IMG/VR virus record: IMGVR_UViG_2703718812_000010 | Length of the DNA stretch: 43,350 bases | Strand: one strand, 5' to 3' | Origin: a virus | Taxonomy: Duplodnaviria > Heunggongvirae > Uroviricota > Caudoviricetes | Shown: one piece after another, positions 1-43,350 of the stretch | Numbering within the stretch: position 1 is the stretch's first letter | How the letters are laid out: the number at the start of each line of letters is the position of its first letter | Notes under the pieces: generated by a model | The model's database searches: none | What the model was told of the DNA's origin: nothing | What the model saw: only the letters and a program-made list of their open reading frames with translations | Program-made: the position numbers and the translations under genes

Positions 1-142
1 AACAAACCTGAATCATGCCGCAATGAGCACGCTTCTTGGTGAGAGGATTATGGACCGCATGACCATGAACGGTGGTCGGTGGGTGACGTTTAACTGGGAT
101 AGCTGGCGTCCAAATGTCAGCAATCAGAGGGTTGTAAAGTAA
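1..142 (+). CDS. 3' end of an unidentified gene (partial, runs off window start)
   Basis: Open frame from window start to TAA at 140-142, read directly from sequence; no recognisable motif. Confidence 0.25.
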   Translation, partial: TNLNHAAMSTLLGERIMDRMTMNGGRWVTFNWDSWRPNVSNQRVVK

Positions 143-145
143 TTT

Positions 146-880
146 TTGTTGGAGGACGTTTTAATGGAAACTGTATTTGACGCACTGAAAGCACTGAAAA
201 AAGCCTCTTCACAGGTAGTGGCATCGCGCCTTGGAATCAGCCGCGAAGATGCTGTCAACGAACTGTGGAAACTGAAGCGCCGTGGTGAAGCGGATAACAA
301 GGGTTCGATGTGGTGGCTGATTCAGGCTGGTGAAAGTGAACCAGTGTCACCGGTACCGAAAGTGACAGCGCAAATGCTGACTGAGGCGATTGAACATCAT
401 GGCCCACAAACGGCGGATGAGCTGGCACTGATGTTCGGGATTACCTCCCGCCGGGCGAATTCATCACTGGCCATGGCAATCAGCAAAGGGCGTCTGATTC
501 GCGTGAATCAGGGCGGTAAATTTCGGTACTGCATACCGGGCGCTGATTTACCGGCAGAGCCGAAAGCCGCATCCATAGCGGAAACGGATGGTAAAGCCTT
601 TCCTCAGCCAGCAGGTGTTGCGTTACCAGTCGGGGAAGCGGAAACACAGGAAGAAATAAAAACGGAAAGTGTGGCGGTCACAGTGCAGTCACAGCCGTCG
701 TTCACCAGAAAGCATCCGGATGGTCTGATTTTACCATCGCTGCATGTGGCTAACCGCGAGCTGCGCCGGGCAAAAGGTCAGGTTCAGAAGTGGGAGCGAG
801 TCTGCGCCGCGCTGCGGGAGCTGAACAAGTGCCGGGATATTCTCCGGGATATTACCGCCACCAGAGAACAGCAGCGGTGA
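146..880 (+). CDS. hypothetical prophage protein, 244 aa
   Basis: Long ORF in ORF track; no motif recognised; start may be an internal Met. Context: cluster of small prophage-type genes. Confidence 0.45.
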
Positions 881-912
881 GTGGGTGGAAGACGTGGTGC
901 CGGGCGGAAATC

Positions 913-1194
913 ATGATACTCCGGCAGTGTGCGGGAACGAGGAAGGTAAAAAGCGTTGGCGCACTTATCGGACGAACTGAAGCGGCAGTGAGAACGAAGG
1001 CACGGGAGCTGGGCATCAGCATGATGTTACGTGGTGATTTTCACCCGTCGGCAAAATATTCTCAGCGTGATATTGAGCTGGCGCGGCAACTGCATCAGAG
1101 AGGCATGCAAAGAAGGGAAATTGCCAGAAAATTAGGCATGCCGCTGCGCATAGTGAATAACTACGTTTATTTCGACAGGAGGGTGTCTGCGTGA
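913..1194 (+). CDS. hypothetical HTH-repeat protein (start moved to internal ATG of ORF 790..1194)
   Basis: ORF 790..1194 overlaps the previous gene; internal ATG at 913 gives a 93 aa product with repeated motifs of the form (I/V)A/G..LG.S and RREIARKLGM resembling helix-turn-helix units. Confidence 0.35.
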   Translation: MILRQCAGTRKVKSVGALIGRTEAAVRTKARELGISMMLRGDFHPSAKYSQRDIELARQLHQRGMQRREIARKLGMPLRIVNNYVYFDRRVSA

Positions 1195-1418
1195 AAATCC
1201 TGTATCAGGATTACGGCCCGGTGGGGCAGGTGGTTATCAGCAGTACTGTAATGGAGTTTCGGAAGCATAACCGTGTGGTGGATGCTGTGCTGTTAACCTG
1301 TCCGGGGATATCGGCGAGTCGTGCAGGTGTGTTTATTATGAAGACTAAATTATATGGCAGTAAGGCGTGGATAAAGAAGGCGTATCGTGTAGCGTTGCAG
1401 GAGGTTAACAGTGAGTAA
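1191..1418 (+). CDS. hypothetical protein, 75 aa
   Basis: ORF overlapping stop of the upstream gene by 4 nt (translational coupling pattern). Confidence 0.35.
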   Translation: MKILYQDYGPVGQVVISSTVMEFRKHNRVVDAVLLTCPGISASRAGVFIMKTKLYGSKAWIKKAYRVALQEVNSE

Positions 1419-1722
1419 AATTAAAGAAATGCCGGTAGTTCGTGACGGATATGGCTACTGGACACATCCTGAATATGAAAAATTCTGTGATGGTCGGGAA
1501 TATATTTCAACGGAAGAGTTTAACGCCTGGATGGAGGAAAATAATCTTCAATACGTCCTCTGCTTCAGAGATGAAGGATGTGCTGACCTTGATGCGTGTG
1601 ATGCTGATATTTCTGCATGGGAACCGGAACGACCAGAGGGCGATGGCTGGTTTATTGGTTCCATTCATGATACGGAAGATGGCCCGGTTTGTGTCTGGTT
1701 GCGAAATAAGGCTGAAGCATAA
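1411..1722 (+). CDS. hypothetical prophage protein, 103 aa
   Basis: ORF in operon-like arrangement with flanking small genes; acidic, Cys-containing; no confident family assignment. Confidence 0.4.
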   Translation: MSKIKEMPVVRDGYGYWTHPEYEKFCDGREYISTEEFNAWMEENNLQYVLCFRDEGCADLDACDADISAWEPERPEGDGWFIGSIHDTEDGPVCVWLRNKAEA

Positions 1723-1849
1723 AGGCGATAAACCAACTAACAACTAAATACTGAAGATTTAAATCAGAAACGATTTTTATTAAATCCTTAACCGGAGGGA
1801 TTCCTGCACCCTCAGAACATCAGGAGGCCGCCCGAAAGGGCGGTAAGAA

Positions 1850-2068
1850 ATGAAACATTATTTAGAAAAAAATTACCCACGAAAGAGCAGAACAACAGAG
1901 TTTCTGTTTTTCATTCTGTTTATAGTGTTGATGATACCGATATCCCCGCTATTACTGGTCTGGATAATTGGAAGGACATTTGAACCAGTTATTGAGCTAT
2001 ATACCGATGTGACATGGGAATCATTCAGCGCACTGCACAATAAAATTAATCCGTATAAGGAAAACTGA
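1850..2068 (+). CDS. small membrane protein, 72 aa
   Basis: Hydrophobic stretch FLFFILFIVLMIPISPLLLVWIIG predicted as a TM helix; preceded by AGGAGG and a GNRA-loop hairpin. Confidence 0.4.
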   Translation: MKHYLEKNYPRKSRTTEFLFFILFIVLMIPISPLLLVWIIGRTFEPVIELYTDVTWESFSALHNKINPYKEN

Positions 2069-2069
2069 T

Positions 2070-2627
2070 ATGAGCACTATTACCAGAGAACGCGCGGAGA
2101 TTAAATCATACATCACAGGCTTCCTGAGCGACTCGGCGCACGATAACAAGTCTTCAGACAGCCTGCTGGCTAATGTGTTTCGTATCGCGCTGGCATCACT
2201 GGAAGCAGAGCCGATAGCAATGGTAGTGCCTGATGAAATGGATTTGCTTACCTGCCATCTCGACGGTGTAACTAAAACATATGCTGATGGCTGGAACGCC
2301 TGCCGCGTCGCCATGCTTCAGGCCGGAAACTTTCGGGAAAATAAGAATTCGTCAACCAACAATTTTCGGGAAATCTCGGAAACGTCAACCAGATCTCCGA
2401 TAACTCTGGATGGCTGGATAAGCTGTACTGAGCGAATGCCTGAAAAGAGCCAGAACGTGCTTATTTCGATGAATATCGATAGCGAGGCTGGGCCATTAAT
2501 ATATTCCGCACGCTATCTCGGAGGCACGTTCCGGCGCGGAGGTATAGCAGTTAGTCCGGGTAATGATCTTAGGCAAGCAACCCACTGGATGTCGCTACCA
2601 GAACCGCCGCAGGAGGTGAATCAATGA
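2070..2627 (+). CDS. hypothetical prophage protein, 185 aa (C-terminal WISCTERMPE region reminiscent of DUF551-type prophage proteins)
   Basis: ORF starts 1 nt after the previous stop; family resemblance is from memory only and was not searched. Confidence 0.45.
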   Translation: MSTITRERAEIKSYITGFLSDSAHDNKSSDSLLANVFRIALASLEAEPIAMVVPDEMDLLTCHLDGVTKTYADGWNACRVAMLQAGNFRENKNSSTNNFREISETSTRSPITLDGWISCTERMPEKSQNVLISMNIDSEAGPLIYSARYLGGTFRRGGIAVSPGNDLRQATHWMSLPEPPQEVNQ

Positions 2628-2917
2628 CCTGGCCTGAAGCATTCACAACGGTAGGAATTGCGATGGCGGTGGCGCTGGTGGTGTATTCGATTTGCCGCTG
2701 GGGATAAAAACGGTTTGCGGGAAAAGGATAGTTAAGTAGAATTGCAGCGGGTGCTTGAGGCTATCTGCCTCGGGCATGAACACCAACGGCAGATAGAGAA
2801 AAGCCCCAGTTAACATTACGCGTCCTGCAAGACGCTTAACATTAATCTGAGGCTCAATCCATGCTGAACACATGTAGGTTAGCCTCTTACGTGCCGAAAG
2901 GCAAGGAGAAGCAGGCT

Positions 2918-3073
2918 ATGAAGCAGCAAAAGGCGATGTTAATCGCCCTGATCGTCATCTGTTTAACCGTCATAGTGACGGCACTGGTAACGAGGAAAGA
3001 CCTCTGCGAGGTGCGAATCCGAACCGGTCAGACGGAGGTCGCTGTCTTCGTAGACTACGAATCTGAGAAGTAA
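2918..3073 (+). CDS. hokD: Hok/Gef family type I toxin (HokD/RelF-like), 51 aa
   Basis: Translation MKQQKAMLIALIVICLTVIVTALVTRKDLCEVRIRTGQTEVAVFVDYESEK has the Hok architecture: one TM helix followed by the conserved RK.LCE.R....EVA.F..YE periplasmic tail. AGGAGA sits 8 nt upstream of the ATG at 2918. The ORF-track start at 2861 is an in-frame upstream extension. Confidence 0.75.
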   Translation: MKQQKAMLIALIVICLTVIVTALVTRKDLCEVRIRTGQTEVAVFVDYESEK

Positions 3074-3080
3074 GAGACCA

Positions 3081-3103
3081 GGCGGGGGAGTAATCTCCCG
3101 CCA
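3081..3103 (+). other. 3' stem-loop of the hok transcript (GGCGGGGGA / TCTCCCGCC)
   Basis: Imperfect 8-9 bp inverted repeat immediately after the hok stop; no T-tract follows, so more likely an mRNA-stabilising end structure than an intrinsic terminator. Confidence 0.35.
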
Positions 3104-3192
3104 CCTCTGATGTGTCAGGCATCCTCAACGCACCCGCGCTTTACCATACTGAAAATGCTGTTTGAATGTTCATCTCTGAAAGAGGACTATGA

Positions 3193-3537
3193 ATGAAAAA
3201 GGTATTGATTGCAGCACTTATTTCCGGTGTGTCTTTTGGCGCTTTTGCACAGCAGGGTGGTTTCCAGGGGCCAGAAGCAGAGCGTTCAACAGTAGCGCAG
3301 GCAAAAGAACTGAAGGATGATGCATGGGTTATCCTTGAAGGGAGCATCGTTAAAAAAGTGGGTGATGAACGTTATGAGTTTCGTGACAATAGCGGGACAA
3401 TTGTCACGGATATTGATGACAGCGTATGGGCCGGGCAGAATGTTTCTCCGAAAGACAAAGTAAGAATTGAGGGTGAAATTGATAAAGACCTGAGCAGTGT
3501 TGAAGTTGATGTAAAGGCACTGAAATTATTAAAGTAA
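3193..3537 (+). CDS. YgiW/YdeI-family periplasmic OB-fold (BOF) protein, 114 aa
   Basis: N-terminal signal peptide MKKVLIAALISGVSFGAFA; remaining sequence resembles the BOF stress-protein family. Confidence 0.65.
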   Translation: MKKVLIAALISGVSFGAFAQQGGFQGPEAERSTVAQAKELKDDAWVILEGSIVKKVGDERYEFRDNSGTIVTDIDDSVWAGQNVSPKDKVRIEGEIDKDLSSVEVDVKALKLLK

Positions 3538-3546
3538 CCGCCCCTG

Positions 3547-3573
3547 CTTGTTAAGCCCGTCTTACTGACGGGT
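3547..3573 (+). terminator. intrinsic terminator after the YgiW-like gene
   Basis: Stem CCCGTC (3547-3552) / GACGGG (3558-3563) followed by TTTTCTGTTT. Confidence 0.55.
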
Positions 3574-3658
3574 TTTCTGTTTGTACATTCCGGCGTATTG
3601 CCTTACAATTCGCGCAGTCAGCCTGAACAACTGACACCTGCTGTCACCGGAGAATCCG

Positions 3659-3862
3659 ATGACACAACACATAAAATCCCACAATTCTGAAGCCGACCCG
3701 GAAATTAAGCAGGGGAGGCGTTTTCGTGCGCCTCAGTATGGCTGGTTTCACTATCTGTTCTGTACGATCGATGAGGCAGATATGTGTAACCAGGTGAATC
3801 ATTTGATACCGACAAGGGTTTTAGTGAAAGGAGGTGAAATCACCTGTAAGATGCTGAAATAA
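3659..3862 (+). CDS. hypothetical protein, 67 aa; ends 10 bp before the prophage left terminus
   Basis: ORF only; could be an intact small gene or the remnant of a gene disrupted by the insertion. Confidence 0.3.
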   Translation: MTQHIKSHNSEADPEIKQGRRFRAPQYGWFHYLFCTIDEADMCNQVNHLIPTRVLVKGGEITCKMLK

Positions 3863-3871
3863 AACAGGTGA

Positions 3872-3975
3872 TGTATACTTCGGACGGAAAACTCTTTTTG
3901 ATACCGACTGCTCAACAAATAGTCAAAAGATCAAAAAACGGCGACACATTTGATACTGCTAATTTACCCTTAAAA
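3872..3975 (+). repeat. left end (attL-like) with putative transposase-binding repeats
   Basis: TGTATACTTCGGACGGAAAACTCTTTTTGATACCGA..., with further TTTGATAC-type copies downstream; an inverted counterpart is found at the right end. Confidence 0.5.
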
Positions 3976-4140
3976 TCTTCTTCAAAACATCTTCAAACTG
4001 CCAAAATGCTCACATAATCGATCTAACTATAATCAGTATGATAATCATCATGAATTACTATTCAATAGCGTGATTATCTTGGGATGAGTCATATGATCTC
4101 TATATGTATTTACAGCACCACCTCATGATAGCGATGGCGC

Positions 4141-4752
4141 TTAACCAACAACATTTTTCTTTACTGTCACTGCCCCTGATTCCTGGGTGGCGTTATTGCT
4201 CGAGTTGTACTTCTCAATAACGCGCAAAATCTCTTTGTCTGTTTCTTCACTTCCCGCCATTCCTATCTTTATTGCATTTTTTAGTACGGGACGTAATGGC
4301 AAGGCATCAATGATGCTTTCTACCGCATCCTGGCTGATTGTAGATGTATTCATTGCTGCCAGCCTGACAAGGTTGTTAGTACCTTCTCGCCTGATGAATG
4401 TAAGGATTAATTGCTTCTCTTGGGGGCTTAGAGAGCTAAGCGCCTGATCAATACCCGAACCTGAATCGCAATTGTTTTCGATTTTTCCGCATTCATCTTC
4501 GTTCTTGCCTGTGGCCAACCATTCGAGTGAACAATTACAGGCTTTAGCTATTAAGGCCAGTTTATCCAAAGGAGGGAAGTTTTTCCCCTTCCTGTAATTT
4601 CTTACTGTGGCTTCAGATAGTCCACAAAGGGTCGCCAGTTCGACGTTTGTCATGTTTCCCATAGCCATAGCTAAGCGTTCTGAAAATCGGTTTATTCCTT
4701 CCATATCAATAAACCGTTCCGCACTGGATACGGTTTTTTCTGCCTTATCCAT
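4141..4752 (-). CDS. prophage repressor, XRE-family HTH (c-gene position)
   Basis: Leftward gene divergent from ner-A-B; HTH_XRE-like segment MTNVELATLCGLSEATVRNYRKGKNFPPLDKLALIAKACNCSLEWL; 3' end about 270 bp from the left terminus, as for Mu c. Confidence 0.7.
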   Translation of the reverse strand: MDKAEKTVSSAERFIDMEGINRFSERLAMAMGNMTNVELATLCGLSEATVRNYRKGKNFPPLDKLALIAKACNCSLEWLATGKNEDECGKIENNCDSGSGIDQALSSLSPQEKQLILTFIRREGTNNLVRLAAMNTSTISQDAVESIIDALPLRPVLKNAIKIGMAGSEETDKEILRVIEKYNSSNNATQESGAVTVKKNVVG

Positions 4753-4908
4753 ATAACCCCCTATAAAACAAAGAAATTATCAACATCGCATTTAATTTCG
4801 ATGTGCTCGCAAAAAACCGTTGATATCGAATTATTTTGCGATTATGATTTACCTAAATCGATAACCGGTTTTGATTATCGGTTCAGGTAAACATGAGAGG
4901 ATCACACA
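4753..4908. promoter_or_regulatory. divergent immunity control region: early promoter plus dyad operators
   Basis: Rightward sigma70-like promoter, -35 TTGATA (4820-4825) and -10 TATGAT (4844-4849) with an 18 bp spacer; two ATCG-N10-CGAT dyads (4785-4802, 4825-4842), the second inside the promoter spacer; a third dyad CGATAA-N10-TTATCG (4859-4880). Confidence 0.5.
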
Positions 4909-5175
4909 ATGAGGGTATCCAGACAAGCATCGAATAATTTGTTTGTTCGAGAGGGGTGTGACTGGTCTGCTAAAGCGGTATATGCAGCCCTTGAAAACAA
5001 AGGCACAGACCTCCCTGAACTGGAAAGGGAGTTAGGATTAAAAAGCGGATCAATGCGCAATGTGTTTTACCGCCAGTGCCGTAAATACGAAGCCGCCATC
5101 GCCGAAAAAATAGGGGTTGAACCTGCTGTAATCTGGCCCAGCAGATACCAGGTGGACGCCAGAGAAGTGGCTTGA
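4909..5175 (+). CDS. ner: Ner-like DNA-binding early regulator
   Basis: 88 aa ORF directly upstream of the transposase, matching Mu ner in position, size and Ner/Nlp-like sequence. Confidence 0.7.
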   Translation: MRVSRQASNNLFVREGCDWSAKAVYAALENKGTDLPELERELGLKSGSMRNVFYRQCRKYEAAIAEKIGVEPAVIWPSRYQVDAREVA

Positions 5176-5185
5176 TGGGGGATGT

Positions 5186-7276
5186 ATGTGGGTAACAGCA
5201 AAAGAATGTGTTGGTCTTCCTGATTTACCAATGATGGAACATAACATTCGCCATCGACTCACAAAAGCAGCTGCGGGAAATGCAGCCATGTTACGCAAAC
5301 GTAAGGGGACAAAAGCAATCGAATTTAATATCGATTGTTTGCCTTCTGGCGCGCAACAAGTATTGCGTGAACGTTATGCCCTTCAACTGATGACGCAAAA
5401 AGCTGATGAATCACCGGCTCCGGTGGTGACAAAGGCCAGACGCTCGCCTGCCGTGGTTGATGCGGTGGAGGCATATCGCGGATCACCACAACTGATGGTT
5501 GAACGCCTTAATGCCCTGACTGAAAACCAGCGCCAGGTGGCTGATGCACGAATCGCGATCGTCAGCGAAGTGATGAAAGTCGCGCAACAACCCGGTTTCA
5601 GCTGTGCGAAAGCTATCCGGTTTATCGTTGACAACCTGGCACGTTCGCAACTGGACGAGCGCATTGTGGCAATGGTTGAGACGGCGAACGCCAAAAAGGG
5701 AAACAGCCGTGCGTTGAGTGAAATAACGCTGAAACGCTGGATTGCGGCCTTTAACAAGGCGCAGAACGCCGCTGAACGCCTGCTTTTACTGGCACCGGGT
5801 AAGCGCCAGGAAATAAAAGCCGAAGATATTAACTGGCTGCCCGAATTTCTGGCGCAGTATCGCCAGTCAAACGGCCGACCAATGACCGAGGCTTACGAGG
5901 ATTTTGTCGCTGAATGGCAGCACCGGCACGCTGATGAGCCTTATATGCTCGATATCATGCCGTCTTATGACACCATTCGCCGCGCAATGAAGAAACTGCC
6001 GGAAGTGGTGAAACAAAAAGGCCGGGTGACCGGCAGTGAATACCGCCAGCTTGAGGGATTCACGCGCCGCGACTGGTCCAGAATGCCGGTGAATTATGTC
6101 TGGATTGGTGACGGTCACGGCATGAAGCTGAAATGCGCACACCCGGTTCACGGTCGGCCATTTGCACCGGAAGTGACCTTTGTTATCGACGGTGGCACGC
6201 GCTTTGTGGTGGGCTGGAGCCTTGACCTGGCTGAAAATGTTTTCGCCGTAGCCGGTGCCATACAGCACGGCATTCGCCATCACGGCAAACCGTTTCTGTA
6301 TTACTCGGATAACGGCTCCGGGGAAACCGCCGACATCCTGGATAAGGAGGTTGTGGGGATACTGCCGCGACTGGGGATTAATCACCCGACCGGGATTGCC
6401 GGTAATCCGCAGGGACGAGGCATTATCGAACGGCTTAACCGCACATTACCGATGCGCATAGCCCGTAAATACCGCACCTATTTCGGGAAAGGTGCAGATC
6501 GCGAGACGTTACGCAAAACCAACCGCGATTTACGCTCGGCATTTACTGCCCTGCAACAGGGCAAACGGCTGAACGCCCGGCAGCAGTCAGCGATGCGTGA
6601 TTTACCGTCCTGGTCTGAACTGATTGATGCCATTCGTGACGGTGTTGAGTGGTACAACAACCGGCCGCACGATGAATTACCGGTGAAGCCGAACGGCAAG
6701 CATTACAGCCCGGCGGAGTTCAGAAAAAAACGCCTGGCGGAAGAGGACACGGAAATTGAATGGCTGTCCGATGTTGAGCTGCGGGATATGTTCCGGCCGA
6801 TGGTGGAACGCCCTGTAAGACGCTGTGAAATACGCTGGCTGAATAATATTTACTACGCGCCCGAGCTGCGTGACGAGCATGGTCGTAAGGTGCTTATCAG
6901 CTATGACATTCATGATGCCGAACGAATTACCGTACGTCGCCTGGATGGCAGCGTGATTTGCGAGGCGGTATGGGACGGTAATAAACGCGAAGCCTTCCCG
7001 GTTAGCGCGGAATACTACAAACAGCAGCAACGCCTTAAAGGCATGCGTAAACGCGCAGAGGAAAAAATCCGTGATGCCGAGGATGAGGTTGTCAACGTGC
7101 TGGAGCACAAGCCGCAGGAGCCCTGGCTGGAAAACATATACCGCCCTGTGGGTAATACGGTGACCGTTCAGCAACCGGTCGCTGACGATGAACCTGATGA
7201 AGAATACGAGCGTAATTTCCAGCGGGGATTGCAGTTGCTGGAAGCGAAATTAAAAGAAAATGACCCGCTGGCCTGA
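5186..7276 (+). CDS. Mu-type DDE transposase (MuA-like), 696 aa
   Basis: N-terminal end-binding-like domain; candidate catalytic triad in WIGDGH / YSDNGS / GIIERLN blocks; size and position match MuA. Confidence 0.9.
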   Translation: MWVTAKECVGLPDLPMMEHNIRHRLTKAAAGNAAMLRKRKGTKAIEFNIDCLPSGAQQVLRERYALQLMTQKADESPAPVVTKARRSPAVVDAVEAYRGSPQLMVERLNALTENQRQVADARIAIVSEVMKVAQQPGFSCAKAIRFIVDNLARSQLDERIVAMVETANAKKGNSRALSEITLKRWIAAFNKAQNAAERLLLLAPGKRQEIKAEDINWLPEFLAQYRQSNGRPMTEAYEDFVAEWQHRHADEPYMLDIMPSYDTIRRAMKKLPEVVKQKGRVTGSEYRQLEGFTRRDWSRMPVNYVWIGDGHGMKLKCAHPVHGRPFAPEVTFVIDGGTRFVVGWSLDLAENVFAVAGAIQHGIRHHGKPFLYYSDNGSGETADILDKEVVGILPRLGINHPTGIAGNPQGRGIIERLNRTLPMRIARKYRTYFGKGADRETLRKTNRDLRSAFTALQQGKRLNARQQSAMRDLPSWSELIDAIRDGVEWYNNRPHDELPVKPNGKHYSPAEFRKKRLAEEDTEIEWLSDVELRDMFRPMVERPVRRCEIRWLNNIYYAPELRDEHGRKVLISYDIHDAERITVRRLDGSVICEAVWDGNKREAFPVSAEYYKQQQRLKGMRKRAEEKIRDAEDEVVNVLEHKPQEPWLENIYRPVGNTVTVQQPVADDEPDEEYERNFQRGLQLLEAKLKENDPLA

Positions 7277-7347
7277 AATAAAAAAATAACCCGAGCGGCG
7301 ACTCAGGTTATTTGATTAAACAAGGTATCAAATGAGAGGTTAATAAT

Positions 7348-8280
7348 ATGACTGATATTAACGATGTAATCAAGACCATTGATGAACTTATTGATGGCGG
7401 CGTACTGACGCAGTATGCCATCGCCAGAGAGGCGGGAATTTCCGACGGCACATTATCGGCTTTCCGTAAGGGAAAATATAAAGGCGATAACGCTGCTGTG
7501 GCTGCTTCCCTGCGTTCCTGGTATGAGAACTGGAATAAACAAAGCGCACTGCCGGAACCGCCGCAGTTTGTGGAAACGCAGACAGTCCAGGAGCTGCGCG
7601 CACTGTTTCAGGCGGTTCGTCTGATGGGCTGTATTAACGTTATTGTGGGCGTACCGGGTGTGGGTAAAACGGCCACTGCCCGTAATTACTGCCAGGAGCA
7701 ACCAAACACCTGGATGATCACCCTGTCACCCGCGCACTCCAGCGTCACGGAGTGTCTGCTGGAGCTGGCCGATGCGCTGGGGATTGATTACACCCGCGCG
7801 AACAAAGGGGCATTATCCCGCGCCATCCGCCGTCGCCTGATGGGAACGCGTGGACTGGTTATTGTGGATGAGGCGGATCATCTTGGTATTGACGGTCTGG
7901 AGCAACTCCGGGCAATTCAGGACGCCACGGGGATCGGGATGGTGCTTATTGGTAACCCGCGCGGATTGTTTAAAGGTGGACGCCGCACCTTTGATGATTT
8001 ATCGCGCCTGTTCAGCCGTCTTGCCCGTACAAAACAACTTCGCAAGGCCAAAAAGGCGGATGTGCTGGCCATTGCCAGGGCGTGGGGGATCAGTGGTGAG
8101 GCCGAGCTGGCCGTCATGCAGGCTATCGCTGAAAAGCCGGGAGCGTTACGCGTTCTGACACATACGCTTAACCAGGCGTGGCTCACCGCCAGCGGTGAAG
8201 GCGCGGCGCTGACAGAAAAACATATTAATGCGGCCTTTAAAGAGGTTTATACCAACCCTGAATTACTCTCACAGGTGTGA
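7348..8280 (+). CDS. MuB-like AAA+ ATPase, transposition target-DNA activator
   Basis: Walker A GVPGVGKT and Walker B LVIVDEADHL; 310 aa; immediately downstream of the transposase. Confidence 0.9.
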   Translation: MTDINDVIKTIDELIDGGVLTQYAIAREAGISDGTLSAFRKGKYKGDNAAVAASLRSWYENWNKQSALPEPPQFVETQTVQELRALFQAVRLMGCINVIVGVPGVGKTATARNYCQEQPNTWMITLSPAHSSVTECLLELADALGIDYTRANKGALSRAIRRRLMGTRGLVIVDEADHLGIDGLEQLRAIQDATGIGMVLIGNPRGLFKGGRRTFDDLSRLFSRLARTKQLRKAKKADVLAIARAWGISGEAELAVMQAIAEKPGALRVLTHTLNQAWLTASGEGAALTEKHINAAFKEVYTNPELLSQV

Positions 8281-8504
8281 TTATGGCGGTATTTAATATT
8301 CCTGATATTTACGGACGCTTTTACCTGGTTAATTTCGATAACGTGAAGGTGATTTCACTGGCCGAAAATAAAGAATGTGGCGATTTACTTTTTGAATTTA
8401 ATGACCGCACACGAATGGTGATATCTGCCGGACTTGATCGAGAAGGTGCGACAGACGTTTACAGCGGAATATGCCGTTCTGTTGGTGCGAAACAAGTCAG
8501 CTAA
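8277..8504 (+). CDS. hypothetical early protein, 75 aa
   Basis: Start overlaps the B stop; first gene of the accessory early operon. Confidence 0.45.
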   Translation: MIMAVFNIPDIYGRFYLVNFDNVKVISLAENKECGDLLFEFNDRTRMVISAGLDREGATDVYSGICRSVGAKQVS

Positions 8505-8771
8505 ATGAGGTGTTATATGAATATGCAATCCTGCGGTAACAAAATGAATTTATTCGACTCCCTGAACAGCGCGCGCCGTCTGACCGAACTTGCCGGTGCG
8601 GTACTGGAACGCAGTAAGCGCTATCCGCAACGTTTTGCACTGAAAACCACGCCGCCGGTAGGCAACGTGCAGGGAACCGGTGAAATTGAAATCACCATAC
8701 AGACCAACGGCCTGCGCCGCCGTGTGAAGGCCACCCGCATCAGCGGCTGCACGGTTTACTGGGAGGTGTGA
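8505..8771 (+). CDS. hypothetical early protein, 88 aa or shorter
   Basis: Tightly packed ORF; several possible in-frame starts. Confidence 0.4.
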   Translation: MRCYMNMQSCGNKMNLFDSLNSARRLTELAGAVLERSKRYPQRFALKTTPPVGNVQGTGEIEITIQTNGLRRRVKATRISGCTVYWEV

Positions 8772-8772
8772 G

Positions 8773-9054
8773 GTGAAAAAAAATCTCATTGCATGGGCGT
8801 GGTCGAGTGGTCTTATTGAGTTTGGTTACGTCCTGCCGGAAGGTGCATTGCCGATAGTTGCCGGAAAGCCTGCCACGGTACGGCATGTGATTGAGGTTAT
8901 GGCGCGTCATGGACGTGATGAACAGGAGCAGTTACTGGTTCCGGGGATACCGGAAGCGGTGACGGAGGAAGAAGCCTTTAATGCCATGATTCGGTTCTGC
9001 CGTGAGGTCAGACGCCGGGTCAGTTATCCAAACAGAACGAGGACCAGAGGATGA
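8773..9054 (+). CDS. hypothetical early protein, 93 aa
   Basis: ORF 2 nt after the previous stop. Confidence 0.45.
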   Translation: MKKNLIAWAWSSGLIEFGYVLPEGALPIVAGKPATVRHVIEVMARHGRDEQEQLLVPGIPEAVTEEEAFNAMIRFCREVRRRVSYPNRTRTRG

Positions 9055-9323
9055 GTAAAGTCGTACGCATTATTTTCGAATACAAGGAGCACGTTATCCA
9101 TAAAAACGCTGATGGAACAGTGCGCATGGGGGTAAGTCTGGACATACGTTCAACCGGGATAAAGCAGAAGGGTGATGGACCCGCCATGATTTTTGGGGTG
9201 GTTATGCTCGCGGAAAGCAGAGACTTTGCTGAACTTGTGGCAATGAAAGCCAGTGCGCTCATGAAAGATATGAGCATGCGTTCCGGGGTTATTAAAGGTA
9301 ATGAATTTAATCAGCAGGGGTAA
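9051..9323 (+). CDS. hypothetical early protein, 90 aa (paralog A)
   Basis: Begins MSKVVRIIFEYKEH; the next gene begins MSKVRVIFEFKH, indicating a tandem duplication. Confidence 0.5.
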   Translation: MSKVVRIIFEYKEHVIHKNADGTVRMGVSLDIRSTGIKQKGDGPAMIFGVVMLAESRDFAELVAMKASALMKDMSMRSGVIKGNEFNQQG

Positions 9324-9327
9324 TTCC

Positions 9328-9621
9328 ATGAGCAAAGTACGCGTTATTTTTGAATTTAAGCATGTTTCGCATGACGAAAAACCGGCAGGCAATGACTGTG
9401 TTGAAGTGCATGAAAAGATTGGTGTGGATGTAAAAACAGAACGTGATACGAATAACAGGCCGACGTCACTCTGTGACGTTTATGCAAGTATTCTCCAGTA
9501 TCACAGTCCTGAAATTATTCAGTTTCTCTCAGCGGAATTTCAGGCATCTGTACAGGCTTTTGGGGCGGATGCCATCATTAAACGCCACCGCGTGCATAAA
9601 GCATCAGGCACACTGCAATAA
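9328..9621 (+). CDS. hypothetical early protein, 97 aa (paralog B)
   Basis: Internal ATG of ORF 9301..9621 with a GGGG-rich ribosome-binding region upstream; N-terminus parallels the previous gene. Confidence 0.5.
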   Translation: MSKVRVIFEFKHVSHDEKPAGNDCVEVHEKIGVDVKTERDTNNRPTSLCDVYASILQYHSPEIIQFLSAEFQASVQAFGADAIIKRHRVHKASGTLQ

Positions 9622-9632
9622 GGAAAAACAAA

Positions 9633-10163
9633 ATGGCAAAACGCGTTACAAAATTAAAGGCCGCAGCAGAGGCGGCACCGCAGACCCGTGAAGAGGTCAG
9701 TCGCGATATCCGCACCCTGGGCGATATTCAGCGAGAGGCGCTGCGGCTGGAAACGGCGATGAATGATGAAGTGGCAGAAATCACCGCCCGTTATACGCCG
9801 CAGATTGAAAACCTTAAAAAAGAAATCAAAGTGCTTTTTAAGGGGATTCAGGACTGGTGCAAAACCAACCGAGATGAGCTGACGAACGGCGGCAAAACCA
9901 AAACTGCCAATCTGACCACCGGAACGGTGTCATGGCGACTGGGGAATCCATCATGCAGCGTCAGTCGTGATGTGGAAGGTGTGATTGAAATGCTGCGCCG
10001 TATGGGCCTTGAGCGTTTTATCCGCACGAAAGAGGAAGTGAACAAGGAAGCGGTCCTGGCGGAGCCGGATGCGGTGAAAGGGATTGCCGGTATTAAGGTG
10101 AATAAAGGCGCTGAAAGTTTTTATGTCGAGCCTTTTGAACAGGACGCTGGACTGAATAAATAA
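9633..10163 (+). CDS. gam: Gam-like host-nuclease inhibitor (Mu Gam family)
   Basis: 176 aa ORF at the Mu gam position; N-terminal basic/coiled region then C-terminal domain; matches Mu Gam (174 aa) in size and sequence character. Confidence 0.8.
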   Translation: MAKRVTKLKAAAEAAPQTREEVSRDIRTLGDIQREALRLETAMNDEVAEITARYTPQIENLKKEIKVLFKGIQDWCKTNRDELTNGGKTKTANLTTGTVSWRLGNPSCSVSRDVEGVIEMLRRMGLERFIRTKEEVNKEAVLAEPDAVKGIAGIKVNKGAESFYVEPFEQDAGLNK

Positions 10164-10260
10164 CACCGCATTAATCAATTAAATATCACTTCGTTTTAAT
10201 TATGGCGCTCGCGTCAGGGGACTGCCTGCGCCTGTAAACTGAAAATAAGGAACAGGATAT

Positions 10261-10803
10261 ATGGCATATTTTTATTTCAAATTAGACCGTGTGCAGACAA
10301 ATAAATATTTCACCAAATATCAACAGACTGTTTTACCGCTACGCAACAGTATTCTTCGGGCATTACTGAAAAATACAGGCGCTGCCGGATTGCGCTTAAA
10401 GCCGTTTGCCATGGACGTAATCAGTGAGTTTTATTTTTCTGGTGCTCTGCCTGCGGGCTGGCGTAAGCGCGATGATGTGGCTTTTGTCGGGGACGGACCG
10501 TGCTTTATTGCCAGACCTGATGAGTCATGCCCTGAAGGACCGGCGATTGCCGCAATGATTGAAGCCGCTGAACGCGAGTTAAGAAAGCGTCCTGATTTCC
10601 TTGTCTGGCTCTGTGAAAAGCTGGGGGTAATGAGAATCCCCTCCATGTTTAACATGGACTCCTGGTGGACCCCGTCGCTCTCCCGTGATGCCCTGTGCGT
10701 GGTGTTTAAAGTAGGCGCTTATGGCAGGGAAATAAAAGGGGGTATTCCTGAAGAATGCCAGGAGATTAAACATTCTGAATATGTGGCGCTGACGGAGGAA
10801 TAA
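10261..10803 (+). CDS. hypothetical early protein, 180 aa
   Basis: ORF only. Confidence 0.45.
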   Translation: MAYFYFKLDRVQTNKYFTKYQQTVLPLRNSILRALLKNTGAAGLRLKPFAMDVISEFYFSGALPAGWRKRDDVAFVGDGPCFIARPDESCPEGPAIAAMIEAAERELRKRPDFLVWLCEKLGVMRIPSMFNMDSWWTPSLSRDALCVVFKVGAYGREIKGGIPEECQEIKHSEYVALTEE

Positions 10804-10806
10804 TTC

Positions 10807-11340
10807 ATGATTGATGCAAAAGTGCTTGAAGGGGTTAAAAACTGGCTGAGTATTTACGGGCGTCTGACCTGCGGCATTCTGGCTGAAAAAATGAATATGC
10901 CGCCATCCTCGATGGTTTATTTTCTGCGTGATGCGGTCGATGCCGGGGTGCTGACGGAATGTAACGGTTTTTATGATATTCCGCGTCCCCGCCCGGTGCA
11001 GCCGGTTCGTCGCAAATGCAGCCAGGAAGGTGCGGCTGATGATGTTCAGTGGTGCAGCTTCAGAAAATCCCTGCCGTGGATTGAGGGGCATGATATTCCG
11101 TCAATGGCGTGGGAATTTGCTCAGGGCGTTCTGACCTGTGAAACCGTTTATGTGGTGGCTGAAGTTGATGAGCAGGCCATGAAAGAAGGCGTGCCCCAGT
11201 TTGTGATGGCGTATATCGACATACGCCTGGGTGTCATTATCTGCGGTTTAAGCGGCTGGAATATCACCTCGCGCGTTCTGCGTTACCTGATTGTTGACCG
11301 GACGGCCGCGCCTGCTGGGATATCTGCGGAGGTGGCGTAA
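10807..11340 (+). CDS. hypothetical early protein, 177 aa
   Basis: ORF only; 4 nt after the previous stop. Confidence 0.45.
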   Translation: MIDAKVLEGVKNWLSIYGRLTCGILAEKMNMPPSSMVYFLRDAVDAGVLTECNGFYDIPRPRPVQPVRRKCSQEGAADDVQWCSFRKSLPWIEGHDIPSMAWEFAQGVLTCETVYVVAEVDEQAMKEGVPQFVMAYIDIRLGVIICGLSGWNITSRVLRYLIVDRTAAPAGISAEVA

Positions 11341-11855
11341 TGTTCTTTAAAACATCAAACCCTTCCGCGCTGGCCGCGTGGCAAAAATATCAGCAGGACT
11401 GCCAGAAAGTTAAGGATGAGGCAAAACGCCTTGAGGCCGTGCTGAATGTTGCGTGCCGGTCGGTATTTGTATCCGGTATCAGTGGCTTTTGTTTTAAAGG
11501 GCTGCGCTTTATGGATGACAAATATCCTTTTCATCGCGACTTATGGCGAAAACCGACTGCGTCGAATGGCTGGAGCTGCACACCGCGCACATCACGTATT
11601 CCCAAAGCCCTGCGCGTTGCCTCTGACGAACTTAACAGTCTGTGGCGTGAATATTCGCCCGTCACGTATGCCAGAACCGATGCACTGTTGTTCTGGCTGG
11701 GTATTGATTTCTCGGCAATCATGTTTGGCCCTGTGAAGTGGTTCTGCGTTGACGATGTGATTTACCTTGAGTGCGGCGTAAAACCCGCAAATCAGAAAAT
11801 GACCGAAATTCTGTCTGATGAGTTTTATGCTGCTGAAAAGCGAGTCAGGGGGTGA
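11340..11855 (+). CDS. hypothetical early protein, 171 aa
   Basis: ORF only; start overlaps the previous stop. Confidence 0.45.
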   Translation: MFFKTSNPSALAAWQKYQQDCQKVKDEAKRLEAVLNVACRSVFVSGISGFCFKGLRFMDDKYPFHRDLWRKPTASNGWSCTPRTSRIPKALRVASDELNSLWREYSPVTYARTDALLFWLGIDFSAIMFGPVKWFCVDDVIYLECGVKPANQKMTEILSDEFYAAEKRVRG

Positions 11856-11858
11856 TGT

Positions 11859-12410
11859 ATGATGATTTTACAACCCATGGGGCGAAAAGGTCAGGCACCT
11901 GCTCATGTCCGTGCGTGGACACCTGAAGAAGATGCGCTGCTGATTGCGCTTTATCCATCCACCCCGGTTAAGGATATTGCTGTCAGGGTAAAAAGAAGTT
12001 TCTGGGGTGTACATAACCGGATTGTTTTATTACGCGGTACTTACCCGGAGTTGCTCAAATGCAAACGTCCAAGATTTAAACATGATGAAGATAAATTTAT
12101 CCGAAAAAATGCCAGAACGATGACCGGTAAGCAAATAGGAGAATATCTGGGGCGAGACCGGGATTCTGTCCACAATCGGGCGCGATATATTGGCGTAAGC
12201 ATGAAAAAATACGGAGAATTGCTGCCCTTCACCCGTATACCTGACGATGATGTTCATCTTATTCGTGAATTACGGGATGCTGAATCACCACGACGTCTTA
12301 CCTTCCGGGAAATAGGCGAGAAATTTGAATTATCCGAGAGTACGGTGAATTTTATTTATCACCATCGCCGGACTGCCGAGGACGCTGTATTACGGGAGTT
12401 AACGCCATGA
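11859..12410 (+). CDS. putative DNA-binding protein with three tandem HTH-like repeats, 183 aa
   Basis: Three roughly 40 aa repeats (..VKDIAVRVKRSFWGVHNRI.. / ..TGKQIGEYLGRDRDSVHNRARYIG.. / ..LTFREIGEKFELSESTVNFIYHHRR..). Confidence 0.45.
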   Translation: MMILQPMGRKGQAPAHVRAWTPEEDALLIALYPSTPVKDIAVRVKRSFWGVHNRIVLLRGTYPELLKCKRPRFKHDEDKFIRKNARTMTGKQIGEYLGRDRDSVHNRARYIGVSMKKYGELLPFTRIPDDDVHLIRELRDAESPRRLTFREIGEKFELSESTVNFIYHHRRTAEDAVLRELTP

Positions 12411-12592
12411 TAAAGAGACTTGTATTTTTCGCAATTTTCGTTCCGGTGTTGGGGGTTGGTTTTATATTTGCGATTACAGGAAACCTGTCCATGATGCCAG
12501 ATATTTGGTTCTTTATCAGGATGTCGCTCTTCCTGTTTATTATGAATCTTCTTATCGACATATATATCCGTATTACTGGAAAACATAAATGA
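12407..12592 (+). CDS. small membrane protein, 61 aa
   Basis: Two hydrophobic segments; overlaps neighbours by 4 nt. Confidence 0.4.
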   Translation: MIKRLVFFAIFVPVLGVGFIFAITGNLSMMPDIWFFIRMSLFLFIMNLLIDIYIRITGKHK

Positions 12593-12963
12593 GAAAAATC
12601 ACGTCCTTGTCAGAGTTACAGGAGATGAATATGAGTATTGAATTAAGATCGTCTTATGAGTATCGCAAATTTCTTATCGCCGGAGGCATGAAACCGGAAG
12701 ATGTGGAAAAAATCGTTTCTTTTATGGATAAGGAATGTGATAAGCGGGATGTGTCAGAAATTATTATGGATGACATGATTCTGGATTCAGTCGTGGCGTT
12801 AAGTCCGTTATGGATTGTGCATTCTCTTGCGGAAATTGCCAAAGGCACCGATAAACAGGCAGCTGTTGCTGCCCTTCAGACGCTTAATGAAATGCGTATA
12901 TCTCCACGCCCGACATTAATACAGATGATTTTGTCCAGTATGGAGGATAAAGCAAATGAATAG
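12589..12963 (+). CDS. hypothetical early protein, 124 aa
   Basis: ORF only. Confidence 0.4.
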   Translation: MRKITSLSELQEMNMSIELRSSYEYRKFLIAGGMKPEDVEKIVSFMDKECDKRDVSEIIMDDMILDSVVALSPLWIVHSLAEIAKGTDKQAAVAALQTLNEMRISPRPTLIQMILSSMEDKANE

Positions 12964-13153
12964 TCTACCCGCTGGATGGGCGCGCCCTCTGATGGCTAAG
13001 AAGCATCATTTTTTTAAAACTGGCGATAATATCAGTATATGTAGGCGGTGGTTATATCTGGCTCATAATCGCGAGCCGGATACATTTGAAAGCCCTGATG
13101 ACTGTGCCGAATGTCGCAGAAGACTGAATAAGGAGAAAGATAATGGACAGTAG
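12956..13153 (+). CDS. hypothetical small protein, 65 aa
   Basis: ORF only; Cys-x-x-Cys pair (CAECRRR). Confidence 0.35.
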   Translation: MNSLPAGWARPLMAKKHHFFKTGDNISICRRWLYLAHNREPDTFESPDDCAECRRRLNKEKDNGQ

Positions 13154-13439
13154 TTCGCAGTTGTTCTGGTGTTTATATATCACATCGTTTTTCGGTGCAT
13201 TCGTCATTACACGATGGCTGTGCCGGAAAGTTATCAGTATTTTTCATAAAAAATACCTGATTGGGCTGGCGGCGACTTCTCTGATTAATGCACTTGCCAG
13301 ATATCATAAGGGGGAATACTACTCAAGAATAAAAACTGATGATGGTTTTAATATTTTTGTGATTCCTCCGGAGTATCGGGTTCAGCTCGATCGGGAAAGT
13401 AATATCTATCATATCAGCAGGAGTGTTGATACAGCATGA
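13143..13439 (+). CDS. small membrane protein, 98 aa
   Basis: N-terminal TM helix LFWCLYITSFFGAFVITRWL. Confidence 0.4.
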   Translation: MDSSSQLFWCLYITSFFGAFVITRWLCRKVISIFHKKYLIGLAATSLINALARYHKGEYYSRIKTDDGFNIFVIPPEYRVQLDRESNIYHISRSVDTA

Positions 13440-13945
13440 GAGGGAAACTGATATCCGCTATTCATGTGGCAAAGCACGAGCTTGCCCTAGATGATGAGAC
13501 CTACACATTCGTACTACTGGCAGCCACCGGCAAAACCAGCTGCCGGGATATGTCACCCGGTGAGTTATCCCGCGTGCTGGATGTTTTCAAAAAACGCGGT
13601 TTTAAAGTGCGTCAGAAACCGGTTAACCGGGCCTTAAAACCGGGTACGGTGACCGCCAAAATTCGCGCCATCTGGAAAGTGATGCACCGGCAGGGCTTTA
13701 TCTCTGATGGTGCGGAAACCGCTCTTAACCGCTGGGTGAAATCGCAGACGGCCGCGCAGAACGGCGGCGAAGGTGTGGCAAACTGGCAGTGGCTGGAGCA
13801 ACACCCCGCCCTGGCCTCAGATGTGCTGGAGCGTCTCAAGCGATGGCACCGCCGCAAAATGCTGGCCGCGATGGGAATGCCCGAACGCACGCTGATGGGG
13901 TATGACGCCGTTTGCAGGCAGTATGAAAAATCACTTCCCCGTTAA
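13436..13945 (+). CDS. Mu gp16/GemA-like protein (DUF1018 family)
   Basis: N-terminus MRGKLISAIHVAKHELALDDETYTFVLLAATGKTSCRDMSPGEL typical of gp16 proteins of Mu-like phages; last gene before the early-operon terminator. Confidence 0.65.
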   Translation: MRGKLISAIHVAKHELALDDETYTFVLLAATGKTSCRDMSPGELSRVLDVFKKRGFKVRQKPVNRALKPGTVTAKIRAIWKVMHRQGFISDGAETALNRWVKSQTAAQNGGEGVANWQWLEQHPALASDVLERLKRWHRRKMLAAMGMPERTLMGYDAVCRQYEKSLPR

Positions 13946-13949
13946 CCCC

Positions 13950-13980
13950 AAATCCCGCCACAACGCGGGATTTTTATTTT
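13950..13980 (+). terminator. intrinsic terminator at the end of the early operon
   Basis: Stem AAATCCCGC (13950-13958) / GCGGGATTT (13965-13973) followed by TTATTTT. Confidence 0.6.
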
Positions 13981-14014
13981 AAACTTACCGGGAACGCGAG
14001 AACCGGAGGCTGAT

Positions 14015-14440
14015 ATGGCAGAAACTCAGATGAGCATGTTTGGTGGTGACAGTGAGCAACTGCACGCCCTTATCGACCGCCTTGATGACATCCCTGATGA
14101 TGTTCTCAAAAAGAACTGGCCGCGGACCCTGTCAGAACTGGTTGAAGTCACCGGCGCAGAACTTCAGCGTCAGGGGATTGAGCCGGTACTGGCCGGTAAA
14201 CTGGCACGCAAGGTGGCTGCGGCTCAGGCAGCCTATATGGGCGGACGGGGTTATTACCTGCCGGTCGGGGAATCTCTCTTTGCCGAGCTGCGAAACAATG
14301 AGATATTTTCGCGCTGGGACCGGGGCGAGAAAATTGAATCCCTTCGCCGCCATTACCGGATGTCAGAAACCCAGATTTATACCGTCATACGCGAACAGCG
14401 CCGTCTGCATCTGGTAAGAACGCAACCGCCACTTTTCTGA
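14015..14440 (+). CDS. Mor/C-family transcriptional activator (middle/late gene activator)
   Basis: 141 aa; Mor/C-like sequence with C-terminal HTH region; lies between the early terminator and the lysis genes. Only one Mor/C-family gene was recognised in the window. Confidence 0.7.
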   Translation: MAETQMSMFGGDSEQLHALIDRLDDIPDDVLKKNWPRTLSELVEVTGAELQRQGIEPVLAGKLARKVAAAQAAYMGGRGYYLPVGESLFAELRNNEIFSRWDRGEKIESLRRHYRMSETQIYTVIREQRRLHLVRTQPPLF

Positions 14441-14511
14441 TATTCCGCAAAGCCTGCCGCCTCTCCTTCACCGTTACGCTGACTCAGAGAACATCATGAG
14501 ACAGCGTAACA

Positions 14512-15012
14512 ATGCCAAAACTCCCCGCACCACTGCGTAAAAAGCTGATTGCCCTTGTTCTGGCCGGTGCCGGGACGTTCACGATTGCCACGCATTACAC
14601 CGGTTACTGGGAAGGGAAAGAAAACTCCACGTATATCGATCCCACCGGTACACCCACCATCTGTTACGGCCATACCGGCCCGGATGTGAAACCGGGTATG
14701 ACCCTGACAGATGAAGAATGCCTGGAACTACTGGAAAAGGACATGAAATGGGCCTTTGCGGCCATTGATCGGCGTGTTCAGGTGCCGCTTACCCGTGGTC
14801 AGACGGTGGCGCTGGCTTCGTGGATCTTCTGGGCCGGTGAAACGAACTTTCGCAACTCCACGCTTCTGCGCCTGATCAATGCCGGGCAGATGCCCGCGTC
14901 CTGTAAGCAGTATATCCGCTGGATTTATTCAAAGGGGGTGAAACTCCCCGGCCTTGAGGCCCGCCGTTCGGCGGATGAATGGTTATGTCGCTACGACTTG
15001 CCGAAAGTCTGA
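14512..15012 (+). CDS. SAR endolysin (T4-type lysozyme fold, GH24-like)
   Basis: N-terminal signal-anchor-release-like hydrophobic segment LIALVLAGAGTFTIATHY followed by the catalytic E-x8-D-x5-T pattern (YWEGKENSTYIDPTGTPTICYGHTG). Confidence 0.8.
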   Translation: MPKLPAPLRKKLIALVLAGAGTFTIATHYTGYWEGKENSTYIDPTGTPTICYGHTGPDVKPGMTLTDEECLELLEKDMKWAFAAIDRRVQVPLTRGQTVALASWIFWAGETNFRNSTLLRLINAGQMPASCKQYIRWIYSKGVKLPGLEARRSADEWLCRYDLPKV

Positions 15013-15085
15013 ACCGCTTCTGGCGACCGCTCATGATAGCGCTGCTGTGTGCGGTACTGCTGTTACGGGGTGTCCTGTGGCTGCG

Positions 15086-15475
15086 GTGAATAATGCCTTA
15101 CCGGCCCTGATTGCCGGGGCGTGCATGGCGGCGCTGGGGATTATCGCTGTACTGGTTGCCGCTATATGGGGAATGCACCAGAAGACGCAGCGCCTTGAAG
15201 ACAATAATCAGGTGCTTGTGCGTGAGCGGGATGAGGCGCGTCAGGTGCTGGCAAATCAGCAGCACACCCTGCAACTCATTTCACAAATCAGTGAGGCGGC
15301 CACGAATGAAAAACAACAGAACATTCAGCACAGCGAGGGGCAGCAGAGCGTTGTCCGCCGGTCGCTGGCGGCAGTGCCTGCGGCCTCTGCCCCTGTTCCT
15401 GATGATGTGGCTGATCGGGTGCGCCGGGCCGTCTGTGAAATACGTGCCTGTGAAGCCGGTGCCGATCCCCGCTGA
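15086..15475 (+). CDS. i-spanin (Rz-like); start uncertain (ORF track gives 14954)
   Basis: N-terminal TM helix ALPALIAGACMAALGIIAVLVAAIW followed by a coiled-coil-like Q/E/R-rich periplasmic region; possible GTG start at 15086. Confidence 0.55.
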   Translation: MNNALPALIAGACMAALGIIAVLVAAIWGMHQKTQRLEDNNQVLVRERDEARQVLANQQHTLQLISQISEAATNEKQQNIQHSEGQQSVVRRSLAAVPAASAPVPDDVADRVRRAVCEIRACEAGADPR

Positions 15476-15677
15476 ATGGCTGGCTGACTGCCTGGTCCCT
15501 CCTGCGCCGGAGCCGTTCACGTTTGGGGCATCGGTCACTTACAACCTGCAACTGCTGGCGGTGATCAAGAACTGCAACGTGGACAAGGCCAGTATTCGTC
15601 GTCTGGAGGCGCGGCGACAACATGAATTTACTGATATGGCCGGAACGCCTGCTGTTCCGGCAGGAAAGACGAAGTAA
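15306..15677 (+). CDS. o-spanin (Rz1-like lipoprotein), overlapping the i-spanin in another frame
   Basis: Lipobox LIGC followed by a proline-rich region (PVKPVPIPAEW...PPAPEP); start codon uncertain. Confidence 0.5.
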   Translation: MKNNRTFSTARGSRALSAGRWRQCLRPLPLFLMMWLIGCAGPSVKYVPVKPVPIPAEWLADCLVPPAPEPFTFGASVTYNLQLLAVIKNCNVDKASIRRLEARRQHEFTDMAGTPAVPAGKTK

Positions 15678-15687
15678 GGAAAAAGGT

Positions 15688-15915
15688 ATGGATGATTCAG
15701 ATCGTGCTCAGGCTGTGATGGAGCGGGGATCAGAACGCGCCCTTTGTAACCGGCTGACACGTAAGCGCCGGGCAATGGATGCTCCGGGCAGACGTGTCTG
15801 CGCGGACTGTGGCGGAGAGATCCCCGCCGCACGTCTTGTTGCTGTGCCGGATGCCATCCGTTGTGTGAACTGCCAGAACATCATGGAGGCCCGTCATGTG
15901 GGTCAGCATCGTTAA
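15688..15915 (+). CDS. DksA/TraR-family C4 zinc-finger protein
   Basis: CADCGGEI...CVNCQ four-cysteine motif near the C-terminus in a roughly 75 aa protein; ATG at 15688 inside ORF 15622..15915. Confidence 0.6.
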   Translation: MDDSDRAQAVMERGSERALCNRLTRKRRAMDAPGRRVCADCGGEIPAARLVAVPDAIRCVNCQNIMEARHVGQHR

Positions 15916-16204
15916 AGATTATGTTGTGCCGATCCTTTCGGCGACGGCAACCGCTGGCGGGATATTCATGGCGCTGATGCGCAAAACGTTTGTCCCCCGC
16001 GAGGCCTTTGAAAAACTCTCCGACCGCGTTGAGAAGGTGGAAACCCGCCTGTCGTCACTGCCGACAGAAGCCGAGGTCAACCGTCTGAATGTGGAAATCG
16101 TGACCCTGCGGGGTGAACTGAAAACCACGAACGCCACGCTCCGCTCTGTCTCCTATCAGAACGAACTGCTGCTGGAGCAGGCGGTAAGGAAAAAAACACA
16201 ATGA
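15896..16204 (+). CDS. membrane-anchored coiled-coil protein, 102 aa (candidate lysis accessory / releasin-like)
   Basis: N-terminal TM helix VPILSATATAGGIFMALM then a coiled-coil-like region; sits downstream of the lysis cassette. Confidence 0.4.
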   Translation: MWVSIVKDYVVPILSATATAGGIFMALMRKTFVPREAFEKLSDRVEKVETRLSSLPTEAEVNRLNVEIVTLRGELKTTNATLRSVSYQNELLLEQAVRKKTQ

Positions 16205-16491
16205 GTGATTTCATTACTGAAGATCAGCGTCTTGTCATTCTGCGGTCGCTGGCGGATTACAACGGCGAACTGGGTGAATCCGTGCTCCAGGACTGTCTGG
16301 ATGATTACGGTCACCGCGTGTCCCGCGACACCGTTCATACTCATATTGCCTGGCTTGCCGAGCAGGGGCTGGTGCGTAAGCGCACGCTCGTTAATGGTTA
16401 TTTCATCGCTGAACTGACCGGCCGGGGTCAGGATGTGGCGGAAGGCCGCGCCACCGTTCCGGGTGTGAAGAAACCACGCGCAAGGGGGTAA
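16201..16491 (+). CDS. hypothetical late protein, 96 aa (Mu gp26 position)
   Basis: ORF only; start overlaps the previous stop. Confidence 0.45.
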   Translation: MSDFITEDQRLVILRSLADYNGELGESVLQDCLDDYGHRVSRDTVHTHIAWLAEQGLVRKRTLVNGYFIAELTGRGQDVAEGRATVPGVKKPRARG

Positions 16492-16493
16492 CG

Positions 16494-17075
16494 ATGGATA
16501 AGCCAACGCGTGGCCGTGTACGCAAGGTGGACTTGCTCCCCGACAGCATCCGTAAGCCACTGCTGGAAATGCTGCGTGAAAAACGTCTGACGCAGGTCCA
16601 GATACGCGAGGAAATCAACCGTCTGATCCGTGAGGCGGGCCTGCCGGAAGAGCAGCAGCTTTCACCGGCGGCCATCAGCCGGGAAGCCTCCCGTAATGAG
16701 CTGATTGCCCGTAACCTGCGTGATTTACGCGAGCAGACAAAAGCCATGATGGCCGAACTGGGGGACAAGCCAACCGGTGAAACCACTGCATTGATCCTGG
16801 AGATGTCCCGCGCCCTGATGTACCGCCGTCTGCGTGCCGCGACCGAATCCCTGAACAGTGACAGCGACGTGGATATGCGTCTTATTAAGGACATCCTCCT
16901 GTCAGCACAGCGTGCGGAAAGTGCCGCCGAGCGCAGCATTAAGCGTGAAAAAGAAATCAGGGCTGCATTTGCTGAAGAGATGGCAAACGCCGTCACCGAC
17001 GAGCTGCGCGGCGTGGACGGGATGAGTGAACAGCTTGAGTCCCGTATTAAGGGGATTCTGTTGGGTAAAGTCTGA
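16494..17075 (+). CDS. putative terminase small subunit (Mu gp27 position)
   Basis: 193 aa basic/acidic helical protein immediately upstream of the large terminase; assigned by position. Confidence 0.5.
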   Translation: MDKPTRGRVRKVDLLPDSIRKPLLEMLREKRLTQVQIREEINRLIREAGLPEEQQLSPAAISREASRNELIARNLRDLREQTKAMMAELGDKPTGETTALILEMSRALMYRRLRAATESLNSDSDVDMRLIKDILLSAQRAESAAERSIKREKEIRAAFAEEMANAVTDELRGVDGMSEQLESRIKGILLGKV

Positions 17076-18739
17076 TGAATAACGCCGAAGAACTCTCCCC
17101 CTTACTGACGAATACCGTCTCCACCCGCAAAATTGATCTGGCCGGTGAAAAAGCCCTGCTGGGCGTGGATGTGCCGGACAGCCTTGATTTGCCCGGTGAT
17201 ATGCCGGTATTTCTGGATTATCAGGCCCGCTGGTTTGAGGATGAAAGCGAGGTCTGCATCGCGGAAAAATCCCGCCGCACCGGGCTTACCTGGGCGGAAG
17301 CCGGGCGTAACGTCATTACCGCTGCAAAACCGAAGCGGCGCGGTGGCCGCAATGTGTTTTATGTGGGGTCAAAGCAGGAGATGGCGCTGGAATATATTTC
17401 TGCCTGTGCACTGTTCTCCCGTGCCTTTAACCAGCTGGCAGATGCTGATGTGTATGAGCAGACCTTCTGGGATCGGGATAAAAAAGAAGAAATTCTGACC
17501 TACATGATCCGCTTTCCGAACAGTGGATTCAAAATTCAGGCACTGTCTTCCCGTCCGTCAAACCTGCGCGGCCTTCAGGGGGATGTGGTGATTGATGAAG
17601 CCGCGTTCCACGAGTCACTGGATGAGCTTCTCAAGGCGGCAATGGCGCTCACCATGTGGGGCGCGCGCGTGCGTATTATCTCCACGCATAACGGCGTCGA
17701 TAATCTGTTTAATCAGTACATTCAGGAAGCCCGCGAGGGGCGCAAGGATTACAGCGTCCACCGCATTACCCTGGATGATGCCATTGCGGACGGGCTGTAC
17801 CGTCGTATCTGTTATGTCACCGGCCGCGAATGGTCACCGGAAAGCGAGCAGAAGTGGCGTGATGATCTCTACAAAAACGCCCCGACCCGTGAGGATGCCG
17901 ACGAGGAATACGGCTGTATCCCGAAAAAATCCGGCGGTGCCTATATTCCTCACGCGCTTATTGAAATGGCGATGCTCCGCGACATCCCGATTCTGACGTT
18001 TGAAGCCCCGGACGACTTCATCAGCCGTGCCGCATGGCTGCGTGAATCGGAGGTTTTAACCTGGTGTGAAGAACATTTAAAACCGCTTTTAGAGGCGTTA
18101 AATCCCCGTTCCCGCTTCAGCTTCGGGGAAGACTTTGCCCGCACCGGTGACCTCTCCTGCTTTGTGCTGCTGGAAATCACCGAATCCCTGGCAAAACGCG
18201 AGGTGTTTCGCGTGGAGCTGCGCAACCTGCCGTATGCCCAGCAGGAGCAGGTGATGATGTACATCCTGACCCGCGTTCCGGCGCTGGTCGGTGCGGCGTT
18301 CGACGCCACCGGTAACGGCGGCTATCTGGCCGAAGCCGCGCTGCTGGCCTTTGGCCCGGACATCATCGACTGCGTGATGTTATCGCCGAAGTGGTACGGC
18401 GAGTGGATGCCAAAACTGAAGGCCGAGTTTGAGGATCAGAATATCCTCGTCGCCCGCCATCAGACCACGCTTGATGATTTGCGCCATGTGAAGGTGGTGA
18501 ACGGTATCCCGCAAATTGACAAGGGGCGTACGAAGGACCAGAACGCAACGGCTGTGAACGCCCGCCGCCATGGCGATTTTGCCGTGGCGCTCTGTATGGC
18601 AAACCGGGCGTCATACATGGAGGGCTTCATCCTGGATGAATCAGCCTGTCAGGCGCTGCCGGAGCGGTCGCGGGCCATGGAGGGCGGTTATCGTGATGAC
18701 GATGAGGCATATCATGAATTTGATCGGGGGTGCTGGTAG
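17075..18739 (+). CDS. terminase large subunit
   Basis: 554 aa; ATPase-like N-terminal region (VIDEAAFHE Walker B-like) and nuclease-like C-terminal region; lies upstream of the portal. Confidence 0.8.
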   Translation: MNNAEELSPLLTNTVSTRKIDLAGEKALLGVDVPDSLDLPGDMPVFLDYQARWFEDESEVCIAEKSRRTGLTWAEAGRNVITAAKPKRRGGRNVFYVGSKQEMALEYISACALFSRAFNQLADADVYEQTFWDRDKKEEILTYMIRFPNSGFKIQALSSRPSNLRGLQGDVVIDEAAFHESLDELLKAAMALTMWGARVRIISTHNGVDNLFNQYIQEAREGRKDYSVHRITLDDAIADGLYRRICYVTGREWSPESEQKWRDDLYKNAPTREDADEEYGCIPKKSGGAYIPHALIEMAMLRDIPILTFEAPDDFISRAAWLRESEVLTWCEEHLKPLLEALNPRSRFSFGEDFARTGDLSCFVLLEITESLAKREVFRVELRNLPYAQQEQVMMYILTRVPALVGAAFDATGNGGYLAEAALLAFGPDIIDCVMLSPKWYGEWMPKLKAEFEDQNILVARHQTTLDDLRHVKVVNGIPQIDKGRTKDQNATAVNARRHGDFAVALCMANRASYMEGFILDESACQALPERSRAMEGGYRDDDEAYHEFDRGCW

Positions 18740-20328
18740 TGGGACGTATAATTGATCTTGACGGAAAACCTTTCTCCTTTGACCCGGAGATGCAGAGCGC
18801 CGCGCTGGATATTCCGCAGATTGCCAGCCGTTATATTGAACATCCGGCCTCGGGTATCACCCCGAACCGGGCGGCACAGTGCCTTCGCGGGGCTGAACGT
18901 GGCGATCTGATTGCCCAGTCCGATCTGGCCGCTGACATTGAAGAAAAGGATACCCACCTTTTTGCAGAGCTGGGCAAGCGACGCCTTGCCATTCAGGGGG
19001 TGCCCTGGAGTATTGAGCCGCCACCGAACGCCAGCGCGAATGAGAAAAAGGACGCGGAAATGCTCGACGAATATCTGCATTCCGCCGACTGGTTTGATGC
19101 CATGCTGTTTGATGCCACCGATGCCATCCTGAAAGGCTATTCCTGCATGGAGATTGAGCACGGGATGCTCGGTAAAATGCACATCATCCGCGCCATCCGC
19201 TGGCGTGACAGCGGGCATTTCTGCCTTAACCCGGATGATTTGAGCGAACTGCGGCTGCGTGACGGCAGCCATGCCGGGGTGGCGTTTCAGCCCTTTGGCT
19301 GGATAGTGCATCAGTCACGTTCACGCACCGGTTACGGCGGCGCAACAGGGCTTGTCAGAACGCTTATCTGGCCGTTCATTTTCAAAAACTATTCCGTGCG
19401 CGATCTGGCTGAATTTCTGGAGGTGTACGGCCTGCCGATGAAGGTCGGTAAATACCCGTCCGGGGCAACGCCGGAGCAGAAAAGCGCCCTGATGCGGGCG
19501 GTGATGGATATCGGGCGACGTACAGGCGGGATCATCCCGGCCGGGATGTCTCTGGAGTTTCAGGCAGCCGCGAACGGTCAGGCCGATCCGTTTGAAACCA
19601 TGATTTCGTGGGGGGAGCGTTCCATCTCCAAAGCAATACTCGGCGGCACGCTGACCACGGAAGCCGGAGACAAAGGCGCGCGCTCGCTGGGTGAAGTGCA
19701 TAACGAGGTGCGCCGGGAAATCAGGGATTCTGATTTACGCCAGCTGGCCGCCACGCTGAACCGCGATCTGGTGTATCCGCTGTATGCCCTGAACACCGCC
19801 CACGCCATTGATATCCGTCGCCTGCCGCGTATCTGTTTCCAGACAAAAGAGCCGGGGGATATCACCAAAATCACCAGTGCGGTGATGCAGCTCAGTACGG
19901 GGATGGATATTCCTGATCCCTGGGTACGGGACCAGACCGGTATTCCACAGCCTGCCCCCGGTGAAGCCATCTTCCGTGTTCGTCAGAGTGGCAATGAACC
20001 TGCTCAGACAGACAAAGAGATGCCACCGGAAAAACAGGAAAAGACAGAGCAGACGGCGCTGTCAGCCCGACTGCCGGAAGCGAAAAGCAGCCCCCGTGAT
20101 GAACTGGACGATATGGGGGATGCGGTGCCTGCCCGCCGGTTACAGGACGCTATCGACCTGCTGCTGGAGCCGGTCATTGATGCCATCAGAACGCGGGGGC
20201 TGGCGGATGCGCTGGCAGACCTGCCTGCCCTTTACCGTGAAATGGATGATTCCCGCCTGATGACGCTGCTCAGTGATGCCATGTTTGCTGCGGAAATGAA
20301 GGGGATGCTGGATGGCACAGGGGATTGA
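18730..20328 (+). CDS. portal protein (Mu gp29-like)
   Basis: 532 aa ORF between terminase and F; acidic C-terminus. Confidence 0.8.
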   Translation: MLVVGRIIDLDGKPFSFDPEMQSAALDIPQIASRYIEHPASGITPNRAAQCLRGAERGDLIAQSDLAADIEEKDTHLFAELGKRRLAIQGVPWSIEPPPNASANEKKDAEMLDEYLHSADWFDAMLFDATDAILKGYSCMEIEHGMLGKMHIIRAIRWRDSGHFCLNPDDLSELRLRDGSHAGVAFQPFGWIVHQSRSRTGYGGATGLVRTLIWPFIFKNYSVRDLAEFLEVYGLPMKVGKYPSGATPEQKSALMRAVMDIGRRTGGIIPAGMSLEFQAAANGQADPFETMISWGERSISKAILGGTLTTEAGDKGARSLGEVHNEVRREIRDSDLRQLAATLNRDLVYPLYALNTAHAIDIRRLPRICFQTKEPGDITKITSAVMQLSTGMDIPDPWVRDQTGIPQPAPGEAIFRVRQSGNEPAQTDKEMPPEKQEKTEQTALSARLPEAKSSPRDELDDMGDAVPARRLQDAIDLLLEPVIDAIRTRGLADALADLPALYREMDDSRLMTLLSDAMFAAEMKGMLDGTGD

Positions 20329-21643
20329 TTTAGGTTATGCCGCCACCCTTCCCTCAAAAGAGGCGGTGGCATACTTCCGCGCCAAAGGGGCGCATATCAG
20401 CTGGAACTGGTTCGAAACAGACGCGGATGTTCATGCCCGTTCATTCACGGCGGCAAGAGTGGCACGCCTGGACGTACTGACCACACTACAGGCGGAAGTG
20501 CAGCGTGCTGTTGATGAGGGGATTTCACAGAAAGCATTTATCCGCACACTGACGCCCCGCCTGCAAAAGCTGGGATGGTGGGGAAAACAGATTGTGGTGG
20601 ACAGTGCCGGTAACGCGGAAGAAGTGCAGCTGGGCAGTCCCCGCCGTCTGGCGCTGATTTACAACATGAACACCCGTGTGGCTTACAATGCCGGGCGTTA
20701 CACGCAGATGATGAACAACACGGACACGCATCCGTTCTGGCAGTATGTGGCGGTGATGGACAGCCGCACCCGCCCGGCGCATTCCGCTCTTAACGGTCTG
20801 GTATTCCGCTATGACGATCCGTTCTGGAATACACACTACCCACCCAATGGCTGGAACTGTCGCTGCCGTGTCCGGCCATTGTCTCAGGCCCGTCTGGATG
20901 CAATGGGGTTATCCGTTTCATCCGGTCAGGATCATCTCTCCACCCGCAATGTTGAGGCTGGCGTGGATAAGCAGACCGGGGAAGTCAGAGAAATGCCGGT
21001 GACCACATATTCAGATGGCACCAGAACCATGACACCGGATGTGGGCTGGTCATATAACCCCGGTTCGGCGGCGTTCGGCACAGACCAGGCGCTGATCCGT
21101 AAACTGATCGAGGTGAAAAGCCCGGCGTTACGGGAAATGGTGGTTCAGGAGATGAACAACAGCCCGGAGCGGCAGCTGGCGTTCCGCATCTGGGCAAAAA
21201 ACATCATGAAAACCCGGCGAGGCGGTAACGATATCCGCACGCTGGGCTTTATGACCGAAAGCATTGCGCAGGCGGTGGAAAGCCGGACGGGAACGCCACC
21301 GGCCCGCCTGCTGGCGATGAGCGGTAAAAATGTGCTCCATGCGGACAGCATGAAACATCAGAATGACGGTATCGCCCTGACACCGGAGGATTTCGGGCGC
21401 TTACCGGCAATGCTGGCAAGGCCAAAAGCGGTACTGTGGGACAAACGGCACAACAATCTGATGTATATCGTGGAAAATCAGGATGGCAGTGTGCAGATTG
21501 CCGTTAATGCACCGTACAGCCTGAAGCGTCAGCCGGATAAACTGGATGTGATTGTTAATGCTTACCGGGTTATCAATATGGATAAGCTGAAATCGGATAT
21601 CCGGGGCGGAATGCTTGAGGTACTGGAAGGAGATATTGATTAA
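20312..21643 (+). CDS. head morphogenesis protein (Mu F-like)
   Basis: 443 aa ORF after the portal; conserved F-family region RTRPAHSALNGLVF...WNCRCR. Confidence 0.75.
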   Translation: MAQGIDLGYAATLPSKEAVAYFRAKGAHISWNWFETDADVHARSFTAARVARLDVLTTLQAEVQRAVDEGISQKAFIRTLTPRLQKLGWWGKQIVVDSAGNAEEVQLGSPRRLALIYNMNTRVAYNAGRYTQMMNNTDTHPFWQYVAVMDSRTRPAHSALNGLVFRYDDPFWNTHYPPNGWNCRCRVRPLSQARLDAMGLSVSSGQDHLSTRNVEAGVDKQTGEVREMPVTTYSDGTRTMTPDVGWSYNPGSAAFGTDQALIRKLIEVKSPALREMVVQEMNNSPERQLAFRIWAKNIMKTRRGGNDIRTLGFMTESIAQAVESRTGTPPARLLAMSGKNVLHADSMKHQNDGIALTPEDFGRLPAMLARPKAVLWDKRHNNLMYIVENQDGSVQIAVNAPYSLKRQPDKLDVIVNAYRVINMDKLKSDIRGGMLEVLEGDID

Positions 21644-21645
21644 CG

Positions 21646-21724
21646 GTCAGTGGCGGGGGTCGAACCCGCATACATGATCCACCCGGAGGCAGGCACCGAC
21701 TTTACCAGTTAAGCGTACACTGAC
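21646..21724 (-). other. tRNA-like structured element (probable tRNA remnant)
   Basis: On the minus strand: 7 bp acceptor-like stem (GTCAGTG / CACTGAC), D-arm-like hairpin with GG loop, T-arm GCGGG-TTCGACC-CCCGC abutting the 3' acceptor strand, total 79 nt; no anticodon stem could be formed and there is no CCA. Confidence 0.25.
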
Positions 21725-21764
21725 CGCCTGCTTATTTTATATTCATATTTTATACGGAGGCAAT

Positions 21765-22238
21765 ATGTCATCCATTGATGCCGCCGTCGTTGTTGACGTT
21801 ACGCGTCTCCAGCGGGTCTTTGCCCGGCTTCAGTTTGTGGGTGGCGGAAAAGACCTGGCCCGCAGTGTGGCGTCCAGCCTTCTGTCATCGTCAGAAATGG
21901 CGTTTGAACAGGAAAAAGAGCCGGACGGCGAACGCTGGCATGACTGGTCAGATCCTTACCGCAAGTGGCGTACCCGTAAGGGATACATGCCCGGCAAAAT
22001 CCTGACGCTGAACGGCGATCTGGCCCGACGCCTGACCACGGATTATGGCGACACCTGGGCGCTGATTGGATCAAATGAGCCTTATGCGGCCATTCATCAG
22101 TGGGGTGGCCTGCCAGGTATGCCGCCGGGACCGGCGGCCATTGGTGCACGTCCGTATATGGGCTTTGATCAGGTGGCAGAGCAGGAGATCATGGACGAAA
22201 TCAGAAAACGCTTTAAAAAGGCCACAGAAACGCCTTAA
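21765..22238 (+). CDS. virion morphogenesis protein (Mu G-like)
   Basis: 157 aa ORF between F and I; Mu G-like sequence (LTLNGDLARRL...IHQWGG). Confidence 0.7.
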   Translation: MSSIDAAVVVDVTRLQRVFARLQFVGGGKDLARSVASSLLSSSEMAFEQEKEPDGERWHDWSDPYRKWRTRKGYMPGKILTLNGDLARRLTTDYGDTWALIGSNEPYAAIHQWGGLPGMPPGPAAIGARPYMGFDQVAEQEIMDEIRKRFKKATETP

Positions 22239-22381
22239 TTGTTTAAGGTATGCAAATGCATTACCTTACCCCCTTCAGGCGCGTGTCGTGATTTTCTAAC
22301 CTGTATTTAACGGGCTTTAAAATCTGCGTGAAGCGCCTTTGTATTTTTCCCCTGGAAGCACTTCCTGAAATCCCGCAAAAC

Positions 22382-22414
22382 CCGCCCTGAAAATTCCCGG
22401 CCTATGCTGCCGGA
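22382..22414 (+). promoter_or_regulatory. putative late promoter upstream of I, with shared CCGCCCTGAA motif
   Basis: The 10-mer CCGCCCTGAA (22382-22391) recurs upstream of com (41466-41475); both positions correspond to Mu late-activator-dependent promoters (PI, Pmom). Confidence 0.4.
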
Positions 22415-23539
22415 ATGAAGACGAAAAACACGCCCAAACTTGCTTATGCCATTCTGAATGCCATCAGCCTGTCCGCAGACGGGGACGGTGACTGGTGTCA
22501 GATCATGCCAGCCGGTCGGGTAAAGGCCCGTGACGGTCGCCCGGAAAAACCGGCCGAGGGCTGGCTGATCAACCATGCAGCCGTTGAGCGCATGGTCTCC
22601 CGTGTTGTGGCGCTCAATCAGCCGGTGAAAATTGACTACAACCACCAGACCCTGATTGAGGGACATCCGGCACCGGCTGCCGGTTTTGTGATGGCCTCAC
22701 CGGAGAATTTTCGCTTCAGTGAAGAGCGAGGTTTCGAGGTGCGCCCGAAGTGGAACCCTCCGGCCCTTGAACATCTGCGTAATAACGAATTCCCCTGGTT
22801 TTCACCGGTGATTGGCTATGACGAGAGCACCGGCGAACCTGTCGAACTTCGGATGCTGGCTATTACCGGTGACCCCGGTCTGACCGGCATGAATCCTGTC
22901 GCCGCACTGTCGGCGGATGACCTTTATAACGCCTTAAACCCTCCTTTAAAGGATACCTCCATGAATGAGCAATTACGCCAGTTGCTGACGGCGCTCGGTC
23001 TGACCGTGGCTGACGGTGACGAATTTACGCCGGAGCTGGGCACGGCGGCGCTGTCTGCCCTCACCGGGATCAAAACCCGTGCGGATGCACACGACAACCT
23101 GAAAACACAGGTCGCCAGTCTGTCGGCAGAGCTGGAAACCGCAAAAGGCACACCGGCTGGCGGCAGTATTGATCTGACGAAATACGTGCCCGTTGAAACG
23201 TATAACGCCCTGCGTACCGAATACGTTGCGCTGTCGGCGCAGCACGGCAGCACCACGCTGGAGCAGGTGCTGGACAAGGCTGAATCCGAAGGGCGCATCT
23301 TCAAAAGCGAACGCGGCTATCTGGAACAACTGGGCGGGCAGATTGGCGTTGCGGCACTTTCTGCACAGCTTGACGCCCGCCAGCCGGTTGCGGCCCTGAC
23401 CGGCCTTCAGACCGACACCGTGACCGTGCCGGATAAAAAGACTGCCACCGCTGTGCTGTCGGCTGAAGATATCGCGGCCGCCAAACTGCTGGGTAAAACC
23501 GAAGCCGAGTTCCTGAAAATGAAAGAGGAAATGCAATAA
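22415..23539 (+). CDS. head protease / scaffold protein (Mu I-like)
   Basis: 374 aa ORF immediately upstream of the major head subunit; Ala/Leu-rich helical C-terminal half typical of a scaffold domain. Confidence 0.7.
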   Translation: MKTKNTPKLAYAILNAISLSADGDGDWCQIMPAGRVKARDGRPEKPAEGWLINHAAVERMVSRVVALNQPVKIDYNHQTLIEGHPAPAAGFVMASPENFRFSEERGFEVRPKWNPPALEHLRNNEFPWFSPVIGYDESTGEPVELRMLAITGDPGLTGMNPVAALSADDLYNALNPPLKDTSMNEQLRQLLTALGLTVADGDEFTPELGTAALSALTGIKTRADAHDNLKTQVASLSAELETAKGTPAGGSIDLTKYVPVETYNALRTEYVALSAQHGSTTLEQVLDKAESEGRIFKSERGYLEQLGGQIGVAALSAQLDARQPVAALTGLQTDTVTVPDKKTATAVLSAEDIAAAKLLGKTEAEFLKMKEEMQ

Positions 23540-24486
23540 TGCCTACCCCGATTACACCGGCGATGATCACCGCCCTGATGACGGGCTACCGTTCTGATTT
23601 TCAGGCCGGGATGTCCATGGCCCCGTCGCAGTACAAAAAAATTGCGATGACCGTACCGTCCACGTCGAAATCCAACACCTACGGCTGGCTGGGGCAGTTC
23701 CCGCAGTTCCGTGAGTGGATCGGCTCCCGCGTCATCGAGAAGATGAAGGCCTATGGCTATGCCATCGTGAACAAAACCTTTGAAGGCACCGTCGCCATTA
23801 ACCGCGATGACTTCGAAGACGATAACCTCGGTATTTATTCCCCGTTGTTCCAGGAGATGGGGCGCGCTGCTGCGGCACAACCGGATGAACTGGTCTTTGC
23901 TGCTCTTCGTGACGGGATTAATGCGGCCTGCTATGACGGCCAGAACTTCTTTGATACCGAACATCCTGTTTACCCCAAAGTGGATGGCTCCGGGGATGCG
24001 CAGATGGTCAGCAATATGTTTGTGGCAAAAACCGGCTCTGTCGGTGCACAAGCGGATTACAGCGGTCCTGCCTGGTATCTGCTCGACTGTTCACGCGCAA
24101 TCAAACCGCTGATTTATCAGGATCGCCGTAAGGCTGAACTGGTTGCCCAGACCAAAGTCGATGAAGGTCGCGCATTCACCGATAACGAATTTGTGTTTGG
24201 TGCATCCGCCCGTCGCAATGTGGGCTACGGCTTCTGGCAGATGGCCTACATGATGCAGTCACCGCTGACGCTGGATGCACTGTGGCACGGCTGGTCAGCC
24301 ATGCGCGAATTTACCGCTGACGGTGGCCGCAAACTCGGCATCAAACCCACCCATATTGTTGTCCCCACCTCGCTGGAAAAACAGGCGGTGCAGCTGCTGG
24401 AGCGTGAACTGTTCGCAGACGGAAACGCAACCGTCTCTAACGAGATGAAGGGCAAGCTGGAGCTGGTTGTCGCGGATTATCTGTAA
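23539..24486 (+). CDS. major head subunit (Mu T-like)
   Basis: 315 aa; start overlaps the I stop; size and position match Mu T. Confidence 0.8.
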   Translation: MPTPITPAMITALMTGYRSDFQAGMSMAPSQYKKIAMTVPSTSKSNTYGWLGQFPQFREWIGSRVIEKMKAYGYAIVNKTFEGTVAINRDDFEDDNLGIYSPLFQEMGRAAAAQPDELVFAALRDGINAACYDGQNFFDTEHPVYPKVDGSGDAQMVSNMFVAKTGSVGAQADYSGPAWYLLDCSRAIKPLIYQDRRKAELVAQTKVDEGRAFTDNEFVFGASARRNVGYGFWQMAYMMQSPLTLDALWHGWSAMREFTADGGRKLGIKPTHIVVPTSLEKQAVQLLERELFADGNATVSNEMKGKLELVVADYL

Positions 24487-24493
24487 ACGGTGA

Positions 24494-24512
24494 GCCGGGC
24501 TTACGGCCCGGC
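24494..24512 (+). other. stem-loop immediately after the major capsid gene
   Basis: GCCGGGC-TTACG-GCCCGGC hairpin with 7 bp GC-rich stem; no T-tract. Confidence 0.4.
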
Positions 24513-24529
24513 CCCTGCGGAGGGCAAAT

Positions 24530-24883
24530 ATGAATGAACATCACACTGTGGCAGCAACAGATGATTCAGGTCTTCAGGTCAGTGGTGACAATTCTGTCAC
24601 AGTGCTGGCAGAAGTGCGTTGCAGTCGTTCGGCGTTTCGTCGTGCGGGGTTCCTGTTCACGCGTGGACGTCAGCAGGTTGAGGTCTCCCCGGAGCAGCTT
24701 GCCCGACTGGAGGCGGAGCCATGCCTCACTGTGCGAATACTACAGACGCCTGCTGATGATGCGGGGAGCGTGGCGGGTGTGGTTCATGCAGTGGCCGGTA
24801 CAGATTTAGCCGAAGCCGGACAGGATACTCCCCGGAAAAAGACCGGTAACAAAGCGAAACAGGCGAAAAAGGCCCGCGCATGA
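24530..24883 (+). CDS. hypothetical head-region protein, 117 aa or shorter
   Basis: ORF with Lys-rich tail RKKTGNKAKQAKKARA; start uncertain. Confidence 0.4.
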   Translation: MNEHHTVAATDDSGLQVSGDNSVTVLAEVRCSRSAFRRAGFLFTRGRQQVEVSPEQLARLEAEPCLTVRILQTPADDAGSVAGVVHAVAGTDLAEAGQDTPRKKTGNKAKQAKKARA

Positions 24884-25299
24884 ATTACGCCACTGAAACC
24901 GATATGCGGGCGCGTTACCGCGAGGATTTGCTCAGGCCGTTACTGGCTGTGCCCCGTTCGGATGAGCCGGACACGCGCAAGCTGAACCGGGCGCTGACAG
25001 ATGCGTCAGCCCTTATCGACAGCTATCTGTCCGCCCGTTACACGTTGCCGCTGGAGGTTATTCCGGCCGTTCTTGTTCAGCACTGTTGCGCGATTGCCTT
25101 TTATTACCTGTGCGATCAGCGAGCCTCCGATCAGGCGCGTGACCGTTACCGTGAAGCGCTGGCCTGGCTGAAAGATGTCATGAACGGCAATGTGCCGGTC
25201 GGTGTGGATACGAACGGTGCGGCCCCTGAATCCGGGGATTTACCACAGGTTCAGTCTGATGCAGCGGTATTCGGGCGCAACCAGAAGGGCTTCATATGA
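24880..25299 (+). CDS. head-tail connector-region protein (Mu gp36 position)
   Basis: 139 aa ORF, translationally coupled to neighbours. Confidence 0.5.
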   Translation: MNYATETDMRARYREDLLRPLLAVPRSDEPDTRKLNRALTDASALIDSYLSARYTLPLEVIPAVLVQHCCAIAFYYLCDQRASDQARDRYREALAWLKDVMNGNVPVGVDTNGAAPESGDLPQVQSDAAVFGRNQKGFI

Positions 25300-25856
25300 T
25301 TACGGAAACCGAACAGGCATACATCGCCCGTATCCGTGAGTATTTCGGGAATGAACTGGTGTCTGTTGACACGCATCCCGGCGACTGGAGCGACGGCGTA
25401 CTGCGCAGCATGCTGATTAACGCCCCGGCGATCTACGTTGCCTGGCTGGGTGCCGGTGAAGGCCGTACCCGTGGTCGCCTGGTCAGTCACTGGGTGTTCT
25501 ACGTCATCGGCGACATGCTCAACGGGCGTGAGGCCAGCCGTCCCGGACTGTATCAGATTGTGGCCCGGCTGATTGCCGTGCTTAACGGCTTCAGAACAGA
25601 AAAAACCTCACCGCTTTACTTTGAAAAGGCGGTCAACGGTTACACCGAAACCCAGGCGGACAGTGGTGCGGTGATGTATGCGCTTTATTTCTCCTGCGAG
25701 GAAATGATCGCACCGCTGACCGATACCAGCTCGCTGGACGACTTCCTGCGTCATTACGAAACCTTTGTGGAGCCGCCCGGTACGCCGCCGTTTGAGGCAC
25801 ATATTGATTTGCCGGGGAACACGACAACGGCGGTCGAACCGCCGGAGGAACTGTAA
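25296..25856 (+). CDS. head-tail joining-region protein (Mu gp37 position)
   Basis: 186 aa ORF, translationally coupled. Confidence 0.5.
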   Translation: MITETEQAYIARIREYFGNELVSVDTHPGDWSDGVLRSMLINAPAIYVAWLGAGEGRTRGRLVSHWVFYVIGDMLNGREASRPGLYQIVARLIAVLNGFRTEKTSPLYFEKAVNGYTETQADSGAVMYALYFSCEEMIAPLTDTSSLDDFLRHYETFVEPPGTPPFEAHIDLPGNTTTAVEPPEEL

Positions 25857-26102
25857 ATGAAAACCATCTTTATCAAACCCGCGCCGGGACGCCTGATTCG
25901 TGATCCCGACACAATGCGCCCGCTGGCACAGGAGGGGGAGGAAAAGCCCTTTACGCCGTTCTGGTGTCGGCGTCTTGATGACGGCGATGTCATTCAGGCT
26001 GAAAAAGCCGCTGAAGAGGCTCCGGCTGTATCTGCGGATGCAACGACTGCGACAGAAAAACCGGTCGCCCAACCGGCATCCGATAAGGAGAAACCGCAAT
26101 GA
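25857..26102 (+). CDS. small tail-region protein (Mu gp38 position)
   Basis: 81 aa ORF immediately upstream of the sheath gene. Confidence 0.45.
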   Translation: MKTIFIKPAPGRLIRDPDTMRPLAQEGEEKPFTPFWCRRLDDGDVIQAEKAAEEAPAVSADATTATEKPVAQPASDKEKPQ

Positions 26103-27601
26103 TTAATTTTGACGGGATCGGTAATGACCGCCGTATACCGCTGATTGAGGTTGAGTTTAATAACTCCATGGCTGTCACCGGCACTCCGGCACAGCGTCAG
26201 TGTGTGCTGCTGTTTGGTCAGGCGAGAATGAAAGAGAATGCCGTGGACGGTGCCGGTGTTCTGGATGTTCCGGTCAGGATCACCCGTGCGTCTCAGGCAA
26301 CAGAACTCTGGGGGCGCGGTTCCATGATTGCCCTGATGGTGGCGGAATTTATCGCCATCAATCCTGATGCTGAACTGTATGCCATTGCTCAGGGGAACGG
26401 CACCGGACAGGCAACGGCTGCGGCCATGAATCTGACCGGAACGGTCACCCGTGACGGGATTGTTTATGCCTGCGTGGGGGGGCGGCGTTATACACTCCCG
26501 GCACCAAAAGGTAAGAAAGGCAAAGAACTGACCGACGAGCTGGCCGCGCTGATCAATGCCGATCCTGACGCGCCCTTCACGGCCTCCTCTGGTGCAGGAA
26601 GTGGTGATAATGGCGCAGGTCTGAAAGGGTCTCTGGGGATCACCGCCCGCTTTACCGGTGAATGCTCCGTTCATGATGTGCGCCTGAACTATCACGACGG
26701 GGAAGCAACCCCGGAAGGAATACAGGTCGCTATAGCCTATCCGAAACAAAAAGCGGCTAACCCGGATATCACCCGAAGCGTGGCGGGGATGGGCGATCGC
26801 CAGTACAACTATGTCGTCATGCCCTATAAGGATGATGCAAACCTGAAAATCATCAGTGATGAGCTTCTGAAACGCTGGGGACCGGCCAAAATGTCTGACG
26901 GCGTGCTGTGGCTGGCACATACCGGCACGTTTGGTGAGGTGCAGGCATTCGGGGCAAAACGCAATGATTTTCTGGCGACCTGCACATCCATTCCCAAAGC
27001 CCCTGAACCGGATTACCTCTGGGCAGCGGCGGTCTGTGCCACCTGTGCACCCTCTCTGGGAGCAGATCCTGCGCGTCCGCTTCAGACGCTGGCGCTTCCG
27101 TCACGCATGGCCCCGGCTCCGGCCGATCGTCTGACGCGTGAAGAGCGTAACAGTCTGCTGTGGGGAGGGATTGCCACGGTCAGTGTGGCTGCCGGTGATG
27201 TGGTTCAGATCGAACGTCAGGTGACCATGTATCGCCAGAACGTGTACGGCGAAAGTGATCCCAGCTATCTGGATGTGGAAACCATCTACACCCTCTCCTG
27301 GCTGCGTTATTCCCTGCGTACTTTTATCACACAACGTTTTCCGCGCCATAAACTGGCTGATGACGGGACGCCCGTTCGTGCCGGTCAGAATATCGTGACG
27401 CCGGAGATCATGAAGCTTCAGTTAATTTCGCTGGGTGAAGAGTGGGTGGAACTCGGGCTGGTCGAAAATCTGGACACCTTTAAAAAGAATCTGCTTGTGG
27501 AGCGTAATGCGTCAGATCGAAACCGTCTTGACGTGTTATGCACGCCGGATCTGGTTAACCAGTTCCGCTTCCTGGCAGCACAGATCCGTTTCATTTTGTG
27601 A
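26099..27601 (+). CDS. contractile tail sheath protein (Mu L-like)
   Basis: 500 aa ORF followed by the tube gene; size and order match Mu L. Confidence 0.8.
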   Translation: MINFDGIGNDRRIPLIEVEFNNSMAVTGTPAQRQCVLLFGQARMKENAVDGAGVLDVPVRITRASQATELWGRGSMIALMVAEFIAINPDAELYAIAQGNGTGQATAAAMNLTGTVTRDGIVYACVGGRRYTLPAPKGKKGKELTDELAALINADPDAPFTASSGAGSGDNGAGLKGSLGITARFTGECSVHDVRLNYHDGEATPEGIQVAIAYPKQKAANPDITRSVAGMGDRQYNYVVMPYKDDANLKIISDELLKRWGPAKMSDGVLWLAHTGTFGEVQAFGAKRNDFLATCTSIPKAPEPDYLWAAAVCATCAPSLGADPARPLQTLALPSRMAPAPADRLTREERNSLLWGGIATVSVAAGDVVQIERQVTMYRQNVYGESDPSYLDVETIYTLSWLRYSLRTFITQRFPRHKLADDGTPVRAGQNIVTPEIMKLQLISLGEEWVELGLVENLDTFKKNLLVERNASDRNRLDVLCTPDLVNQFRFLAAQIRFIL

Positions 27602-27609
27602 GGTAAGGC

Positions 27610-27975
27610 ATGAGCGGAAAACAGTATCAGGGTACGGCCACTATCCGTGTGAACGGTCAGGAATACGAGACGCTTGAGGGGGCTACATTTTCTCCGTCTG
27701 GTTTTGAACGTGAAGTGGTGAAAGGCGCGAAAGTCTATGGTTACCGCCAGAAACCACGTGAAGCGACGCTGGACTGCAAATTTCCGGCAGGCGGAGAAGG
27801 TTCACCAGCCGCCGATGAAATCAACAACTGGACTGCGGTCACTATCGAGTTTGTGGCGGATACCGGCGAAGTCCACATGATGACGAAGGCCTGGAGCAGT
27901 GAACCGGCCTCGCTTGACGGTGGCGGGGAGATCTCCGTGAAGTTCGCCAGCGCCTCCAGTACCCGTGTTCAGTGA
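27610..27975 (+). CDS. tail tube protein (Mu M-like)
   Basis: 121 aa ORF directly after the sheath gene. Confidence 0.75.
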   Translation: MSGKQYQGTATIRVNGQEYETLEGATFSPSGFEREVVKGAKVYGYRQKPREATLDCKFPAGGEGSPAADEINNWTAVTIEFVADTGEVHMMTKAWSSEPASLDGGGEISVKFASASSTRVQ

Positions 27976-28466
27976 TCAGGAAAAATAAAATGACCACACG
28001 TAAGAAAAAAACGGCAGTTTCCGAGGCAGCCGTGATGGAGGCAATCCGGGAAGCACTTGAGGGGGCTGATCCACGCACTGCCGGGCTGACAGAGCAACTG
28101 GCAAAGGGATATGTGGATCTGCTTGATGGTCTGCCGTTTGGTGAGACCCGTGAATATCGTGTCACGTTCCGGGAACTGACAGCGAAAGACAGTATTGACG
28201 CAGAAGCAGAAGCCGAGCGCGTGGTGGAGACAAACAATGGCCCGATGCTGATAGCGTCTCCGTCGTTACGCGGTGTTGCACTGCTGCGCCGTCAGATTGC
28301 CGCAGTGGGAGACATTGAAGGTCCGTTGTCACCCCGTCAGATTGGACAGTTAAGCGAGCGCGATCTCTCCCGCCTGATGGCAGCGGTCAGCCTGCTGGAT
28401 ACCGCGCTTGCCGGAAAGCTGGCAGCTGACCGGGGGCGATCAGGCGCAGTGTCGGGATCAGATTGA
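27972..28466 (+). CDS. tail assembly chaperone (Mu gp41 position)
   Basis: 164 aa acidic protein between the tube and tape-measure genes. Confidence 0.6.
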   Translation: MIRKNKMTTRKKKTAVSEAAVMEAIREALEGADPRTAGLTEQLAKGYVDLLDGLPFGETREYRVTFRELTAKDSIDAEAEAERVVETNNGPMLIASPSLRGVALLRRQIAAVGDIEGPLSPRQIGQLSERDLSRLMAAVSLLDTALAGKLAADRGRSGAVSGSD

Positions 28467-28590
28467 AGAAGCGGCAATTATCCTGGGGATGGTGACAAAA
28501 AGCGGTCCGGAATGGGCGCTTAACCTCCCCCTGTCGCAACTTTACCGGCACTGCCGACAGACAGAAAAAATCATCAGAACGAAGCAGTAA
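28408..28590 (+). CDS. possible frameshift extension of the tail assembly chaperone
   Basis: 60 aa ORF in the +1 frame overlapping the last about 20 codons of the chaperone and ending 2 nt before the tape-measure start. Confidence 0.3.
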   Translation: MPESWQLTGGDQAQCRDQIEEAAIILGMVTKSGPEWALNLPLSQLYRHCRQTEKIIRTKQ

Positions 28591-28592
28591 GT

Positions 28593-30668
28593 ATGGCCCG
28601 AAATCTCAGAGCATCTCTGATAGTTGATTTGCTCGGCAATATCTCAGCCAAATCCCGCCAGTGGTCACAGGAGCTGGGGGCATTCTCACGCTCCGGCCAG
28701 GCGGGGCTGGGTGGCCTGGGAAATGCTGCCCGCCGTGCCGGGCAGGAAACAGATGTACTCGGAAGCAGGATGCAGCGCACGCTGGCCGGGGTGCGGGGCA
28801 GTATCCGCCATGTCACTTCTGATTTTGACCGTCTTCAGGACAGTATTACCGGCACCATCGGGCGGATCAGCAATCTTTACGGAATGCTGGCCGGTGGTGC
28901 TGCTGTATATGGCTTTAACCGGGGATTTATTCGCCCGGCAGCGGAGATGGAAACCTATATGATTCGCCTGAACTCCCTTTACAAAGGGGATCGGGCGAAA
29001 ACTGATGATGTCCGCAGGTGGGCAATACAGAATGCGAAGGAAACCACCTGGGGGCTGGCTGGCGTCATGCAGGAATATACGTCCAGTCTGGGCTTTGGTA
29101 TGAGTGACAGGGAGGCCCGAAATTTTGTCACCATGCTTCAGGATCAGGGTGCCGTGGGCGGCTGGTCACTGTCCGATGCACAGGGGGCATCCCTGCAACT
29201 GAAACAGATGTATGCAAGAGGCAGTATTCAGGCGGCGGATGCAAATATTCTTGCCACCTACGGCATTAATGCCTACCGCGTGCTGGCTGATCGTCTGGGT
29301 GTGGACCAGAAAGTGGTCAGAAAACTTGGTGAAAAAGGGCTGCTTGGGCCGGACAGTATTCGCCTGTTATTTCAGACGCTGGCGGAACAGGCCAGGGGAG
29401 CACAAAAGGACGCAATGAATTCCTGGAGTGGCCTGACGGCCATGATGGGTGACGTCTGGGATCAGTTTGCCCGGGATGTGATGGACAGTGGGCCATTTGA
29501 AAAACTGAAGGGTAATCTCAGGGGATTTCTTTCATGGGTTGACAGTGCCAAATCTGATGGCAGTTACCATTCCCTGGCGGAAAGCACGGCATCAGCCATG
29601 AACCAGGGCTTTGAGTATGCCCGTGATGCAGTGACAGGGTTTTATCAGGCGATCAGAAAGGTACGCGACACGCTTCAGGCTCTGCGGGATGCGGGCTATG
29701 GTGATGCGCTGGATCGCATTGGTCAGGGGGCACAGACCGCCGCGAAATACCTGCTGTACATGTATCTCGCCACCCGTGCCCTGAAAATGGCGCGGGCTGT
29801 CGGAACGGGGATTATACGTCCGGGTGCTGCATTGCTGGGATACGGATTATCAGCGGCGGCCTTCCTGACTTCACCTTTCCGGCGCTCTCCTCCGGCCGGA
29901 ACACCACCAGGCACATCTCAGGGACGAGGGCAACGTTTTATAAACTTTCTTACCGGGGTAAATCCGGCAGCCGTTCAGCCAGTACTTGTAACAAACTGGC
30001 CCACAGGAGGACTGTCCGGCACCGGCGCGACCGATACTTCCTCAGGCGGACGTCAGGGGCGGGGCCGCAGGAAACGCGGACCGGGGCGCGGAAGACCGGT
30101 CACGCCTCCCCTGCCACCGTCCCCAGTGCCACCGTCTCCCTCTTCTGGTGGGGCAGGGTTCTGGGGGCGCATGATGGGGCGCGCCGGTGGGTTACTTTCG
30201 TCTGTCGGTAGCCGCATGGGGCTGGGGCGTTTCTCCGGCTTTTTCCGCAGTGCCGGTGGACTGGCCGGCCGGCTGGGTGGCGGTGCCCTGTGGGCTGGCG
30301 CGATGGCAGCCCCGGTTCTGCTGGATGGCAGCGCCAGTGCCACAGACAAGGGAGAAGCGGTCGGCTCTCTTGCAGGCAGTATTGCCGGTGGTGCGCTGGG
30401 GGCGGCAGCCGGACCTGTGGGGATTGCCATTGGTTCTACGGTGGGCAGCTATCTCGGTAACTATCTGGGGGGATGGCTGACTGAAGCCTGGCAGAAATTA
30501 CGGGGCAGTGATGATGAAAGCAGTGGACAGGCGGTACAAAAAGCCTCTGCCCGTGTGGAGCTGGTTGCCCCGGAAGGGTGGCAGGCTCGCAGTATTGATA
30601 TTGATGACACGTCCGGTCACGGACTGGATGTGAATGTCTGGAACGGAGGGAATTATGGCCTCTGGTGA
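28593..30668 (+). CDS. tail tape measure protein
   Basis: 691 aa; helical N-terminal two-thirds and Gly/Pro/Ala-rich C-terminal region; position after the chaperone. Confidence 0.8.
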   Translation: MARNLRASLIVDLLGNISAKSRQWSQELGAFSRSGQAGLGGLGNAARRAGQETDVLGSRMQRTLAGVRGSIRHVTSDFDRLQDSITGTIGRISNLYGMLAGGAAVYGFNRGFIRPAAEMETYMIRLNSLYKGDRAKTDDVRRWAIQNAKETTWGLAGVMQEYTSSLGFGMSDREARNFVTMLQDQGAVGGWSLSDAQGASLQLKQMYARGSIQAADANILATYGINAYRVLADRLGVDQKVVRKLGEKGLLGPDSIRLLFQTLAEQARGAQKDAMNSWSGLTAMMGDVWDQFARDVMDSGPFEKLKGNLRGFLSWVDSAKSDGSYHSLAESTASAMNQGFEYARDAVTGFYQAIRKVRDTLQALRDAGYGDALDRIGQGAQTAAKYLLYMYLATRALKMARAVGTGIIRPGAALLGYGLSAAAFLTSPFRRSPPAGTPPGTSQGRGQRFINFLTGVNPAAVQPVLVTNWPTGGLSGTGATDTSSGGRQGRGRRKRGPGRGRPVTPPLPPSPVPPSPSSGGAGFWGRMMGRAGGLLSSVGSRMGLGRFSGFFRSAGGLAGRLGGGALWAGAMAAPVLLDGSASATDKGEAVGSLAGSIAGGALGAAAGPVGIAIGSTVGSYLGNYLGGWLTEAWQKLRGSDDESSGQAVQKASARVELVAPEGWQARSIDIDDTSGHGLDVNVWNGGNYGLW

Positions 30669-32004
30669 CGGTCGTGGTGCGTTCCGTGGTGTGCCGTTCC
30701 TCGTCTGGCGTGAGCAGCGCGAACGTGGCGGGCGAAACATTGTCCGTCGGGAATATCCGTTACGGGAAACCGGTGGTGCAGACGATCTGGGACCTAAACT
30801 GGCTGAATTTACGTTCAGTGTACTTGTGATGGGGGATGATGTTCAGACACAGCGAAATCGTCTGCGTGATGCCCTTCGTGCTCCCGGTGCCGGGGAGCTG
30901 CTTCACCCGGATTACGGCACGTTAAATGTGCTGATAAACAGCTTTGAAAGTCGTTATAACGCTGCTGAACAAGGCGTGGTTGAGTTCACCATTAATGTCA
31001 CGCCGGTAAGTGATGATACCGCACCTGCTGTCACACAGGACACGGCCGCCATTCTGGAGCAGAAGAGTACCACCGCGCTCGGGAAGGTTTTTGAAACCCT
31101 GGAAGCGGGCTGGACGGTGATTTCTGACGGAATGCACGATGTCCAGGCAATGACCGAAACCATCAGCGATAAGGTGTCCGCCCTGGAAAATGCCGTTTCC
31201 GGCATGGGGATTGTACAGGATATCAGTGCCTTTACTGCCACGTTCACGGCGCTGAAAGGGAATGCCACGGCATTACTGACAGCACCTTCCCGCATGGCCT
31301 CATCTTTTGCGGGGCTTTTCAGTGCCCTGATCACCCTGCCATCGCTGCCGTCACTGTCTTCAGGAGGCCTGAATACCCGGCCCGGTGGCAGTATCGGCCG
31401 GACGACATCCGCCGTCTCTCAGGGAATGCCGCAACTGTACAGGACATTATCTTCCCTGCGTTACGTGCTGGATGAGCAGGATAATCCGCAGACTCTCATC
31501 GGTCTGACACCGGCAGCACAAAAGAATATTCGTCTGATACGGGCGGTAATGCAGAGTGCTGCCGTGGTGGCCCAGGCACAGACCGTGGGAAAACTGCTGG
31601 ATCAGGTTCTCAGTCAGGAAACCCTGCCGGACAGTGACGCAGCCCACCGTACCTGGCCTGTCTGGCTGGAAAGTTCAGTTGATCTTCAGCGCATTAACCG
31701 TGACTTAAGCGAAGCGCTCGAACGGCAGGTGATGACACTGTCCGGGCAGGGGTATACCGCCACGGCGCTGACGCTTCGTGATGCCAGACTGGCACTGACA
31801 GAGGATCTGAATACACGGGGAGTTCAGCTACCCGGTGCAACAGTAGTGACTGTACGTACCACCGAGCCTGCACTGGTGACCCTGTACCGTGCCACCGGGA
31901 ACAGTACCGGCTGGCAACGTTTTGTGCGCCGTAACGGTATTGTTGATCCGCTGTTCATTCCCGGAGGCCATTCAGTGGAGGTGATTAGTGAGCAGCAGGG
32001 TTGA
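30655..32004 (+). CDS. DNA circularization protein (Mu N-like)
   Basis: ATG at 30655 preceded by GGAGGG (ORF track start is 30634); about 449 aa; follows the tape-measure gene as in Mu. Confidence 0.65.
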   Translation: MASGDGRGAFRGVPFLVWREQRERGGRNIVRREYPLRETGGADDLGPKLAEFTFSVLVMGDDVQTQRNRLRDALRAPGAGELLHPDYGTLNVLINSFESRYNAAEQGVVEFTINVTPVSDDTAPAVTQDTAAILEQKSTTALGKVFETLEAGWTVISDGMHDVQAMTETISDKVSALENAVSGMGIVQDISAFTATFTALKGNATALLTAPSRMASSFAGLFSALITLPSLPSLSSGGLNTRPGGSIGRTTSAVSQGMPQLYRTLSSLRYVLDEQDNPQTLIGLTPAAQKNIRLIRAVMQSAAVVAQAQTVGKLLDQVLSQETLPDSDAAHRTWPVWLESSVDLQRINRDLSEALERQVMTLSGQGYTATALTLRDARLALTEDLNTRGVQLPGATVVTVRTTEPALVTLYRATGNSTGWQRFVRRNGIVDPLFIPGGHSVEVISEQQG

Positions 32005-33112
32005 ACTGTATCTGGGCGGTGAGATTTTTTCCGGCTGGCTGACGGTGAGTGTTCGTCGCTCTCTTGAACATCTGGCGGGCTCCTTTGAACTGGGGGTAAT
32101 GATGCCCGGTGTACGCCTTCCGTCATCCGTCCGTGCCGGTCAGTCTCTGGAATTGCGCATTGACGGTCAGCCTGTGATCACTGGCTGGCTGGATCAGGTC
32201 CGGCAGCGCATCAGCGCCACGCGTTTTCAGATCACGCTCAGCGGACGGGATAAAACCGGTGACCTGGTGGACTGTTCAGCCATTCATCCGGGCAGCCAGT
32301 GGAGGAACCGCACGCTGGAGCACATTGCTTCAGATTTGTGTGCTCCGTTCGGGGTCACGGTGCGCTGGCAGGTAAATGATGCAACGGCAGCCCGGCCCTT
32401 TTCCACCTTCACACTGGAAAACTCAGAAACCGTGGCAGATGCGCTGACACGGGCCGCGAGACACAGAGGCGTCCTGGTAACCAGTAATGCCGCCGGTGAA
32501 CTGGTTTTCACTCAGGCCGGCAGTCAGCGTGGCGACACGCTGACGCTGGGCGAAAATCTGCTGGATTTGGATCACAACGTGGATCACCGTCTGCGCCACA
32601 GTGAATACCGTGTACGGGGGCACGGGCGTGGTGGTGGTCATGCCGGGGATGCACTGACAGCCGGAACGCTGGCCGCACCCGTTGGTACGGTGACAGACAG
32701 TGCCATCCACCGTTACAGACCGAAAATTGTGCTGGCGGATCATGCTGTTGATGCAGACGGTGCACGCCAGAGGGCTGTCCGGGAAATGCGCCGGGCGGTT
32801 GCCCGCTCTGTGCGCCTGACAGCCACCGTGCGGCACTGGTTTCGGGAGAACGGCCAGTTGTGGGATATCAACCTGCTGACGGCTGTCACGGCTCCCCGCA
32901 CCGGAGTGGAAGAGCGTGATCTTCTTGTCTGTCAGGTGGAGTTTTCGCTGGATGCAAATCACGGCGAAACCACCCGTCTGATTCTGGCACCCCGTGACGG
33001 CTTTATTGTTCCGGCAGAGCCGGGAAACAGCGGAAGCGGAAATGCGGGTGACGTGGACGCCTTCGTGCGGGCACAGATGAAAAAACAGGGGATTAAATTC
33101 AATGATGAATGA
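31988..33112 (+). CDS. baseplate hub-region protein (Mu P-like)
   Basis: 374 aa ORF, overlapping start; Mu P is of similar size at this position. Confidence 0.65.
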   Translation: MSSRVELYLGGEIFSGWLTVSVRRSLEHLAGSFELGVMMPGVRLPSSVRAGQSLELRIDGQPVITGWLDQVRQRISATRFQITLSGRDKTGDLVDCSAIHPGSQWRNRTLEHIASDLCAPFGVTVRWQVNDATAARPFSTFTLENSETVADALTRAARHRGVLVTSNAAGELVFTQAGSQRGDTLTLGENLLDLDHNVDHRLRHSEYRVRGHGRGGGHAGDALTAGTLAAPVGTVTDSAIHRYRPKIVLADHAVDADGARQRAVREMRRAVARSVRLTATVRHWFRENGQLWDINLLTAVTAPRTGVEERDLLVCQVEFSLDANHGETTRLILAPRDGFIVPAEPGNSGSGNAGDVDAFVRAQMKKQGIKFNDE

Positions 33113-33716
33113 CGAAGTCATCAGCCGCCTTCTGGCCCCCGTGATGCGGGGTGTTCGTCTGCTGTTCGGGCGTGGTGTACTGACCGGCACAACGGACACG
33201 ATGAAAATCCAGAATGTGCAAATCACCGGTATGGATGGTGAAACCTTTGATGACGTTGAACGCCCCCAGCAGTACGGGCAAATCAGCGTCCCCCTGCCTG
33301 GTGCGGAAGTTTTTCTGGCCTGTGCTGGCGGACAACGGGATCAGGCCGTGGTGCTTGTGGTGGAAGACCGCCGCAGTCGCCCGACCGGACTTACCGCCGG
33401 AGATACCGGCGTGTATCACCATGAGGGGCACCGTATACGTCTGACAAAGAACGGCCGGATCATTGTGACCTGTAAGACGCTGGAGATTTACGCCGATGAA
33501 GGTGTTCAGGTGGATACACCGGAGGCTCACTTTACCGGTAATGTCACAGTGGATAAGAACCTGCATGTCAAAGGCAATGTGTCCATTGACGGCACCGGAA
33601 GATCACAGGGGACGTTCACGATGTCCGAAGCGGTTATTGCCGGGATCACCTATTCAGGTCATGTGCATCACGATAACGGTGAAGGCAGCAAAACGGGAGG
33701 ACCAGAGAATGGCTGA
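33102..33716 (+). CDS. baseplate assembly/spike protein (Mu gp45-like)
   Basis: 204 aa ORF at the gp45 position. Confidence 0.65.
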   Translation: MMNDEVISRLLAPVMRGVRLLFGRGVLTGTTDTMKIQNVQITGMDGETFDDVERPQQYGQISVPLPGAEVFLACAGGQRDQAVVLVVEDRRSRPTGLTAGDTGVYHHEGHRIRLTKNGRIIVTCKTLEIYADEGVQVDTPEAHFTGNVTVDKNLHVKGNVSIDGTGRSQGTFTMSEAVIAGITYSGHVHHDNGEGSKTGGPENG

Positions 33717-34146
33717 TATTGCTGTCGTCTGGGATCAGGGTTGCGGTTCCCTGCAACTGAACGGCGCAGATCTTCTGACGGATAACAGCCTGCTGACTGC
33801 GGTCATTATTTCACTGTTTACGGACAGGCGGGCGCTGGATTCCGATGAAATCCCTGACGGCACCCGTGACCGTCGGGGATGGTGGGGAGACAGTTTCCGG
33901 GAGCGCCCCGTTGGCTCCCGTCTCTGGCTGTTAAGCCGTGAAAAGACGCTGTCCTCCGTGGTCAGCCGTGCACAGGCCTATGCTGATGAAGCGCTGGCGT
34001 GGCTGCATAAAAGCGGTGCTGCCACATCCGTGGTATGTCATGCCATGCGTGTGGGGCATGCTCGCCTTTCGCTTTCCGTGAAAATCACCCTGCCGGACGG
34101 AAGCAGACATCCGATGATTTTTTATGCTGATATGAAGGGGGAATGA
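33709..34146 (+). CDS. baseplate protein (Mu gp46-like)
   Basis: Internal ATG at 33709 of ORF 33496..34146, giving about 145 aa that begins right at the gp45 stop. Confidence 0.6.
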   Translation: MADIAVVWDQGCGSLQLNGADLLTDNSLLTAVIISLFTDRRALDSDEIPDGTRDRRGWWGDSFRERPVGSRLWLLSREKTLSSVVSRAQAYADEALAWLHKSGAATSVVCHAMRVGHARLSLSVKITLPDGSRHPMIFYADMKGE

Positions 34147-35228
34147 TGCCTTATCAGCCCTTACCACTGGCGCAACTGATCACACAGACACAACAGGATA
34201 TCAGCCAGCGCCTGCCCGGTTCGCAGCCGGGCGTGAATGAAACCACCCTGAATGCCATTGCGTATGCACTGGCGGGTCTGTCAGCACAGGAGCATGAACA
34301 TCTGGCCTGGATCTCCCGGCAGATAATTCCGACAGAAGCTGATGAAGCCGAACTCCTGAAACACTGCGCATTCTGGGGTGTCATCCGTAAACCGGCTTCC
34401 CGCGCTGACGGACCGGTACAACTGATGCTGACCACGGATGCAGGGATCACGGAAGGCGTACTCCTTCAGCGAAGCGATGGTGTTGTGTACCGCATCACCG
34501 GCTCTGCGACCGGAAAAGCCGGAACACTGAATGTTAATGTGGAGGCGGAAAGTGCGGGGCGCGCTGGAAATACCCCGACCGGAACCCGCCTGTCCTTTAT
34601 CACGCCACAGGCGGGCATCAACCAGACAGCCACGGTCACCGGCACGGGACTCACCGGTGGTGCGGATGTGGAAACGGTGCCGGAGTTGCTGTCCAGGCTG
34701 GTATTCCGGGTACAGAACCCGCCATCAGGGGGAACACAGTATGATTTTGAACGCTGGGCACGGGAAGTACCGGGCGTGACGCGGGCATGGTGTAAGCCTG
34801 AATGGCCTGAGGCGGGTAGTGTTGGTGTGACTTTTGTTCAGGATAATAACCCTGACATTTTCCCCGGAGAAGGTGATGTGAAGCGGGTGGCGGATTATAT
34901 CCGCAGTCATGATGATCCGGCGACGGGCCAGCCCGTTGGTCAGCCACTTGGGCCGACAATCAGCGTGTTTAAGCTGACCAATAAGCCGGTGGCGTTTGAG
35001 ATCAGGATTGTACCCAAAACGCCGGAAAATCAGGCTGCCGTAAAACAGGCATTAACGGACCTGCTTTATAACGAATCGCGGCCGGGTGGACTTGTATTGC
35101 CTTCATCATTCTGGCGGGCTGTTGCAGGGGTGAAAGGACTGGAGGATTTTGAAGTTCGCAGCCCGCTGAAGTCCGTGATGGCCGGAGATACAGAGTTGCT
35201 GACCGTGGGGGAAATCACATGGCTGTAA
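34143..35228 (+). CDS. baseplate J-like protein (Mu gp47-like)
   Basis: 361 aa ORF; size and position match Mu gp47. Confidence 0.7.
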   Translation: MMPYQPLPLAQLITQTQQDISQRLPGSQPGVNETTLNAIAYALAGLSAQEHEHLAWISRQIIPTEADEAELLKHCAFWGVIRKPASRADGPVQLMLTTDAGITEGVLLQRSDGVVYRITGSATGKAGTLNVNVEAESAGRAGNTPTGTRLSFITPQAGINQTATVTGTGLTGGADVETVPELLSRLVFRVQNPPSGGTQYDFERWAREVPGVTRAWCKPEWPEAGSVGVTFVQDNNPDIFPGEGDVKRVADYIRSHDDPATGQPVGQPLGPTISVFKLTNKPVAFEIRIVPKTPENQAAVKQALTDLLYNESRPGGLVLPSSFWRAVAGVKGLEDFEVRSPLKSVMAGDTELLTVGEITWL

Positions 35229-35779
35229 CCCTGACCCCGCATCAGCGTGCCCTGTTGCAGTTGCTGCCTGACGGGCTGGCATGGGATAAGCGGCCGTCAT
35301 CCGTTCTTGCGGCTTTGTGCCTGGGCCTCAGTCATTCCACGGAGCGTGTTTCCTGGACCGGTAACCAGATGCTGGCAGAACGTTTTCCTGATTCATCCCG
35401 TCTGCTGCTGGAAGACTGGGAGCGTTATCTGGGGTTACCGGAATGTGATATGACCGGCGCAACAATTCAGGAGCGTCAGCGTTATGCCGGGAATAAATAC
35501 CGGATGAAACCCTCTCTTAACCGTGAATTTTATATCCGGTTTGCGGCAGAGTTTGGTTATGAAATAGATATTCAGCCATCACCGGATTCACAGTGGGTCA
35601 GTATTGTCACGATTAACAGTGAAACCGGCTACCGGAATATGAATGTGCTGGATGATATTCTCACGCCGCTGCGTATTTATGAAGGCGGTGCGCTGGAATG
35701 TATTCTGAACCGTTATAAGCCTGCATGGCAGACGTTTATTTACGTGTATGCAAACAGCCATGAAGAGGAGACTATTTAA
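35219..35779 (+). CDS. tail protein (Mu gp48-like)
   Basis: 186 aa ORF upstream of the tail fibre gene. Confidence 0.6.
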   Translation: MAVTLTPHQRALLQLLPDGLAWDKRPSSVLAALCLGLSHSTERVSWTGNQMLAERFPDSSRLLLEDWERYLGLPECDMTGATIQERQRYAGNKYRMKPSLNREFYIRFAAEFGYEIDIQPSPDSQWVSIVTINSETGYRNMNVLDDILTPLRIYEGGALECILNRYKPAWQTFIYVYANSHEEETI

Positions 35780-36690
35780 TGTTTCATGTTGATAATAATT
35801 CCGGCGTGGCGAATATGCCTGCGCTGGCACCGGCGCAGAGTAATACCACCACCTGGTTTACCGAAGGTGACGGACAAAAAGGTATCAGCTGGATTGGTCA
35901 GGACTGGCTGAATATTCTCCAGGCCGAACTGCTGAATATTCTGGCTGAAGCCAGTATTCAGCCGGATAAGGCGCAGTTAAACCAGCTTACGCTGTCCATT
36001 AAAGCCATTATCGCTGCGAATGCCTTTTCCCGGAAAAACAACCTGAAAGAAATTGCTGATGCCGGTGCGGAAGCCCAGCGTCTTGCCCGTGGTTATCTTG
36101 GTCTTGGGGCGCTTGCCACAAAAAACAGTCTTGGTCCCGGTGACGTTAATGCTCTGGCGAAGGATCAGAACCTTGCCGACCTGGAGAATGCGGGAACCGC
36201 CCGTAATAATCTGGATGTTTACAGCAAAAGCGAAGGTGATAACCGTTACCTGCGCAGGGAGCAGAACGGCGCAGACATTCCGGATAAAGGCGCTTTTATC
36301 GATAACGTCGGTTTACGGGAAACGGTAAATAAGGCTGCTGATGCCCTGCCATCGGGTGGAACCGCCGTGGCAGCAAACAGACTCGCCACCCCAAGAAATA
36401 TTAATGGCGTTCCTTTTGACGGAACGCAGGATATCAACATCACGTCAGGAATGACGCAGTCAACCGCAGATGGCCGGTATGTACAGAATGTTCAGCTTGG
36501 AGCACAGAGCTATCATTCACCCGGAGGCAATGAAATATCATGGAATTACAGCGCACCTTCCGGTTGTATGCTTTCCGGTATTAACGTGCAGGAAACCGGC
36601 TCCCGGTCTGCGGACAATATCGGTGGGGTCTATTATCGCCCGGTTCAGATTTATATTAATAATGCCTGGAGAACGGTAAGTTCAGTGTAA
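35779..36690 (+). CDS. tail fibre protein S (constant part plus currently joined variable C-terminus)
   Basis: 303 aa; the gene is crossed by a Gin recombination site at 36297-36322; the C-terminal region is homologous to a promoterless inverted segment at 37326-37682. Confidence 0.75.
   Translation: MFHVDNNSGVANMPALAPAQSNTTTWFTEGDGQKGISWIGQDWLNILQAELLNILAEASIQPDKAQLNQLTLSIKAIIAANAFSRKNNLKEIADAGAEAQRLARGYLGLGALATKNSLGPGDVNALAKDQNLADLENAGTARNNLDVYSKSEGDNRYLRREQNGADIPDKGAFIDNVGLRETVNKAADALPSGGTAVAANRLATPRNINGVPFDGTQDINITSGMTQSTADGRYVQNVQLGAQSYHSPGGNEISWNYSAPSGCMLSGINVQETGSRSADNIGGVYYRPVQIYINNAWRTVSSV
36297..36322 (+). repeat. gixL-like recombination site
   Basis: TTATCGATAACGTCGGTTTACGGGAA, a 26 bp match to the Gin/Hin crossover-site pattern (two 12 bp half-sites around a 2 bp core), in inverted orientation relative to 37671-37696. 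Confidence 0.6.

Positions 36691-43350: not shown

Follow-up and report, generated by a model that had tools for sequence, protein, structure and literature searches.

A hok/sok-family type I toxin-antitoxin locus, very probably an intact hokW/mokW/sokW allele, in the early-right region of a lambdoid prophage

The window analysed here is the whole 43,350-nucleotide stretch of the IMG/VR virus record IMGVR_UViG_2703718812_000010. A small toxin gene of the Hok family lies between positions 2,700 and 3,140, together with an overlapping upstream frame, an antisense RNA gene and several RNA elements. These features are listed below in order of position, with the basis of each assignment in brackets.

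2643-2873, minus strand: ORF of 76 aa (ORF list)
2714-2742, plus strand: putative hokW promoter, weak -35 TTTGCG at 2714-2719, 17-nt spacer, -10 TAGAAT at 2737-2742 (reading of the sequence)
2749-2760, plus strand: tac element GGGUGCUUGAGG, 5' end of the hokW mRNA (start of the RF01794 match; pairing in the MFE fold; covariation)
2749-2777, plus strand: alternative 5' hairpin, or tac stem (predicted in the fold of 2749-3108)
2799-2869, minus strand: sokW antisense RNA, 71 nt (phage 933W annotation; fold; probe match)
2802-2854, plus strand: leader hairpin complementary to SokW, the Sok target (MFE fold; covariation)
2861-3073, plus strand: mokW frame, 70 codons, in frame with hokW (ORF list; 933W annotation; Shine-Dalgarno GAGG at 2849-2852)
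2876-2904, minus strand: sokW promoter, -35 TTGCCT at 2904-2899, 17-nt spacer, -10 TAACCT at 2881-2876, +1 at G2869 (reading of the sequence)
2918-3073, plus strand: hokW toxin gene, 51 aa (ORF list; Pfam PF01848; Shine-Dalgarno AAGGAG at 2903-2908)
3046-3070, plus strand: hairpin with CUACGAA in a 7-nt loop at 3055-3061 (MFE fold; covariation)
3081-3102, plus strand: 3' stem-loop after the hok stop codon, 9 bp, loop GUAA (MFE fold)
3123-3135, plus strand: fbi element CCUCAACGCACCC, pairing with the mRNA 5' end (MFE fold; covariation)

The hokW ORF encodes MKQQKAMLIALIVICLTVIVTALVTRKDLCEVRIRTGQTEVAVFVDYESEK. This product matches the Pfam family HOK_GEF (PF01848) with an E value of 4.3e-23 and 81 bits, against a cutoff of 22, and the AAGGAG motif is located 9 nt before its ATG. 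HokW contains M1, C15, T17, L29-C30-E31, and E40, which are the seven positions conserved in >80% of homologs, shifted by one (bioRxiv 10.1101/2025.08.07.668861). The original prediction had described a 51-aa Hok-family toxin with a strong ribosome-binding site and a 3' stem-loop, and all three elements were found where it had placed them; the Rfam match and the folding z scores given below put the signal far above chance.

The genes hokW, mokW and sokW are already known: they were named in the record of phage 933W in 1999 and dissected experimentally in prophage Sp5 in 2021 (Takada et al., PMC8621323). Mapped to the window with an offset of 139, the GenBank annotation of 933W places sokW at 2799-2869 on the minus strand, and mokW (2861-3073) and hokW (2918-3073) on the plus strand. 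A three-way alignment showed that the hokW DNA is identical to hokW of 933W and Sp5 and that the mRNA span, 2749-3140, shares 390 of its 392 nt with 933W and with Sp5 (VT2-Sakai). Of the two differences, one changes the apical loop of the Sok hairpin (2826) and the other the base of the 3' stem-loop (3081); both leave the coding sequence, the promoters, tac and fbi untouched. The HokW and MokW coding sequences are identical in the three elements, sokW is the same except for the one loop base, and the promoters, tac, fbi and 3' hairpin are shared. The flanks are also alike: a 27-aa ORF precedes the locus and a YgiW/BOF gene follows it. Of the 16 primers and probes used on Sp5 (PMC8621323), 14 could be placed on the window exactly; primer YO-352 mismatches at a single natural nucleotide, 3081, and primer YO-421 at the four deliberate changes of the sokW -10 (2875, 2876, 2879, and 2881).

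Beyond these two phages, about 500 complete E. coli genomes, many from O26, O145, and O157 strains, contain the 551-bp segment 2640-3190 with 100% identity; RefSeq labels the product there 'Hok/Gef family protein' (WP_000813258.1). The segment is 97.3% identical to Stx phages of the phage collection. The locus is thus very probably an intact hokW/mokW/sokW allele, a type I toxin-antitoxin module of the hok/sok family, within the early-right (nin-like) region of a lambdoid prophage. The original proposal of a type I toxin locus of the Hok family in a prophage region is correct. As a discovery the locus carries little weight, since it has been named and characterised before and recurs without change in hundreds of E. 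coli genome sequences. It is of practical use for annotation: the Hok protein is all that RefSeq records here, and the sokW RNA, the mok frame and fbi can be added with exact coordinates, while the 76-aa antisense ORF can be discarded.

The carrier differs in its setting from the known elements. In the window, a DUF551 gene stands on one side of the locus and the DUF968/rusA/Q genes on the other, within the early-right part of a Rac-like lambdoid prophage; in 933W and Sp5 the locus maps close to the right end of the prophage. A further difference is a Mu-like prophage that begins 711 bp downstream of the hok stop codon in the window.

The label 'hokD-like' used in the original prediction was only partly apt. 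HokD of E. coli K-12 (RelF, from the Qin prophage) is indeed a relative, with 47 of 51 residues identical (92%) and four differences; however, the window product is HokW at 100%, and the K-12 hokD locus has no leader. Both genes lie in lambdoid prophages and share the 3' hairpin and fbi. In K-12 the homology reaches back only about 16 nt from the ATG, to where relE ends; hokD there has neither tac, nor the mok start, nor sok with its -10, and no Rfam leader match was found there. A terminator is present after fbi in K-12 hokD, unlike in the window. A locus that abuts relBE and lacks leader, mok and sok, as hokD is defined in K-12, is therefore not what the window contains. Since K-12 hokD is without tac, mok start, sok and Rfam leader, the window locus is the complete form and hokD a truncated relative.

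Many chromosomal hok loci have been inactivated, K-12 hokD by loss of its leader and K-12 hokC by an IS186 insertion, and the window locus might likewise have decayed into a silent remnant, as the five K-12 loci have, with expression and toxicity lost. This is very improbable, because no part of the locus is missing and it differs by only 2 nt from the Sp5 locus that was shown to be toxic and regulated, with neither change in the coding sequence, promoters, tac or fbi.

Upstream of the toxin gene, the Rfam model RF01794 ('sok') matches 2749-2923 on the plus strand with 113.5 bits (E 3e-25; gathering threshold 59) over the full model (positions 1-157 of 157), and it is the only gathering-level Rfam match in the whole window. 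A reading of this match as the antisense RNA itself was rejected: the match lies on the hok strand, and the K-12 match shares its strand with hokC/mokC and is opposite the annotated sokC. Because it matches the hok-sense strand and ends at the hok AUG, the model describes the hok mRNA leader and not the Sok RNA. Matches to the model were recorded in the window (2749-2923, plus strand), at locus L006 (902-1054, minus strand) and at locus L054 (232-403, plus strand).

The beginning of the match coincides with the probable start of the hokW mRNA. The putative -10 box TAGAAT lies 6 nt before GGGUGCUUGAGG, so that +1 would be near G2749; hokC-type and Photorhabdus loci have TATAAT or TATATT boxes 6-7 nt upstream of a conserved GGG 5' end. 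The MFE fold of the 392-nt mRNA (2749-3140) has a z score of -7.2 and joins the two ends of the molecule by 12 bp between tac (2749-2760) and fbi (3123-3135). The original prediction had set the limits of the locus at 2700-3110, which is too tight on the right, where fbi extends it to 3135. When the 3' end is cut to 3108, energy prediction (fold of 2749-3108) lets the 5' end form the local tac stem instead. The fold also buries the mok Shine-Dalgarno sequence, GAGG at 2849-2852, in the leader hairpin 2802-2854.

These structures were compared among related loci. A scan of one genome per species yielded 47 loci, of which the 30 complete ones were aligned; they come from Escherichia, Shigella, Kluyvera, Photorhabdus, Pantoea, Citrobacter, and two unassigned Enterobacteriaceae/Proteobacteria assemblies. 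Covariation was counted by taking the structure from the fold of the window and scoring it on the 30-locus alignment. The window structure had 84.6% of its cells paired, compared with 37-47% when the partners were slid by 1-3 columns, and compensatory changes occurred at 17 pairs, a count reached in 0 of 500 shuffles. Seven of the pairs with compensatory changes among the 30 loci belong to the leader hairpin 2802-2854, and the 3' stem-loop 3081-3102 had 96.7% of its cells paired.

The pairing of the mRNA ends is also maintained. At the tac-fbi pair 2752/3132, 17 loci have U-A and 11 have C-G, and the cognate tac-fbi duplex has an energy of -18 to -28 kcal/mol in all 30 loci, compared with -10.8 +/- 2.8 kcal/mol for shuffled partners. 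A column-wise count of the distal half of tac-fbi was rejected, since it is off by one register in Photorhabdus as a consequence of a bulged C in Escherichia, and the duplex energies of the individual loci were used instead. The tac-fbi swap test is asymmetric because a tac of the U type also pairs with an fbi of the C type through G-U pairs.

The hairpin at 3046-3070, inside the toxin gene, contains two covarying stem pairs (C-G in 15 loci and U-A in 14; G-C in 20 and A-U in 7), and the motif TACGAA is invariant in the 30 loci. Its CUACGAA loop equals the anticodon loop of tRNA-Arg2, the substrate of TadA. A3057, in hokW codon 47 (TAC followed by G), is a candidate site for A-to-I editing by TadA, which would convert Tyr47 to Cys. 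Editing by TadA of the corresponding codon has been described in other hok genes (bioRxiv 10.1101/2025.08.07.668861).

Hok genes 91-100% identical to that of the window also occur on tiny contigs in assemblies of unrelated taxa, namely a 275-bp contig of Acinetobacter idrijaensis, a 431-bp contig of Xanthomonas pisi, and a Candidatus Scatousia MAG. These three are most simply explained as contamination by E. coli or phage DNA.

Opposite the leader, the minus strand carries sokW, with its 5' end at 2869 and its 3' end at 2799; a sok-type antisense gene is thus present at the site where one had been predicted, with the promoter TTGCCT-17-TAACCT. The start at G2869 is the sokW 5' end in the 933W record, and the Northern probe YO-592, with which the transcript was detected in Sp5 (PMC8621323), matches 2840-2869 exactly. 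In the predicted fold of SokW, the first 14 nt are single-stranded and lie over the mok start codon; a long hairpin follows, and the RNA ends in GGGGCUUUU. The folding energy is -30 kcal/mol, with a z score of -5.0. The changes engineered in the 'promoter-less' mutant of Sp5 fall on the -10 assigned here, at 2875, 2876, 2879, and 2881 (PMC8621323). The geometry of the sok promoter is conserved in 30 of 30 loci, and nearly all of them keep a sok -35 (TTGCCT or TTGACC), the 17-nt spacer, a -10 of the TAnnCT type, and the U-rich tail.

A search of the minus strand for a promoter and terminator had been proposed in the original prediction. The consensus sigma-70 and terminator scan of 2500-3300 called nothing, the hokW promoter included, whereas the sokW promoter and the GGGGCUUUU end were found by reading the sequence. 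The empty scan was rejected as evidence that a promoter is absent, since the sok promoter of an R1-type locus also escapes it and since the sokW -10 has been defined by mutation (PMC8621323).

The in-frame extension from 2861 had been judged to be probably not a protein; this did not hold, as the extension is nothing other than mok, listed as mokW in the 933W record, with its ATG kept in 30 of 30 loci. GAGG lies 8 nt upstream of this ATG. All 30 loci have the mok ATG 56-58 nt upstream of the hok ATG, in frame with hok in 23 and in another frame in 7, which argues for a role of mok translation and not of its product. Comparison of these sequences indicates that mok is a translated regulatory frame rather than a spurious ORF. 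An out-of-frame mok in plasmid R1 was considered and rejected; an R1-type plasmid locus has an in-frame mok ATG 57 nt upstream, and the in-frame mok of the window is therefore normal.

The ORF at 2643-2873 had been considered probably not to be a protein, which agrees with the comparative data: it is interrupted after 9-37 codons in most close relatives and has no Pfam match. One Stx phage record (AP004402.1) calls a long ORF that is antisense to both the hok leader and the gene upstream, ORF-38 (1-534, minus strand), a hypothetical protein; this is probably over-annotation, as the frame is not conserved in relatives. That the functional product should be the 70-aa protein from 2861 or the 76-aa minus-strand protein is scarcely credible. 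Both overlapping ORFs do exist, and the longer antisense ORF has been annotated in that phage record, but the broken and unmatched minus-strand frame, together with a mok start whose position is conserved in spite of its different frame in 7 of 30 loci, speaks against either protein.

The organisation of the locus is that of the better known members of the family. The R1-type plasmid locus has a leader that matches the same Rfam model with 87 bits, an antisense promoter at the corresponding position, also with a 17-nt spacer, and likewise the 5'-3' pairing and the 3' hairpin. The proteins are more distant, HokW and R1 Hok being only 44% identical (PMC8621323). The SokW hairpin has an extra apical segment of about 18 nt compared with R1, there is no terminator after fbi, and the locus is carried by a prophage and not by a plasmid. 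The E. coli hokC/mokC/sokC (gef) locus, which adjoins nhaA on the chromosome, has the same layout, an in-frame mok that starts with MLNTCR as in the window, and a leader match of 118 bits; its toxin is about 80% identical, its Sok hairpin is shorter, and the K-12 copy is interrupted by IS186 immediately behind the 3' hairpin.

The end of the transcript is where the window departs from its relatives. No terminator hairpin was found after fbi and before the YgiW/BOF gene (window 3136-3192), nor at the corresponding place in 933W; going downstream on the plus strand, a terminator-like site is first met at 3553-3585, past the YgiW/BOF gene. In loci of the hokD, hokC, Photorhabdus, Citrobacter, and R1 types, a terminator hairpin follows fbi at a distance of no more than about 30 nt. 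The missing terminator counts against the preferred explanation given below, as it would leave the 3' trimming step without a defined mRNA end. hokW and the YgiW/BOF gene may be co-transcribed.

The following mechanism is proposed, in which 3' trimming, refolding and mok-hok coupling are carried over from the plasmid R1 paradigm. The weak promoter would produce a stable hokW mRNA starting at G2749. The full-length mRNA, with 2749-2760 paired to 3123-3135 and the ribosome-binding site of mok buried, would by virtue of these two features be closed both to ribosomes and to SokW. Upon removal of the 3' part, the 5' end would refold into the local hairpin. The 71-nt SokW, made from 2869 to 2799 on the opposite strand, would then pair over the mok start region and block translation of mok and, by coupling, of hokW. 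Once SokW is gone, mok and hokW would be translated, and the 51-aa peptide would enter and damage the inner membrane.

The toxicity and antisense-transcript tests proposed in the original prediction have already been carried out on the Sp5 locus, which is 2 nt different (PMC8621323). HokW of Sp5 arrests growth when expressed (Takada et al., PMC8621323). The native Sp5 fragment becomes harmful only when the sokW -10 is mutated, and growth is then partly restored by sokW in trans; both RNAs, hokW and SokW, are present in Sp5 lysogens (PMC8621323). Mitomycin C treatment leads to the disappearance of SokW, after which HokW is found in the inner membrane, in a RecA-dependent manner, and deletion of the locus halves the release of phage (PMC8621323). 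The most likely role of the window locus, by analysis of these results, would be to fire at prophage induction and help early lysis.

The original prediction had suggested another role, that of an addiction module which kills, by post-segregational killing, the cells that lose the prophage region. In its favour are the precedent of R1 hok/sok, the 933W record, which carries the note 'prophage maintenance', the intact state of all the regulatory parts in the window, and the 100% conservation of the locus across about 500 complete E. coli genomes. It nonetheless appears doubtful. The 933W note is a prediction, and the experiments with hokW-sokW report help to lysis and phage release, not stabilisation (PMC8621323). 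Chromosomal hokA, hokB and hokC, as far as the summary in bioRxiv 10.1101/2025.08.07.668861 goes, caused no killing after loss, nor after rifampicin. An abortive-infection defence, in which a lytic phage would shut down host transcription so that SokW is depleted and HokW released, is quite improbable, since hok genes are not enriched near defence systems.

For firing at prophage induction, the reading preferred here, a trigger can be suggested from the position of the locus. hokW is oriented in the sense direction within the delayed-early phage operon and has no terminator after fbi, from which two consequences could follow, though this arrangement is unlikely. The hokW mRNA may continue through the BOF gene as far as 3553-3585, in which case fbi would act inside a longer transcript. 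At induction, antiterminated transcription from the early promoter would meet the sokW promoter head-on and silence it. Such read-through would explain the RecA-dependent loss of SokW in Sp5, and the switch would be wired to early transcription and not to loss of DNA.

The prophage that carries the locus is itself interrupted. A 38.8-kb Mu-like prophage, with Mu transposase and AAA ATPase genes, occupies 3785-42612 and is inserted between the YgiW/BOF gene and the DUF968/rusA/Q genes of the lambdoid prophage, where it separates the early-right operon from the antiterminator gene. It is flanked by a 5-bp direct duplication, ATATG, at 3780-3784 and 42613-42617. E. coli E2865 has an empty site at this point, and no complete E. 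coli genome in the collection has the prophage/Mu junction. As the carrier prophage is split by this insertion, a role in phage release may be moot in this particular genome.

Two minor observations concern the left edge of the locus. Divergence from 933W/Sp5 amounts to 13 differences in the 109 nt upstream of 2749 (about 12%), compared with 2 in the 442 nt downstream (2749-3190), and the sharp drop at 2749 may mark a recombination boundary where the hok cassette begins. Upstream of 2749, a 27-codon hydrophobic ORF, MTWPEAFTTVGIAMAVALVVYSICRWG, extends from 2624 to 2707 on the plus strand and overlaps the stop codon of the DUF551 gene by ATGA. It is unannotated in the records examined (RefSeq E2865, 933W, VT2-Sakai, and Stx2 converting phage I). 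The frame is open in both 933W and Sp5 despite seven residue changes, and it may encode a small membrane protein.

Follow-up and report, generated by a model that had tools for sequence, protein, structure and literature searches.

In phage Mu, the textbook case, one repressor shuts down early transcription and the transposition enhancer alike. This is possible because the repressor's DNA-binding domain and the transposase N-terminus are paralogues, and repressor and transposase compete for one operator/enhancer through these homologous domains. The viral DNA analysed here, a stretch of 43,350 bp (IMG/VR record IMGVR_UViG_2703718812_000010, hereafter the window), has a Mu-like early region with a repressor gene of another type, which raises the question of what this repressor recognizes and how it could keep such a prophage quiet. 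We consider it likely that at this locus an active Mu-like transposable prophage decides between lysis and lysogeny, with an XRE-type repressor that acts on palindromes of its own, the two being carried together on an exchangeable cassette.

Gene content and order place the locus in a Mu-like early region. The c-position immunity repressor gene (4141-4752, minus strand), near the left end, is divergent from an ner-like gene of 88 amino acids (4909-5175, plus strand; Pfam HTH_35, E=1.7e-20; PHROG 769). This is followed by a Mu-type transposase of 696 amino acids (5186-7276, plus strand), identified by Pfam Mu-transpos_C and HTH_Tnp_Mu_1 matches and by alignment with MuA, and by a MuB-like AAA+ transposition protein (7348-8280, plus strand; Pfam Phage-MuB_C, E=2.5e-25). 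The order c, about 156 bp, ner, Mu-type transposase, MuB, with c divergent from ner, was found in every relative examined. Mu and D108 have the same layout, with a leftward c at the left end, a spacer of about 150-170 bp, then ner and transposase genes A and B, and they share the divergent early promoter, the HTH_35 Ner and the transposase with an I-alpha winged helix. End-binding-type sites (TTTGATACCGAC) are repeated at 3802 and 3897, and the motif recurs in inverted orientation at 42585. The cassette occurs as a single copy in 34 of 5,426 complete E. coli genomes, at many insertion sites and with 98.8-100% identity, and in O157 and other STEC strains the element is inserted into genes and other prophages. 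Given this spread of insertion sites, we regard it as an active Mu-like E. coli prophage.

The transposase has kept its Mu-type N-terminus, as the initial annotation had proposed. An I-alpha-type winged helix takes up residues 1 to about 63; in Pfam it scores narrowly above the cut-off (HTH_Tnp_Mu_1, 24.3 versus 23.3 bits). Among known structures, a profile built from nine transposase N-termini matched 1TNS, which is I-alpha of MuA (E=2.5e-9), and 1G4D, which is the DNA-binding domain of the Mu repressor (E=2.9e-4).

The repressor, a 203-amino-acid ORF assigned by Pfam, PHROG and profile matches, consists of an XRE-type helix-turn-helix (residues 25-85), a variable linker, a helical C-terminal domain and a disordered tail. 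The same annotation had described the c-position gene as having a classical XRE/lambda-type helix-turn-helix, and a domain search of the repressor recovered this domain and not the Mu-type winged helix (PF02316), which was absent from the protein in Pfam. The XRE/Cro-C1 DNA-binding domain (codons 25-85, 4498-4680, minus strand; Pfam, alignment and profile matches) scored well above the cut-offs for Phage_CI_repr (38.4 bits, cut-off 22) and HTH_3 (36.8 bits, cut-off 23). Against known structures, the family profile matched 434 repressor (E=1.9e-5) and P22 C2 (E=3.4e-4), and 434 Cro was also matched. Residues 1-191 aligned to positions 5-187 of the 189 in PHROG 3037, "transcriptional repressor" (E=3.3e-59), and the C-terminal domain by itself also matched this PHROG (E=2.7e-25). 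We found no description of the Enterobacterales family of this protein in the literature. In E. coli genomes such genes are annotated merely as "helix-turn-helix domain-containing protein".

The all-helical C-terminal domain (codons about 104-188, 4189-4443, minus strand) is a conserved block in the repressor alignment (A1) and is presumed to be an oligomerisation/regulation module. It matched no Pfam family, including the S24 peptidase. An AlphaFold model of the repressor predicts the domain to be helical (pLDDT 71) and residues 189-203 to be a disordered tail; a fold search of the PDB with the domain model (pLDDT 71, pTM 0.31) returned nothing at E<=0.001. We considered whether the C-terminal domain is itself homologous to Mu Rep and found no support for this: BLASTP of the window repressor against Mu Rep gave E=2.6 and hhalign gave E=0.03-0.05, with the comparison of A1 to the Mu Rep family at E=0.05 and 1% probability. 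The repressor of one relative (L002, which has the repressor of Mu_JNE082796) matched the Mu Rep C-terminus at 40% probability (E=3e-4) and A1 at 96.6%. The Mu Rep link of the domain thus remains indirect, running through this repressor and that of P0070, a sister-prophage repressor discussed below.

A Pe-like early promoter directed rightward into ner, transposase and MuB (4820-4848, plus strand) has hexamers TTGATA (4820-4825) and TATGAT (4843-4848), matching 10 of 12 consensus positions, and its location matches that of Pe in Mu. A dyad had been reported to lie inside an 18-nt spacer of this promoter; the dyad does fill the spacer, which is 17 nt long. The intergenic spacer contained no leftward sigma-70 site matching 9 or more of the 12 consensus positions that could serve as a promoter for c, and manual reading gave weak candidates (GATAAT at 4781-4776 with no -35 element, and TTTAGG-16-AATAAT). 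The IHF consensus WATCAANNNNTTR had no match from 3700 to 5500. A long inverted repeat at 4758-4780/4934-4956 (83% complementary), which might have paired with the c ribosome-binding site if c has a long leader, was not conserved in relatives and was set aside as chance.

Repeated palindromes surround this promoter. The motif ATCG-N10-CGAT occurs five times in the window versus 0.81 expected, a count reached in none of 100 shuffles, and four of the five copies lie within 870 bp (4465-5335). The motif can be extended to a 16-bp palindrome near TCGAAATTAATTTCGA, with four matches of at least 13/16 versus 0.16 expected (P<0.003 in local-region shuffles). We note that this longer consensus was built from the sites themselves, so the ATCG-N10-CGAT count serves as the independent test. 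Two of the copies, O1 (ATCGCATTTAATTTCGAT, 4785-4802) and O2 (ATCGAATTATTTTGCGAT, 4825-4842), are the pair that the initial annotation had placed 40 bp apart, and they are exactly so, start to start, which is about 3.8 helical turns and thus non-integral. O1 matches 14 of 16 positions of TCGAAATTAATTTCGA, has its centre some 61 bp upstream of where Pe is inferred to start and falls in the block that is swapped along with the DNA-binding domain; its left arm reads TAG or CAT instead of TCG in close relatives. O2, which occupies the early promoter spacer, is a weaker palindrome (11/16). The 40-bp spacing is retained in group-A relatives, that is, those with the window's type of recognition helix, including L015 (+45/+85) despite an 11-bp insertion. 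However, the left half of O2 is common to loci with other recognition helices (groups B and C), so its conservation may partly reflect ancestry or promoter constraint.

Two further copies, beyond those of the initial annotation, lie inside coding sequences. Oc (ATCGCAATTGTTTTCGAT, 4465-4482), found by the ATCG-N10-CGAT search in the repressor linker codons, 320 bp to the left of O1, recurs about 286-289 bp into c in all six group-A loci and is absent in groups B and C, L019 and L002. Eleven of its 16 columns are invariant versus one to three in flanking 16-nt windows of the hypervariable linker. OA (ATCGAATTTAATATCGAT, 5318-5335), found by the same search 493 bp right of O2, is an operator-like site in the transposase codons I-E-F-N-I-D of the I-alpha region. 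It is retained in L010 and L014, weaker in L012 and absent in Morganella-type group-A loci, and at its position group B encodes I-E-Y-H-I-D as ATT GAG TAT CAC ATC GAC, without a site. With its codons conserved and the Morganella-type loci lacking it, OA could be partly a coding coincidence. Another operator-like site (14/16, 40600-40615), in a DUF1378 accessory gene, is probably coincidental; this gene is present in 41 E. coli genomes, some of which lack the immunity cassette, and is missing from others that have it.

Comparison of related prophages suggests which protein the palindromes serve. A scan of species-representative genomes returned only seven distant loci, so closer relatives were drawn from exact-protein look-ups. 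The palindrome is present in both c and the intergenic region at every one of the six loci of group A, whose recognition helix is SEATVRNYRKGK in the window (the window, L010, L012, L014, L015 and L020). It is absent from both in L016 (group B), L018 (group C), L019 (P0043 type) and L002. The motif therefore tracks the recognition-helix type of the repressor, not Ner and not the transposase N-terminus, and because of this the dyads behave, at the level of sequence, as repressor operators. Palindrome position and sequence were conserved among prophages with repressors just 48% identical, in an otherwise unconserved linker.

The clearest pair is L015 (group A) and L018 (group C). Their flanks are 96.8-98.3% identical, and the aligned stretches show one difference in the transposase N-terminus and one in Ner. 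The differences are confined to the first ~460 bp of c and ~116 bp of spacer, a divergent stretch that corresponds exactly to DNA-binding domain, linker and operators. Read from these alignments, DNA-binding domain, operator-bearing linker, O1/O2 and early promoter recombine as one unit. Compared with Mu_JNE082796, a heteroimmune relative, the differing segment continues through the first ~60 transposase codons and includes OA. Immunity-specific difference likewise extends into the transposase codons between Mu and D108.

Sister prophages show that the exchange can reach further, to the type of DNA-binding domain. The repressor P0070 has a C-terminal domain 56% identical to that of the window repressor (E=9.5e-16), fused to a Mu-type winged helix, and P0081 has the same combination. 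The P0070 winged helix scores 50 bits in Pfam and matches the Mu Rep family at 97.6% in hhalign, with the Mu Rep alignment reaching residue 130. P0070 occupies the c position in its Mu-like prophage, and its winged helix is 55% identical to the N-terminus of the transposase encoded there (E=2e-19), the classical Mu arrangement. This prophage (L023/L024) resembles the window in the transposase from about residue 62 and in MuB (79% DNA identity), in the repressor C-terminal domain (82% DNA identity over 113 bp) and in gene order; it differs in a shorter Ner (70 aa) and in an AT-rich spacer with other repeats. Because sister prophages fuse the same C-terminal domain to a Mu-type winged helix, the one backbone bears immunity cassettes of either style, Mu or XRE. 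The description of the immunity region as a mosaic, made from the window by itself, is thus borne out by a cassette that is replaced in Mu_JNE082796, in relatives of groups B and C and in a sister prophage whose repressor domain is of Mu type.

A third dyad had been noted near the ner start. It is present as a 44-bp palindrome (4848-4891; TTTACCTAAATCGATAA-N10-TTATCGGTTCAGGTAAA, 88% complementary) that spans the inferred Pe start, but it is a different motif and tracks Ner and transposase N-terminus type, not the repressor. Its core, CGATAACC-N6-GATTATCG, reads CGATAA-N10-TTATCG, unlike ATCG-N10-CGAT. The core is found in repressor groups A, B and C, all with the Ner type of 88-92 amino acids, and is absent from L002 and L019, which carry another Ner type. 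Symmetry is retained upstream of the inferred start, with perfect 17/17 arms in L012 and L014. By this distribution the palindrome is most likely the operator of Ner, a Cro-like protein, although the assignment is inseparable from the transposase I-alpha domain, as Ner type and I-alpha type co-vary in our sample. We compared the outer arms (ATTTACCTAAAT) with boxes visible in the Mu sequence (AGCTAGCTAAGT and ACTTAGTTAAAT) and rejected them as a Mu Ner box; the spacing is 22 versus 6 bp and the outer arms are lost in Morganella-type loci, so the Ner assignment uses the core alone.

The palindromes could be read in other ways. The operators of Mu overlap its enhancer (PMC3145075), to which I-alpha binds (PMC3362531), and on this precedent the TCGAAATT-AATTTCGA palindromes would be a transpositional enhancer for the transposase winged helix, not repressor operators. 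The window transposase retains the I-alpha domain, its I-alpha codons belong to the segment swapped relative to Mu_JNE082796, and no alternative enhancer candidate was found. However, the near-identical transposase N-termini of L015 and L018 are accompanied by palindromes only in L015, with its group-A repressor. Perfect palindromes of 14-16 bp are also what one would expect for an XRE dimer, more so than for the Mu winged helix, whose sites in the Mu spacer are asymmetric and present in several copies. An enhancer role for these sites is therefore quite improbable.

It is also unlikely that, as the initial annotation implied, all three dyads of the spacer, including the 44-bp palindrome, are operators of one repressor, with Ner acting elsewhere or not in the spacer. 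Three operators in a divergent spacer would be a lambda-like pattern, and the half-sites have an ATCG core in common (ATCGAT at 4857-4862, TTATCG at 4875-4880). Yet the CGATAA...TTATCG core is unchanged across recognition-helix groups A, B and C, even in L018 where O1/O2 are replaced; only L002 and L019, with their changed Ner/I-alpha type, lack it, and its geometry of 17-bp arms around a 10-bp gap differs from the 16-bp palindrome. We give very little credence to the view that the dyads are products of chance and codon choice and that Pe is controlled elsewhere. The region is AT-rich, OA sits in conserved codons and the unrelated DUF1378 gene has an equally good 14/16 match, but against this stand the excess and clustering of the motif, the local shuffles, the conservation between divergent repressors and the lack of sites in heteroimmune relatives.

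The preferred reading, an XRE repressor acting on its own palindromes, has points against it: the poor symmetry of O2 and its left half common to groups B and C, the altered left arm of O1 in close relatives, the doubtful standing of OA, the non-integral O1-O2 spacing and the lack of a convincing promoter for c. For this reading we propose the following mechanism. Repressor dimers would bind the 16-18-bp palindromes near (A)TCGAAATT-AATTTCGA(T), both the binding and the stoichiometry being what we infer from the sites. Occupancy of O2 would exclude RNA polymerase and keep ner, transposase and MuB off. The flanking Oc and OA probably supply cooperativity or, by a putative interaction through the C-terminal domain, looping. 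Ner would act at the 44-bp palindrome over the predicted transcription start. Related prophages swap the whole cassette, from DNA-binding domain and linker with Oc to O1, O2 and Pe, as a unit, and it would set the immunity type. Since the repressor has no S24 peptidase domain, induction is probably not driven by RecA-dependent self-cleavage. It may instead follow a Mu-like route, proteolysis through the C-terminal tail; the helical C-terminal part and lysine-rich flexible tail are a likeness to Mu (VKKNVVG in the window, VKKAV in Mu).

The repressor DNA-binding domain, XRE versus the PF02316 winged helix, is a difference from Mu and D108, and with it repressor and transposase cannot recognize DNA through homologous domains. 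The spacer also differs from that of Mu in having no IHF consensus. The predicted operators of the window are palindromic, whereas the Mu spacer shows asymmetric repeats, which we take to be of the CTTTTYAGTAA type. This contrast with Mu and D108, which the initial annotation had drawn, stands for the domain, but its novelty was overstated, since repressors of the CI/XRE type are a normal feature of other transposable phages (PMC9936078). They are already known from the D3112 and B3 groups, and the family of the window protein is PHROG 3037. Like the window, Pseudomonas transposable phages (D3112/MP22/JBD and B3/Fc02) have a left-end XRE/CI-type helix-turn-helix repressor divergent from ner and a Mu-type transposase. 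The window helix-turn-helix is 44% identical to their CI-like repressors over residues 15-82, with similarity confined to this domain. The lambda-CI-like repressor of Fc02 has been confirmed genetically with a ts mutant (PMC9936078), and immunity groups of these phages are defined by variable repressors (PMC4378225). The JBD88a repressor combines HTH_3 with Peptidase_S24 (E=8.6e-22), a LexA/CI-type self-cleaving design, in contrast to the window repressor, which lacks S24 and shares its C-terminal domain with Mu-style repressors.

With 434, P22 C2 and lambda, the window shares an XRE-fold domain and candidate palindromic operators of 14-18 bp that overlap the divergent promoter region. Its auxiliary sites, a few hundred base pairs to either side, recall FL/FR of coliphage 186 and OL-OR looping in lambda. 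Compared with 434, P22, lambda and 186, the window has two central sites 40 bp apart versus three at about 23-24 bp, auxiliary sites inside coding sequences, a C-terminal domain unrelated to the S24 fold and a transposable, not integrase-based, phage.

This E. coli/Salmonella prophage family has both repressor designs on one backbone and with one repressor C-terminal domain, a natural domain swap that makes it testable whether a transposable prophage stays quiet only if its repressor and transposase have a domain in common. It is possible, though doubtful, that the regulatory link seen in Mu has been broken in this lineage, with an XRE-type repressor set over an I-alpha transposase and the enhancer either silenced differently, for example by an Oc-OA repression loop enclosing it, or no longer silenced. 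If so, the sister prophages with the Mu-style pairing (P0070/L024) would be a natural control. The DNA-binding domain and its predicted operators would form a compact, portable cassette that defines heteroimmunity, and recognizing such immunity types would help prophage typing.

The early region followed the gene order of Mu: a repressor-position (c) gene (4141-4752, minus strand), a 156-bp spacer, a ner-like gene (4909-5175; Pfam HTH_35, E=1.7e-20), a transposase (5186-7276; Mu-transpos_C, E=1.5e-17) and MuB (7348-8280; Phage-MuB_C, E=2.5e-25). As the initial annotation had proposed, the c product carried an XRE-type DNA-binding domain (residues 25-85; Phage_CI_repr, 38.4 bits; HTH_3, 36.8 bits; both above cut-offs), and a profile of the repressor family matched the solved structures of 434 repressor, P22 C2 and 434 Cro. 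The Mu-type winged helix (PF02316) was absent from it in Pfam, and BLASTP against Mu Rep gave E=2.6. The transposase kept a Mu-type N-terminus, also as proposed. Its single-sequence Pfam match was marginal (24.3 bits, cut-off 23.3), a profile of nine N-termini matched the winged-helix I-alpha domain of MuA (1TNS) at E=2.5e-9 and the Mu Rep DNA-binding domain (1G4D) at E=2.9e-4, and the alignment with MuA was visible by eye.

Residues ~104-188 of the repressor matched no Pfam family. They were predicted to be all-helical (pLDDT 71), followed by a disordered tail, and a fold search with the C-terminal half found no resembling solved structure. An exhaustive HMMER search with this half returned 17 cluster representatives, most with an XRE-type HTH and two with a Mu-type winged helix (P0070, PF02316, 50 bits; P0081, 32 bits). 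P0070 is the product of the c-position gene in a Mu-like prophage of the same backbone; its residues 5-130 aligned with the Mu Rep family (probability 97.6%, E=3e-12), and its DNA-binding domain and the transposase N-terminus of that prophage were 55% identical (E=2e-19), the classical arrangement of Mu and D108. Within a single prophage lineage, then, a single C-terminal domain is joined to a DNA-binding domain of either the Mu or the XRE style, which confirms the proposed mosaic at the protein-domain level. The C-terminal domain showed no significant direct homology to Mu Rep itself. Relative to Mu_JNE082796, a heteroimmune relative, the differing segment ran from ~3959 to 5312 and stopped ~60 codons into the transposase, so I-alpha is included in it.

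Both expected ATCG-N10-CGAT dyads, 40 bp apart, were present in the spacer at 4785-4802 (O1) and 4825-4842 (O2), here treated as putative operators. The rightward promoter-like site was also found (TTGATA at 4820, TATGAT to 4848; 10 of 12 consensus positions), with a 17-nt rather than an 18-nt spacer, which O2 fills exactly. The dyad occurred five times in the window compared with 0.81 expected, a count reached in 0 of 100 shuffles, and four of the five exact matches fell within 870 bp, the additional ones being at 4465-4482 in the repressor gene (Oc) and 5318-5335 in the transposase gene (OA). All four clustered dyads had AT-rich centers and were near the palindrome TCGAAATT-AATTTCGA. Scanned across the window, this 16-mer gave four sites that matched at 13/16 or better versus 0.16 expected, but its consensus was derived from these very sites, and we treat the ATCG-N10-CGAT count as the independent statistic.

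Other repeated elements were also observed. At 40600-40615, TCGCAATTATTTTCGA matched the operator palindrome at 14 of 16 positions, one base off the intragenic site at 4466-4481. It falls in an accessory gene of the DUF1378 family (59 aa) that separates the tail genes from com/mom. The expectation is 0.01 such matches per window. Since E. coli genomes that lack this immunity cassette can also carry the gene, the match is probably coincidental. A 23-nt inverted repeat (4758-4780/4934-4956, 83% complementary) flanks the entire spacer and, in a long leader RNA, could pair with the ribosome-binding site of the repressor gene; it was not conserved in relatives and is probably due to chance. AAACCG/CGGTTT occurred five times in 4688-4871 (~0.34 expected; 270 bp scanned; loose consensus AAWAAACCGTT), twice in the spacer and three times within 65 bp of the repressor-gene start, where the copies fall in conserved codons. 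The hexamer may be a second protein-binding motif, such as one recognized by transposase I-alpha or belonging to an enhancer.

Full-length repressor homologues came from E. coli, Salmonella, Klebsiella, Morganella, Providencia and Proteus. Their N-terminal HTH was variable and their C-terminal block conserved, and all relatives looked up shared the context c, ner, transposase, MuB. Sorted by recognition helix, the homologues formed groups A (SEATVRNYRKGK; the window, P0003-6, P0023 and P0037), B (SETTIRKYLQGK) and C (SEATIRKYIAGK), plus one outlier with an unrelated HTH (P0043). A palindrome occupied the O1 position in all six group-A loci (the window, L010, L012, L014, L015 and L020), O2 lay 40 bp beyond it in at least four of the six (in L015 an 11-bp insertion shifts both), and an intragenic palindrome lay ~286-289 bp into the c gene in all six. 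The O1, O2 and intragenic sites were absent from L016 (group B), L018 (group C), L019 (P0043) and L002 (Mu_JNE082796). Oc sits within a hypervariable linker, yet 11 of its 16 columns were invariant across the six group-A loci, compared with 1-3 per 16-nt window nearby and 6-9 where the HTH is encoded, a pattern indicative of selection at the DNA rather than the protein level.

The comparison of L015 with L018 bears on whose operators these are. Their flanks were 96.8-98.3% identical, Ner and the transposase N-terminus each differed at one position in the aligned stretches, and the difference was confined to ~460 bp at the start of c and ~116 bp of spacer. The palindromes thus follow the DNA-binding domain of the repressor and neither Ner nor the transposase, and the recombining unit comprises this domain, the Oc-containing linker, O1/O2 and the early promoter. 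OA, in transposase codons I-E-F-N-I-D, was kept in L010 and L014, weaker in L012, and missing in Morganella-type group-A phages and in a group-B phage (I-E-Y-H-I-D, encoded by ATT GAG TAT CAC ATC GAC); it is a probable auxiliary site. The spacers of the heteroimmune relatives L016 and L018 contained a larger, different dyad, ACAATAAWCCGA-N15-TCGGAYTATTGT, centered on the early-promoter -35 at a position equivalent to window 4780-4845. One arm of this dyad is similar to the left half of O2, suggesting divergence of the operators from a common ancestor.

The third dyad reported near ner was partly borne out: a palindrome is there, but it is a different element of 44 bp (4848-4891; core CGATAACC-N6-GATTATCG; 17-nt arms, 10-nt gap, 88% complementary). 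Its core accompanied repressor groups A, B and C, all with the 88-92-aa Ner type, and was absent from L002 and L019, which have Ner of another type. The arms were perfect (17/17) in L012 and L014, and the symmetry reaches upstream of the inferred transcript start, which favors protein binding over an RNA hairpin. The palindrome spans that start, as the Ner sites of Mu do; the Mu sequence shows the boxes AGCTAGCTAAGT-6-ACTTAGTTAAAT where its record annotates Ner-binding regions. We assign the palindrome as a candidate Ner site. Since Ner type and I-alpha type change together in the loci sampled, the transposase N-terminal domain is an alternative candidate.

In the most likely mechanism, repressor dimers on O2 would block RNA polymerase at the early promoter, and Ner would act on the palindrome that spans the transcript start. 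O1 and the two outlying sites, Oc 320 bp leftward and OA 493 bp rightward, would probably add cooperative or looped binding via the C-terminal domain. The repressor has no S24 domain, which speaks against RecA-dependent self-cleavage. Mu-like proteolysis through the lysine-rich tail (VKKNVVG, compared with VKKAV in Mu) is conjecture.

The Mu-like prophage interrupts lambdoid prophage DNA, with matches to Stx-phage DNA up to ~3584, adjoining a ygiW-like gene. From 3783-3785 on, the window matched 34 complete E. coli genomes (98.3-100% identity), in which neighboring genes varied (ycjP, glrR, cho, etk, betT, other prophages and one plasmid), the signature of a transposing element. Several copies interrupted host genes or other prophages, and one was on a 167-kb plasmid (NZ_CP074995.1). 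The element is ~38.8 kb, with ends at 3783-3960 (matches begin at 3783-3785, TGTGTAACC...) and 42585-42622. TTTGATACCGAC is repeated at 3802 and 3897, more weakly near 3949, and in inverted orientation at 42585-42596; these are probably transposase end-binding sites. ATATG at 3780-3784 and 42613-42617 may be a 5-bp target duplication, the right end being approximate. The palindrome AATCGATCG-TTTTTGT-CGATCGATT (41515-41552) contains three GATC sites and immediately precedes two genes, a Com-like zinc-finger ORF (41549-41794) and a Mom-like gene (41748-42485); it is reminiscent of the mom promoter region of Mu, which is controlled by Dam methylation.

CI/XRE-type repressors next to ner and a Mu-type transposase are already established in Pseudomonas transposable phages: D3112/JBD-group records annotate a "CI-like repressor" whose HTH is 44% identical to the window protein but which, unlike it, has an S24 domain, the Fc02 repressor was confirmed genetically (PMC9936078), and immunity groups are defined by variable repressors (PMC4378225). 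The repressor family is itself catalogued as PHROG 3037 "transcriptional repressor" (E=3.3e-59); E. coli genomes annotate it just as an HTH protein, and all 34 genomes with the cassette label both repressor and ner "helix-turn-helix domain-containing protein". What appears to be without description in the literature searched is the hybrid of an XRE domain with a C-terminal domain also carried by Mu-style repressors, both cassette types on one backbone, and a conserved putative operator inside linker-coding sequence. Mu Rep silences the enhancer at O1/O2 of Mu (PMC3145075, PMC3362531); here the XRE repressor may or may not act likewise on the enhancer that the retained I-alpha domain would use. 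Overall, the initial observation stood with small corrections, and its interpretation was supported and extended.

Follow-up and report, generated by a model that had tools for sequence, protein, structure and literature searches.

Gene content and probable early-operon context of the region between B and gemA in an Sp18-type Mu-like prophage

Between the transposition gene B and gp16 of a Mu-like virus lies a dense run of small genes, and the question is what kind of region this is and whether it harbors anti-defence or host-manipulation genes. We analysed it within its window, which is the whole stretch of 43,350 nucleotides of viral DNA. The region is very probably the semi-essential early (SEE) segment of the early operon in a Mu-like prophage of the Sp18 type, because it is flanked by B, GemA and Mor, is made up of 14 plus-strand ORFs and contains both gam and kil. 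The initial annotation had recognized a Mu-like semi-essential early region with kil- and gam-type genes, and the Kil-family gene w02, Gam and the flanking B and GemA bear this out.

Operon architecture and distribution

The 14 ORFs (Gam and 13 others, mostly overlapping) all lie on the plus strand and fill positions 8277-13439, so the dense early block was placed and laid out correctly from the start. Its 5' border is B (7348-8280, plus strand; Phage-MuB_C, 2.5e-25), and the last gene of the unit is GemA/gp16 (13436-13945, plus strand; Pfam GemA, E 9.6e-30; 43% identity to Mu GemA), with mor downstream of it (14015-14440; Mor Pfam domain). The B, Gam, Gp11_C, GemA and Mor domains follow the Mu order. 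A repressor-like gene on the minus strand (4141-4752) diverges from a ner-like gene (4909-5175).

Gaps at the junctions between block genes range from -11 to +11 nt, with two exceptions, the 97 nt located 5' of w07 and, counting to the RefSeq start at 12631, the ~38 nt located 5' of w12. Shine-Dalgarno-like motifs precede most starts, no promoter-like sites were found on the plus strand within the block, and the w14 stop overlaps the gemA start by 4 nt. Between gemA and mor there is an intrinsic terminator (13950-13980, plus strand), with a hairpin at 13950-13973 that has a 9-bp stem followed by a U-run (dG of -13.5 kcal/mol, z of -4.8, 0/200 shuffles folding equally well), which strongly suggests that the early unit closes ahead of mor. 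The junction gaps, the absence of internal plus-strand promoter-like sites and the terminator after gemA argue for a single operon, and by analogy with Mu and judging by how the genes are laid out, we infer that one early promoter drives the whole unit. Once repression is lifted, a single long transcript would start between the repressor-like and ner-like genes, pass through A, B, w01-w14 and gemA, and end at the terminator hairpin, while the overlapping stops and starts would couple translation from gene to gene.

We found the block in 233 of the 5426 complete Escherichia coli genomes (~4%); it shares 97% identity with the O157 Sakai prophage Sp18 and 99.9% with an O157:H7 chromosome. The dN/dS ratio between divergent alleles is 0.11-0.46 in 10/10 tested genes, which indicates purifying selection, and gene-wide positive selection was seen in none of these 10. 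Given these ratios and the presence in 233/5426 genomes, the block genes can be considered real.

Conservation along the block is uneven. By sequence comparison, a conserved backbone appears common to Mu, SfMu and Salmonella Mu-like prophages (Kil, w03, Gam, DUF5420, gp11, gp12 and GemA; for Mu itself, see the comparison below). The genes shared with Mu have a GC content of 0.52-0.56, versus 0.36-0.46 in the variable genes. Variation takes the form of presence or absence for w07, of divergent alleles for w04, w05 and w10, and of swapping among relatives for w11 and the w14 C-terminus. Some relatives carry other cassettes ahead of gemA, and their hotspot can hold reverse-strand genes, such as DUF2513; w12 and w13 are kept in most relatives. 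There would be three variable slots (B-Kil, w03-Gam and gp12-GemA), in which low-GC small genes may be swapped by recombination between related prophages. Variable cargo, which the initial annotation had raised for some of these genes, thus describes w07, w11, the w14 C-terminus and w04/w05/w10, and because part of the block varies, it is not simply a set of invariable housekeeping genes with known roles.

Gene content of the block

(i) Genes between B and Gam. The first gene after B, w01 (8277..8504, plus strand; 73-75 aa, RefSeq start 8283; GC 0.417; dN/dS 0.23), matches phrog_3375 (E 9e-47) and is 55-57% identical to the first post-B gene of Salmonella Mu-like prophages; no homolog of it was found in Mu. 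Next is w02 (8517..8771, plus strand, in an ORF that opens at 8505), a predicted Kil-family protein that matches phrog_2679, "Kil protein for bacterial septation inhibition" (E 7.8e-46), and is 71-73% identical to Salmonella proteins with the Pfam domain PF26843 Kil_protein; the assignment is by family membership, as the direct likeness to Mu Kil is weak (33% over 39 aa). In Mu, Kil is a cell-division inhibitor.

The 93-aa protein w03 (8773..9054, plus strand) is an early phage protein of a very large unnamed family, with more than 1000 clusters across phages of Enterobacteria, Pseudomonas and Burkholderia, no Pfam model, and strictly conserved W/SG/RH/LLVPGxPEA positions. It lies close to gam in both enterobacterial and Pseudomonas transposable phages, and relatives are also found in two non-transposable elements, a lambdoid-type Burkholderia prophage and the podophage BcepMigl. 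Its public label of "host nuclease inhibitor" was rejected as an artefact of a frameshift in D3112, whose 266-aa "gam" ORF has lost 1 nt compared with DMS3 and thereby fuses Gam to a w03-like gene; DMS3 itself encodes Gam (172 aa) apart from the w03-like gene (93 aa), and we found no similarity between w03 and Gam. The predicted fold weakly resembles that of MbtH-like proteins (for example YbdZ, PDB 5ja1_B), defined as a three-stranded antiparallel sheet packed on a helix. A comparison of the w03 family profile with YbdZ, whose sequence had been validated beforehand, and MbtH by hhalign gave a probability below 1%, and the Pfam scan of w03 was empty.

The pair formed by w04 (9051..9323, plus strand; 90 aa; phrog_4107; GC 0.458; dN/dS 0.28) and w05 (9328..9621, plus strand; 97 aa; phrog_2230; GC 0.435; dN/dS 0.32) had been described as tandem paralogs. 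What stands is a common N-terminus, MSKV.RIIFEYK (BLAST aligns the first 17 aa alone, E 0.02), while hhalign gave 51% probability over 74 columns of shallow profiles and an exhaustive phmmer search with w05 returned no w04-like proteins, so w04 is a possible distant paralog of w05. That search found one full-length w05 cluster among 1.84 billion representatives, which makes w05 a predicted lineage-restricted ORFan. Alleles of w04 are ~80% identical and the two of w05 61-64%.

(ii) Gam and the adjacent hairpin. Gam (9633..10163, plus strand) is a Mu-type DNA-end-binding host-nuclease inhibitor (Pfam Phage_Mu_Gam, E 1.5e-41, 142 bits versus a cutoff of 28), with 57% full-length identity to Mu Gam. 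Proteins of this kind bind DNA ends and protect them from RecBCD. Within the 97-nt gap 3' of gam there is a conserved non-coding hairpin element (10186..10236, plus strand), whose paired arms are GGCGC (10204-10208) and GCGCC (10228-10232) (dG of -17.5 kcal/mol, z of -2.2). It is kept in Mu, SfMu, a Yersinia Mu-like phage and prophages of E. coli and Salmonella, with one compensatory pair change, C-G to U-A, in Salmonella, and an Rfam search gave no match. Against the single-transcript reading, the element and its gap may be a point of regulation within the operon, for instance by processing, attenuation or protein binding.

(iii) Central genes. After the gap comes w07 (10261..10803, plus strand; 180 aa), which, judging by its sequence, is a divergent relative of DUF5420 (PF17457). 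It has 38-39% identity to NCBI/RefSeq proteins named DUF5420, including 39% to SfMu gp11, and 31% (E 7e-18) to a Salmonella protein that carries PF17457; a local Pfam scan gave no match. The gene is present in 214/233 genomes, missing from 19, and absent in L006 and L008. Its AF2 model (pLDDT 88) has a fold that recurs in uncharacterized phage proteins, with no neighbours found among PDB structures. The next two genes are orthologs of Mu genes, w08 (10807..11340, plus strand) of gp11 (Pfam Gp11_C, E 7.9e-40, 135.5 bits versus a cutoff of 27; 67% identity across 177 aa, full length) and w09 (11340..11855, plus strand) of gp12 (55% identity, E 1e-66; ~51% to Salmonella proteins with PF26885 Phage_Mu_Gp12).

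The 183-aa w10 (11859..12410, plus strand; alleles 70% identical) contains three HTH/Myb-like segments and matches phrog_323, "transcriptional regulator, D5-like" (E 6e-59), while its residues 66-166 align with Mu gp9 (~30% identity, E 2.6e-8). The three tandem HTH-like repeats seen initially hold in part: segments 2 and 3 each correspond to one half of Mu gp9 (z of 10 and 5.9), but the three segments are only weakly alike (z ~2) and all Pfam HTH/Myb matches are sub-threshold (best HTH_AsnC-type 1.1e-4; Myb 0.03-0.08). Given the solid homology to gp9 and phrog_323, w10 is best seen as a longer relative of Mu gp9; as a multi-HTH protein, it probably binds DNA. Gam is consequently not, as had been stated, the only assignable gene: homology gives Mu counterparts for five (Kil-family, Gam, gp11, gp12 and gp9-like), and the mechanism proposed above would cover the unit and not each of the other 9/14 products.

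(iv) Distal genes. The lowest GC of the block (0.355) is that of w11 (12407..12592, plus strand; 61 aa), a two-TM membrane protein (KD19 maximum of 2.79, two hydrophobic segments) whose place is taken by unrelated genes in many relatives; it is absent in L003-L006 and L008, which have phrog_6925 and phrog_6158 genes at this position. In w12 (12631..12963, plus strand; 110 aa; dN/dS 0.14), the ORF opens at 12589 and the match to phrog_1988 starts at residue 15; it is 34-36% identical to SfMu ORF14 and to proteins of Yersinia Mu-like phages. Relatives of w13 (12956..13153, plus strand; 65 aa with 3 Cys; phrog_2358; dN/dS 0.11) occur in 287 phage records, chiefly of Pseudomonas Pbunaviruses. Last, w14 (13143..13439, plus strand; 98 aa; dN/dS 0.14) is restricted to this lineage among 50,697 phage records and combines an invariant N-terminal membrane anchor with a diverged C-terminal domain, with two alleles (~50% identical) and a breakpoint at ~13251. 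Three small membrane proteins had been expected; w11 is a robust case, the single N-terminal anchor of w14 reaches a borderline KD19 of 1.43 here against a clear 1.82 in the Sakai allele, and no third was found.

Possible roles of the uncharacterized genes

An anti-defence role of the block genes, the main suggestion of the initial annotation, is plausible but unsupported, since profile, PADLOC, PDB sequence and structure searches yielded no positive evidence for anti-defence or host-manipulation genes. The block proteins had no match to anti-defence domains in Pfam and NCBIfam, which is weak evidence as these are not dedicated anti-defence libraries, and PADLOC detected no known defence families in the 10 proteins scanned (w02, w11 and w13 were outside the scan). 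PDB sequence searches came back empty, and two confident structure models had no informative neighbours. A marginal PADLOC "HEase" match of w10 (E 0.008) was dismissed, as its HTH modules explain it.

It is nonetheless possible, if doubtful, that at least one gene besides Gam inhibits bacterial immunity or another host function in lytic growth, with w04/w05, w07, w11 and w12-w14, which are swap-prone, low in GC and lineage-restricted, as the likeliest candidates. Variable presence and allele replacement, low GC, the ORFan w05, the lineage-restricted w14 and the early expression position favor such an island, as do preprints that tie Gam_Mu-type proteins to licensing of Gabija (10.1101/2025.08.30.673261) and to anti-SIR2+HerA activity and sensing by retron Ec86 (10.1101/2024.04.14.589459). 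Against it weigh the empty domain and PADLOC searches, weak as they are, the lack of an informative neighbour for the confident w07 model, the purifying dN/dS values without gene-wide positive selection, the retention of w12 and w13 in most relatives, and the fact that no protein is strongly acidic as DNA mimics are. An equally tentative proposal is that the hairpin element, w07, w08 and w09, perhaps with w03 and w10, assist Mu-type replicative transposition or DNA handling and are not conflict genes. The DUF5420-gp11-gp12 order with its upstream hairpin is kept across Mu, SfMu, Yersinia, E. coli and Salmonella Mu-like genomes and persists even where DUF3164 replaces Gam, w03 lies near gam in both groups of transposable phages, and w10 and Mu gp9 resemble DNA-binding proteins. 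However, w07 is naturally dispensable (missing in 19/233 genomes), Mu itself has no DUF5420 gene, w03 relatives occur in the non-transposable Burkholderia prophage and BcepMigl, and no enzymatic or DNA-metabolism domains were detected.

The membrane proteins w11 and w14 might instead be morons that the lysogen expresses for superinfection exclusion or defence. Exclusion factors are commonly small proteins of the inner membrane, swapping affects w11 and the w14 C-terminus more often than other parts, and the hotspot of relatives can carry reverse-strand genes. This is improbable, as both genes lie on the plus strand, overlap the stops and starts of their neighbours and have no promoter-like site upstream, so they should be repressed with the early operon in the lysogen; w14 also had no PADLOC match (w11 was outside the scan). 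Beyond the SEE assignment, we consider it a rather long shot that either the w03 family represents a novel class of early phage proteins, small and MbtH-like in fold, which bind and redirect a conserved host factor, or at least one of w04/w05, w11 and w14 is an undescribed counter-defence or exclusion factor.

Comparison with known Mu-like systems

The SEE region of Mu (genes 5-15, AF083977) has the same position from B to gemA, on a single strand and with densely packed small genes, and shares with the present block a Kil-family gene, Gam (57%), gp11 (67%), gp12 (55%), a gp9-like HTH gene, GemA (43%) and a non-coding element 3' of gam. Mu gp6, gp7, gp8, gp13, gp14 and gp15 have no counterpart here, while w01, w03, w04, w05, w07 and w11-w14 have none in Mu, which lacks a DUF5420 gene. 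The gp9-like gene is twice as long here and comes after gp12, whereas in Mu it precedes gam, and mor is part of the Mu early transcript, whereas here a strong terminator separates it from gemA, which counts against the proposed reading.

SfMu, Yersinia Mu-like phages and Salmonella Mu-like prophages have w07-like (DUF5420-type) and w12-like genes, absent from Mu, and the Salmonella prophages also have w01-, Kil- and w03-like genes in matching order, with identities to the block proteins of 31-73% across these relatives. The w07- and w12-like genes of SfMu (ORF11 and ORF14) have been described as missing from both Mu and D108 (PMC4406740). No homologs of w04, w05, w10, w11, w13 and w14 were detected in these relatives. 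The DMS3-12/JBD5_014 family of Pseudomonas Casadabanviruses is, like w03, a small early protein near gam (37-47% identity) and bears the artefactual label of "host nuclease inhibitor"; some members have N- or C-terminal extensions (up to ~155 aa). An additional conserved LLVPGxPEA loop and a long C-terminal helix set w03 apart from MbtH-like proteins, and it lies among phage early genes instead of in an NRPS cluster.

The block is not undescribed: it is annotated in hundreds of genomes as hypothetical proteins, and the SEE region is published as a set of poorly conserved small genes of uncharacterized function (PMC8705779). Sakai Sp18 (ECs_4947-ECs_4959), predicted to be intact (PMC2669165), and ~230 related E. 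coli prophages share this gene set and order at ~97% nucleotide identity, with all block genes except Gam annotated as hypothetical proteins; some relatives replace w11, lack w07 or have other cassettes before gemA, and Sp18 differs in carrying the other w14 allele (51% protein identity).

Layout and gene content of the early region

The window is a Mu-like prophage, and the block studied here is its semi-essential early (SEE) region, a kind of region and a prophage type that are both already known. The feature is real and lies where the initial annotation had put it: 14 plus-strand ORFs (w01 to w14) occupy positions 8277-13439, between B and GemA/gp16. They are preceded on the same strand by a ner-like gene (4909-5175), the transposase A (5186-7276) and the ATPase B (7348-8280, with a Phage-MuB_C match), and followed directly by GemA/gp16 (13436-13945) and then by Mor (14015-14440, both also on the plus strand). 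Neighboring genes in the block either overlap or lie no more than 11 nt apart, with two exceptions, a 97-nt gap 5' of w07 and about 38 nt 5' of w12 if the RefSeq start at 12631 is taken. Shine-Dalgarno-like motifs are found upstream of most of the starts, and no sigma-70-like site was found on the plus strand within the block. Every one of the 14 ORFs matches a PHROG family, and the ten SEE genes for which divergent alleles were tested had dN/dS values of 0.11 to 0.46 (gemA was similar, with 0.27), so that gene-wide selection on them is purifying; together, both lines of evidence indicate that these are real genes.

Over its 5.2 kb, the block shares 99.9% identity with an Escherichia coli O157:H7 chromosome and approximately 97% with Sp18, a Mu-like prophage of strain Sakai (ECs_4947-4959) that was reported to be apparently intact (PMC2669165). 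It is present in 233 of 5426 complete E. coli genomes, and in these carriers all of its products except Gam are annotated as "hypothetical" or "DNA-binding." SEE regions have been described as long, poorly conserved, and packed with small genes that have no assigned function (PMC8705779). In the phage collection, the only near-identical matches were LC727881.1 and LC727895.1, which are Sp18-type Mu-like elements inside the genomes of Stx1a- and Stx2c-converting phages and are annotated there as "region of the inserted Bacteriophage Mu-like phage." The Rfam scan had no match within the block; the sole match in the window was a sok antitoxin RNA of a hok/sok-type locus (2749-2923, plus strand; 113.5 bits versus a gathering score of 59), which lies some 1.2 kb left of the leftmost recognized prophage gene, a repressor-like one, presumably in flanking host or island DNA.

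Gam had been considered the only product of the block that could be named, which was not borne out, as w02, w07, w08, w09, and w10 were also placed by homology. The Gam protein itself is w06 (Pfam, 142 bits; 57% identity to Mu Gam), while w08 and w09 are the orthologs of Mu gp11 (Gp11_C, 135 bits; 67% identity) and gp12 (55% identity). The w02 product belongs to the Kil family (phrog_2679, E value of 7.8e-46) and is 71 to 73% identical to Salmonella proteins with the Pfam domain PF26843 (Kil_protein), with only 33% identity over 39 aa to Mu Kil proper. The w07 protein (180 aa) has 39% identity to SfMu gp11, named DUF5420 in RefSeq, and 31% (E value of 7e-18) to a Salmonella protein carrying PF17457, identities that point to a divergent DUF5420 relative. 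KYQQ and WRK motifs that it apparently shares with them had suggested a distant paralog of gp12 or gp11, which we rejected, with hhalign probabilities of 0.7% and 0.2%, respectively. The w12 product is 34 to 36% identical to SfMu ORF14, and ORF11 and ORF14 were singled out in the description of SfMu as its two proteins without homologs in Mu or D108 (PMC4406740). A similarity of w01 to Mu Mor (36% over 39 aa, E value of 8e-4 in a 16-sequence database) was taken as chance.

Mu gp9 aligns over its full length to residues 66 to 166 of the 183-aa w10 protein (E value of 2.6e-8), which also matches phrog_323 ("transcriptional regulator, D5-like"). The second segment of w10 and the third each match one half of gp9 (z of 10 and 5.9), and the three segments are weakly similar to each other (z of about 2); all Pfam HTH or Myb matches were below threshold. 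With tblastn, the segments found matches inside mycobacteriophage genes whose annotation is HNH endonuclease or DNA methylase, a pattern compatible with a putative portable DNA-binding module. As for the three membrane proteins initially proposed, w11 clearly has two transmembrane segments and w14 has one N-terminal anchor, and no third was found. The suggested tandem paralogs w04 and w05 have a common N terminus, and the hhalign probability was only 51%, obtained with shallow profiles. An exhaustive search with w05 established it as an ORFan (one full-length cluster among 1.84 billion representatives) and was of no help on the paralogy. The literature yielded nothing specific on Mu gp11 or gp12, DUF5420, or the functions of these genes.

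Backbone and exchangeable genes

A gene-by-gene comparison with seven E. coli relatives showed that part of the region is variable, with presence or absence of w07, replacement of w11 and of the C-terminal part of w14, and divergent alleles of w04, w05, and w10. Genes w01 to w03, gam, w08, and w09 are found in all seven at 87 to 100% identity, with allele identities of about 80% for w04, 61 to 64% for w05, and about 70% for w10. Gene w07 is absent from two of the seven and was found in 214 of the 233 genomes. Both relatives without it, L006 (approximately 4487-4515) and L008 (approximately 4488-4516), retain a nine-codon ORF, MKYVYIVIN*, similar to the beginning of the w07-like gene of the Salmonella type (MKYAY...), and this remnant suggests that w07 was lost by deletion rather than being primitively absent.

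Between w10 and gemA, w12 and w13 are kept in most genomes; w11 is often exchanged for unrelated genes (phrog_6925 and phrog_6158) with a breakpoint at about 12618, and the C-terminal two-thirds of w14 occurs as two alleles that are about 50% identical, with a breakpoint at about 13251 and an N-terminal membrane anchor that is invariant in both. Rarer prophages have wholly different cassettes that include reverse-strand genes such as DUF2513. In the relatives, such genes can occupy the slots immediately before or after gemA (L008, 7095-7505; L006, 6870-7109; L005, 6800-7222; all on the minus strand) and code for a DUF2513 protein, a phrog_32893 member, and a 140-aa protein that is unclassified and contains a hydrophobic segment. 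They are possible morons with their own expression, and the window has none of them.

The GC content also separates these genes, with 0.52 to 0.56 for those common to Mu versus 0.36 to 0.46 for w01, w04, w05, and w10 to w14. No match to w14 was found in other phage records (50,697 searched), and relatives of w13 appear in 287 phage records, mostly Pseudomonas Pbunaviruses. Across Mu, SfMu, and the Yersinia and Salmonella phages, the backbone consists of Kil, w03, Gam, DUF5420, gp11, gp12, and GemA, with variable slots between B and Kil, w03 and Gam, and gp12 and GemA. One Salmonella Mu-like prophage codes for a DUF3164 protein (212 aa) in the place of Gam with the same neighbors (L015, 5577-6215, versus L016, 5576-6106). 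The function of DUF3164 may be analogous to that of Gam. The result is a clean map of backbone and exchangeable cargo among the Sp18-type early genes.

The w03 family and its functional name

The name "host nuclease inhibitor" is attached to the 93-aa w03 product by both PHROGs and the Sakai record, and most of its relatives bear it too. A profile search built from an alignment recovered 1012 clusters at 90% identity, none of them with a Pfam domain; a word-indexed search with the single sequence gave near-identical proteins only. In phage D3112, a w03-like sequence lies in frame within a 266-aa "gam" ORF (L009, 4568-5368), which made w03 a candidate C-terminal domain of a "long Gam." D3112 is one A short of DMS3 (L012, 375-1176) at this point, CTG-ACACC versus CTGAACACC. 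DMS3 has Gam (172 aa) and the w03-like DMS3-12 (93 aa) in two neighboring genes of their own, and in JBD5, too, gam and the w03-like gene are separate. We therefore rejected the domain reading, as the fusion was made by a 1-nt deletion, and the name of w03 is left without an experimental or homology basis. The D3112 fusion appears to be the source of the name, so a widely copied function on more than 1000 clusters traces to an apparent single-base error in one old phage record.

Members of the family follow Kil in the Salmonella and E. coli Mu-like prophages and lie right behind gam in the Pseudomonas-type transposable phages. Others come from the podophage BcepMigl and from a Burkholderia prophage of the lambdoid type, a spread beyond Mu-like phages that makes w03 a general phage early gene. 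The AlphaFold2 model from a 30-sequence alignment was confident (pLDDT of 87.5; 85 to 87.5 across five models) and predicts a beta-beta-beta-alpha-loop-alpha topology. The invariant residues include R45/H46 and P57-G58-x-P60-E61-A62. Membership of the MbtH family was ruled out at the sequence level, leaving a weak fold resemblance, and weak profile matches to the start of NBD1 of ClpB, ClpC, and Hsp104 (E values of at least 0.025) amount to one nonsignificant local motif. In all, two families that carry no annotation now have a confident structure model.

Possible counter-defense functions and noncoding elements

The proposal that the block holds anti-defense or host manipulation genes is reasonable and plausible, if unproven, and the variable cargo found there agrees with it. 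Against it, selection is purifying, NCBIfam and PADLOC scans, the latter covering 10 of the block proteins, gave no useful match, PDB sequence searches with w03, w07, w08, w09, and w10 gave no significant match, and neither these nor Pfam and the selection analysis provided positive evidence for counter-defense. The natural candidates are the swap-prone, low-GC, lineage-restricted genes, and the map narrows screens for host takeover or counter-defense to w04/w05, w07, w11, and w14. Gam is the sole product of the block with ties to defense systems in the literature: proteins of the Gam_Mu type license Gabija targeting (10.1101/2025.08.30.673261), and anti-SIR2-HerA activity and retron Ec86 sensing have been reported for a Gam-like ORF (10.1101/2024.04.14.589459). 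By itself the feature changes little, since accessory early DNA of this sort is ordinary and the prophage type is already known.

The analysis also draws attention to a conserved hairpin upstream of DUF5420-gp11-gp12 in Mu and its relatives. This noncoding element of about 50 nt (10186-10236; hairpin at 10204-10232) lies in the 97-nt gap 3' of gam, reads TTTTAATTATGGCGC...CGTCAGGGGAC...GCGCCTG, and is common to Mu (L001, approximately 6350-6400), SfMu, a Yersinia Mu-like phage, and E. coli and Salmonella prophages (L015, 6240-6285; L016, 6135-6180; also in L010 and L014). It is conserved while the flanking proteins are only 57 to 67% identical, and because it is kept where DUF3164 stands for Gam, it belongs with the downstream DUF5420-gp11-gp12 block. 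The predicted GC-rich hairpin (dG of -17.5 kcal/mol, z of -2.2) has one compensatory C-G to U-A pair in Salmonella, no trailing U-run, and no Rfam match, and could act as a signal for RNA processing or stability; a palindromic protein-binding site could account for the same pattern. We found no description of this element, although without a dedicated literature search.

A strong intrinsic terminator with a 9-bp stem and a U-run was predicted on the plus strand at 13950-13973 (element to 13980; dG of -13.5 kcal/mol, z of -4.8), where it separates gemA from mor. In Mu, by contrast, gemA and mor overlap and the predicted terminator follows mor, which points to a different control of Mor expression in the Sp18-type prophages.

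Follow-up and report, generated by a model that had tools for sequence, protein, structure and literature searches.

Two adjacent early-region genes of a Mu-like Escherichia coli prophage as probable divergent members of one small protein family

Two small adjacent genes in the early operon of a Mu-like prophage, here called orfA and orfB, resemble each other at their N-termini. We judge it probable, at roughly 70%, that they are anciently diverged members of one family of Mu-like early-region proteins of ~90–100 residues. Genes for this family belong to the early ('semi-essential') region of transposable, Mu-like prophages in Enterobacteriaceae.

Results and Discussion

Prophage setting of the gene pair

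The window, meaning the whole 43,350-nt stretch that was analysed (IMG/VR record IMGVR_UViG_2703718812_000010), carries a Mu-like transposable prophage near-identical to Sp18 of E. coli O157:H7 Sakai. Positions 8500–10200 share 99.4% identity with Sakai and at most 99.6% with other O157 strains. The features that concern us are as follows.

4141–4752, − strand: CI-type repressor
4909–5175: ner-like gene, early operon
5186–7276: transposase A, early operon
7348–8280: MuB, early operon
8277–8504: 75-aa gene following MuB, early operon
ending at 8771: Kil, early operon
8773–9054, + strand: 93-aa gene, phrog_1518
9051–9323, + strand: orfA, 90 aa, starting MSKVVRIIFEYKEH; phrog_4107 (E=1e-61, full length)
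9051–9101, + strand: orfA 5' segment, encoding MSKVVRIIFEYKEHVIH, the family N-terminal strand motif
9328–9621, + strand: orfB, 97 aa, starting MSKVRVIFEFKH; phrog_2230 (E=1e-40, full length)
9328–9372, + strand: orfB 5' segment, encoding MSKVRVIFEFKHVSH; left breakpoint of the orfB-body exchange and of the STEC299 chimera
9191–9198 (in orfA) and 9558–9565 (in orfB), + strand: 8-nt direct repeat ttttgggg, the junction of the P0036 fusion
9633–10163, + strand: gam, Mu Gam family (PF07352, E=1.5e-41), 57% identical to Mu Gam
10807–11340: Gp11-like gene, early operon

A first-pass annotation had described two adjacent genes of about 90–97 aa with similar N-termini, and both ORFs are indeed present on the + strand, at 90 and 97 aa. 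Their Sakai counterparts, ECs_4950 (orfA) and ECs_4951 (orfB), are both annotated as hypothetical. An alternative ORF of 106 aa begins at the ATG at 9301, upstream of the orfB start, but family members share the MSK start, which marks 9328 as the real start of orfB. The start codon of orfA is ATG in the window and GTG in Sakai (L001 position 3552), in otherwise identical surroundings.

The genes are tightly packed. The stop codon of the 93-aa gene overlaps the orfA start (ATGA), 4 nt separate orfA from orfB, and the gam start follows the orfB stop by 11 nt; gam is the conserved downstream anchor of the family locus. Shine-Dalgarno-like purine runs (GAGGA and AGGGG) can be read at −12 to −8 of the two genes. 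Promoter- or terminator-like sites on the + strand were not found between the genes, with counts no higher than in shuffled sequence. The ATGA overlap implies translational coupling of the 93-aa gene and orfA. On this layout and on Mu biology, the most likely arrangement is that the early promoter drives orfA and orfB along with A, B, kil and gam, and that translation of the pair is coupled.

RefSeq and PHROGs (phrog_1518) call the 93-aa gene a 'host nuclease inhibitor'. Neither Pfam nor NCBIfam backs the name, the product does not resemble Gam, and the label looks like annotation carry-over.

Direct comparison of the two proteins

The two N-termini fit a common pattern, MSKV(V)R(I/V)IFE(Y/F)K(E)H. 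In BLASTP only residues 1–17 of orfA and 1–15 of orfB align, with 12/17 identities, two 1-residue gaps and E=9e-4 for the single comparison. The Smith-Waterman score of orfA against orfB was 45, whereas shuffles averaged 23.9 (z=5.1; 1 of 2000 shuffles scored as high). The match begins with the first residue of each protein. In the DNA, the opening ~45 nt of the two genes show ~80% identity and differ by several synonymous changes and two codon indels; beyond this the genes do not align. When the N-termini were left out (orfA 18–90, orfB 16–97) no pairwise similarity was left (z=0.0). Alignment of the two ORFs, the check proposed in the first-pass annotation, thus gave a divided answer: pairwise comparison sees similarity over no more than ~15 residues, yet the match there is significant, and deeper methods extend it. 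The annotation's picture of divergence in the C-terminal halves understates the matter, with everything past residue ~15 diverged beyond pairwise detection.

So short a similarity, picked post hoc from a 43-kb window and with a BLASTP E-value of just 9e-4, might be put down to chance resemblance of two unrelated small ORFs. Against this, the match begins precisely at Met1 of each protein, and their predicted topology is the same. The profile, intermediate-sequence and HMM-shuffle results given next effectively refute chance, which we regard as scarcely credible.

Homology through profiles and bridging sequences

PHROGs places the two proteins in separate families, phrog_4107 and phrog_2230, both of 'unknown function'. 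A word-indexed search returned only close homologues of each, in E. coli; those of orfA came from E. coli only and were at least 73% identical. None of Pfam, NCBIfam and PADLOC assigned a family to orfA, orfB, Mu gp7 or further members of the family, and searching PDB sequences with the profiles of the two families gave no match under E=0.7. Among 50,697 phage records, tblastn of orfA and orfB hit only two, both of them Stx-phage records containing an inserted Mu-like element; neither Mu nor D108 was matched.

Searched exhaustively with HMMER, 1.84 billion representatives gave only 11 hits to the orfB family, so the family is narrow and confined to Enterobacteriaceae. Five of these hits were distant full-length relatives starting MSNKVQVIFTFE, and a follow-up search seeded with these five brought in 162 proteins. 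These were mainly highly diverse 97-aa proteins of Salmonella enterica, together with Serratia and Klebsiella proteins and a second E. coli allele class (~58% identity). A profile search of genome contigs with a narrower alignment found Citrobacter braakii alone. The motif M-S-(N)-K-V-[QR]-V-I-F-x-F-E describes the family, and both orfA and orfB fit it from residue 1.

The orfA family was compared with the orfB side by hhalign, and the match lengthened as the orfB-side profile deepened. It covered 42 columns (E=7e-6) with the orfB family itself, 63 columns (E=1.2e-5) with a broader profile, and 76 columns (orfA 1–76, family 1–80; E=2e-6, probability 89%) with the deep profile. These hhalign probabilities, 81–89%, are under 95%, and the orfA profile is shallow (Neff 1.4).

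Bridging sequences led to the same place. The body of orfA (residues 18–90) aligned to three Klebsiella-type proteins, P0164, P0163 and P0162, at z=10.4, 7.6 and 6.1, with none of 2000 shuffles scoring as high. These three are bona fide family members, with E=4e-8 to 9e-7 in a database of 5.8 billion sequences. An HMM built from the family without any E. coli sequence scored orfB at 59.9 bits and orfA at 17.1 bits, with no orfA shuffle of 2000 as high (shuffle maximum 9.6). In the other direction, an orfA-only HMM matched Klebsiella-type proteins (E=1e-5 to 3e-4) and matched no unrelated ORF among all those of at least 50 aa in 18 loci. The reciprocal HMM hits between the orfA and orfB families came with no false positives among all ORFs of the 18 loci.

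Both proteins match the family profile significantly over most of their length. Direct similarity of the bodies is nil (z=0), so their homology rests on transitive and profile evidence. Taken with the shared predicted fold described below, these sequence and model results make orfA and orfB, as far as such methods can place them, paralogues over most of their length within one superfamily; the paralogy proposed in the first-pass annotation is borne out. The result merges phrog_4107 and phrog_2230, two families of 'unknown function', into one superfamily.

Predicted fold and conservation pattern

AlphaFold2 modelled orfB at pLDDT 85.5 and pTM 0.71, with strands at 4–21 and 24–39 and helices at 48–58 and 60–77, and modelled orfA at pLDDT 84.8 and pTM 0.67, with strands at 6–18 and 24–35 and a helix at 44–73. 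Both models are confident. The two proteins are thus predicted to share one order of elements, a long beta-hairpin of two strands, a loop and a long (~30-residue) helix against which the hairpin packs. The orfA alignment contained sequences of the orfB superfamily, so the agreement of the two models is supportive rather than independent. A search of BFVD with both models gave nothing with E below 0.01 among the best 50 matches.

Conservation is very uneven along the family. Among 21 non-redundant members, mean column entropy was lowest in the first 12 residues, at 0.67 bits, as compared with 2.0 bits in the rest of the hairpin, 2.2 in the loop, 1.5 in the helix and 2.1 in the tail. That these first ~12 residues, the start of strand 1, are the most conserved element of the family explains why only the N-terminus is visible by eye. 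By this measure the N-terminal strand is the family signature, with the remainder evolving fast.

Copy number and position in related prophages

Single-copy loci were found in Salmonella (L005, L006 and L013), Serratia (L009), a Klebsiella-type metagenome contig (L010), Klebsiella oxytoca (L011) and Citrobacter braakii (L017). All of the non-E. coli relatives that we examined have a single gene directly upstream of gam or of a DUF3164 gene; only E. coli Sp18-like loci, among those examined, have two copies. Of 5426 complete E. coli genomes, 228 contain orfA and 232 contain orfB. A contiguous single-copy form was seen in only one of 231 matching genomes, strain STEC299. The two-copy state is therefore specific to the E. 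coli Sp18 lineage and nearly fixed in it. The survey of copy number suggested in the first-pass annotation accordingly confirms two adjacent copies, confined to this lineage, while the single-copy E. coli form turns out to be a chimera-like rarity.

Position tells the two copies apart. orfB, 11 nt before gam, shares with all the relatives examined its direct adjacency to gam or DUF3164, and is the positional orthologue of the single-copy family member elsewhere. orfA, in the same operon, lies one gene further upstream and is not itself adjacent to gam. The 93-aa gene has orthologues of 48% identity in the metagenome contig and in K. oxytoca, and C. braakii has a matching 90-aa gene in the same position. 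In these three loci the orthologue directly precedes the single copy, which identifies orfA as the extra gene of the Sp18 lineage. The superfamily thereby marks a conserved gam-proximal slot in Mu-like prophages of Enterobacteriaceae.

Two further features of these loci were noted. The gam slot of L005, L006, L011 and L017 (Salmonella, K. oxytoca and Citrobacter) is occupied by a 212-aa DUF3164 protein, suggesting functional replacement of Gam. In E. coli 23CRST049 (L002), the IS66-family element ISEc22 (tnpA-tnpB-transposase) lies inside the 3' end of the orfA homologue, with orfB and gam intact.

Origin of the pair and selection

The bodies of the two proteins have different nearest relatives. 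Leaving out the N-terminus, orfA is nearest to Klebsiella-type alleles (z 6–9), scores at most 4.9 against Salmonella types, and is least like E. coli orfB (mean z 0.5). The body of orfB is closest to Salmonella types (mean z ~11). orfA and orfB are therefore not each other's closest relatives, as recent tandem duplicates should be. Three motifs lost from E. coli orfB persist in orfA: S-x-G-[IL] following strand 2, GP, and FG where the helix starts. The N-terminus of orfA is, like that of orfB, of E. coli type, with SK lacking the N, R for Q, E for T, and then H.

The first-pass annotation read the pair as a local tandem duplication. In its strongest form this would be a recent in situ duplication of orfB in the E. 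coli lineage, followed by fast, positively selected divergence of the upstream copy beyond its N-terminus. Such an event would account for the adjacency of the genes and the restriction of the two-copy state to one lineage, and for N-termini that are more alike between orfA and orfB (12/15) than either is to those of Salmonella and Klebsiella (3–6/14); the single-copy E. coli prophage (L014) could then represent the ancestral state. But a recent copy of orfB should have a body nearest to that of orfB, and the orfA body is nearer to Klebsiella-type alleles, which makes recent duplication unlikely. Nor would such a duplicate be expected to keep the motifs lost from E. coli orfB, and the discordance within orfA between an E. 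coli-type N-terminus and a Klebsiella-like body argues against it too. The single-copy form, besides being rare, resembles at its 5' end an orfA allele fused to the body of orfB. Finally, present-day orfA shows the dN/dS of purifying selection. We consider recent duplication unlikely, if the least unlikely of the rival accounts of the resemblance.

We favor instead the view that the two are old members of one family. On that view the pair would derive from an old duplication or, more likely, from recombinational capture of a second, Klebsiella-type-like allele beside the resident one. In that case orfA would owe its E. coli-type N-terminus to exchange or conversion inside the conserved 5' segment.

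Nei-Gojobori dN/dS between alleles was 0.23–0.34 for orfA, with one close pair at 0.69, and 0.26–0.48 for orfB. With dN/dS below 1 in all allele pairs, both are real genes under moderate purifying selection; gene-wide positive selection was not seen, and the first-pass suggestion of diversifying selection does not hold at the level of the whole gene.

Recombination, chimeras and cassette exchange

Comparison of the window with another prophage locus (L007) gave an abrupt change of identity. Identity is 97–100% over orfA and into orfB as far as its nucleotide 30 (100% over 9327–9356), falls to 40–77% over 9357–9626 (L007 3030–3294), and returns to 93–100% at gam. The E. coli orfB body falls into two allele classes with ~71% nucleotide and 57–59% amino acid identity, one of them found in 26 of 232 genomes; in those 26 genomes an orfB allele at ~71% nucleotide identity lies beside an orfA at ~94%. 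This pattern indicates cassette exchange of the orfB body between prophages, to the right of the conserved 5' segment.

Chimeric genes were also found. The single gene of STEC299 (CP022279.1; L014 1501–1797, protein P0047) has the upstream flank and first five to six codons of orfA, followed by an orfB-type body. This could be a recombinational collapse within the common 5' segment or an ancestral state, and its rarity favors collapse. A database protein of 67 aa (P0036) is an in-frame fusion of orfA 1–49 to the last 18 residues of orfB, with its junction exactly at the ttttgggg repeat. Cassette exchange and chimera together demonstrate, at the level of aligned sequences, that the DNA encoding the conserved N-terminus is a recombination breakpoint.

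In temperate phages, conserved 'linker' sequences at gene boundaries mediate the exchange of modules, in what is known as modular evolution. The short conserved 5' segment of orfB is like such linkers in marking the abrupt change from ~100% to 40–77% identity and the crossover of the chimera. It is unlike them in lying inside the coding sequence and in encoding the most constrained peptide motif of the family. Protein function therefore explains its conservation, and recombination may be a by-product.

One might turn this around and take the common 5' sequence to be mainly a nucleic-acid feature, a translation-initiation region or recombination linker, shared by proteins that are otherwise unrelated. 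The core GTT ATT TTT is indeed near-identical at synonymous positions across deep lineages, and the segment coincides with recombination breakpoints. Yet protein-level homology reaches far past the 5' segment. Within the segment, AGT/AGC, TTC/TTT and CAC/CAT differences and codon indels occur with the peptide kept, and AT-rich codons are common near start codons in any case. A linker role is moreover compatible with membership of one family, and is included in that explanation. We therefore hold a purely nucleic-acid origin of the resemblance to be very improbable.

An orfA allele in L015 has a 16-nt block in common with orfB, and 8 of 11 codons for identical residues are themselves identical between the orfA and orfB 5' ends. 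Gene conversion at the 5' end was considered for these observations, but the sites are too few to distinguish it from constraint combined with a preference for AT-rich codons near the start.

The family exemplifies a route of accessory-gene diversification in which a constrained N-terminal strand is kept, bodies are exchanged as cassettes, and two alleles are occasionally stacked.

Possible function and a lead to Mu gp7

The early accessory genes of the Mu semi-essential region (kil, gam, gemA and others) have in common with orfA and orfB their operon, small size, early expression and class of dispensability. Homologues of Kil and Gam flank the orfA/orfB pair; no sequence relationship was found between orfA or orfB and Kil, Gam or any characterised early protein. 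In this setting the finding is a tidy annotation, mostly ordinary, rather than a surprise.

The two proteins seem too small and featureless to be enzymes. We suppose that they have no enzymatic activity and act by binding some macromolecule of the host or the phage. A scaffold, possibly with a dimer interface, would be formed by the conserved strand and the helix. The family is very variable in hairpin, loop and tail, and the variable hairpin tip, loop and C-terminal tail may set specificity, in which case two copies would give two specificities.

The one lead to function came from Mu gp7 (E6, Mup07, NP_050611.1; phrog_10252), which is Gnarl2 of Silas et al. (Nat Commun 2025, PMC12373910). Expression of Gnarl2 shifted O-antigen bands down and raised T5 infection 1e5–1e6-fold in ECOR1 and ECOR22 (PMC12373910). 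Like orfA and orfB, gp7 is small (87 aa) and is encoded between kil and gam, within the early semi-essential region; unlike orfB it is not adjacent to gam, with gp8 and gp9 between them in Mu. It begins MAKVIIEIK, and its 'TLAGMVALLVL...G' helix region always falls in register with the family helix. The second-best PHROG for Mup07 is phrog_2230 (E=0.009, residues 1–78). Its body aligns to Klebsiella-type members at z 3–5, and a Klebsiella-type HMM scores it at 7.3 bits (4 of 2000 shuffles).

Other comparisons gave no such signal. An 11-sequence gp7 family alignment compared profile to profile with the orfA/orfB family was not significant (E=0.08–0.6), nor were broad family HMMs against gp7 (0.7–2.1 bits) or pairwise alignments of orfA and orfB with Mup07, and no Mu protein, gp7 included, was among the best 50 BFVD matches to the orfA and orfB models. 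On balance we think membership of Mu gp7 in the superfamily a serious possibility with the odds somewhat against it, and orfA and orfB are not filed here as Gnarl2 members. The O-antigen and T5 phenotype was established by experiment for Gnarl2.

A bolder proposal would make orfA and orfB Gnarl2-type effectors, small proteins acting on their own that bind host enzymes of envelope biosynthesis and remodel the O-antigen or LPS of the STEC host. The segment coding for the N-terminal strand would then be a built-in recombination linker used to shuffle and stack 'specificity bodies', and the Sp18 lineage would have acquired two effectors with different targets. We offer this as speculation that is more probably wrong than right by a wide measure. 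Were the link between gp7/Gnarl2 and the family true, two candidate O-antigen-modifying effectors would be present in ~4% of complete E. coli genomes, O157:H7 Sakai among them, with relevance to phage susceptibility and serotype biology.

Other observations

An exact 13-nt repeat, TTTTTGAATTTAA, occurs at 8389–8401, where it encodes LFEFN in the 75-aa gene, and at 9347–9359, where it encodes IFEFK in the orfB N-terminus. No wider similarity of the 75-aa gene product to orfB was seen, and the repeat is probably due to chance in AT-rich sequence. A search for repeats found no long ones.

The prophage repressor (4141–4752, − strand) has a lambda CI-type HTH (PF07022, PF01381) and is not of the Mu c type. 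The left flank (146–3537) holds lambdoid-type genes (DUF1627, DUF551) and a BOF-family gene. The records LC727881 and LC727895, both of Stx phages, carry the annotation 'inserted Mu-like phage'. From its lambdoid-type left flank, the Mu-like element of the window seems likewise to lie beside or inside another prophage.

Follow-up and report, generated by a model that had tools for sequence, protein, structure and literature searches.

A protein with two Myb/GcrA-like repeats and a divergent HTH in the early operon of a Mu-like prophage, and its shorter homolog in the surrounding lambdoid prophage

In the early genes of a Mu-like prophage, an open reading frame of 183 codons raised the question of what its product is built from, whether that product is related to a shorter protein encoded in the left flank, and what role in the phage such a protein might perform. 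The original prediction, made from the letters of the DNA, had proposed three HTH repeats of about 40 aa in the 183-aa protein, each with a VHNR signature, as well as a family of regulators shared with the second prophage. We examined those proposals throughout the window—that is, the whole stretch of DNA analyzed, the 43,350 nucleotides of the IMG/VR virus record IMGVR_UViG_2703718812_000010—and throughout the phages and bacterial genomes in which homologs were found.

The gene, its operon and the nesting of the two prophages

The open reading frame and its strand were just as described earlier (Table 1), and RefSeq annotates at the same coordinates a gene whose product, WP_000973021.1 'DNA-binding protein', is identical to the 183-aa protein; the RefSeq genes for both of the proteins considered here (WP_000973021.1 and WP_042353845.1) had 100% DNA identity to the window. 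Many STEC chromosomes matched the segment 11340–12600 at 100% identity, and 232 of the 5426 complete E. coli genomes carried it; the three-HTH family is present, through the Sp18-like Mu phages, in some 4% of the complete genomes of that species.

Upstream from the three-HTH gene are those for MuA, MuB, Gam, a protein with a Gp11_C domain and the phrog_2314 ORF; downstream are those for GemA, Mor, the lysis and head proteins, a Gin-like invertase and Mom: these neighbors identify the element that hosts the gene as a transposable phage of the Mu type. From MuA to GemA the genes form an overlapping or abutting chain. A promoter and terminator scan of 9500–14600 encountered no promoter-like site on the plus strand, and a single strong intrinsic terminator—a 9-bp stem with a T run, at 13950–13973—directly after gemA and before mor, which terminator is the boundary between the early and the middle operon. 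Since the genes abut or overlap, with no plus-strand promoter in the scanned part and with a terminator past gemA, the assignment of the gene to an early operon was correct.

Certain other features of this prophage deserve mention in their own right. The stop codon of the three-HTH gene overlaps, in an ATGA arrangement, a 61-aa strongly hydrophobic ORF (12407–12592), probably a small membrane protein, that matched no family. A 685-aa ORF (38402–40459) situated between the Gin-like invertase and Mom contains a sialate O-acetylesterase-like SASA domain plus a DUF6645, and is possibly a moron or a receptor-modifying enzyme. The Mu-like phage repressor (4141–4752, minus strand) is of the CI/HTH_3 type (Phage_CI_repr), whereas the c repressor of phage Mu is of a different type. 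Finally, the RefSeq annotation of a near-identical prophage (L001) includes a minus-strand 'tRNA-OTHER' at 22305–22384—about 21645–21724 of the window—amid the head-morphogenesis genes; ARAGORN found no tRNA anywhere in the window.

The original prediction had placed the two genes in two unrelated prophages of the same chromosomal region. The types are indeed unrelated, in that one element has the Mu-like markers MuA, MuB, Gam, Gp11, GemA, Mor and Mom, and the other the lambdoid markers Cro/CI, YdaT, DnaC-like, DUF1627 and RusA; but the two are not merely adjacent, the Mu-like prophage being nested within the lambdoid one. Positions 1–3784 and 42613–43350 were 100% identical to 5302–9085 and 9081–9818, respectively, of an uninterrupted lambdoid prophage in another genome (L002), where both segments are contiguous, so that the Mu-like element must have inserted into a lambdoid prophage. 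The insertion is bordered by a target duplication of 5 bp, ATATG, at 3780–3784 and 42613–42617, which length is a hallmark of Mu-type transposition. The gene disrupted by the insertion is a hypothetical one of the lambdoid prophage (8960–9232 of L002). The right terminus of the Mu-like element does not have the canonical ...CA ending, and both ends carry TTTGATAC(C) repeats. The nested junction occurred in no complete E. coli genome of the collection, and in other genomes the left end of the Mu-like element is joined to many distinct genes. That Sp18-like Mu phages insert into other STEC prophages has been documented (PMC10132054), and is documented as well by the annotations of LC727881 and LC727895.

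Table 1. Coordinates in the window of the genes, domains and elements described in the text.
Feature	Position	Strand	Evidence
Three-HTH gene, 183-aa product, pI 9.9	11859–12410	+	ORF with ATG start; RefSeq; phrog_323; AF2; dN/dS
Domain R1, aa 18–60, Myb/SANT/GcrA-DBD-like repeat	11910–12038	+	Helices 22–31/37–44/48–59; repeat HMM; hhalign
Domain R2, aa 72–113, second copy of the R1-type repeat, counterpart of S1	12072–12197	+	Helices 75–84/90–97/101–110; repeat HMM
Domain R3, aa 127–170, divergent HTH, plus C-terminal helix aa 173–181, counterpart of S2	12237–12368	+	Helices 129–140/149–156/160–169
Two-HTH homolog gene, proposed 105-aa product	877–1194	+	GTG 877; homolog lengths; AF2; phrog_323 alignment
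Domain S1, aa 5–48 of the 105-aa form, Myb/GcrA-like repeat	889–1020	+	
Domain S2, aa 60–104, C-terminal HTH, counterpart of R3	1054–1188	+	Helices 63–74/79–86/90–104; hhalign
Early operon: MuA, MuB, small ORFs, Gam, Gp11-like, phrog_2314 ORF, three-HTH gene, four small ORFs, GemA, terminator	5186–13973	+	
Sp18-like Mu-type prophage inside the lambdoid prophage	3785–42612		blastn against the uninterrupted lambdoid prophage L002; junction sequences

Architecture of the two proteins

The AlphaFold2 model of the 183-aa protein, built on 23 homologs and with a pLDDT of 85, was all-helical and consisted of three confident three-helix bundles plus one last helix. The bundles recur every 54 aa or so, some 40 aa of fold alternating with some 13 aa of linker; the fold prediction proposed at the outset therefore confirmed three HTH-like units. 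Whether those units are repeats of one another was a separate matter. In Smith–Waterman comparisons against shuffled sequences the similarities between the single sequences were not significant (z 2.0 for R1–R2, 1.8 for R2–R3 and 1.0 for R1–R3), for which reason profiles were needed. With hhalign, the family profiles of R1 and R2 matched at 98.3% (E 1.3e-14, 41 columns), while R3 versus R2 was marginal (65%, E 6e-5) and homology between R1 and R3 was unsupported (7%). A repeat HMM made exclusively from the 42 repeat units of six unrelated multi-repeat proteins assigned 42 bits to R1 (E 3e-15) and 38.7 bits to R2 (E 4e-14), against 1 bit to R3 (E 0.02). The VHNR motif, for its part, was absent from R3 and turned out to be specific to the allele in the window, the family as a whole conserving only W/F-x-x-x-E-D ... 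G-R ... V-x-x-R. The original prediction of three HTH repeats was thus right in its essentials, with the qualifications that R3 is a divergent HTH, only marginally similar to the repeat, and that the similarity became significant only at the level of profiles.

We conclude with considerable confidence that the 183-aa protein comprises two true repeats plus a third HTH that is either divergent or of a different kind. That third domain gave sub-threshold Pfam matches to HTH_AsnC-type, HTH_11 and Sigma70_r4, and the joint profile of R3 and S2 matched only designed HTH proteins, with LrpC and the region 4 of SigE at weak scores; S2 itself reached 21.2 bits, again below threshold, with HTH_7 (PF02796). 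R3 would thus resemble the region 4 of sigma-70, the AsnC-type HTH, or the resolvase HTH.

The gene in the left flank is situated after the Cro/CI, YdaT, O-like, DnaC-like and DUF1627 genes of the lambdoid prophage, and in RefSeq extends over 913–1194, encoding the 93-aa 'DNA-binding protein' WP_042353845.1. Its product has a pI of 11.3 and was modeled by AlphaFold2 as two three-helix bundles. The relationship with the Mu-like protein that had been suspected was borne out by both kinds of alignment that had been proposed for its verification: the residues 77–173 of the 183-aa protein aligned with the lambdoid protein by BLASTP at an E of 5e-12 with composition correction (29% identity over 97 aa), and the two profiles matched by hhalign at 99.3% (E 7.2e-21, 100 columns) in an alignment that spanned even the linker between the domains, K-[CY]-G-[DE]..P.T+ versus L-R-G-D.H.S.K. 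By segments, R2–S1 scored a z of 12.7 and R3–S2 one of 7.0, whereas the R1–S1 match was not significant on the single sequences; hence the two motifs that had been quoted for the shorter protein were the right counterparts of R2 and R3. Both proteins also matched phrog_323—the 183-aa protein over aa 2–182 with an E of 6.3e-59, and the 134-aa lambdoid ORF over aa 32–133 with an E of 2.5e-24—so that a single family is indeed present in a transposable Mu-like prophage and in a lambdoid one. The lambdoid protein therefore corresponds to the Mu-like protein minus the first repeat, that is, a repeat–HTH as opposed to a repeat–repeat–HTH arrangement.

The start of the lambdoid gene merits a separate consideration. 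The homologs of its product are mostly 100–105 aa in length; an alignment of 17 of these sequences with 57–82% identity displayed the invariant residues W7, A10 and E11, which are encoded in frame in the window upstream from ATG 913; the AlphaFold2 model of the 105-aa form has its helix 1 at residues 9–18, which helix would be truncated by a start at residue 13; and the phrog_323 alignment likewise begins upstream from ATG 913. On those four grounds we favor the GTG at 877 as the more likely start codon over the annotated ATG. That in-frame GTG (877–879) overlaps the TGA stop codon of the DUF1627 gene (878–880) in a GTGA coupling arrangement.

Distribution and conservation of the family

The family is already catalogued, as PHROG 323 and under the RefSeq name 'DNA-binding protein', and homologs were present in the early operons of Mu-like, P2-like, lambdoid and P1-like phages. 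A survey of 65 IMG/VR loci revealed two contexts. In the Mu-like one (43 contigs with full-length matches, plus one fragment) the order was fixed wherever the flanking genes were present and detectable, the homolog being located after the Gp11-like and phrog_2314 genes and before GemA and Mor, and this order held even in two contigs with only 44–45% identity in MuA. In the P2-like context (22 contigs) the gene was located upstream from the replication gene A—adjacent to it in 9 contigs and at 0.6–2.4 kb in the rest. In the P2-like phages and prophages taken together (loci L004–L007, L009 and L053–L075) the stop codon of the homolog often overlapped the start of gene A. In all 21 of the P2-like contigs that reached that far, a gene for a D12 Dam-like methyltransferase lay at most 1.3 kb upstream, and the arrangement of methylase, homolog and gene A recurred in Salmonella and Citrobacter prophages. 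A Vibrio P2-like phage had a two-domain form directly upstream from gene A, and neither the examined locus of that phage nor that of the Citrobacter phage Shae_phiSM contained a methylase; likewise, no D12 methyltransferase was found in the window, or in the examined flanks of Shae_phiSM, the Vibrio phage, the phage D6 and the lambdoid prophage.

The gene of the lambdoid prophage was searched for in the complete E. coli genomes by means of a 751-bp query that included parts of the neighboring genes: 520 of the 5426 had a match over at least 80% of the length, and 2260 a partial one. With respect to the phage Mu itself and the other classical Mu-like phages, a tblastn search of 50,697 phage records recovered no homolog at E ≤ 1e-3. 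Among the sequenced phages, the R1–R2 pair was found in Klebsiella phage proteins, in a mycobacteriophage DNA methyltransferase and in an HNH endonuclease (the gp103 of the mycobacteriophage Thibault, with 34% identity over R1–R2), and the R2–R3 pair in Vibrio phages and the P1-like phage D6.

When 1.84 billion cluster representatives were searched with a profile, 14,356 proteins passed E ≤ 1e-3, of which 3,106 also passed E ≤ 1e-10. Among the top 150 cluster matches, the full architecture of 180 aa, as a stand-alone protein, accounted for some 20 (the clusters being at 50% identity), while most of the others were proteins of 300–1100 aa with 3–10 tandem copies of the R1/R2 type. Examples of such multi-repeat proteins in the metagenomic family are P0035, P0036, P0039, P0080, P0130 and P0156; in P0035 nine repeats come after a ResIII/Helicase_C helicase, and P0036 and P0039 are repeats almost entirely. 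The R1/R2 repeat would therefore appear, from its sequence, to be a widely reused DNA-targeting module, with which generic role the fusions of the pair in helicases, DNA methyltransferases and HNH endonucleases are in agreement.

In the Mu-like phages of E. coli the three-HTH gene also exists as another allele, whose product shares about 71% of its aa with that of the window and whose flanks are 92–97% identical (window versus L031–L049). We considered, and rejected, a special diversifying selection acting on this allele, inasmuch as other early ORFs (8283–8504, 9328–9621 and 10261–10803) exhibited the same cassette-like mosaicism and the dN/dS between the three-HTH alleles was 0.24–0.30; a value around 0.25 indicates instead that the gene is kept by purifying selection.

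Proposed function and comparison with known systems

The reading that we favor, with some reserve, is that the 183-aa protein, with its three HTHs disposed like beads on a string, recognizes specific sequences and regulates, in an accessory capacity, transcription or DNA transactions of the phage or the host; that it is a transcriptional regulator is a plausible but more tentative statement. The word regulator is deduced here from the DNA-binding folds together with the label in the database; the binding to DNA and the manner of that binding are likewise presumed. The protein is small, basic and all-helical, with two Myb/SANT/GcrA-DBD-like repeats, a divergent HTH and a short C-terminal helix. 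In the R2R3 of c-Myb, the bipartite domain of the Tc3 transposase, and the archaeal CRISPR-repeat-binding protein Cbp1, tandem HTHs bind DNA with the third helix in the major groove, and all three were recovered here as matches of either fold or sequence. By analogy with these, each module might insert its third helix into the next major groove along the DNA, with the linkers setting the spacing, so that a monomer of three modules could read an extended asymmetric site of perhaps 15–20 bp; the lambdoid form, with its two modules, would read a shorter site. The protein would be made from the early promoter alongside the proteins for transposition and host takeover, which coexpression points to an accessory regulator of the DNA transactions of phage and host. 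Eukaryotic SANT-type domains can also bind proteins instead of DNA.

The synteny with gene A in the P2-like phages and with the O/P-like genes in the lambdoid ones is as compatible with a function in replication as with one in transcription. The protein might thus be an accessory factor for replication or another DNA transaction that binds near the origin or the phage ends and aids initiation, as would be suggested by its position directly upstream from gene A, often with an overlap and never at more than 2.4 kb, by the succession of the lambdoid gene to the O-like, DnaC-like and DUF1627 genes, and by the fusion of one multi-repeat relative to a helicase. We nevertheless regard this role as rather unlikely, because the Mu-like gene is some 3.6 kb from MuB among nonessential accessory ORFs, the replication of the Mu, P2 and lambda types has no shared mechanism, and the gene order may simply mirror the conserved early operons of related phages. 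The synteny with a Dam-like methylase in the P2-like phages, along with the circumstance that the DNA-binding domain of GcrA is the closest solved fold, would be consistent with a reader or targeting subunit linked to methylation, one that recognizes N6-methyladenine sites as GcrA does and couples a Dam-type methylation to the control of early genes or of replication; yet the loci with that synteny are mutually related and not independent, the fold is generic for HTH domains, and no D12 methylase accompanies the gene in the window or in the examined flanks of Shae_phiSM, the Vibrio phage and the lambdoid prophage, all of which makes such a function improbable. In the phage Mu, the host Dam controls mom. 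A more specific version—a phage reader of m6A-DNA that, together with the adjacent Dam-type methyltransferase, times gene A or early transcription in the P2-like phages, and that makes use of the host Dam in the Mu-like ones—is more doubtful still, although, if it were true, a GcrA-like epigenetic switch would exist outside the Alphaproteobacteria.

The weak matches to homing endonucleases and HNH proteins (phrog_1891, E 0.005; phrog_6156, E 0.016; PADLOC HEase, E 0.008), in addition to the identity of 34% with the HNH endonuclease of Thibault over R1–R2, might be interpreted as signs that the protein descends from the DNA-binding arm of a homing endonuclease or of another mobile-element enzyme, and persists as a decoy or a nuclease-less remnant devoid of a current regulatory role. 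This origin we consider very improbable in view of a dN/dS of about 0.25, the maintenance of the stand-alone architecture of 180 aa in some 20 clusters at 50% identity, and the stable position of the gene in two phage lineages; nor was any remnant of a nuclease found beside the three-HTH gene. As to whether the similarities between the repeats and between the prophages might arise from chance or composition, the lack of significance of the repeat comparisons on single sequences would be compatible with that explanation, but the E values of 1e-14 for R1–R2, 7e-21 for the two proteins and 5e-12 by BLASTP, plus the independent matches to the repeat HMM, render it practically negligible.

This analysis provides a precise domain description for a family that was already catalogued—two Myb/GcrA-like repeats plus a divergent HTH—and corrects the annotation with regard to a misleading name and a probable miscall of a start codon. 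The same putative DNA-binding module is seen to be exchanged among Mu-like, P2-like, P1-like and lambdoid phages. No new kind of system is opened up by the three-HTH family, which is of value as a defined candidate for studies on DNA binding and regulation in STEC prophages. A search of the literature found no experimental study of any member.

With respect to known families, no Pfam or NCBIfam model exceeded its curated threshold on the 183-aa protein, a single-sequence search of the PDB produced nothing useful, and a whole-chain Foldseek search gave nothing significant, as would be expected for small domains that are flexibly linked. The closest catalogue entry is phrog_323 ('transcriptional regulator, D5-like', in the category of transcription regulation), which both proteins of the window match, and whose label is purely computational, with no source for the term 'D5-like' having been found in the literature. 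The name 'AsnC family protein' that NCBI applies to many of the homologs (P0001–P0032) is a misnomer: the only likeness to AsnC/Lrp is a sub-threshold match of R3 to PF13404 (22.4 versus 27 bits), and the name is wrong because the alpha/beta ligand-binding domain, RAM or AsnC_trans_reg, has no match on the 183-aa protein, whose model is all-helical. Membership among the HNH or homing endonucleases was rejected too, in that no catalytic domain is present, the matches correspond to DNA-binding arms, and three HTH bundles fill all 183 aa.

The DNA-binding domain of the Tc3 transposase (1u78), Cbp1 (2lvs) and the tandem homeodomains are likewise small HTH bundles on short linkers, an arrangement that yields an elongated asymmetric DNA site; of these, Cbp1 was matched by both profile (E 6e-4) and fold; the similarity, however, is distant, with other biological roles and no shared synteny. 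With the GcrA of Caulobacter (5yiu, PF07750) the repeats of the window share the fold of the N-terminal DNA-binding domain, but that domain is present in tandem copies rather than singly and is not followed by the C-terminal domain that interacts with sigma70: neither protein had a match to PF07750 at E ≤ 1, the remainder of each consisting of further HTH bundles.

The likeness to the Myb/SANT domains (PF00249 and PF13921) resides in the three-helix bundle, with helices 2 and 3 as the HTH, and in the tandem repeats of about 50 aa; the reference structures are those of c-Myb (1h88 and 1h89), WER (6kks) and the Myb3 of T. vaginalis (3zqc). The R1/R2/S1 profile matched that Myb3 at an E of 7.5e-5 and c-Myb at 1.2e-4, along with Cbp1 as cited above. 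The 183-aa protein is below the gathering thresholds of the two Myb models (14.7 versus 24.4 bits for PF00249, and 15.0 versus 22.9 for PF13921), whereas the homolog P0034 just reaches 24.4 bits with the Myb Pfam model, and several homologs carry precomputed matches to PF00249 or PF13921. From the Myb tryptophan triad only the first position is kept—as W20, invariant, in R1, as F73 or W in R2, and as W7 in S1—the later tryptophan positions being occupied in all three domains by aliphatic residues. Compared with the Myb proteins of eukaryotes, then, the phage protein combines two repeats of this general design with a third HTH that is not of the Myb type, and does so in the context of a phage.

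Follow-up and report, generated by a model that had tools for sequence, protein, structure and literature searches.

How is host lysis triggered by a prophage whose lysis genes comprise an endolysin with a signal-anchor-release (SAR)-like N-terminus and a pair of overlapping spanins, but no recognisable holin? The question was raised by a preliminary description of a 43,350-nucleotide viral DNA (IMG/VR record IMGVR_UViG_2703718812_000010), the whole of which is referred to here as the window, and the lysis trigger was then regarded as open. That view is outdated by homology to phage Mu, for which such a system has already been described: Mu lyses its host without a holin and requires gp25, a “releasin”, to free its SAR endolysin gp22 (Chamblee et al. 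2022, PMC9239132). The block at 14015-16491 matches the Mu genes C-lys(22)-23-23.1-24-25-26 gene for gene (Table 1), the collinearity extending through C-22-23-23.1-24-25-26-27-28-29, and each lysis protein is homologous to its Mu counterpart with 27-42% identity in pairwise comparison. The prophage further encodes a Mu-type transposase and homologues of B, Gam, GemA, Mor, the portal protein, and Mom. The homology, the gene order, and the sequence features are all seen in the window itself, where no holin could be recognised, and with them the block is probably a lysis cassette of the Mu type, working independently of a holin, in an E. coli prophage that is Mu-like (transposable); the independence from a holin is carried over from the Mu experiments.

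Table 1. Features of the lysis cassette and its flanks (positions in the window).
Feature	Position	Strand	Basis
Mor/C-family late transcription activator	14015..14440	+	PF08765, E=1e-31; collinear with Mu gene 21
Spacer, presumed activator-dependent late promoter (Mu Plys equivalent)	14441..14511	+	function inferred only
SAR-type GH24 endolysin, Mu gp22 homologue	14512..15012	+	PF00959, E=6e-37
Unannotated 36-codon ORF, predicted single-TMD peptide	14979..15089	+	conservation and purifying selection
i-spanin, Mu gp23 homologue	15077..15475 (start approximate)	+	PHROG 214 Rz-like spanin, E=2e-32
o-spanin lipoprotein, Mu gp23.1 homologue	15306..15677	+	PF23793 LysC, E=5e-16; PHROG 3001, E=8e-42
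TraR/DksA C4 zinc-finger protein, Mu gp24 position	15688..15915	+	PF01258, E=8e-12; PHROG 54, E=9e-20; PGAP call
DUF2730 protein, 102 aa, Mu gp25 releasin homologue	15896..16204	+	PF10805, E=7e-20
gp26-like winged-helix protein	16201..16491	+	PHROG 436; weak wHTH Pfam hits; Mu gp26 position

The endolysin retains the GH24 catalytic motif (E-x8-D-x5-T) as E34-x8-D43-x5-T49 and is 39% identical to Mu gp22 (E=9e-35). Its best solved relative is R21 of phage 21 (PDB 3HDE, E=1e-24), which aligns from residue 5 onwards, the match taking in the N-terminal SAR region. The N-terminus consists of MPKLPAPLRKK followed by LIALVLAGAGTFTIATHY, and residues 12-29 (mean KD 1.5, 50% Ala/Gly/Ser/Thr) are less hydrophobic than a normal transmembrane domain (TMD), the top 19-residue window reaching 1.39 against a TMD threshold of 1.6. 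This weakly hydrophobic stretch is preceded by four basic residues, K3, R9, K10, and K11, of which the R-K-[KR] cluster is invariant among relatives from Escherichia, Salmonella, Citrobacter, and Serratia. One or two basic residues are usual at the N-terminus of SAR endolysins, and in Mu it is such residues that confer dependence on gp25 (PMC9239132). The SAR-like character noticed in the preliminary description is thus borne out, and tethering to the membrane without cleavage is predicted rather than a cleavable signal peptide.

The same segment is nonetheless arranged in the manner of a signal peptide: its n-region is basic, its h-region (LIALVLAGA) is short, and small-residue sites of possible cleavage can be read from the sequence after AGA (before G) and after IAT (before H). 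Were an ordinary Sec signal peptide to be cleaved here, the endolysin would be active on export, late transcription alone would set the timing of lysis, and the DUF2730 protein would serve some other late function tied to the gp26, gp27, and terminase genes, in keeping with the retention of the zinc finger-DUF2730-gp26-gp27 module in Mu-like phages whose endolysins lack a secretion signal (also PMC9239132). This is judged highly improbable, given that the N-terminal segment aligns, with gaps of at most 2 residues, with the experimentally proven SAR domains of both Mu gp22 and R21, that the catalytic Glu would be left just 6 residues from the cleaved N-terminus, and that the DUF2730 homologue of Mu is needed specifically for endolysin release (PMC9239132).

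A membrane-anchored, helical protein of 102 residues had also been pointed out as a candidate release or timing factor, and this suggestion gains support by analogy, the protein being a homologue of Mu gp25 at the same position in the cassette. Its match to the DUF2730 profile is full length (71.4 bits, the cut-off being 24.9, with residues 6-97 covering model positions 3-101 of 102); it falls into PHROG 736 (E=9e-32) and is 34% identical to Mu gp25 over 93 residues (BLASTP, E=5e-18), the matching Mu gene being labelled “releasin” in AF083977 (tblastn). Type I releasins are set apart from types II and III by significant similarity to Mu gp25, and both the full-length profile match, including the N-terminal TMD, and the direct similarity to gp25 were found here. 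The gene is the fourth or fifth after that of the endolysin, within the five genes used as the limit for Mu-like phages. The TMD lies at about residues 9-28, and its hydrophobic stretch at 10-28 (KD 1.8) runs into R29-K30, so placing a twin-basic M-R-K motif where the TMD meets the cytoplasm, as in gp25, and a single N-terminal TMD with N-out/C-in topology is predicted by the positive-inside rule. The AF2 helices span residues 3-30, 35-53, and 58-101, that is, the TMD and then two long helices. The cytoplasmic domain carries a net charge of +3, its Mu counterpart being anionic, and in this lineage a Tyr (Y87) replaces a His that is kept in Mu gp25, all other relatives, and distant DUF2730 proteins. 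That the endolysin depends on this protein is probable by extension of the Mu experiments. DUF2730 proteins occur next to non-SAR endolysins too (also PMC9239132), and the family may therefore have a broader or different role.

Upstream of the endolysin gene there is just the Mor/C gene and the 71-nt spacer, in which no ORF is present, so that the absence of a holin at this point, as originally described, stands. Nor did a standard holin come to light elsewhere: no match to the holin families of Pfam or PHROGs was obtained among the membrane ORFs tested, which yielded no small membrane protein of a recognised holin family in the late cassette, and PGAP, in its annotation of an identical prophage as far as window position 37100, names no holin. 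The late operon does contain one predicted, conserved membrane peptide, encoded by the 36-codon ORF between the endolysin and i-spanin genes. The sole other membrane ORFs with plausible gene status, of 61 and 98 residues, lie in the early region; they are sporadic accessory genes, which many relatives lack despite having identical lysis genes, and were dropped as holin candidates because of this distribution and the lack of family matches. The 61-aa protein (12407-12592) could be taken for a class II (pinholin-like) holin located outside the cassette, being small, with two strong TMDs (KD 2.8 and 1.9), a short basic C-terminus, and a PGAP gene call. Such a role is scarcely credible, however, for a gene in a low-GC early region upstream of gemA and outside the late operon, whose product matches only PHROG 19804 (unknown function), whose sole homologue in phages comes from one copy of this type of prophage, and which most relatives lack, loci whose endolysin and releasin are 100% identical among them.

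The activator gene, which stands where Mu has C, is the single Mor-family gene found adjoining the cassette; a hairpin resembling an intrinsic terminator (13950-13973) lies between it and gemA. No sigma-70 consensus promoter was found in 13900-16600, and in Mu the C-dependent promoter Plys is situated at the position equivalent to the spacer (AF083977). At the other end, the cassette is bounded downstream by the gp26-like gene, after which comes that of the small terminase subunit, gp27. The TraR-like zinc finger reported earlier is likewise present, 15688 being the best start and 15915 the end of its gene, and is not known to act in lysis; in Mu, gp22 and gp25 are enough for lysis and gp24 is not needed (PMC9239132).

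The spanin genes overlap in different frames, as had been claimed, the o-spanin gene extending beyond the i-spanin stop, so that the pair constitutes a two-component spanin of “overlapped” architecture. In the Mu study, 10 mM Mg2+ was supplied where lysis was meant to depend on spanins (PMC9239132). The i-spanin is 27% identical to Mu gp23 (E=4e-7) and has an N-terminal TMD (KD 2.64). Its start at 15077 is a GTG homologous to an ATG in relatives, PGAP placing the start at 15047. Longer versions, from an ATG at 14975 or from the PGAP GTG at 15047, were rejected because relatives begin at the homologous ATG and because dN/dS in the i-spanin frame is 3-6 upstream of 15077, which indicates that this part is non-coding in that frame. 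The o-spanin, 42% identical to Mu gp23.1, carries the lipobox L-I-G-C with Cys39; its ATG start is kept in relatives, a TTG at 15351 is an alternative, and the PGAP start at 15435 leaves out the lipobox.

The small ORF overlaps the last part of the endolysin gene as well as the first part of the i-spanin gene and is the sole open lead in an otherwise known cassette. Its likely start is the third codon, an ATG at 14985, giving the predicted peptide MVMSLRLAESLNRFWRPLMIALLCAVLLLRGVLWLR. It is seldom called in annotations, and then as “Uncharacterised protein”. A tblastn match free of indels was obtained at every one of the 38 related loci spanning the junction, and the ORF is 36 codons long in each of the 20 distinct sequences. 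The 60 nt without overlap with any other gene give dN/dS values of 0.20-0.42 for its own frame, about 1 for frame 1, and 3-6 for frame 2, and this stretch diverges far less than the synonymous sites of the endolysin (binomial P 1e-6 to 1e-11, inter-clade pairs). A conserved RNA fold as the source of this conservation was rejected, the consensus amounting to -7 kcal/mol with essentially no covariation. The peptide has a hydrophobic stretch (KD 2.3) with an invariant Arg inside.

The ORF is missing from Mu, matches neither holin nor any other family in Pfam and PHROGs, and has no homologues beyond its own clade among 1.84 billion representatives; none of 10 variants was found by exact look-up, and profile searches returned only the clade itself and one spurious repetitive protein, which was discarded. 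Descent by duplication of another TMD was rejected for the i-spanin (z=0.2), the releasin (z=-0.5), and the SAR segment (z=0.5), and a comparison with the TMD of Mu gp23 (z=2.4) was not considered meaningful.

Could this peptide of 34-36 residues be the trigger itself? As a cryptic minimal holin-like or pinholin-like protein, it would time lysis by depolarising the membrane or by interacting with the SAR segment, with the DUF2730 protein relegated to an auxiliary part; in a weaker form of the proposal it would act as an antiholin-like brake or as a spanin regulator. The indel-free conservation, the purifying selection, a divergence far under neutral expectation, the hydrophobic stretch, and the position within the late lysis operon all speak for a function of this sort, and there is a precedent for an extra small membrane protein in SAR-endolysin lysis. 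This is Lcc6 of the Shewanella prophage LambdaSo (bioRxiv 10.1101/2024.01.23.576932), likewise a small single-TMD protein, which is required for lysis beyond the standard components. Lcc6 differs in being 65 aa long, encoded far from the lysis genes, and working with a pinholin, and no similarity to it surfaced, in that the searches with the small ORF found its own clade only and Lcc6 was not itself compared. A triggering role is nevertheless decidedly unlikely. With a single TMD the peptide is shorter than the pinholin S21 68, its invariant Arg lies within the hydrophobic stretch, family matches and homologues beyond the clade are lacking, its expression is putative and its SD-like sequence (GGCGG or TGCGG) weak, and Mu lyses its host without any such gene. 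Conservation of the R-G-V-L-W-L part may, moreover, reflect the ribosome-binding site of the i-spanin gene. That the lineage, meaning the enterobacterial Mu-like prophages of Escherichia, Shigella, Salmonella, Citrobacter, and Serratia, controls release of its SAR endolysin by two small membrane proteins, namely the releasin and this peptide as a trigger or brake that Mu lacks, is also judged unlikely.

On the Mu-type reading, the Mor/C-family activator would switch on a late promoter 5' of the endolysin gene, and the GH24 endolysin would be exported via Sec and held inactive in the inner membrane by its weakly hydrophobic SAR segment, locked on the cytoplasmic side by basic residues, the cluster R9-K10-K11 together with K3. 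The 102-aa DUF2730 protein, N-out/C-in with its helical cytoplasmic domain, would then act as the releasin and allow the SAR segment to exit the bilayer, upon which the released endolysin would refold and degrade the peptidoglycan. Disruption of the outer membrane by the overlapped i-/o-spanin pair would come last.

[quoted passage not shown] Several differences should be given due weight against it. The identities to the Mu proteins are modest; the basic residues of the endolysin lie at positions 3, 9, 10, and 11, compared with 6, 7, and 9 in Mu, and do not coincide with Mu K6 and K7; the SAR stretch contains 2 Gly, that of Mu a Gly-rich run; the releasin differs in its charge and in the His to Tyr change; and the conserved small-ORF peptide could take part in triggering. 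The present locus also departs from Mu in having a clear TraR/DksA zinc finger at the gp24 position, a single Mor/C gene by the cassette, and the extra 36-codon ORF, where gene 23 of Mu directly overlaps the end of gene 22, and in lacking the middle operon, which in Mu consists of genes 18-20 and encodes among others two membrane proteins, gp19 and gp20. Phage 21, whose lysis system also includes Rz/Rz1, resembles the locus in its GH24 endolysin with an alignable SAR N-terminus; it differs by the two-TMD pinholin gene (S21 68) just upstream of R21, where none precedes the endolysin here, and by the two N-terminal basic residues of R21, the DUF2730 gene lying downstream in the prophage.

Matches to window 12300-17100 are present in 232 of 5426 complete E. 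coli genomes (~4%), and the hit table lists O157:H7 and other strains named STEC among them; some copies of the cassette are contained in Stx-converting phages. Scanning with the releasin alignment yielded 1 locus only from genome contigs (Citrobacter braakii) and 34 loci from IMG/VR.

Since the gp25 mechanism of Mu was published in 2022, the preliminary description had in effect re-derived a known mechanism from the sequence alone. The holin-less releasin design is thus already in the literature, and the cassette is a correct but ordinary example of it, bar one tiny unannotated membrane-peptide gene. Its value lies firstly in indicating that lysis without a holin and in dependence on a releasin, the strategy known from Mu, is probably conserved in a separate lineage of prophages. 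The differences from Mu, comprising the shifted basic cluster, the non-Gly-rich SAR, the non-acidic cytoplasmic domain of the releasin, and the His to Tyr exchange, furthermore offer natural variants for the competing models of releasin action (protease, charge neutralisation, channel), and the small membrane-peptide ORF could reveal an additional layer of lysis control.

Across 14015-17075, every gene has its collinear counterpart in phage Mu, namely C, 22 (lys), 23, 23.1, 24, 25, 26 and 27. Mu was reported to lyse its host without a holin; none of its membrane proteins was lethal on depolarisation, and DNP delayed rather than triggered lysis (Chamblee et al. 2022, PMC9239132). In the same work, gp22 was characterised as a SAR (signal-anchor-release) endolysin, gp23/gp23.1 as the spanins and gp25 as the "releasin" needed for the release of gp22, a dependence traced to two basic side chains, K6 and K7; the release of unrelated SAR endolysins was also helped by gp25. 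The whole of gp25 defines DUF2730, the genes of which are located at most five genes 3' of the endolysin in Mu-like phages (PMC9239132). Homology supports the assignment of the present cassette as a moderately divergent member of this Mu-type holin-less, releasin-dependent lysis system. The mechanism has already been published for Mu (PMC9239132) and matches the cassette, so the preliminary description, every element of which was recovered here, had inferred a known mechanism from the raw sequence; its reading is right but not new.

Features of the lysis cassette, of other regions of the prophage and of distant loci
Feature	Coordinates	Strand	Evidence or remarks
61-aa two-TMD gene	12407-12592	+	PHROG 19804; low-GC early region
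98-aa weakly hydrophobic gene	13143-13439	+	PHROG 17269; low-GC early region
Terminator-like hairpin	13950-13973		directly behind gemA, ahead of the Mor/C gene
Mor/C-family activator	14015-14440	+	leads straight into the lysis genes
GH24 endolysin	14512-15012	+	PF00959, E=6e-37; motif E34-x8-D43-x5-T49; Mu gp22, 39% identity, E=9e-35
Small ORF (36 codons)	14979-15089	+	overlaps endolysin end and i-spanin start; product MVMSLRLAESLNRFWRPLMIALLCAVLLLRGVLWLR
i-spanin	about 15077-15475	+	N-terminal TMD; PHROG 214; Mu gp23, 27% identity, E=4e-7
o-spanin	15306-15677	+	lipobox L-I-G-C; PF23793, PHROG 3001; Mu gp23.1, 42% identity, E=2e-14
TraR/DksA zinc finger	best start 15688	+	good Shine-Dalgarno upstream; same start as PGAP
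102-aa DUF2730 protein (releasin homologue)	15896-16204	+	PF10805 over whole model, 71.4 bits (cut-off 24.9); Mu gp25, 34% identity, E=5e-18
"tRNA-OTHER" (PGAP)	21645-21724	-	between F-like and G-like genes
Gin-type invertase	37751-38311
685-aa protein	38402-40459	+	SASA (sialate O-acetylesterase-like) domain and DUF6645
Mom	41748-42485
Zinc finger adjoining DUF2730, then gp26 and gp27 homologues	L043 2774-3291; L044 2720-3240; L042 2778-3291		loci of distant Mu-like phages

The endolysin begins with 11 residues bearing four basic side chains (K3, R9, K10 and K11), followed by an 18-residue stretch, half of it Ala, Gly, Ser or Thr, with a best 19-residue hydropathy window of 1.39, below that of an ordinary TMD. 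Its closest solved structure is R21, the SAR endolysin of phage 21 (3HDE, E=1e-24), with the SAR segment lying within the alignment, and the pattern P-x-L-R-K-[KR]-L-[IV] plus an Ala/Gly-rich stretch is kept among the 18 distinct sequences compared, all of which bears out the SAR-like N-terminus first described. The basic residues occupy positions -3, -2 and -1 from the hydrophobic stretch, plus K3, whereas Mu has K6, K7 and K9; the stretch itself contains two Gly, in contrast to the Gly-rich run of Mu, suspected by the authors to be the cause of releasin dependence (PMC9239132).

The endolysin is preceded by nothing but the activator gene and a 71-nt spacer, as expected from the earlier remark that no canonical holin precedes it. 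A standard holin elsewhere was sought as a refutation by testing all ORFs of at least 25 aa on both strands for hydrophobic segments. Alternative-frame ORFs within larger genes aside, five membrane-protein candidates emerged in the prophage, namely the i-spanin, the releasin homologue, the small ORF, the 61-aa gene and the 98-aa gene, none of which matched a holin family in Pfam or PHROGs; nor is a holin present in the PGAP annotation of an identical prophage, covering the part up to 37100. The 61-aa and 98-aa genes were considered as holins and rejected on account of their early-region location, the lack of holin family hits and their sporadic distribution among otherwise near-identical prophages, being missing in many relatives with 100% identical endolysin and releasin. 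Among phages, homologues of the 61-aa gene are confined to its own prophage type. Both are accessory "moron"-like genes and not part of the core lysis set.

The 102-aa protein, which had been proposed as a membrane-anchored coiled-coil release factor, displays every sequence-level hallmark of a releasin. A TMD at about residues 9-28 is followed by R29-K30, the twin-basic motif at the TMD/cytoplasm junction, and by two long helices; the AF2 model (mean pLDDT 73.5) places helices at 3-30, 35-53 and 58-101, and solved structures gave weak coiled-coil matches and no others. Together with the holin search, the homology to gp25 and the full-length DUF2730 match argue for the proposed release role. 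The cytoplasmic domain of the protein has a net charge of +3, whereas Mu gp25 has a net charge of -1 and two His. Codon 87 (16154-16156) encodes Tyr, whereas Mu gp25 and all other relatives have His at this position, within the motif S-H-Q-x-E-L-L-L-E (as E-H or K-H in distant phages). Tyr is carried by 13 near-identical loci, that is, the present one and 12 relatives from one E. coli lineage, and His by 28.

The o-spanin start lies within the i-spanin gene, in a different frame, and the o-spanin gene continues past the i-spanin stop, confirming the overlapped architecture, and the TraR-like zinc finger was likewise recovered downstream. In RefSeq/PGAP (NZ_CP038328.1), the i-spanin is named "endopeptidase" with its start at 15047 (15047-15475), and the o-spanin (LysC) starts at 15435 (15435-15677), past the lipobox Cys, so that the annotated protein lacks the signal peptide and lipidation site.

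No second Mor/C-family gene turned up in a scan that covered most early-region proteins outside the short ORFs at 8280-9630, and nothing in the prophage corresponds to the Mu middle operon (genes 18-20, including the membrane proteins gp19 and gp20), so that the early/middle/late cascade may follow another organisation than in Mu.

A complete Mu-like (transposable) prophage occupies roughly 3785-42612, encoding a CI-type repressor, a Ner-like protein, Mu transposase A and B homologues, Gam, GemA, the Mor/C-family activator, a Mu-type terminase, portal and head genes, a contractile tail, a Gin-type invertase and Mom. The same 5 bp, ATATG, border it on either side (3780-3784 and 42613-42617), as Mu-type transposition would predict, and the motif TTTGATACCGA occurs at both ends in inverted orientation. 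The host site is a lambdoid prophage with DUF1627 and DUF551 genes (flanks 1-3784 and 42618-43350), lambdoid gene matches reaching 3784 on the left, which fits the GenBank Stx-converting phages carrying an "inserted Mu-like phage" that is 98% identical to the region studied here. Of 5426 complete E. coli genomes, 232 have matches to the stretch 12300-17100, and the stretch is 100% identical to that of E. coli O157:H7 strain NE 1092-2. The 685-aa SASA protein, encoded between the invertase and Mom, may have a cargo or host-range function without a counterpart in the examined parts of Mu. ARAGORN found no tRNA in the whole window, including at the PGAP "tRNA-OTHER" call in the identical prophage.

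The comparison took in loci from Serratia, Salmonella, Citrobacter, one metagenome and 34 IMG/VR contigs; identity to the proteins of the present cassette is 72-100% for the releasin and 55-100% for the endolysin. The order GemA, Mor, endolysin, spanins, zinc finger, DUF2730, gp26, gp27 is the same in the four relatives whose gene calls were read. The module from zinc finger to gp27 is kept in the more distant Mu-like phages Shewanella MuM16-2, Vibrio ZX4290 and Klebsiella Kp4866-3, whose endolysins have no secretion signal, in agreement with the published pairing of DUF2730 with diverse endolysins (PMC9239132); multi-TMD ORFs lie nearby, at least in Kp4866-3. Retention of the module beside signal-less endolysins suggests that the zinc finger and DUF2730 are functionally linked and that the role of DUF2730 is wider than SAR release.

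No free spacer separates the endolysin stop (15012) from the i-spanin start (15077), the junction being filled by the small ORF. Mu lacks this ORF, its gene 23 reaching into the 3' end of gene 22. The product has a single TMD (hydrophobic stretch, KD 2.3). Indel-free matches to the ORF exist in all 38 related loci covering the junction, and it is 36 codons long in 20/20 distinct sequences. The 60 nt free of other genes show 13-17 differences in inter-clade pairs, which against a synonymous divergence of 0.58-0.65 in the neighbouring endolysin gives a binomial P of 1e-6 to 1e-11 for such conservation. The dN/dS values, from non-independent pairs and few sites, are 0.20-0.42 when the ORF is read in its own frame, close to 1 in frame 1 and 3-6 in that of the i-spanin, a pattern that, at the level of sequence comparison, is that of coding sequence. 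The third codon, ATG 14985, lies 9 nt after a weak SD-like GGCGG and is kept in 19 of the 20 distinct sequences (GTG in the other) through TTA/CTA choices of the overlapping Leu codon. A conserved RNA fold was considered as the cause and rejected, as it does not explain the conservation. Annotated copies of the peptide are very rare, amounting to five clusters that are unnamed or labelled "Uncharacterised protein", and no homologues outside its own clade were found among 1.84 billion representatives. The small ORF is probably a real gene; that its product is the lysis trigger seems distinctly improbable. By analogy, it might act in a holin-like or antiholin-like manner or modulate the SAR or the spanins, Lcc6 of LambdaSo being an earlier example of an additional small membrane factor (bioRxiv 10.1101/2024.01.23.576932).

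The remaining value of the cassette lies in this small conserved membrane-peptide ORF and in the natural variants bearing on the releasin mechanism. Should the prophage lyse normally, Tyr at the conserved His would be an argument against a His-dependent protease model; should it not, the Tyr allele of the releasin may be impaired.

Follow-up and report, generated by a model that had tools for sequence, protein, structure and literature searches.

What kind of molecule is encoded in the short interval between genes F and G of a Mu-like prophage, where the strand opposite to the late genes appears to spell out a tRNA deprived of its anticodon, and what could it be doing next to F? The window, that is, the whole stretch of 43,350 nucleotides analyzed here, contains a Mu-like prophage with its left end at about position 3785, preceded by lambdoid prophage DNA (positions 1-3784). 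Near-identical DNA is frequent in Shiga-toxin-producing E. coli, including Mu-like insertions within Stx phages. The F protein consists of Phage_Mu_F and MuF_C domains, G is a Phage_tail_S protein (both by Pfam), and the two genes are separated by a spacer of 121 bp (Table 1). In phage Mu, the F and G genes overlap, and the spacer and the RNA element are both missing, along with the sequence motif in F described below; the same arrangement is found in one relative, L060. In the window, the G gene has its own Shine-Dalgarno sequence.

A preliminary description of this locus placed a tRNA-like fold in the F-G spacer, on the minus strand, and this proposal is borne out by covariance models and by automated annotation. 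The Rfam tRNA model (RF00005) matches positions 21645-21724 on the minus strand with a score of 31.0 bits, above the gathering score of 29 (E=1.1e-4 in a search of 401 nt), and the family model, denoted R1, matches positions 21643-21726 at 92.6 bits, its sole match in the window. The PGAP pipeline, which runs tRNAscan-SE internally, labels the identical 80 nt as 'tRNA-OTHER' in many complete RefSeq genomes of E. coli (for example, L001). Taken alone, the single Rfam match would be borderline, and the element was not listed when the whole 43-kb window was run at the gathering threshold; no Rfam family other than tRNA reached threshold for the element. ARAGORN predicted no tRNA in the window or in four relatives; this program requires a proper anticodon arm. 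Fold stability was not significant for either strand (z = -1.1 to -1.5 for the element).

Table 1. Features of the F-G region, in the numbering of the window.
Feature	Positions	Strand	Basis
Gene F	20312-21643	+	ORF list
Motif LHADSMKH, codons L342-H349 of F, tracking RNA presence	21335-21358	+	sequence comparison
C-terminal MuF_C (PBECR/BECR-fold) domain of F, residues 347-443	21350-21643	+	Pfam MuF_C match
Mosaic cassette: last ~80 codons of F, RNA gene, promoter	21400-21760		identity profiles
Gene for anticodon-less tRNA-shaped RNA, 84 nt	21643-21726	-	family model R1, Rfam tRNA, PGAP, covariation
T arm: GCGGG / UUCGACC / CCCGC; 5-bp stem, 7-nt loop with TTCGA	21653-21669	-	Rfam alignment
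Anticodon-arm replacement: basal stem and hairpin CUGCC-UCCG-GGUGG (21692-21679)	21670-21698	-	folds
D arm: GCUU/AAGU stem (G10·U25), loop AACUGGUA	21699-21714	-	Rfam alignment
Sigma-70-type promoter-like site for the RNA	21734-21763	-	consensus scan
Ribosome-binding site of G (GGAGG, 21756-21760) and ATG (21765-21767)	21756-21767	+	sequence, ORF list
Gene G	21765-22238	+	ORF list

The element lies where it had been placed originally, but its extent in the R1 model is 84 nt rather than 79 nt, and the closing stem contains 9 bp, not 7. In this stem, CGGTCAGTG (21726-21718) pairs with CACTGACCG (21652-21644), that is, CGGUCAGUG/CACUGACCG as RNA, leaving one additional nucleotide at the 3' end. 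The outer pairs, -1:73 and -2:74, covary among the homologues (C:G to A:U; G:C to A:U to U:A). Both a D-arm-like hairpin (GCTT / AACTGGTA / AAGT in DNA letters) and a T arm with a 7-nt, TTCGA-containing loop that directly abuts the 3' acceptor strand are present as first reported, and so is the lack of an encoded CCA, the 3' flank being C-GTTAA. One extra C (21715) is inserted between position 9 and the D stem. The statement that no anticodon stem could be drawn holds only in part: there is no usable anticodon arm, but a 5-bp stem capped by a UNCG tetraloop can be drawn at that position. Two of its five pairs are G·U, and it has neither a 7-nt loop nor an anticodon; overall, the window RNA carries here an interrupted arm of 8 bp with a UCCG cap.

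This arm is the hypervariable part of the RNA family, differing in both length and sequence (alignments A1, A2 and A6), and what is retained is its closed form. In the 24 distinct arms compared, the segment separating the D arm from the T arm forms a rod of 7-12 bp, capped by a tetraloop in 15 and by a triloop in two. The tetraloops comprise UUCG, in five arms, as well as UCCG, GCAA, UUAA, CUAA, UCAA, UCAG, GUAC, UAAC and AAAU, and relatives found later are tetraloop-capped too (GUAA in L184, CUAG in L180). The 7-nt loop is absent from 23 of the 24 arms, the exception being L075, which is not located beside an F gene; loops of 5-7 nt were seen in L075 and in one further member, L070. The combination that defines an anticodon stem in tRNAs (5-bp stem, 7-nt loop, U33 and a purine at position 37) is not found in the element. 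On this comparative evidence, the closed anticodon arm is a conserved trait, not a sign of erosion.

The acceptor end departs from tRNA as well: in place of 7 bp followed by an unpaired discriminator and a 3' CCA, pairing continues through -1:73 and -2:74. By contrast, the elbow is that of a tRNA. The D-loop GGTA and the T-arm GGTTCG are invariant in alignment A2, as is the D-arm core GTAC.CT.AA..GGTA.AG, and U8, A14, G18-G19 and the TTCGA T loop are kept in the family, the tertiary residues T54-Psi55-C56 and A58 of the T loop included. Thus, the RNA shares with canonical and phage tRNAs (RF00005; the T4 and T5 clusters) the acceptor, D and T arms of the cloverleaf, these conserved residues, the 5-bp T stem and the 4-bp D stem, but differs in the 7-12-bp arm devoid of a 7-nt loop, the 9-bp terminal stem, the missing CCA and the extra nucleotide before the D stem. 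Judging by its sequence, the RNA cannot decode: the tRNA elbow and the coaxial stack are preserved, and the anticodon and the free acceptor end are gone. Two aminoacylation identity signals were considered and rejected. The G-1:C73 pair recognized by HisRS is present in the window, but relatives have G·U, A:U or U:A at this position and the next outward pair also covaries; the alanine determinant G3·U70 is absent.

Members of the family were gathered by exact-pattern scans and by synteny retrieval with the C-terminus of F, the latter being far more productive. Of the patterns scanned against one genome per species, the first yielded nothing and a looser one only Edwardsiella and Citrobacter. 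Diverged versions of the element (~75% identity) occupy the same junction in other Mu-like prophages of E. coli, and further members come from IMG/VR, metagenomes, Citrobacter braakii, Edwardsiella anguillarum, an Oceanospirillum MAG and a TARA ocean contig. The R1 scores of the homologues range from 96 down to 23 bits and the GC content of the element from 0.48 to 0.71; these are, therefore, not recent copies of a single sequence.

Comparison of the F-G spacer across related Mu-like phages, which had been suggested from the outset alongside the Infernal/Rfam search described above, showed that the stems are conserved. When 27 distinct homologues were aligned to R1, 94.6% of the stem cells were paired and double-sided changes occurred in 14 of the 18 pairs. 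None of 500 shuffled controls reached the observed pairing and covariation, and slid controls were 35-54% paired. In the same set, the T stem shows 99.3% pairing and three covarying pairs; its compensatory variants are GCAGG/CCUGC, GUGGG/CCCAC and GCGGG/CCCGU. Nineteen hand-collected sequences gave a similar picture (94.2% pairing over the acceptor, D and T stems; double-sided changes in 11 of 18 pairs). The stems include 21 G·U pairs when read on the tRNA-sense strand and one when read on the complementary, mRNA strand, and the selected molecule is therefore the minus-strand RNA, antisense to the late operon. We regard the comparative evidence as decisive: the minus strand encodes a genuine structured RNA.

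A promoter-like site lies immediately ahead of this gene, with a -35 element TTGCCT (21763-21758), an 18-nt spacer and a -10 element TAAAAT (21739-21734). The predicted start, at about 21727-21729, precedes the 9-bp stem, which begins at 21726, by 1-3 nt. The -35 element is the complement of the ribosome-binding region of G, so that the translation start signals of G overlap it on the opposite strand. The promoter architecture is kept in at least 17 lineages, including those from GC-rich hosts, despite differing spacer sequence; across nearly all lineages, a -35 element is followed by 17-18 nt and by a -10 element that ends 6-9 nt before the stem. No terminator adjoins the RNA gene, and the only candidate is a weak hairpin with a T-run about 290 nt downstream (21357-21333). 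The RNA gene is probably transcribed independently, from its own promoter-like site. In a search for antisense targets elsewhere in the phage, the best hit paired a 12-mer from the variable hairpin with the plus strand at 36518-36529; since about 0.4 such matches are expected at random, it was treated as a chance match.

The feature of the locus that best constrains the function of the RNA, and one that was absent from the preliminary description, is its tie to the RNase-fold domain of F. The stop codon of F is 1 nt from the 3' end of the RNA closing stem, and in all F-linked cases, the RNA gene directly adjoins the stop codon. Residues 347-429 of F match Pfam MuF_C, which has been described as a PBECR domain, the phage variety of the Barnase-EndoU-ColicinE5/D-RelE fold (Iyer et al. 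2017, PMC5512222); in the same study, the MuF_C domain of Mu was considered inactive, and its orthologs were considered probably active RNases that are packaged and injected. The structure of the F C-terminus was predicted from an alignment of 22 sequences, the homolog search having returned mostly short partial proteins. We infer that this domain is an RNase, and its activity and substrate are likewise predictions.

Every RNA-bearing locus encodes an F protein with the motif [LMV]x-H-[AI]-[DN]-S-x-[KR]-H, and all RNA-less loci have lost it by deletion or substitution. Among 48 distinct F C-termini, 20 combine the motif with the RNA and 26 have neither; in the two exceptional cases, F is interrupted (L099) or is frameshifted and accompanied by a degenerate, 10-bit RNA (L143). 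Three more distant loci (L180, L182 and L184) have both motif and RNA, and in a fourth (L183, motif VAHTGSAKH), the RNA match is weak, at 8.5 bits. In complete E. coli genomes, the correspondence is nearly one to one, with the F C-terminal block detected in 231 and the RNA in 226. Residues H343, D345, S346, K348, H349, N382, N399, N416 and Y418 do not vary among RNA-bearing phages and are essentially missing from the others. In colicin-like BECR RNases, the active-site His is located in the pre-alpha element and is preceded by a semi-conserved Lys (bioRxiv 10.64898/2026.08.28.747851), and because their position matches this placement, K348-H349 are a candidate Lys-His pair of the active site. 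On a neighbor-joining tree, at least five changes of state are needed, for example, between the sister loci L113 (both present) and L132 (neither), and the motif-RNA association appears to represent roughly 5-8 independent evolutionary events. These comparisons show that the RNA is coupled genetically to the RNase-fold domain of the virion protein F. With the motif and the RNA gene being adjacent, part of this coupling, and of the cassette behavior described next, could reflect linkage alone.

The F tail and the RNA also move and diversify together. Relative to KY203-type and 2015C-4944-type phages, the cassette shows 60-72% identity, and both of its flanks show 93-100%. Between B-type and C-type phages, divergence is confined to two patches, the final ~25 codons of F, at 57% identity, and the variable arm of the RNA, at 50%. 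In a comparison of 47 loci, four pairs that differ in the RNA arm have the F tail in common, against 94 such pairs with a common upstream part of F and 16 with a common N-terminus of G, and in the four pairs sharing the F tail, the arms differ by 1 nt; a single G N-terminus was seen with RNAs of all three types, A, B and C. The smallest block inherited together therefore comprises the F tail and the RNA, a conclusion that is suggestive rather than conclusive, given that adjacency contributes. No ORF of 33 or more amino acids other than F and G is present in the divergent block, so there is no hidden protein immunity gene of that size. The RNA gene itself behaves in the manner of immunity genes: it lies immediately downstream of the putative toxin domain, co-occurs with it and diversifies with it, although, in toxin-immunity cassettes as usually defined, the partner is not an RNA.

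Members of the family are found in one more setting. Islands of about 8 kb, located at ileX and next to dinD, carry two tandem family members on the same strand, a pair detected in 14 of 5,426 genomes. The gene order in these islands is integrase, HTH regulator, Icd-like genes, RepA helicase or toprim gene with DUF927, SSB, PerC, Mor-family activator and the RNAs. The activator is 47% identical to the phage Mor protein, and such small Mor-encoding islands may be satellites associated with Mu-like phages. One RNA of the pair is of B/C type, and the other, of A type, is annotated as 'tRNA-Tyr'. The RNAs follow mor co-directionally, with no F gene and no F-G junction nearby; the tandem resembles an array of orphan immunity genes.

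What, then, would an RNA of this shape do beside F? The explanation that we favor, tentatively and at somewhat less than an even chance, is that the RNA imitates a tRNA in a non-cleavable form, acting as a partner of the RNase domain of F and most likely neutralizing it. Under this scenario, a gene of about 85 nt would have been inserted, moron-like, into the F-G spacer and would be transcribed independently, from its own sigma-70-type promoter, both in the lysogen and from the incoming genome, convergently with late transcription. The product would keep the L shape, with its acceptor/T-arm stack, D arm and elbow, but with both functional ends closed, a tetraloop-capped extended helix standing in for the anticodon loop and the acceptor being paired through -2:74. 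Its dedicated protein partner would be the C-terminal BECR-fold (colicin D/RelE-like) domain of F, which the RNA would occupy and neutralize as an RNA immunity factor or antidote. In Mu and SPP1, F is a minor head protein that is ejected with the DNA. The RNA could thus protect the virion-producing cell and lysogens, and could restrict the period over which injected F is active. Binding of the RNA to the F domain, and inhibition of the domain by it, are what we infer from these patterns.

A more specific proposal, possible but on the whole doubtful, is that the RNA, rendered uncleavable by the sealing of its anticodon loop, provides immunity against a colicin-D-like tRNase activity of F, with the A, B and C subtypes of the RNA cognate to subtypes of the F tail, and with the satellites stockpiling both subtypes against Mu-like phages. 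If so, the orphan copies in the islands would serve to withstand or exploit Mu-like phages, and the phage would have an RNA-based toxin-immunity system built into its virion. Several considerations weigh against neutralization. To compete with ~10^5 cellular tRNAs, the RNA would need a much higher affinity, the extreme variability of the arm and that of the F tail could each reflect no more than weak constraint, and the same data fit an RNA that is a cargo, a cofactor or a substrate of the C-terminal domain of F.

This last possibility, in which the RNA is a partner of the F domain and not its inhibitor, being packaged and injected with it as a ribonucleoprotein or having its ends matured by the domain, appears improbable to us. 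The co-occurrence and cassette evidence speaks for it just as for neutralization, and the RNase toxins of type III toxin-antitoxin systems process the very RNAs with which they are partnered. An RNA-binding role has, moreover, been predicted for the inactive MuF-C domain of Mu (Iyer et al., PMC5512222). However, loss of the RNA coincides exactly with loss of the catalytic-looking residues, and pure binding or cargo would not obviously need a Lys-His site; satellite RNAs devoid of an F gene are easier to reconcile with protection than with cargo, and no processing site or terminator was identified for the RNA.

A similarly low probability attaches to the RNA being an F-independent, trans-acting tRNA decoy for a factor of the host or of a rival, such as a defense nuclease, RNase P or a toxin that modifies CCA ends. 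The preserved L shape and elbow residues, the blocking of both functional ends, the constitutive-looking, moron-style promoter and the presence of the RNA in satellite islands all fit such a role. Phage tRNAs are described as countering tRNA-cleaving defenses, namely PARIS (PMC11455837) and a Septu system acting on tRNA-Tyr (PMC13096335). A decoy would nevertheless leave unexplained why the RNA is restricted to motif-bearing MuF_C domains and to the position next to the F stop codon, and why the F tail and the RNA arm vary as a unit.

More remote is a cis-acting or antisense regulator of late expression, operating through convergent transcription or through pairing with the F-G mRNA and so modulating translation of G or mRNA cleavage. 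The -35 element overlaps the ribosome-binding site of G, complementarity between the RNA and the spacer of the late mRNA is complete, and G has its own Shine-Dalgarno sequence here, where the Mu genes overlap. Selection for such a role would not, however, retain U8, A14, G18-G19 and the TTCGA T loop, nor would it produce G·U compensation on one strand; the copies in the satellites follow mor co-directionally, far from any F-G junction, and the family is conserved where its flanks are not. The original suggestion of a structured RNA that affects late transcripts is thus weakly supported at best, given that selection acts on the strand opposite to the late mRNA and that the conserved residues are specific to tRNA and not like those of a terminator or attenuator.

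The two other origins suggested originally, a decayed tRNA and the trace of an ancient recombination event at a tRNA site, are hardly credible. The absence of an anticodon loop and of CCA, the negative ARAGORN result and the non-significant z-score would all be expected of a pseudogene or a recombination scar, but compensatory changes extend over lineages from Enterobacteriaceae to marine and GC-rich hosts, the D- and T-loop residues and the promoter are conserved, and tetraloop-capped closed arms recur in independent lineages, so that covariation largely refutes both. Least credible of all is a decoding tRNA with an unusual anticodon loop, as the labels 'tRNA-OTHER' in RefSeq and 'tRNA-Tyr' in the satellites would have it, for, although the Rfam score exceeds the threshold, tRNAscan-SE within PGAP calls a tRNA, and L070 and L075 have 5-7-nt loops, a 4-nt loop on a stem of at least 8 bp cannot present an anticodon, and the covarying -1:73 and -2:74 pairs, with no CCA encoded, leave no single-stranded NCCA.

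The existence of the locus, flagged as 'tRNA-OTHER' by automated annotation, is not new; the association of the RNA with F proteins that keep the H-x-D-S-x-K-H motif is, to judge from the genomes compared here. A literature search for the RNA family, the anticodon-less design and the MuF_C association found no description. Should the coupling be functional, it would explain hundreds of 'tRNA-OTHER' annotations in prophages of pathogenic E. coli, and the C-terminal domain of Mu-type F, hitherto only a predicted RNase (Iyer et al. 2017), gains a candidate partner. A sealed tRNA mimic that controls an RNase would, if confirmed, be the mirror image of the tRNA-mimicking colicin immunity proteins. 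Even if the mechanism proposed here is wrong, there remains a well-supported new family of non-decoding tRNA-shaped RNAs, and the R1 model combined with the H-x-D-S-x-K-H motif offers a simple rule for finding such modules.

Among known systems, the closest for F itself are the MuF polymorphic toxins and polyvalent proteins (Jamet et al. 2017, PMC5576092; Iyer et al. 2017, PMC5512222), with which it shares an N-terminal Phage_Mu_F domain, a variable C-terminal effector (PBECR/MuF_C), the late-gene context and predicted packaging and injection. In the parts of the literature consulted, MuF-toxin loci have protein immunity genes or none, and no tRNA-like RNA partner is mentioned. As in phage morons, an extra transcription unit with its own promoter-like site is placed between conserved structural genes and is absent from Mu; here, however, the unit encodes a structured RNA, no dedicated terminator was identified for it, and its presence is tied to a feature of the neighboring structural gene. 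Colicin D/ImmD and colicin E5/ImmE5 combine BECR tRNases with immunity proteins encoded just downstream, whereas the downstream gene in the present case is an RNA on the opposite strand with its own promoter, and the tRNase activity of F is putative.

Type III toxin-antitoxin systems (ToxIN, CptIN, TenpIN) would share the principle, an RNA that binds and neutralizes an endoribonuclease in phage-host conflict. Their antitoxins are tandem repeats upstream of the toxin on the same strand, are processed by the toxin and form pseudoknots. The element in the window is instead single-copy, downstream of F, on the opposite strand, under its own promoter and tRNA-shaped, which places it outside this class, and the only tandem copies are those in the satellite islands, where there is no toxin gene.

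Non-decoding tRNA mimics include the tRNA-like domain of tmRNA, the bacterial Y RNA YrlA, mascRNA, viral tRNA-like structures and the 'tRNA-Other' of Bacillus cereus. Like these, the element keeps the tRNA elbow and the acceptor/T stack for tRNA-binding factors and does not decode, but it is a free-standing gene of about 85 nt bounded by a closed acceptor stem, unlike the permuted YrlA or the tmRNA domain, which belongs to a larger RNA charged with alanine. To our knowledge, no such mimic has the RNase-fold domain of a virion protein as its partner. Distant members of the RNA family show sub-threshold matches to the tmRNA and tRNA-Sec models.

Two integrative islands of approximately 8 kb, L065 and L066, terminate in two tandem tRNA-like genes of the same family as the anticodon-less RNA encoded in the F-G spacer of the window. 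The islands also encode an integrase, an HTH regulator, Icd-like proteins, a replication module, SSB, PerC and a Mor-family activator with 47% identity to Mor of the Mu-like phage. We found no published description of Mor-encoding islands of this type, which appear to be Mu-like phage-associated satellites. In L004, the interval that separates mor from the tRNA-like pair, upstream of the latter, contains a cluster of direct repeats with GTGAAA (…gtgaaagaaggtgaaagaaggtga…gtgaaattaagcgaaatcacgtgaaatcaggtgaaataa); these repeats could be iterons or activator-binding sites.

Coordinates of the features discussed in the text
Locus	Coordinates	Strand	Feature
L065	1505-9394		integrative island, E. coli JNEC-KY179, at tRNA-Ile ileX
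L066	1-9217		integrative island, strain 2012EL-2448, adjoining dinD
L004	2770-2880	minus	clustered GTGAAA-containing direct repeats
L075	4967-5044	minus	GC-rich family member, IMG/VR contig 3300014312_000012
L182	994-1021, 1054-1081, 4163-4190		Rfam CRISPR-DR4 repeat matches
L099	~1515-1671		interrupted F
window	1-3784		left flank, lambdoid prophage DNA
window	2749-2923		sok antitoxin RNA, Rfam match
window	21333-21357	minus	terminator-like hairpin followed by a T-run
window	21645-21724		Rfam tRNA match
window	36518-36529		12-nt complement of the variable hairpin

The GC-rich relative in L075 has a normal-looking 7-nt loop, GUCACAA, with the anticodon CAC, as well as a near-consensus promoter (TTGACA-16-TAAGAT), and is not adjoined by an F gene. 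This RNA may resemble a decoding ancestor of the tRNA-like family.

In the window itself, the tRNA match scored above the Rfam gathering threshold in a 401-nt search and was not reported, at the same threshold, by the scan of the entire 43-kb sequence; routine scans could overlook such elements through filter-dependent misses of this kind. The F coding region contains, on the strand of the tRNA-like gene and approximately 290 nt further downstream, a terminator-like hairpin that could end a longer antisense transcript. The 12-nt complement of the variable hairpin (TGCCTCCGGGTG) that replaces the anticodon arm is located in the tail-fibre region, with about 0.4 matches of this kind expected by chance.

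Because the left flank of the window consists of lambdoid prophage DNA, the Mu-like phage sits within another prophage, an arrangement that is also found in the Stx-phage records LC727881 and LC727895. The strong Rfam match to sok in this flank (113.5 bits) indicates a hok/sok-type locus.

In L182, a fragmented Mu-like F-G region, which itself includes the tRNA-like RNA, has CRISPR-DR4 matches (up to 39.7 bits) on its flanks; these repeats could either form a mini-array or occur singly within a Mu-like element. In L099, F is otherwise of the window type and is broken after '...VIVNAY' by unrelated sequence, and the tRNA-like gene is absent; the locus has acquired an insertion, undergone a rearrangement or been joined in the assembly.

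Follow-up and report, generated by a model that had tools for sequence, protein, structure and literature searches.

The gene for the tail assembly chaperone in the prophage analysed here very probably undergoes a programmed -2 ribosomal frameshift of the type known from phage Mu. The window, by which we mean the whole stretch of 43,350 nucleotides that was analysed, carries in this gene a slip site identical to that of Mu, placed upstream of an extension frame that ends next to the tape measure gene, and both the site and its phase are conserved in related loci. These features are shown, whereas the occurrence of the shift here, the direction assigned to it (-2), how efficient it is and what the extension does are inferred. 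Mu-type frameshifting of the chaperone is real but ordinary and already known, and nothing new about frameshifting is added here. The case matters chiefly for annotation, as RefSeq lacks the predicted 200-aa fusion of this Mu-like prophage of STEC/O157, which is widespread.

The genes of the tail module are arranged in the order sheath, tube, chaperone and tape measure, as in contractile tails. The sheath gene, which has Pfam support, occupies positions 26099-27601, and all the features described downstream of it lie on the + strand. The tail tube gene (27610-27975, 121 aa; Pfam PF10618 Tail_tube, E = 3.3e-31; "phage tail tube protein" in RefSeq) adjoins the chaperone on its 5' side. The chaperone itself is encoded in frame 0 at 27990-28466 (158 aa) and belongs to the gp41 family, in such a way that its match with Pfam PF23746 Gp41_Mu (E = 1.3e-31) spans profile positions 1-107 of 107. 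It is also assigned to PHROG 508, tail assembly chaperone (E = 1.2e-46), and barely passes Pfam PF10109 Phage_TAC_7, with 25.1 bits for a cut-off of 25. A Shine-Dalgarno-like AGGA is seen at 27978-27981, 8 nt 5' of the ATG at 27990, and this start is more likely than the in-frame GTG at 27972; RefSeq WP_000213225.1 has matching coordinates and uses the ATG, giving 158 aa. The tape measure gene follows at 28593-30668 (691 aa; Pfam PF20155 TMP_3, E = 1.9e-18; "tape measure protein" in RefSeq). The RefSeq names and coordinates of the tube, chaperone and tape measure genes come from identical E. coli DNA, where the 126 nt between the last two carry no annotation and the fusion is not annotated; the fusion reading closes this apparent "intergenic" gap.

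The +1 frame is open from 28378 to 28590 and overlaps the chaperone gene by 89 nt. Within it, the C-terminal extension, in the frame reached by either a -2 or a +1 shift, comprises 50 codons (DQAQCRDQIEEAAIILGMVTKSGPEWALNLPLSQLYRHCRQTEKIIRTKQ) and the TAA at 28588-28590 (28438-28590 in total), and only two nucleotides (GT) separate this stop from the tape measure ATG at 28593. An earlier, sequence-only reading had described here a 60-aa ORF in the +1 frame, overlapping the chaperone gene by about 20 codons at its 3' end and stopping 2 nt before the tape measure start. This ORF runs from TTG 28408 to the same TAA, and the overlap amounts to 59 nt. The coordinates given in that reading for the chaperone, this ORF, the tape measure gene and a G-rich run were all confirmed. 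The 60-aa ORF with its TTG proved to be an artefact of ORF calling, +1 coding homology beginning directly after the slip site, at 28438.

The G-rich run in the overlap (GACCGGGGGCGA, 28428-28439) turned out to be the slip site. It contains the nonamer CGG GGG CGA (CGGGGGCGA, 28431-28439), with the same sequence and phase as in Mu, and inside it the shifty octamer GG GGG CGA (28432-28439), whose frame-0 codons are GGG in the P site and CGA, a rare arginine codon, in the A site, with 8 codons from CGA to the stop. CGA accounts for 5.1% of the arginine codons in the ORFs of the window, and CGG for 17% in the window. The nonamer was found once in the window, where 0.54 occurrences are expected, and its presence by itself is not significant with respect to chance; what places the site far beyond chance is the conservation of its phase, together with the open +1 frame in 64 loci and a switch in codon position across the site.

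According to the mechanism that we propose, most ribosomes would translate 27990-28466 in frame, the product being the gp41-family chaperone of 158 aa. A minor share of them would halt when the P-site codon GGG (28434-28436) is occupied by tRNA-Gly and the A-site codon CGA (28437-28439) by tRNA-Arg(ICG), and would slip two bases back, onto GGG 28432-28434 and GGC 28435-28437, in such a way that reading would restart at GAT 28438 and proceed for 50 further codons to the TAA. The product would be a minor fusion (...AADRGR-DQAQCRDQIEE...) of 200 aa counted from the ATG, and not of around 210 aa as first proposed, with LAADRGRDQAQCRDQIEEAAIILGMVTK as the predicted tandem -2 junction peptide after Lys-C digestion. 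By analogy with gpG and gpGT of lambda, both proteins would use the N-terminal domain that they have in common to coat the tape measure protein, the extension carried by the rare fusion would recruit the tail tube protein and so start tube polymerisation, and neither the chaperone nor the fusion would stay in the virion. Among around 15 billion deposited proteins, none was found that could be a fusion product of this prophage.

Comparison with the corresponding region of Mu, one of the checks suggested by the sequence-only reading, was decisive, revealing an identical site and a homologous extension. The -2 shift of Mu on GG GGG CGA was reportedly verified experimentally by Xu, Hendrix and Duda in 2004, and the fraction of shifting in vivo in Mu is around 2%. 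Mu gp41 and FS-gp41 (Mup41 plus "41.5"; Mu_41 and Mu_56; Swiss-Prot P0DJY4) belong to the same Pfam family, Gp41_Mu, as the chaperone of the window, and the sheath, tube, chaperone and tape measure genes come in the same order. The nonamer and its phase are identical, a homologous extension of around 50 aa in the same frame ends near the tape measure gene, and the place equivalent to the AGGA of the window carries an RBS annotation in Mu. The proteins are only about 47-49% identical. The two systems differ in that the window chaperone has an N-terminus 14 aa longer and rich in Lys, in the distance from CGA to the frame-0 stop (8 intervening codons in the window, 6 in Mu), in the length of open +1 frame upstream of that stop (89 and 38 nt) and in the gap between extension and tape measure (2 and 14 nt). 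Moreover, the shift is reported as experimentally verified in Mu and is predicted for the window, whose fusion is absent from RefSeq.

Regarding direction, GenBank AF083977 gives Mu_56 as a joined CDS with the note "verified -2 translational frameshift in PMID 15469818", and the Mu frameshift is stated as -2 in three further sources (PMC5009743, PMC3458567, PMC3498833), one of which (PMC3458567) specifies a tandem -2 slip on GG GGG CGA. On the basis of this GenBank note and these secondary sources for Mu, the shift in the window most likely goes in the -2 rather than the +1 direction. The proposal of a +1 frameshift joining the chaperone to the extension thus stands as to the fusion and the frame, and is not supported as to the direction; a site that had been taken as an exception among chaperone frameshifts, most examples being -1, appears instead as a textbook -2 case, as in Mu. 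In a purified system, the Mu 10-mer by itself was described to produce 14% shifting (bioRxiv 10.1101/2025.10.02.679949), a value that fits with the lack of a stimulatory structure here, as described below.

Conservation was counted over 64 distinct homologous loci. The full nonamer CGG GGG CGA is present in phase in 38 of them and the GGGGCGA core in 62, and the nonamer, with its phase, is common to Mu, D108, SfMu, Pasteurella phage Pmp9 and E. coli prophages, despite the proteins of Mu, D108, SfMu and Pmp9 being only 36-48% identical. The +1 frame is open in all the loci (64/64), running on beyond the frame-0 stop for 118-136 nt in 63 of them and for 217 nt in L087, and the extension terminates at or near the tape measure start across loci. 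The extension of the -1 frame varies between 5 and 146 nt. At the site itself, a G directly 5' of the GGG codon is kept in 63/63 core-bearing loci, a 5' G or GG is kept at synonymous positions in all 63, the A-site codon is CGA in 62 of 63, and the arginine codon before GGG is CGG in the 39 class-1 loci (39/39). The preference for CGG and the conservation of the 5' G point to a constraint at the nucleotide level, as expected for -2 re-pairing, and this table of 64 loci lends modest comparative support to such re-pairing.

Folding of the 52 nt that follow CGA is no more stable than that of shuffled sequences in the window (z = -0.04), in close relatives (z from +0.09 to -1.59) or in Mu (z = +0.34), and an 81-nt segment of the window gave z = -0.78. 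Neither the window nor Mu has a significant downstream hairpin, and no stimulator is claimed for the window. Some relatives show variant sites, AAG GGG CGA in Citrobacter and GAG GGG CGA followed directly by TAG in Photorhabdus, and the latter have a 13-bp hairpin 6 nt downstream of the site, whose arms are almost invariant and show no double compensatory changes, so that covariation is not claimed.

It is conceivable, although we consider it unlikely, that the gp41 family uses mixed mechanisms, with tandem -2 slippage at CGG GGG CGA, which has no hairpin, and a +1 shift or a mixture of +1 and -2 at the AAG and GAG variants, the site of the window itself perhaps giving -2, +1 and abortive -1 products side by side instead of a single defined fusion. 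Were this true, the family would be a natural allelic series for finding what decides between -2 and +1.

A +1 slip, in which the peptidyl-tRNA-Gly would advance one base and exchange GGG for GGC during the slow decoding of the rare CGA in the A site, is improbable. It would reach the same frame and give a 199-aa fusion (...DRG-DQAQ...) without the junction Arg or Gly. The two products differ by that one residue, and sequence alone cannot separate them. The junction of the +1 product, without the extra residue, reads ...LAADRGDQAQCR.... The rarity of CGA (5.1%) resembles hungry-codon +1 sites, the GGG_C plus rare CGA of the window formally fits +1 re-pairing, the AAG and GAG clades would have imperfect P-site re-pairing (on AGG) after a -2 slip, and in-vitro reporters cannot distinguish -2 from +1 (bioRxiv 10.1101/2025.10.02.679949). 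Known +1 sites with a slow A-site codon are those of E. coli prfB and of tail or capsid genes of Listeria phages and SPP1 (PMC3498833), which share with the window the frame entered and the slowly decoded A-site codon next to it, and the Photorhabdus relatives have, as prfB-type sites do, a stop codon directly after the site. However, such sites move one base forward and do not need a repeat 5' of the P-site codon, whereas the relatives of the window conserve the 5' G or GG in all 63 loci. This G is required for -2 re-pairing and not for a +1 slip, and for this reason -2 is favoured, in agreement with the identical site of Mu being annotated and cited as a verified -2 case. In Mu the residue at the junction differs between databases (...ERGR-EWL in GenBank, ...ERGG-EWL in Swiss-Prot), and both of these -2 forms are deposited under curated accessions, whereas the +1 form is found under none.

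The extension behaves as coding sequence. The variable sites at the three codon positions number 10/7/29 in frame 0 upstream of the site and 13/6/29 in frame +1 downstream of it, and for 9 of 11 relatives with 88-99% nucleotide identity the extension shows at least as many synonymous as nonsynonymous changes. The peptide is kept from E. coli to Pasteurellaceae, and in a tblastn search with the conceptual fusion Mu, D108 and SfMu were matched as two pieces across the frame change. It corresponds to PHROG 12783 (E = 1.3e-36), filed under "unknown function", a family to which a function could be assigned if the extension is the second half of FS-gp41.

That the extension is instead a separate small gene of around 33-60 aa, starting at TTG 28408 or ATG 28489 with no fusion, is very unlikely. 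Such a gene is suggested by the records of D108 (48-aa "gp41.5"), of E. coli M1 (48-aa "hypothetical protein") and of some RefSeq entries, by the extension having been given a separate family in PHROG (12783), and by some lineages with an ATG or TTG 11 nt past the core preceded by the G-run. However, we found selection on the coding sequence of the extension and no start codon of its own: across the loci none is conserved, the TTG of the window lacks a Shine-Dalgarno sequence and is missing in L039 and Mu, the position at +11 in the window is GCG, and the annotated start of D108 (locus L002) reads CTG. The +1-frame homology with Mu sets in at 28438, with the codon directly following the site, and its beginning lies upstream of the only ATG of the window. 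In the Mu-type loci the +1 ORF opens just 10 nt 5' of the core and no ATG, GTG or TTG was found anywhere in it, in such a way that it can be reached only by a shift inside the stretch of around 35 nt that holds the motif.

Slippage of the RNA polymerase on the G5 run, by which some mRNAs would lose one G or gain two, is extremely unlikely as the source of the fusion. The junction coincides with a homopolymer run, a gain of two G would give ...RGG-DQ..., the form that Swiss-Prot shows for Mu, and there are Logan contigs with one G fewer, perhaps through assembly errors. However, transcriptional realignment in bacteria requires longer runs, typically of 7-9 or more A or T, for which five G are short; the strict conservation of CGA and of the phase is explained instead by an effect at the ribosomal A site, and the activity that the Mu 10-mer shows with reporters has been treated as ribosomal. 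Finally, there is next to no chance that the +1 ORF is an accidental open frame in the spacer between chaperone and tape measure, as a motif no rarer than chance in 43 kb and the 126 nt left unannotated by RefSeq might suggest, given the third-position periodicity in the +1 phase, the number of synonymous changes, which at least equals that of nonsynonymous ones in 9 of 11 relatives, the persistence of the peptide from E. coli to Pasteurellaceae and the frame open in every locus.

The site was also compared with chaperone frameshifts of other phages. In lambda, gpG/gpGT is likewise encoded with the major tail protein on one side and the tape measure on the other, with an abundant short chaperone and a rare C-terminally extended form at around 30:1, whose shared domain is presumed to bind the tape measure and whose extension is presumed to bind the tube protein (PMC5009743). 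The lambda shift is nevertheless -1, on G GGA AAG, in contrast to the -2 proposed for the window, and the slippery sequences differ. The window chaperone did not match a lambda-type family, and no in-phase X XXY YYZ heptamer is present at 28378-28466, which sets it apart from the lambda-type -1 kind. The nearest heptamer, C GGA AAG at 28412-28418, leads into a -1-frame TGA at 28427. A programmed -1 product was considered and rejected, since the -1 frame opens at 28430 and ends after 21 codons (stop at 28493-28495), and this frame is not conserved, extending 5-38 nt in close clades. L087, a distant member of the gp41 family, does have a lambda-type heptamer. In P2, gpE/gpE+E' shares with the window the contractile tail, the gene position and the logic of two products, Phage_TAC_7 being described as "E, or 41 or 14", and differs from it in having a -1 shift, another slip sequence and an unrelated extension.

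Nothing in the region passed the Rfam gathering threshold, and among solved structures none was related by sequence, the best match (E = 0.25) being irrelevant. A single-sequence AlphaFold model of the fusion had low confidence overall (pLDDT 51), rising to around 75 for residues 110-200, and was all helical. The prophage of O157:H7 FRIK2455, inserted in dcuC, was considered as a possible source of the window and rejected, as their identity by blast is 97-98% and the flanks differ. A search of phages at the DNA level, both near and distant, retrieved only two Stx-phage records, each with an inserted Mu-like phage, Mu itself being matched at the protein level only, and the exact 158-aa chaperone sequence is present on more than 1000 contigs.

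The tail locus was re-read and translated in all frames. The genes of the tail sheath (26099-27601, three sheath domains) and the tail tube (27610-27975, PF10618, E 3.3e-31) are followed by an ORF that starts at GTG 27972 or ATG 27990, stops at TGA 28464-28466 and encodes a member of the Mu gp41 family of tail assembly chaperones (PF23746, E 1.3e-31, with the full profile covered); its score against PF10109 ('E, or 41 or 14') was barely at threshold. ATG 27990 has AGGA on its 5' side (27978-27981) and is the RefSeq start in identical DNA, giving a protein of 158 aa. In the +1 frame relative to this ORF (frame 0), open already from 28378, an ORF of 60 aa runs from TTG 28408 to TAA 28588-28590, sharing 59 nt with the end of the chaperone gene, and only the two nucleotides GT separate its stop from ATG 28593, where the 691-aa ORF of the tape measure protein begins (28593-30668, PF20155). 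The overlap contains GACCGGGGGCGA (28428-28439), read in frame 0 as GAC CGG GGG CGA. A sequence-only reading had placed here a possible +1 frameshift joining the chaperone to a C-terminal extension; all of its coordinates were correct and the location of the feature was exact. The feature is real, and its sequence marks it as a predicted programmed frameshift of the Mu type in the chaperone gene, with CGG GGG CGA (28431-28439) as slip site.

A tblastn search with the conceptual two-frame fusion produced two-piece matches across the frame change in Mu, D108, SfMu and Yersinia Mu-like phages (residues 33-195, around 49% identity, E 1e-34). The comparison with Mu that the sequence-only reading had proposed found the identical nonamer, in phase and followed by a homologous extension: over the last 75 nt of the gene, the window, Mu, D108, SfMu and Pasteurella phage Pmp9 share CGG GGG CGA in one and the same phase, and in the alignment the +1-frame peptides show homology that starts with the codon right behind the site (window DQAQCRDQIEEAAIILGMVTKSGPEWALNLPLSQLYRHCRQ..., Mu EWLRCRNDIEKAATAIGVILKSGPEWALSLPLSRFFRHCQQ...). 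In the Mu GenBank record AF083977 the region has two CDS, namely Mu_41 ('tail assembly chaperone') and the joined CDS Mu_56, annotated as 'verified -2 translational frameshift in PMID 15469818; tail assembly chaperone frameshift product'. This type of chaperone frameshift is already described and verified for Mu. The Mu case was the sole natural programmed -2 case known to Firth et al. in 2012, with an efficiency of around 2.2% (PMC3498833).

With this alignment as query, collections of genomes and viral contigs yielded 85 further loci, and addition of annotated records brought the set to 96 loci, representing 64 distinct sequences. CGG GGG CGA was found in 38 distinct loci (window clade, Mu clade, Pasteurellaceae and others), GAG GGG CGA in 16 (Photorhabdus and Xenorhabdus, with TAG directly after CGA), AAG GGG CGA in 8 (7 Citrobacter-type and L092, the latter with TAG directly after CGA), and CGG GGG CGT and the lambda-type G GGA AAG in one each (L075 and L087, respectively). 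The phase of the GGGGCGA core is the same in every locus that has it. The overlap ORF is conserved in relatives, with the +1 frame open past the frame-0 stop in all 64 distinct loci; in 63 of them this open stretch is 118-136 nt long and reaches the tape measure start or its close vicinity, and in L087 it is 217 nt long. Past the same stop, the -1 frame is open over a variable length (5-146 nt in the 64 loci).

Some variants of the site deserve mention. In Citrobacter braakii and related viral contigs (L011, L046-L054), whose chaperones are close to that of the window (around 86-89% identical in core), AAG GGG CGA replaces CGG GGG CGA, so that the G-run is one base shorter, and the +1 extension is still conserved. 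L075 (IMGVR_UViG_3300005254_000022) is the single locus with CGT in the A-site (CGG GGG CGT CTG), and offers a potential test of the need for the rare CGA codon. In L087 (IMGVR_UViG_3300021176_000005), a distant member of the gp41 family, the chaperone gene ends CAG GGA AAG TAA, which places G GGA AAG, the -1 heptamer of the lambda type, in phase, and the -1 frame is open 140 nt past the stop, because of which -1 and -2 solutions both seem to exist within one chaperone family.

Regarding the direction of the shift, the sequence by itself does not tell -2 from +1. The programmed fusion of chaperone and extension proposed by the sequence-only reading stands as a prediction, supported by the conserved site, its phase and coding selection, but its +1 direction is not supported: a -2 shift is likelier in the window, as the site matches over nine bases the Mu site reported as verified for -2. 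For tRNA-Gly to slip +1 from GGG to GGC, nothing is required on the 5' side of GGG; a -2 slip requires NGG there. All 63 core-bearing loci have a G directly before the GGG codon, and the Arg codon preceding GGG is CGG in all 39 loci of the CGG classes (38 with CGA plus L075), CGG being only 17% of the Arg codons in the ORFs of the window; this retention favours -2. The A-site CGA is kept in 62/63 loci though it represents just 5.1% of Arg codons, which is consistent with a specific role of the A-site tRNA and likewise favours -2. Lin et al. (2012) described 'tandem -2 slippage on GG GGG CGA', the A-site tRNA-Arg (anticodon ICG) pairing better in the -2 than in the -1 frame (PMC3458567), and a review (Atkins et al., 2016) places Mu under -2 frameshifting, its product being one amino acid longer than that of +1 (PMC5009743). 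Also in favour of -2, in an exact-sequence look-up both -2 forms of the Mu fusion were found deposited, and the +1 form appeared under no curated accession. The two records disagree in the junction residue (P0001 and P0002: R in GenBank UIW09302.1, ...ERGR-EWL; G in Swiss-Prot P0DJY4, ...ERGG-EWL), and tandem slippage would account for one form, P-site-only slippage for the other. Because the tandem-slippage description was adopted, the fusion in the window is predicted to have Arg at the junction (...AADRGR-DQAQ...) and 200 aa.

Two Logan assembly proteins (P0003 and P0008) show a Mu-type chaperone as a single 187-aa ORF (...ERG-EWL...), its G-run being shorter by one base; this may reflect a mistake of assembly in the homopolymer or a natural mutant that makes the fusion alone. 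In the long + strand ORFs of the window the in-frame pair GGG CGA occurs 5 times, vs 0.65 expected from codon frequencies, four of them at 11880, 12150, 19513 and 30730. Two of these include the GGGGCGA core (ATG GGG CGA at 11877 and CTG GGG CGA at 12147, both in ORF 11859-12410); a slip at either would merely abort translation, since the +1 frame is closed there after 14-19 codons.

The selected reading frame changes from 0 to +1 at the slip site. Among 20 distinct sequences of the window clade, whose extensions are 74-99% identical in nucleotides, the numbers of variable sites at codon positions 1/2/3 are 10/7/29 for frame 0 in 28317-28430, and 13/6/29 for the +1 frame in 28467-28587. Synonymous codon changes exceed nonsynonymous ones in 8 of the 11 relatives of 88-99% nucleotide identity (e.g., 9 vs 3) and equal them in L007 and L039 of the same group (7:7); in seven relatives at 74-75% identity the numbers are about equal (16:14 to 12:16). 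That the extension is a gene with its own start is very improbable: in the Mu clade the core comes just 10 nt after the opening of the +1 frame, from which ATG, GTG and TTG are all absent, and TTG 28408 of the window has no Shine-Dalgarno sequence and is missing from L039 and Mu, therefore arguing against separate initiation. An extended product through a -1 slip at C GGA AAG (28412-28418), which lies in phase 14 nt 5' of the slip site and is one base off the lambda heptamer G GGA AAG, is ruled out by TGA 28427, met after four codons.

In the 52 nt 3' of CGA, folding was no better than that of shuffled sequences in the window (z = -0.04), its close relatives (z = +0.09 to -1.59) and Mu (z = +0.34); the 81-nt segment 28440-28520 gave z = -0.78, and Rfam had no match at the slip-site region. 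The lack of a detected stimulator in the window and Mu agrees with the activity of the Mu 10-mer alone, for which 14% shifting was reported in a purified translation system (2025 preprint, 10.1101/2025.10.02.679949). A strong hairpin was detected only in the Photorhabdus/Xenorhabdus clade (GCAGTGCGTTCGG...; 13 bp, 6 nt 3' of CGA, -21.3 kcal/mol, z = -3.58), its arms being almost invariant, with zero double compensatory changes. These prophages (L013, L016-L024, L081-L092) read GAG or AAG GGG CGA TAG, the frame-0 stop adjoining CGA, a cassette of stop and hairpin far more elaborate than that of Mu or the window. With four G only, P-site re-pairing at -2 would fall on AGG, and the shift there may be -2 or +1.

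By analogy with the lambda gpG/gpGT model (PMC5009743), an abundant 158-aa form and a rare 200-aa form would both bind the tape measure protein through their common N-terminal domain, and the extension of the latter would recruit the tube protein. The extension matches PHROG 12783 (E 1.3e-36), labelled 'unknown function', which is the frameshift extension. No solved structure is related by sequence; an AlphaFold single-sequence model was poor overall (pLDDT 51), with helices in residues 110-200, including the extension (pLDDT around 75). For the window, an exact-sequence look-up among around 15 billion proteins gave no match to any of three possible fusion products, and the 158-aa form is present in more than 1000 contigs. 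RefSeq (PGAP) annotates the 158-aa protein alone, leaving empty the 126 nt before the tape measure gene (28467-28592; identical records L006-L010), and in D108 and E. coli M1 the extension appears as a 48-aa 'hypothetical protein'. The new part is only this missing annotation in the prophage lineage.

The 1.2 kb around the slip site are 100% identical to prophages of many Shiga-toxin-producing E. coli (STEC), O157:H7 included, and 228 of 5426 complete genomes contain them. The window as a whole is a Mu-like prophage with 97-98% identity to one in O157:H7 FRIK2455, which encodes mom, com, gam and a Mu transposase and is inserted at a different site. The left flank of the window (1-3784) is lambdoid prophage DNA, because of which the Mu-like element is nested within another prophage, an arrangement also seen in two Stx-phage records, LC727881 and LC727895. 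ARAGORN found no tRNA anywhere in the window; in the closely related O157:H7 prophage L096, RefSeq annotates a 'tRNA-OTHER' at 21658-21738 (around 21.6-21.7 kb of the window, - strand), between head morphogenesis and virion morphogenesis genes. The left flank, 100% identical to several STEC genomes, includes DUF1627, DUF551 and other genes, and a full-length sok antitoxin RNA (Rfam RF01794, 113.5 bits) lies at 2749-2923 on the + strand.
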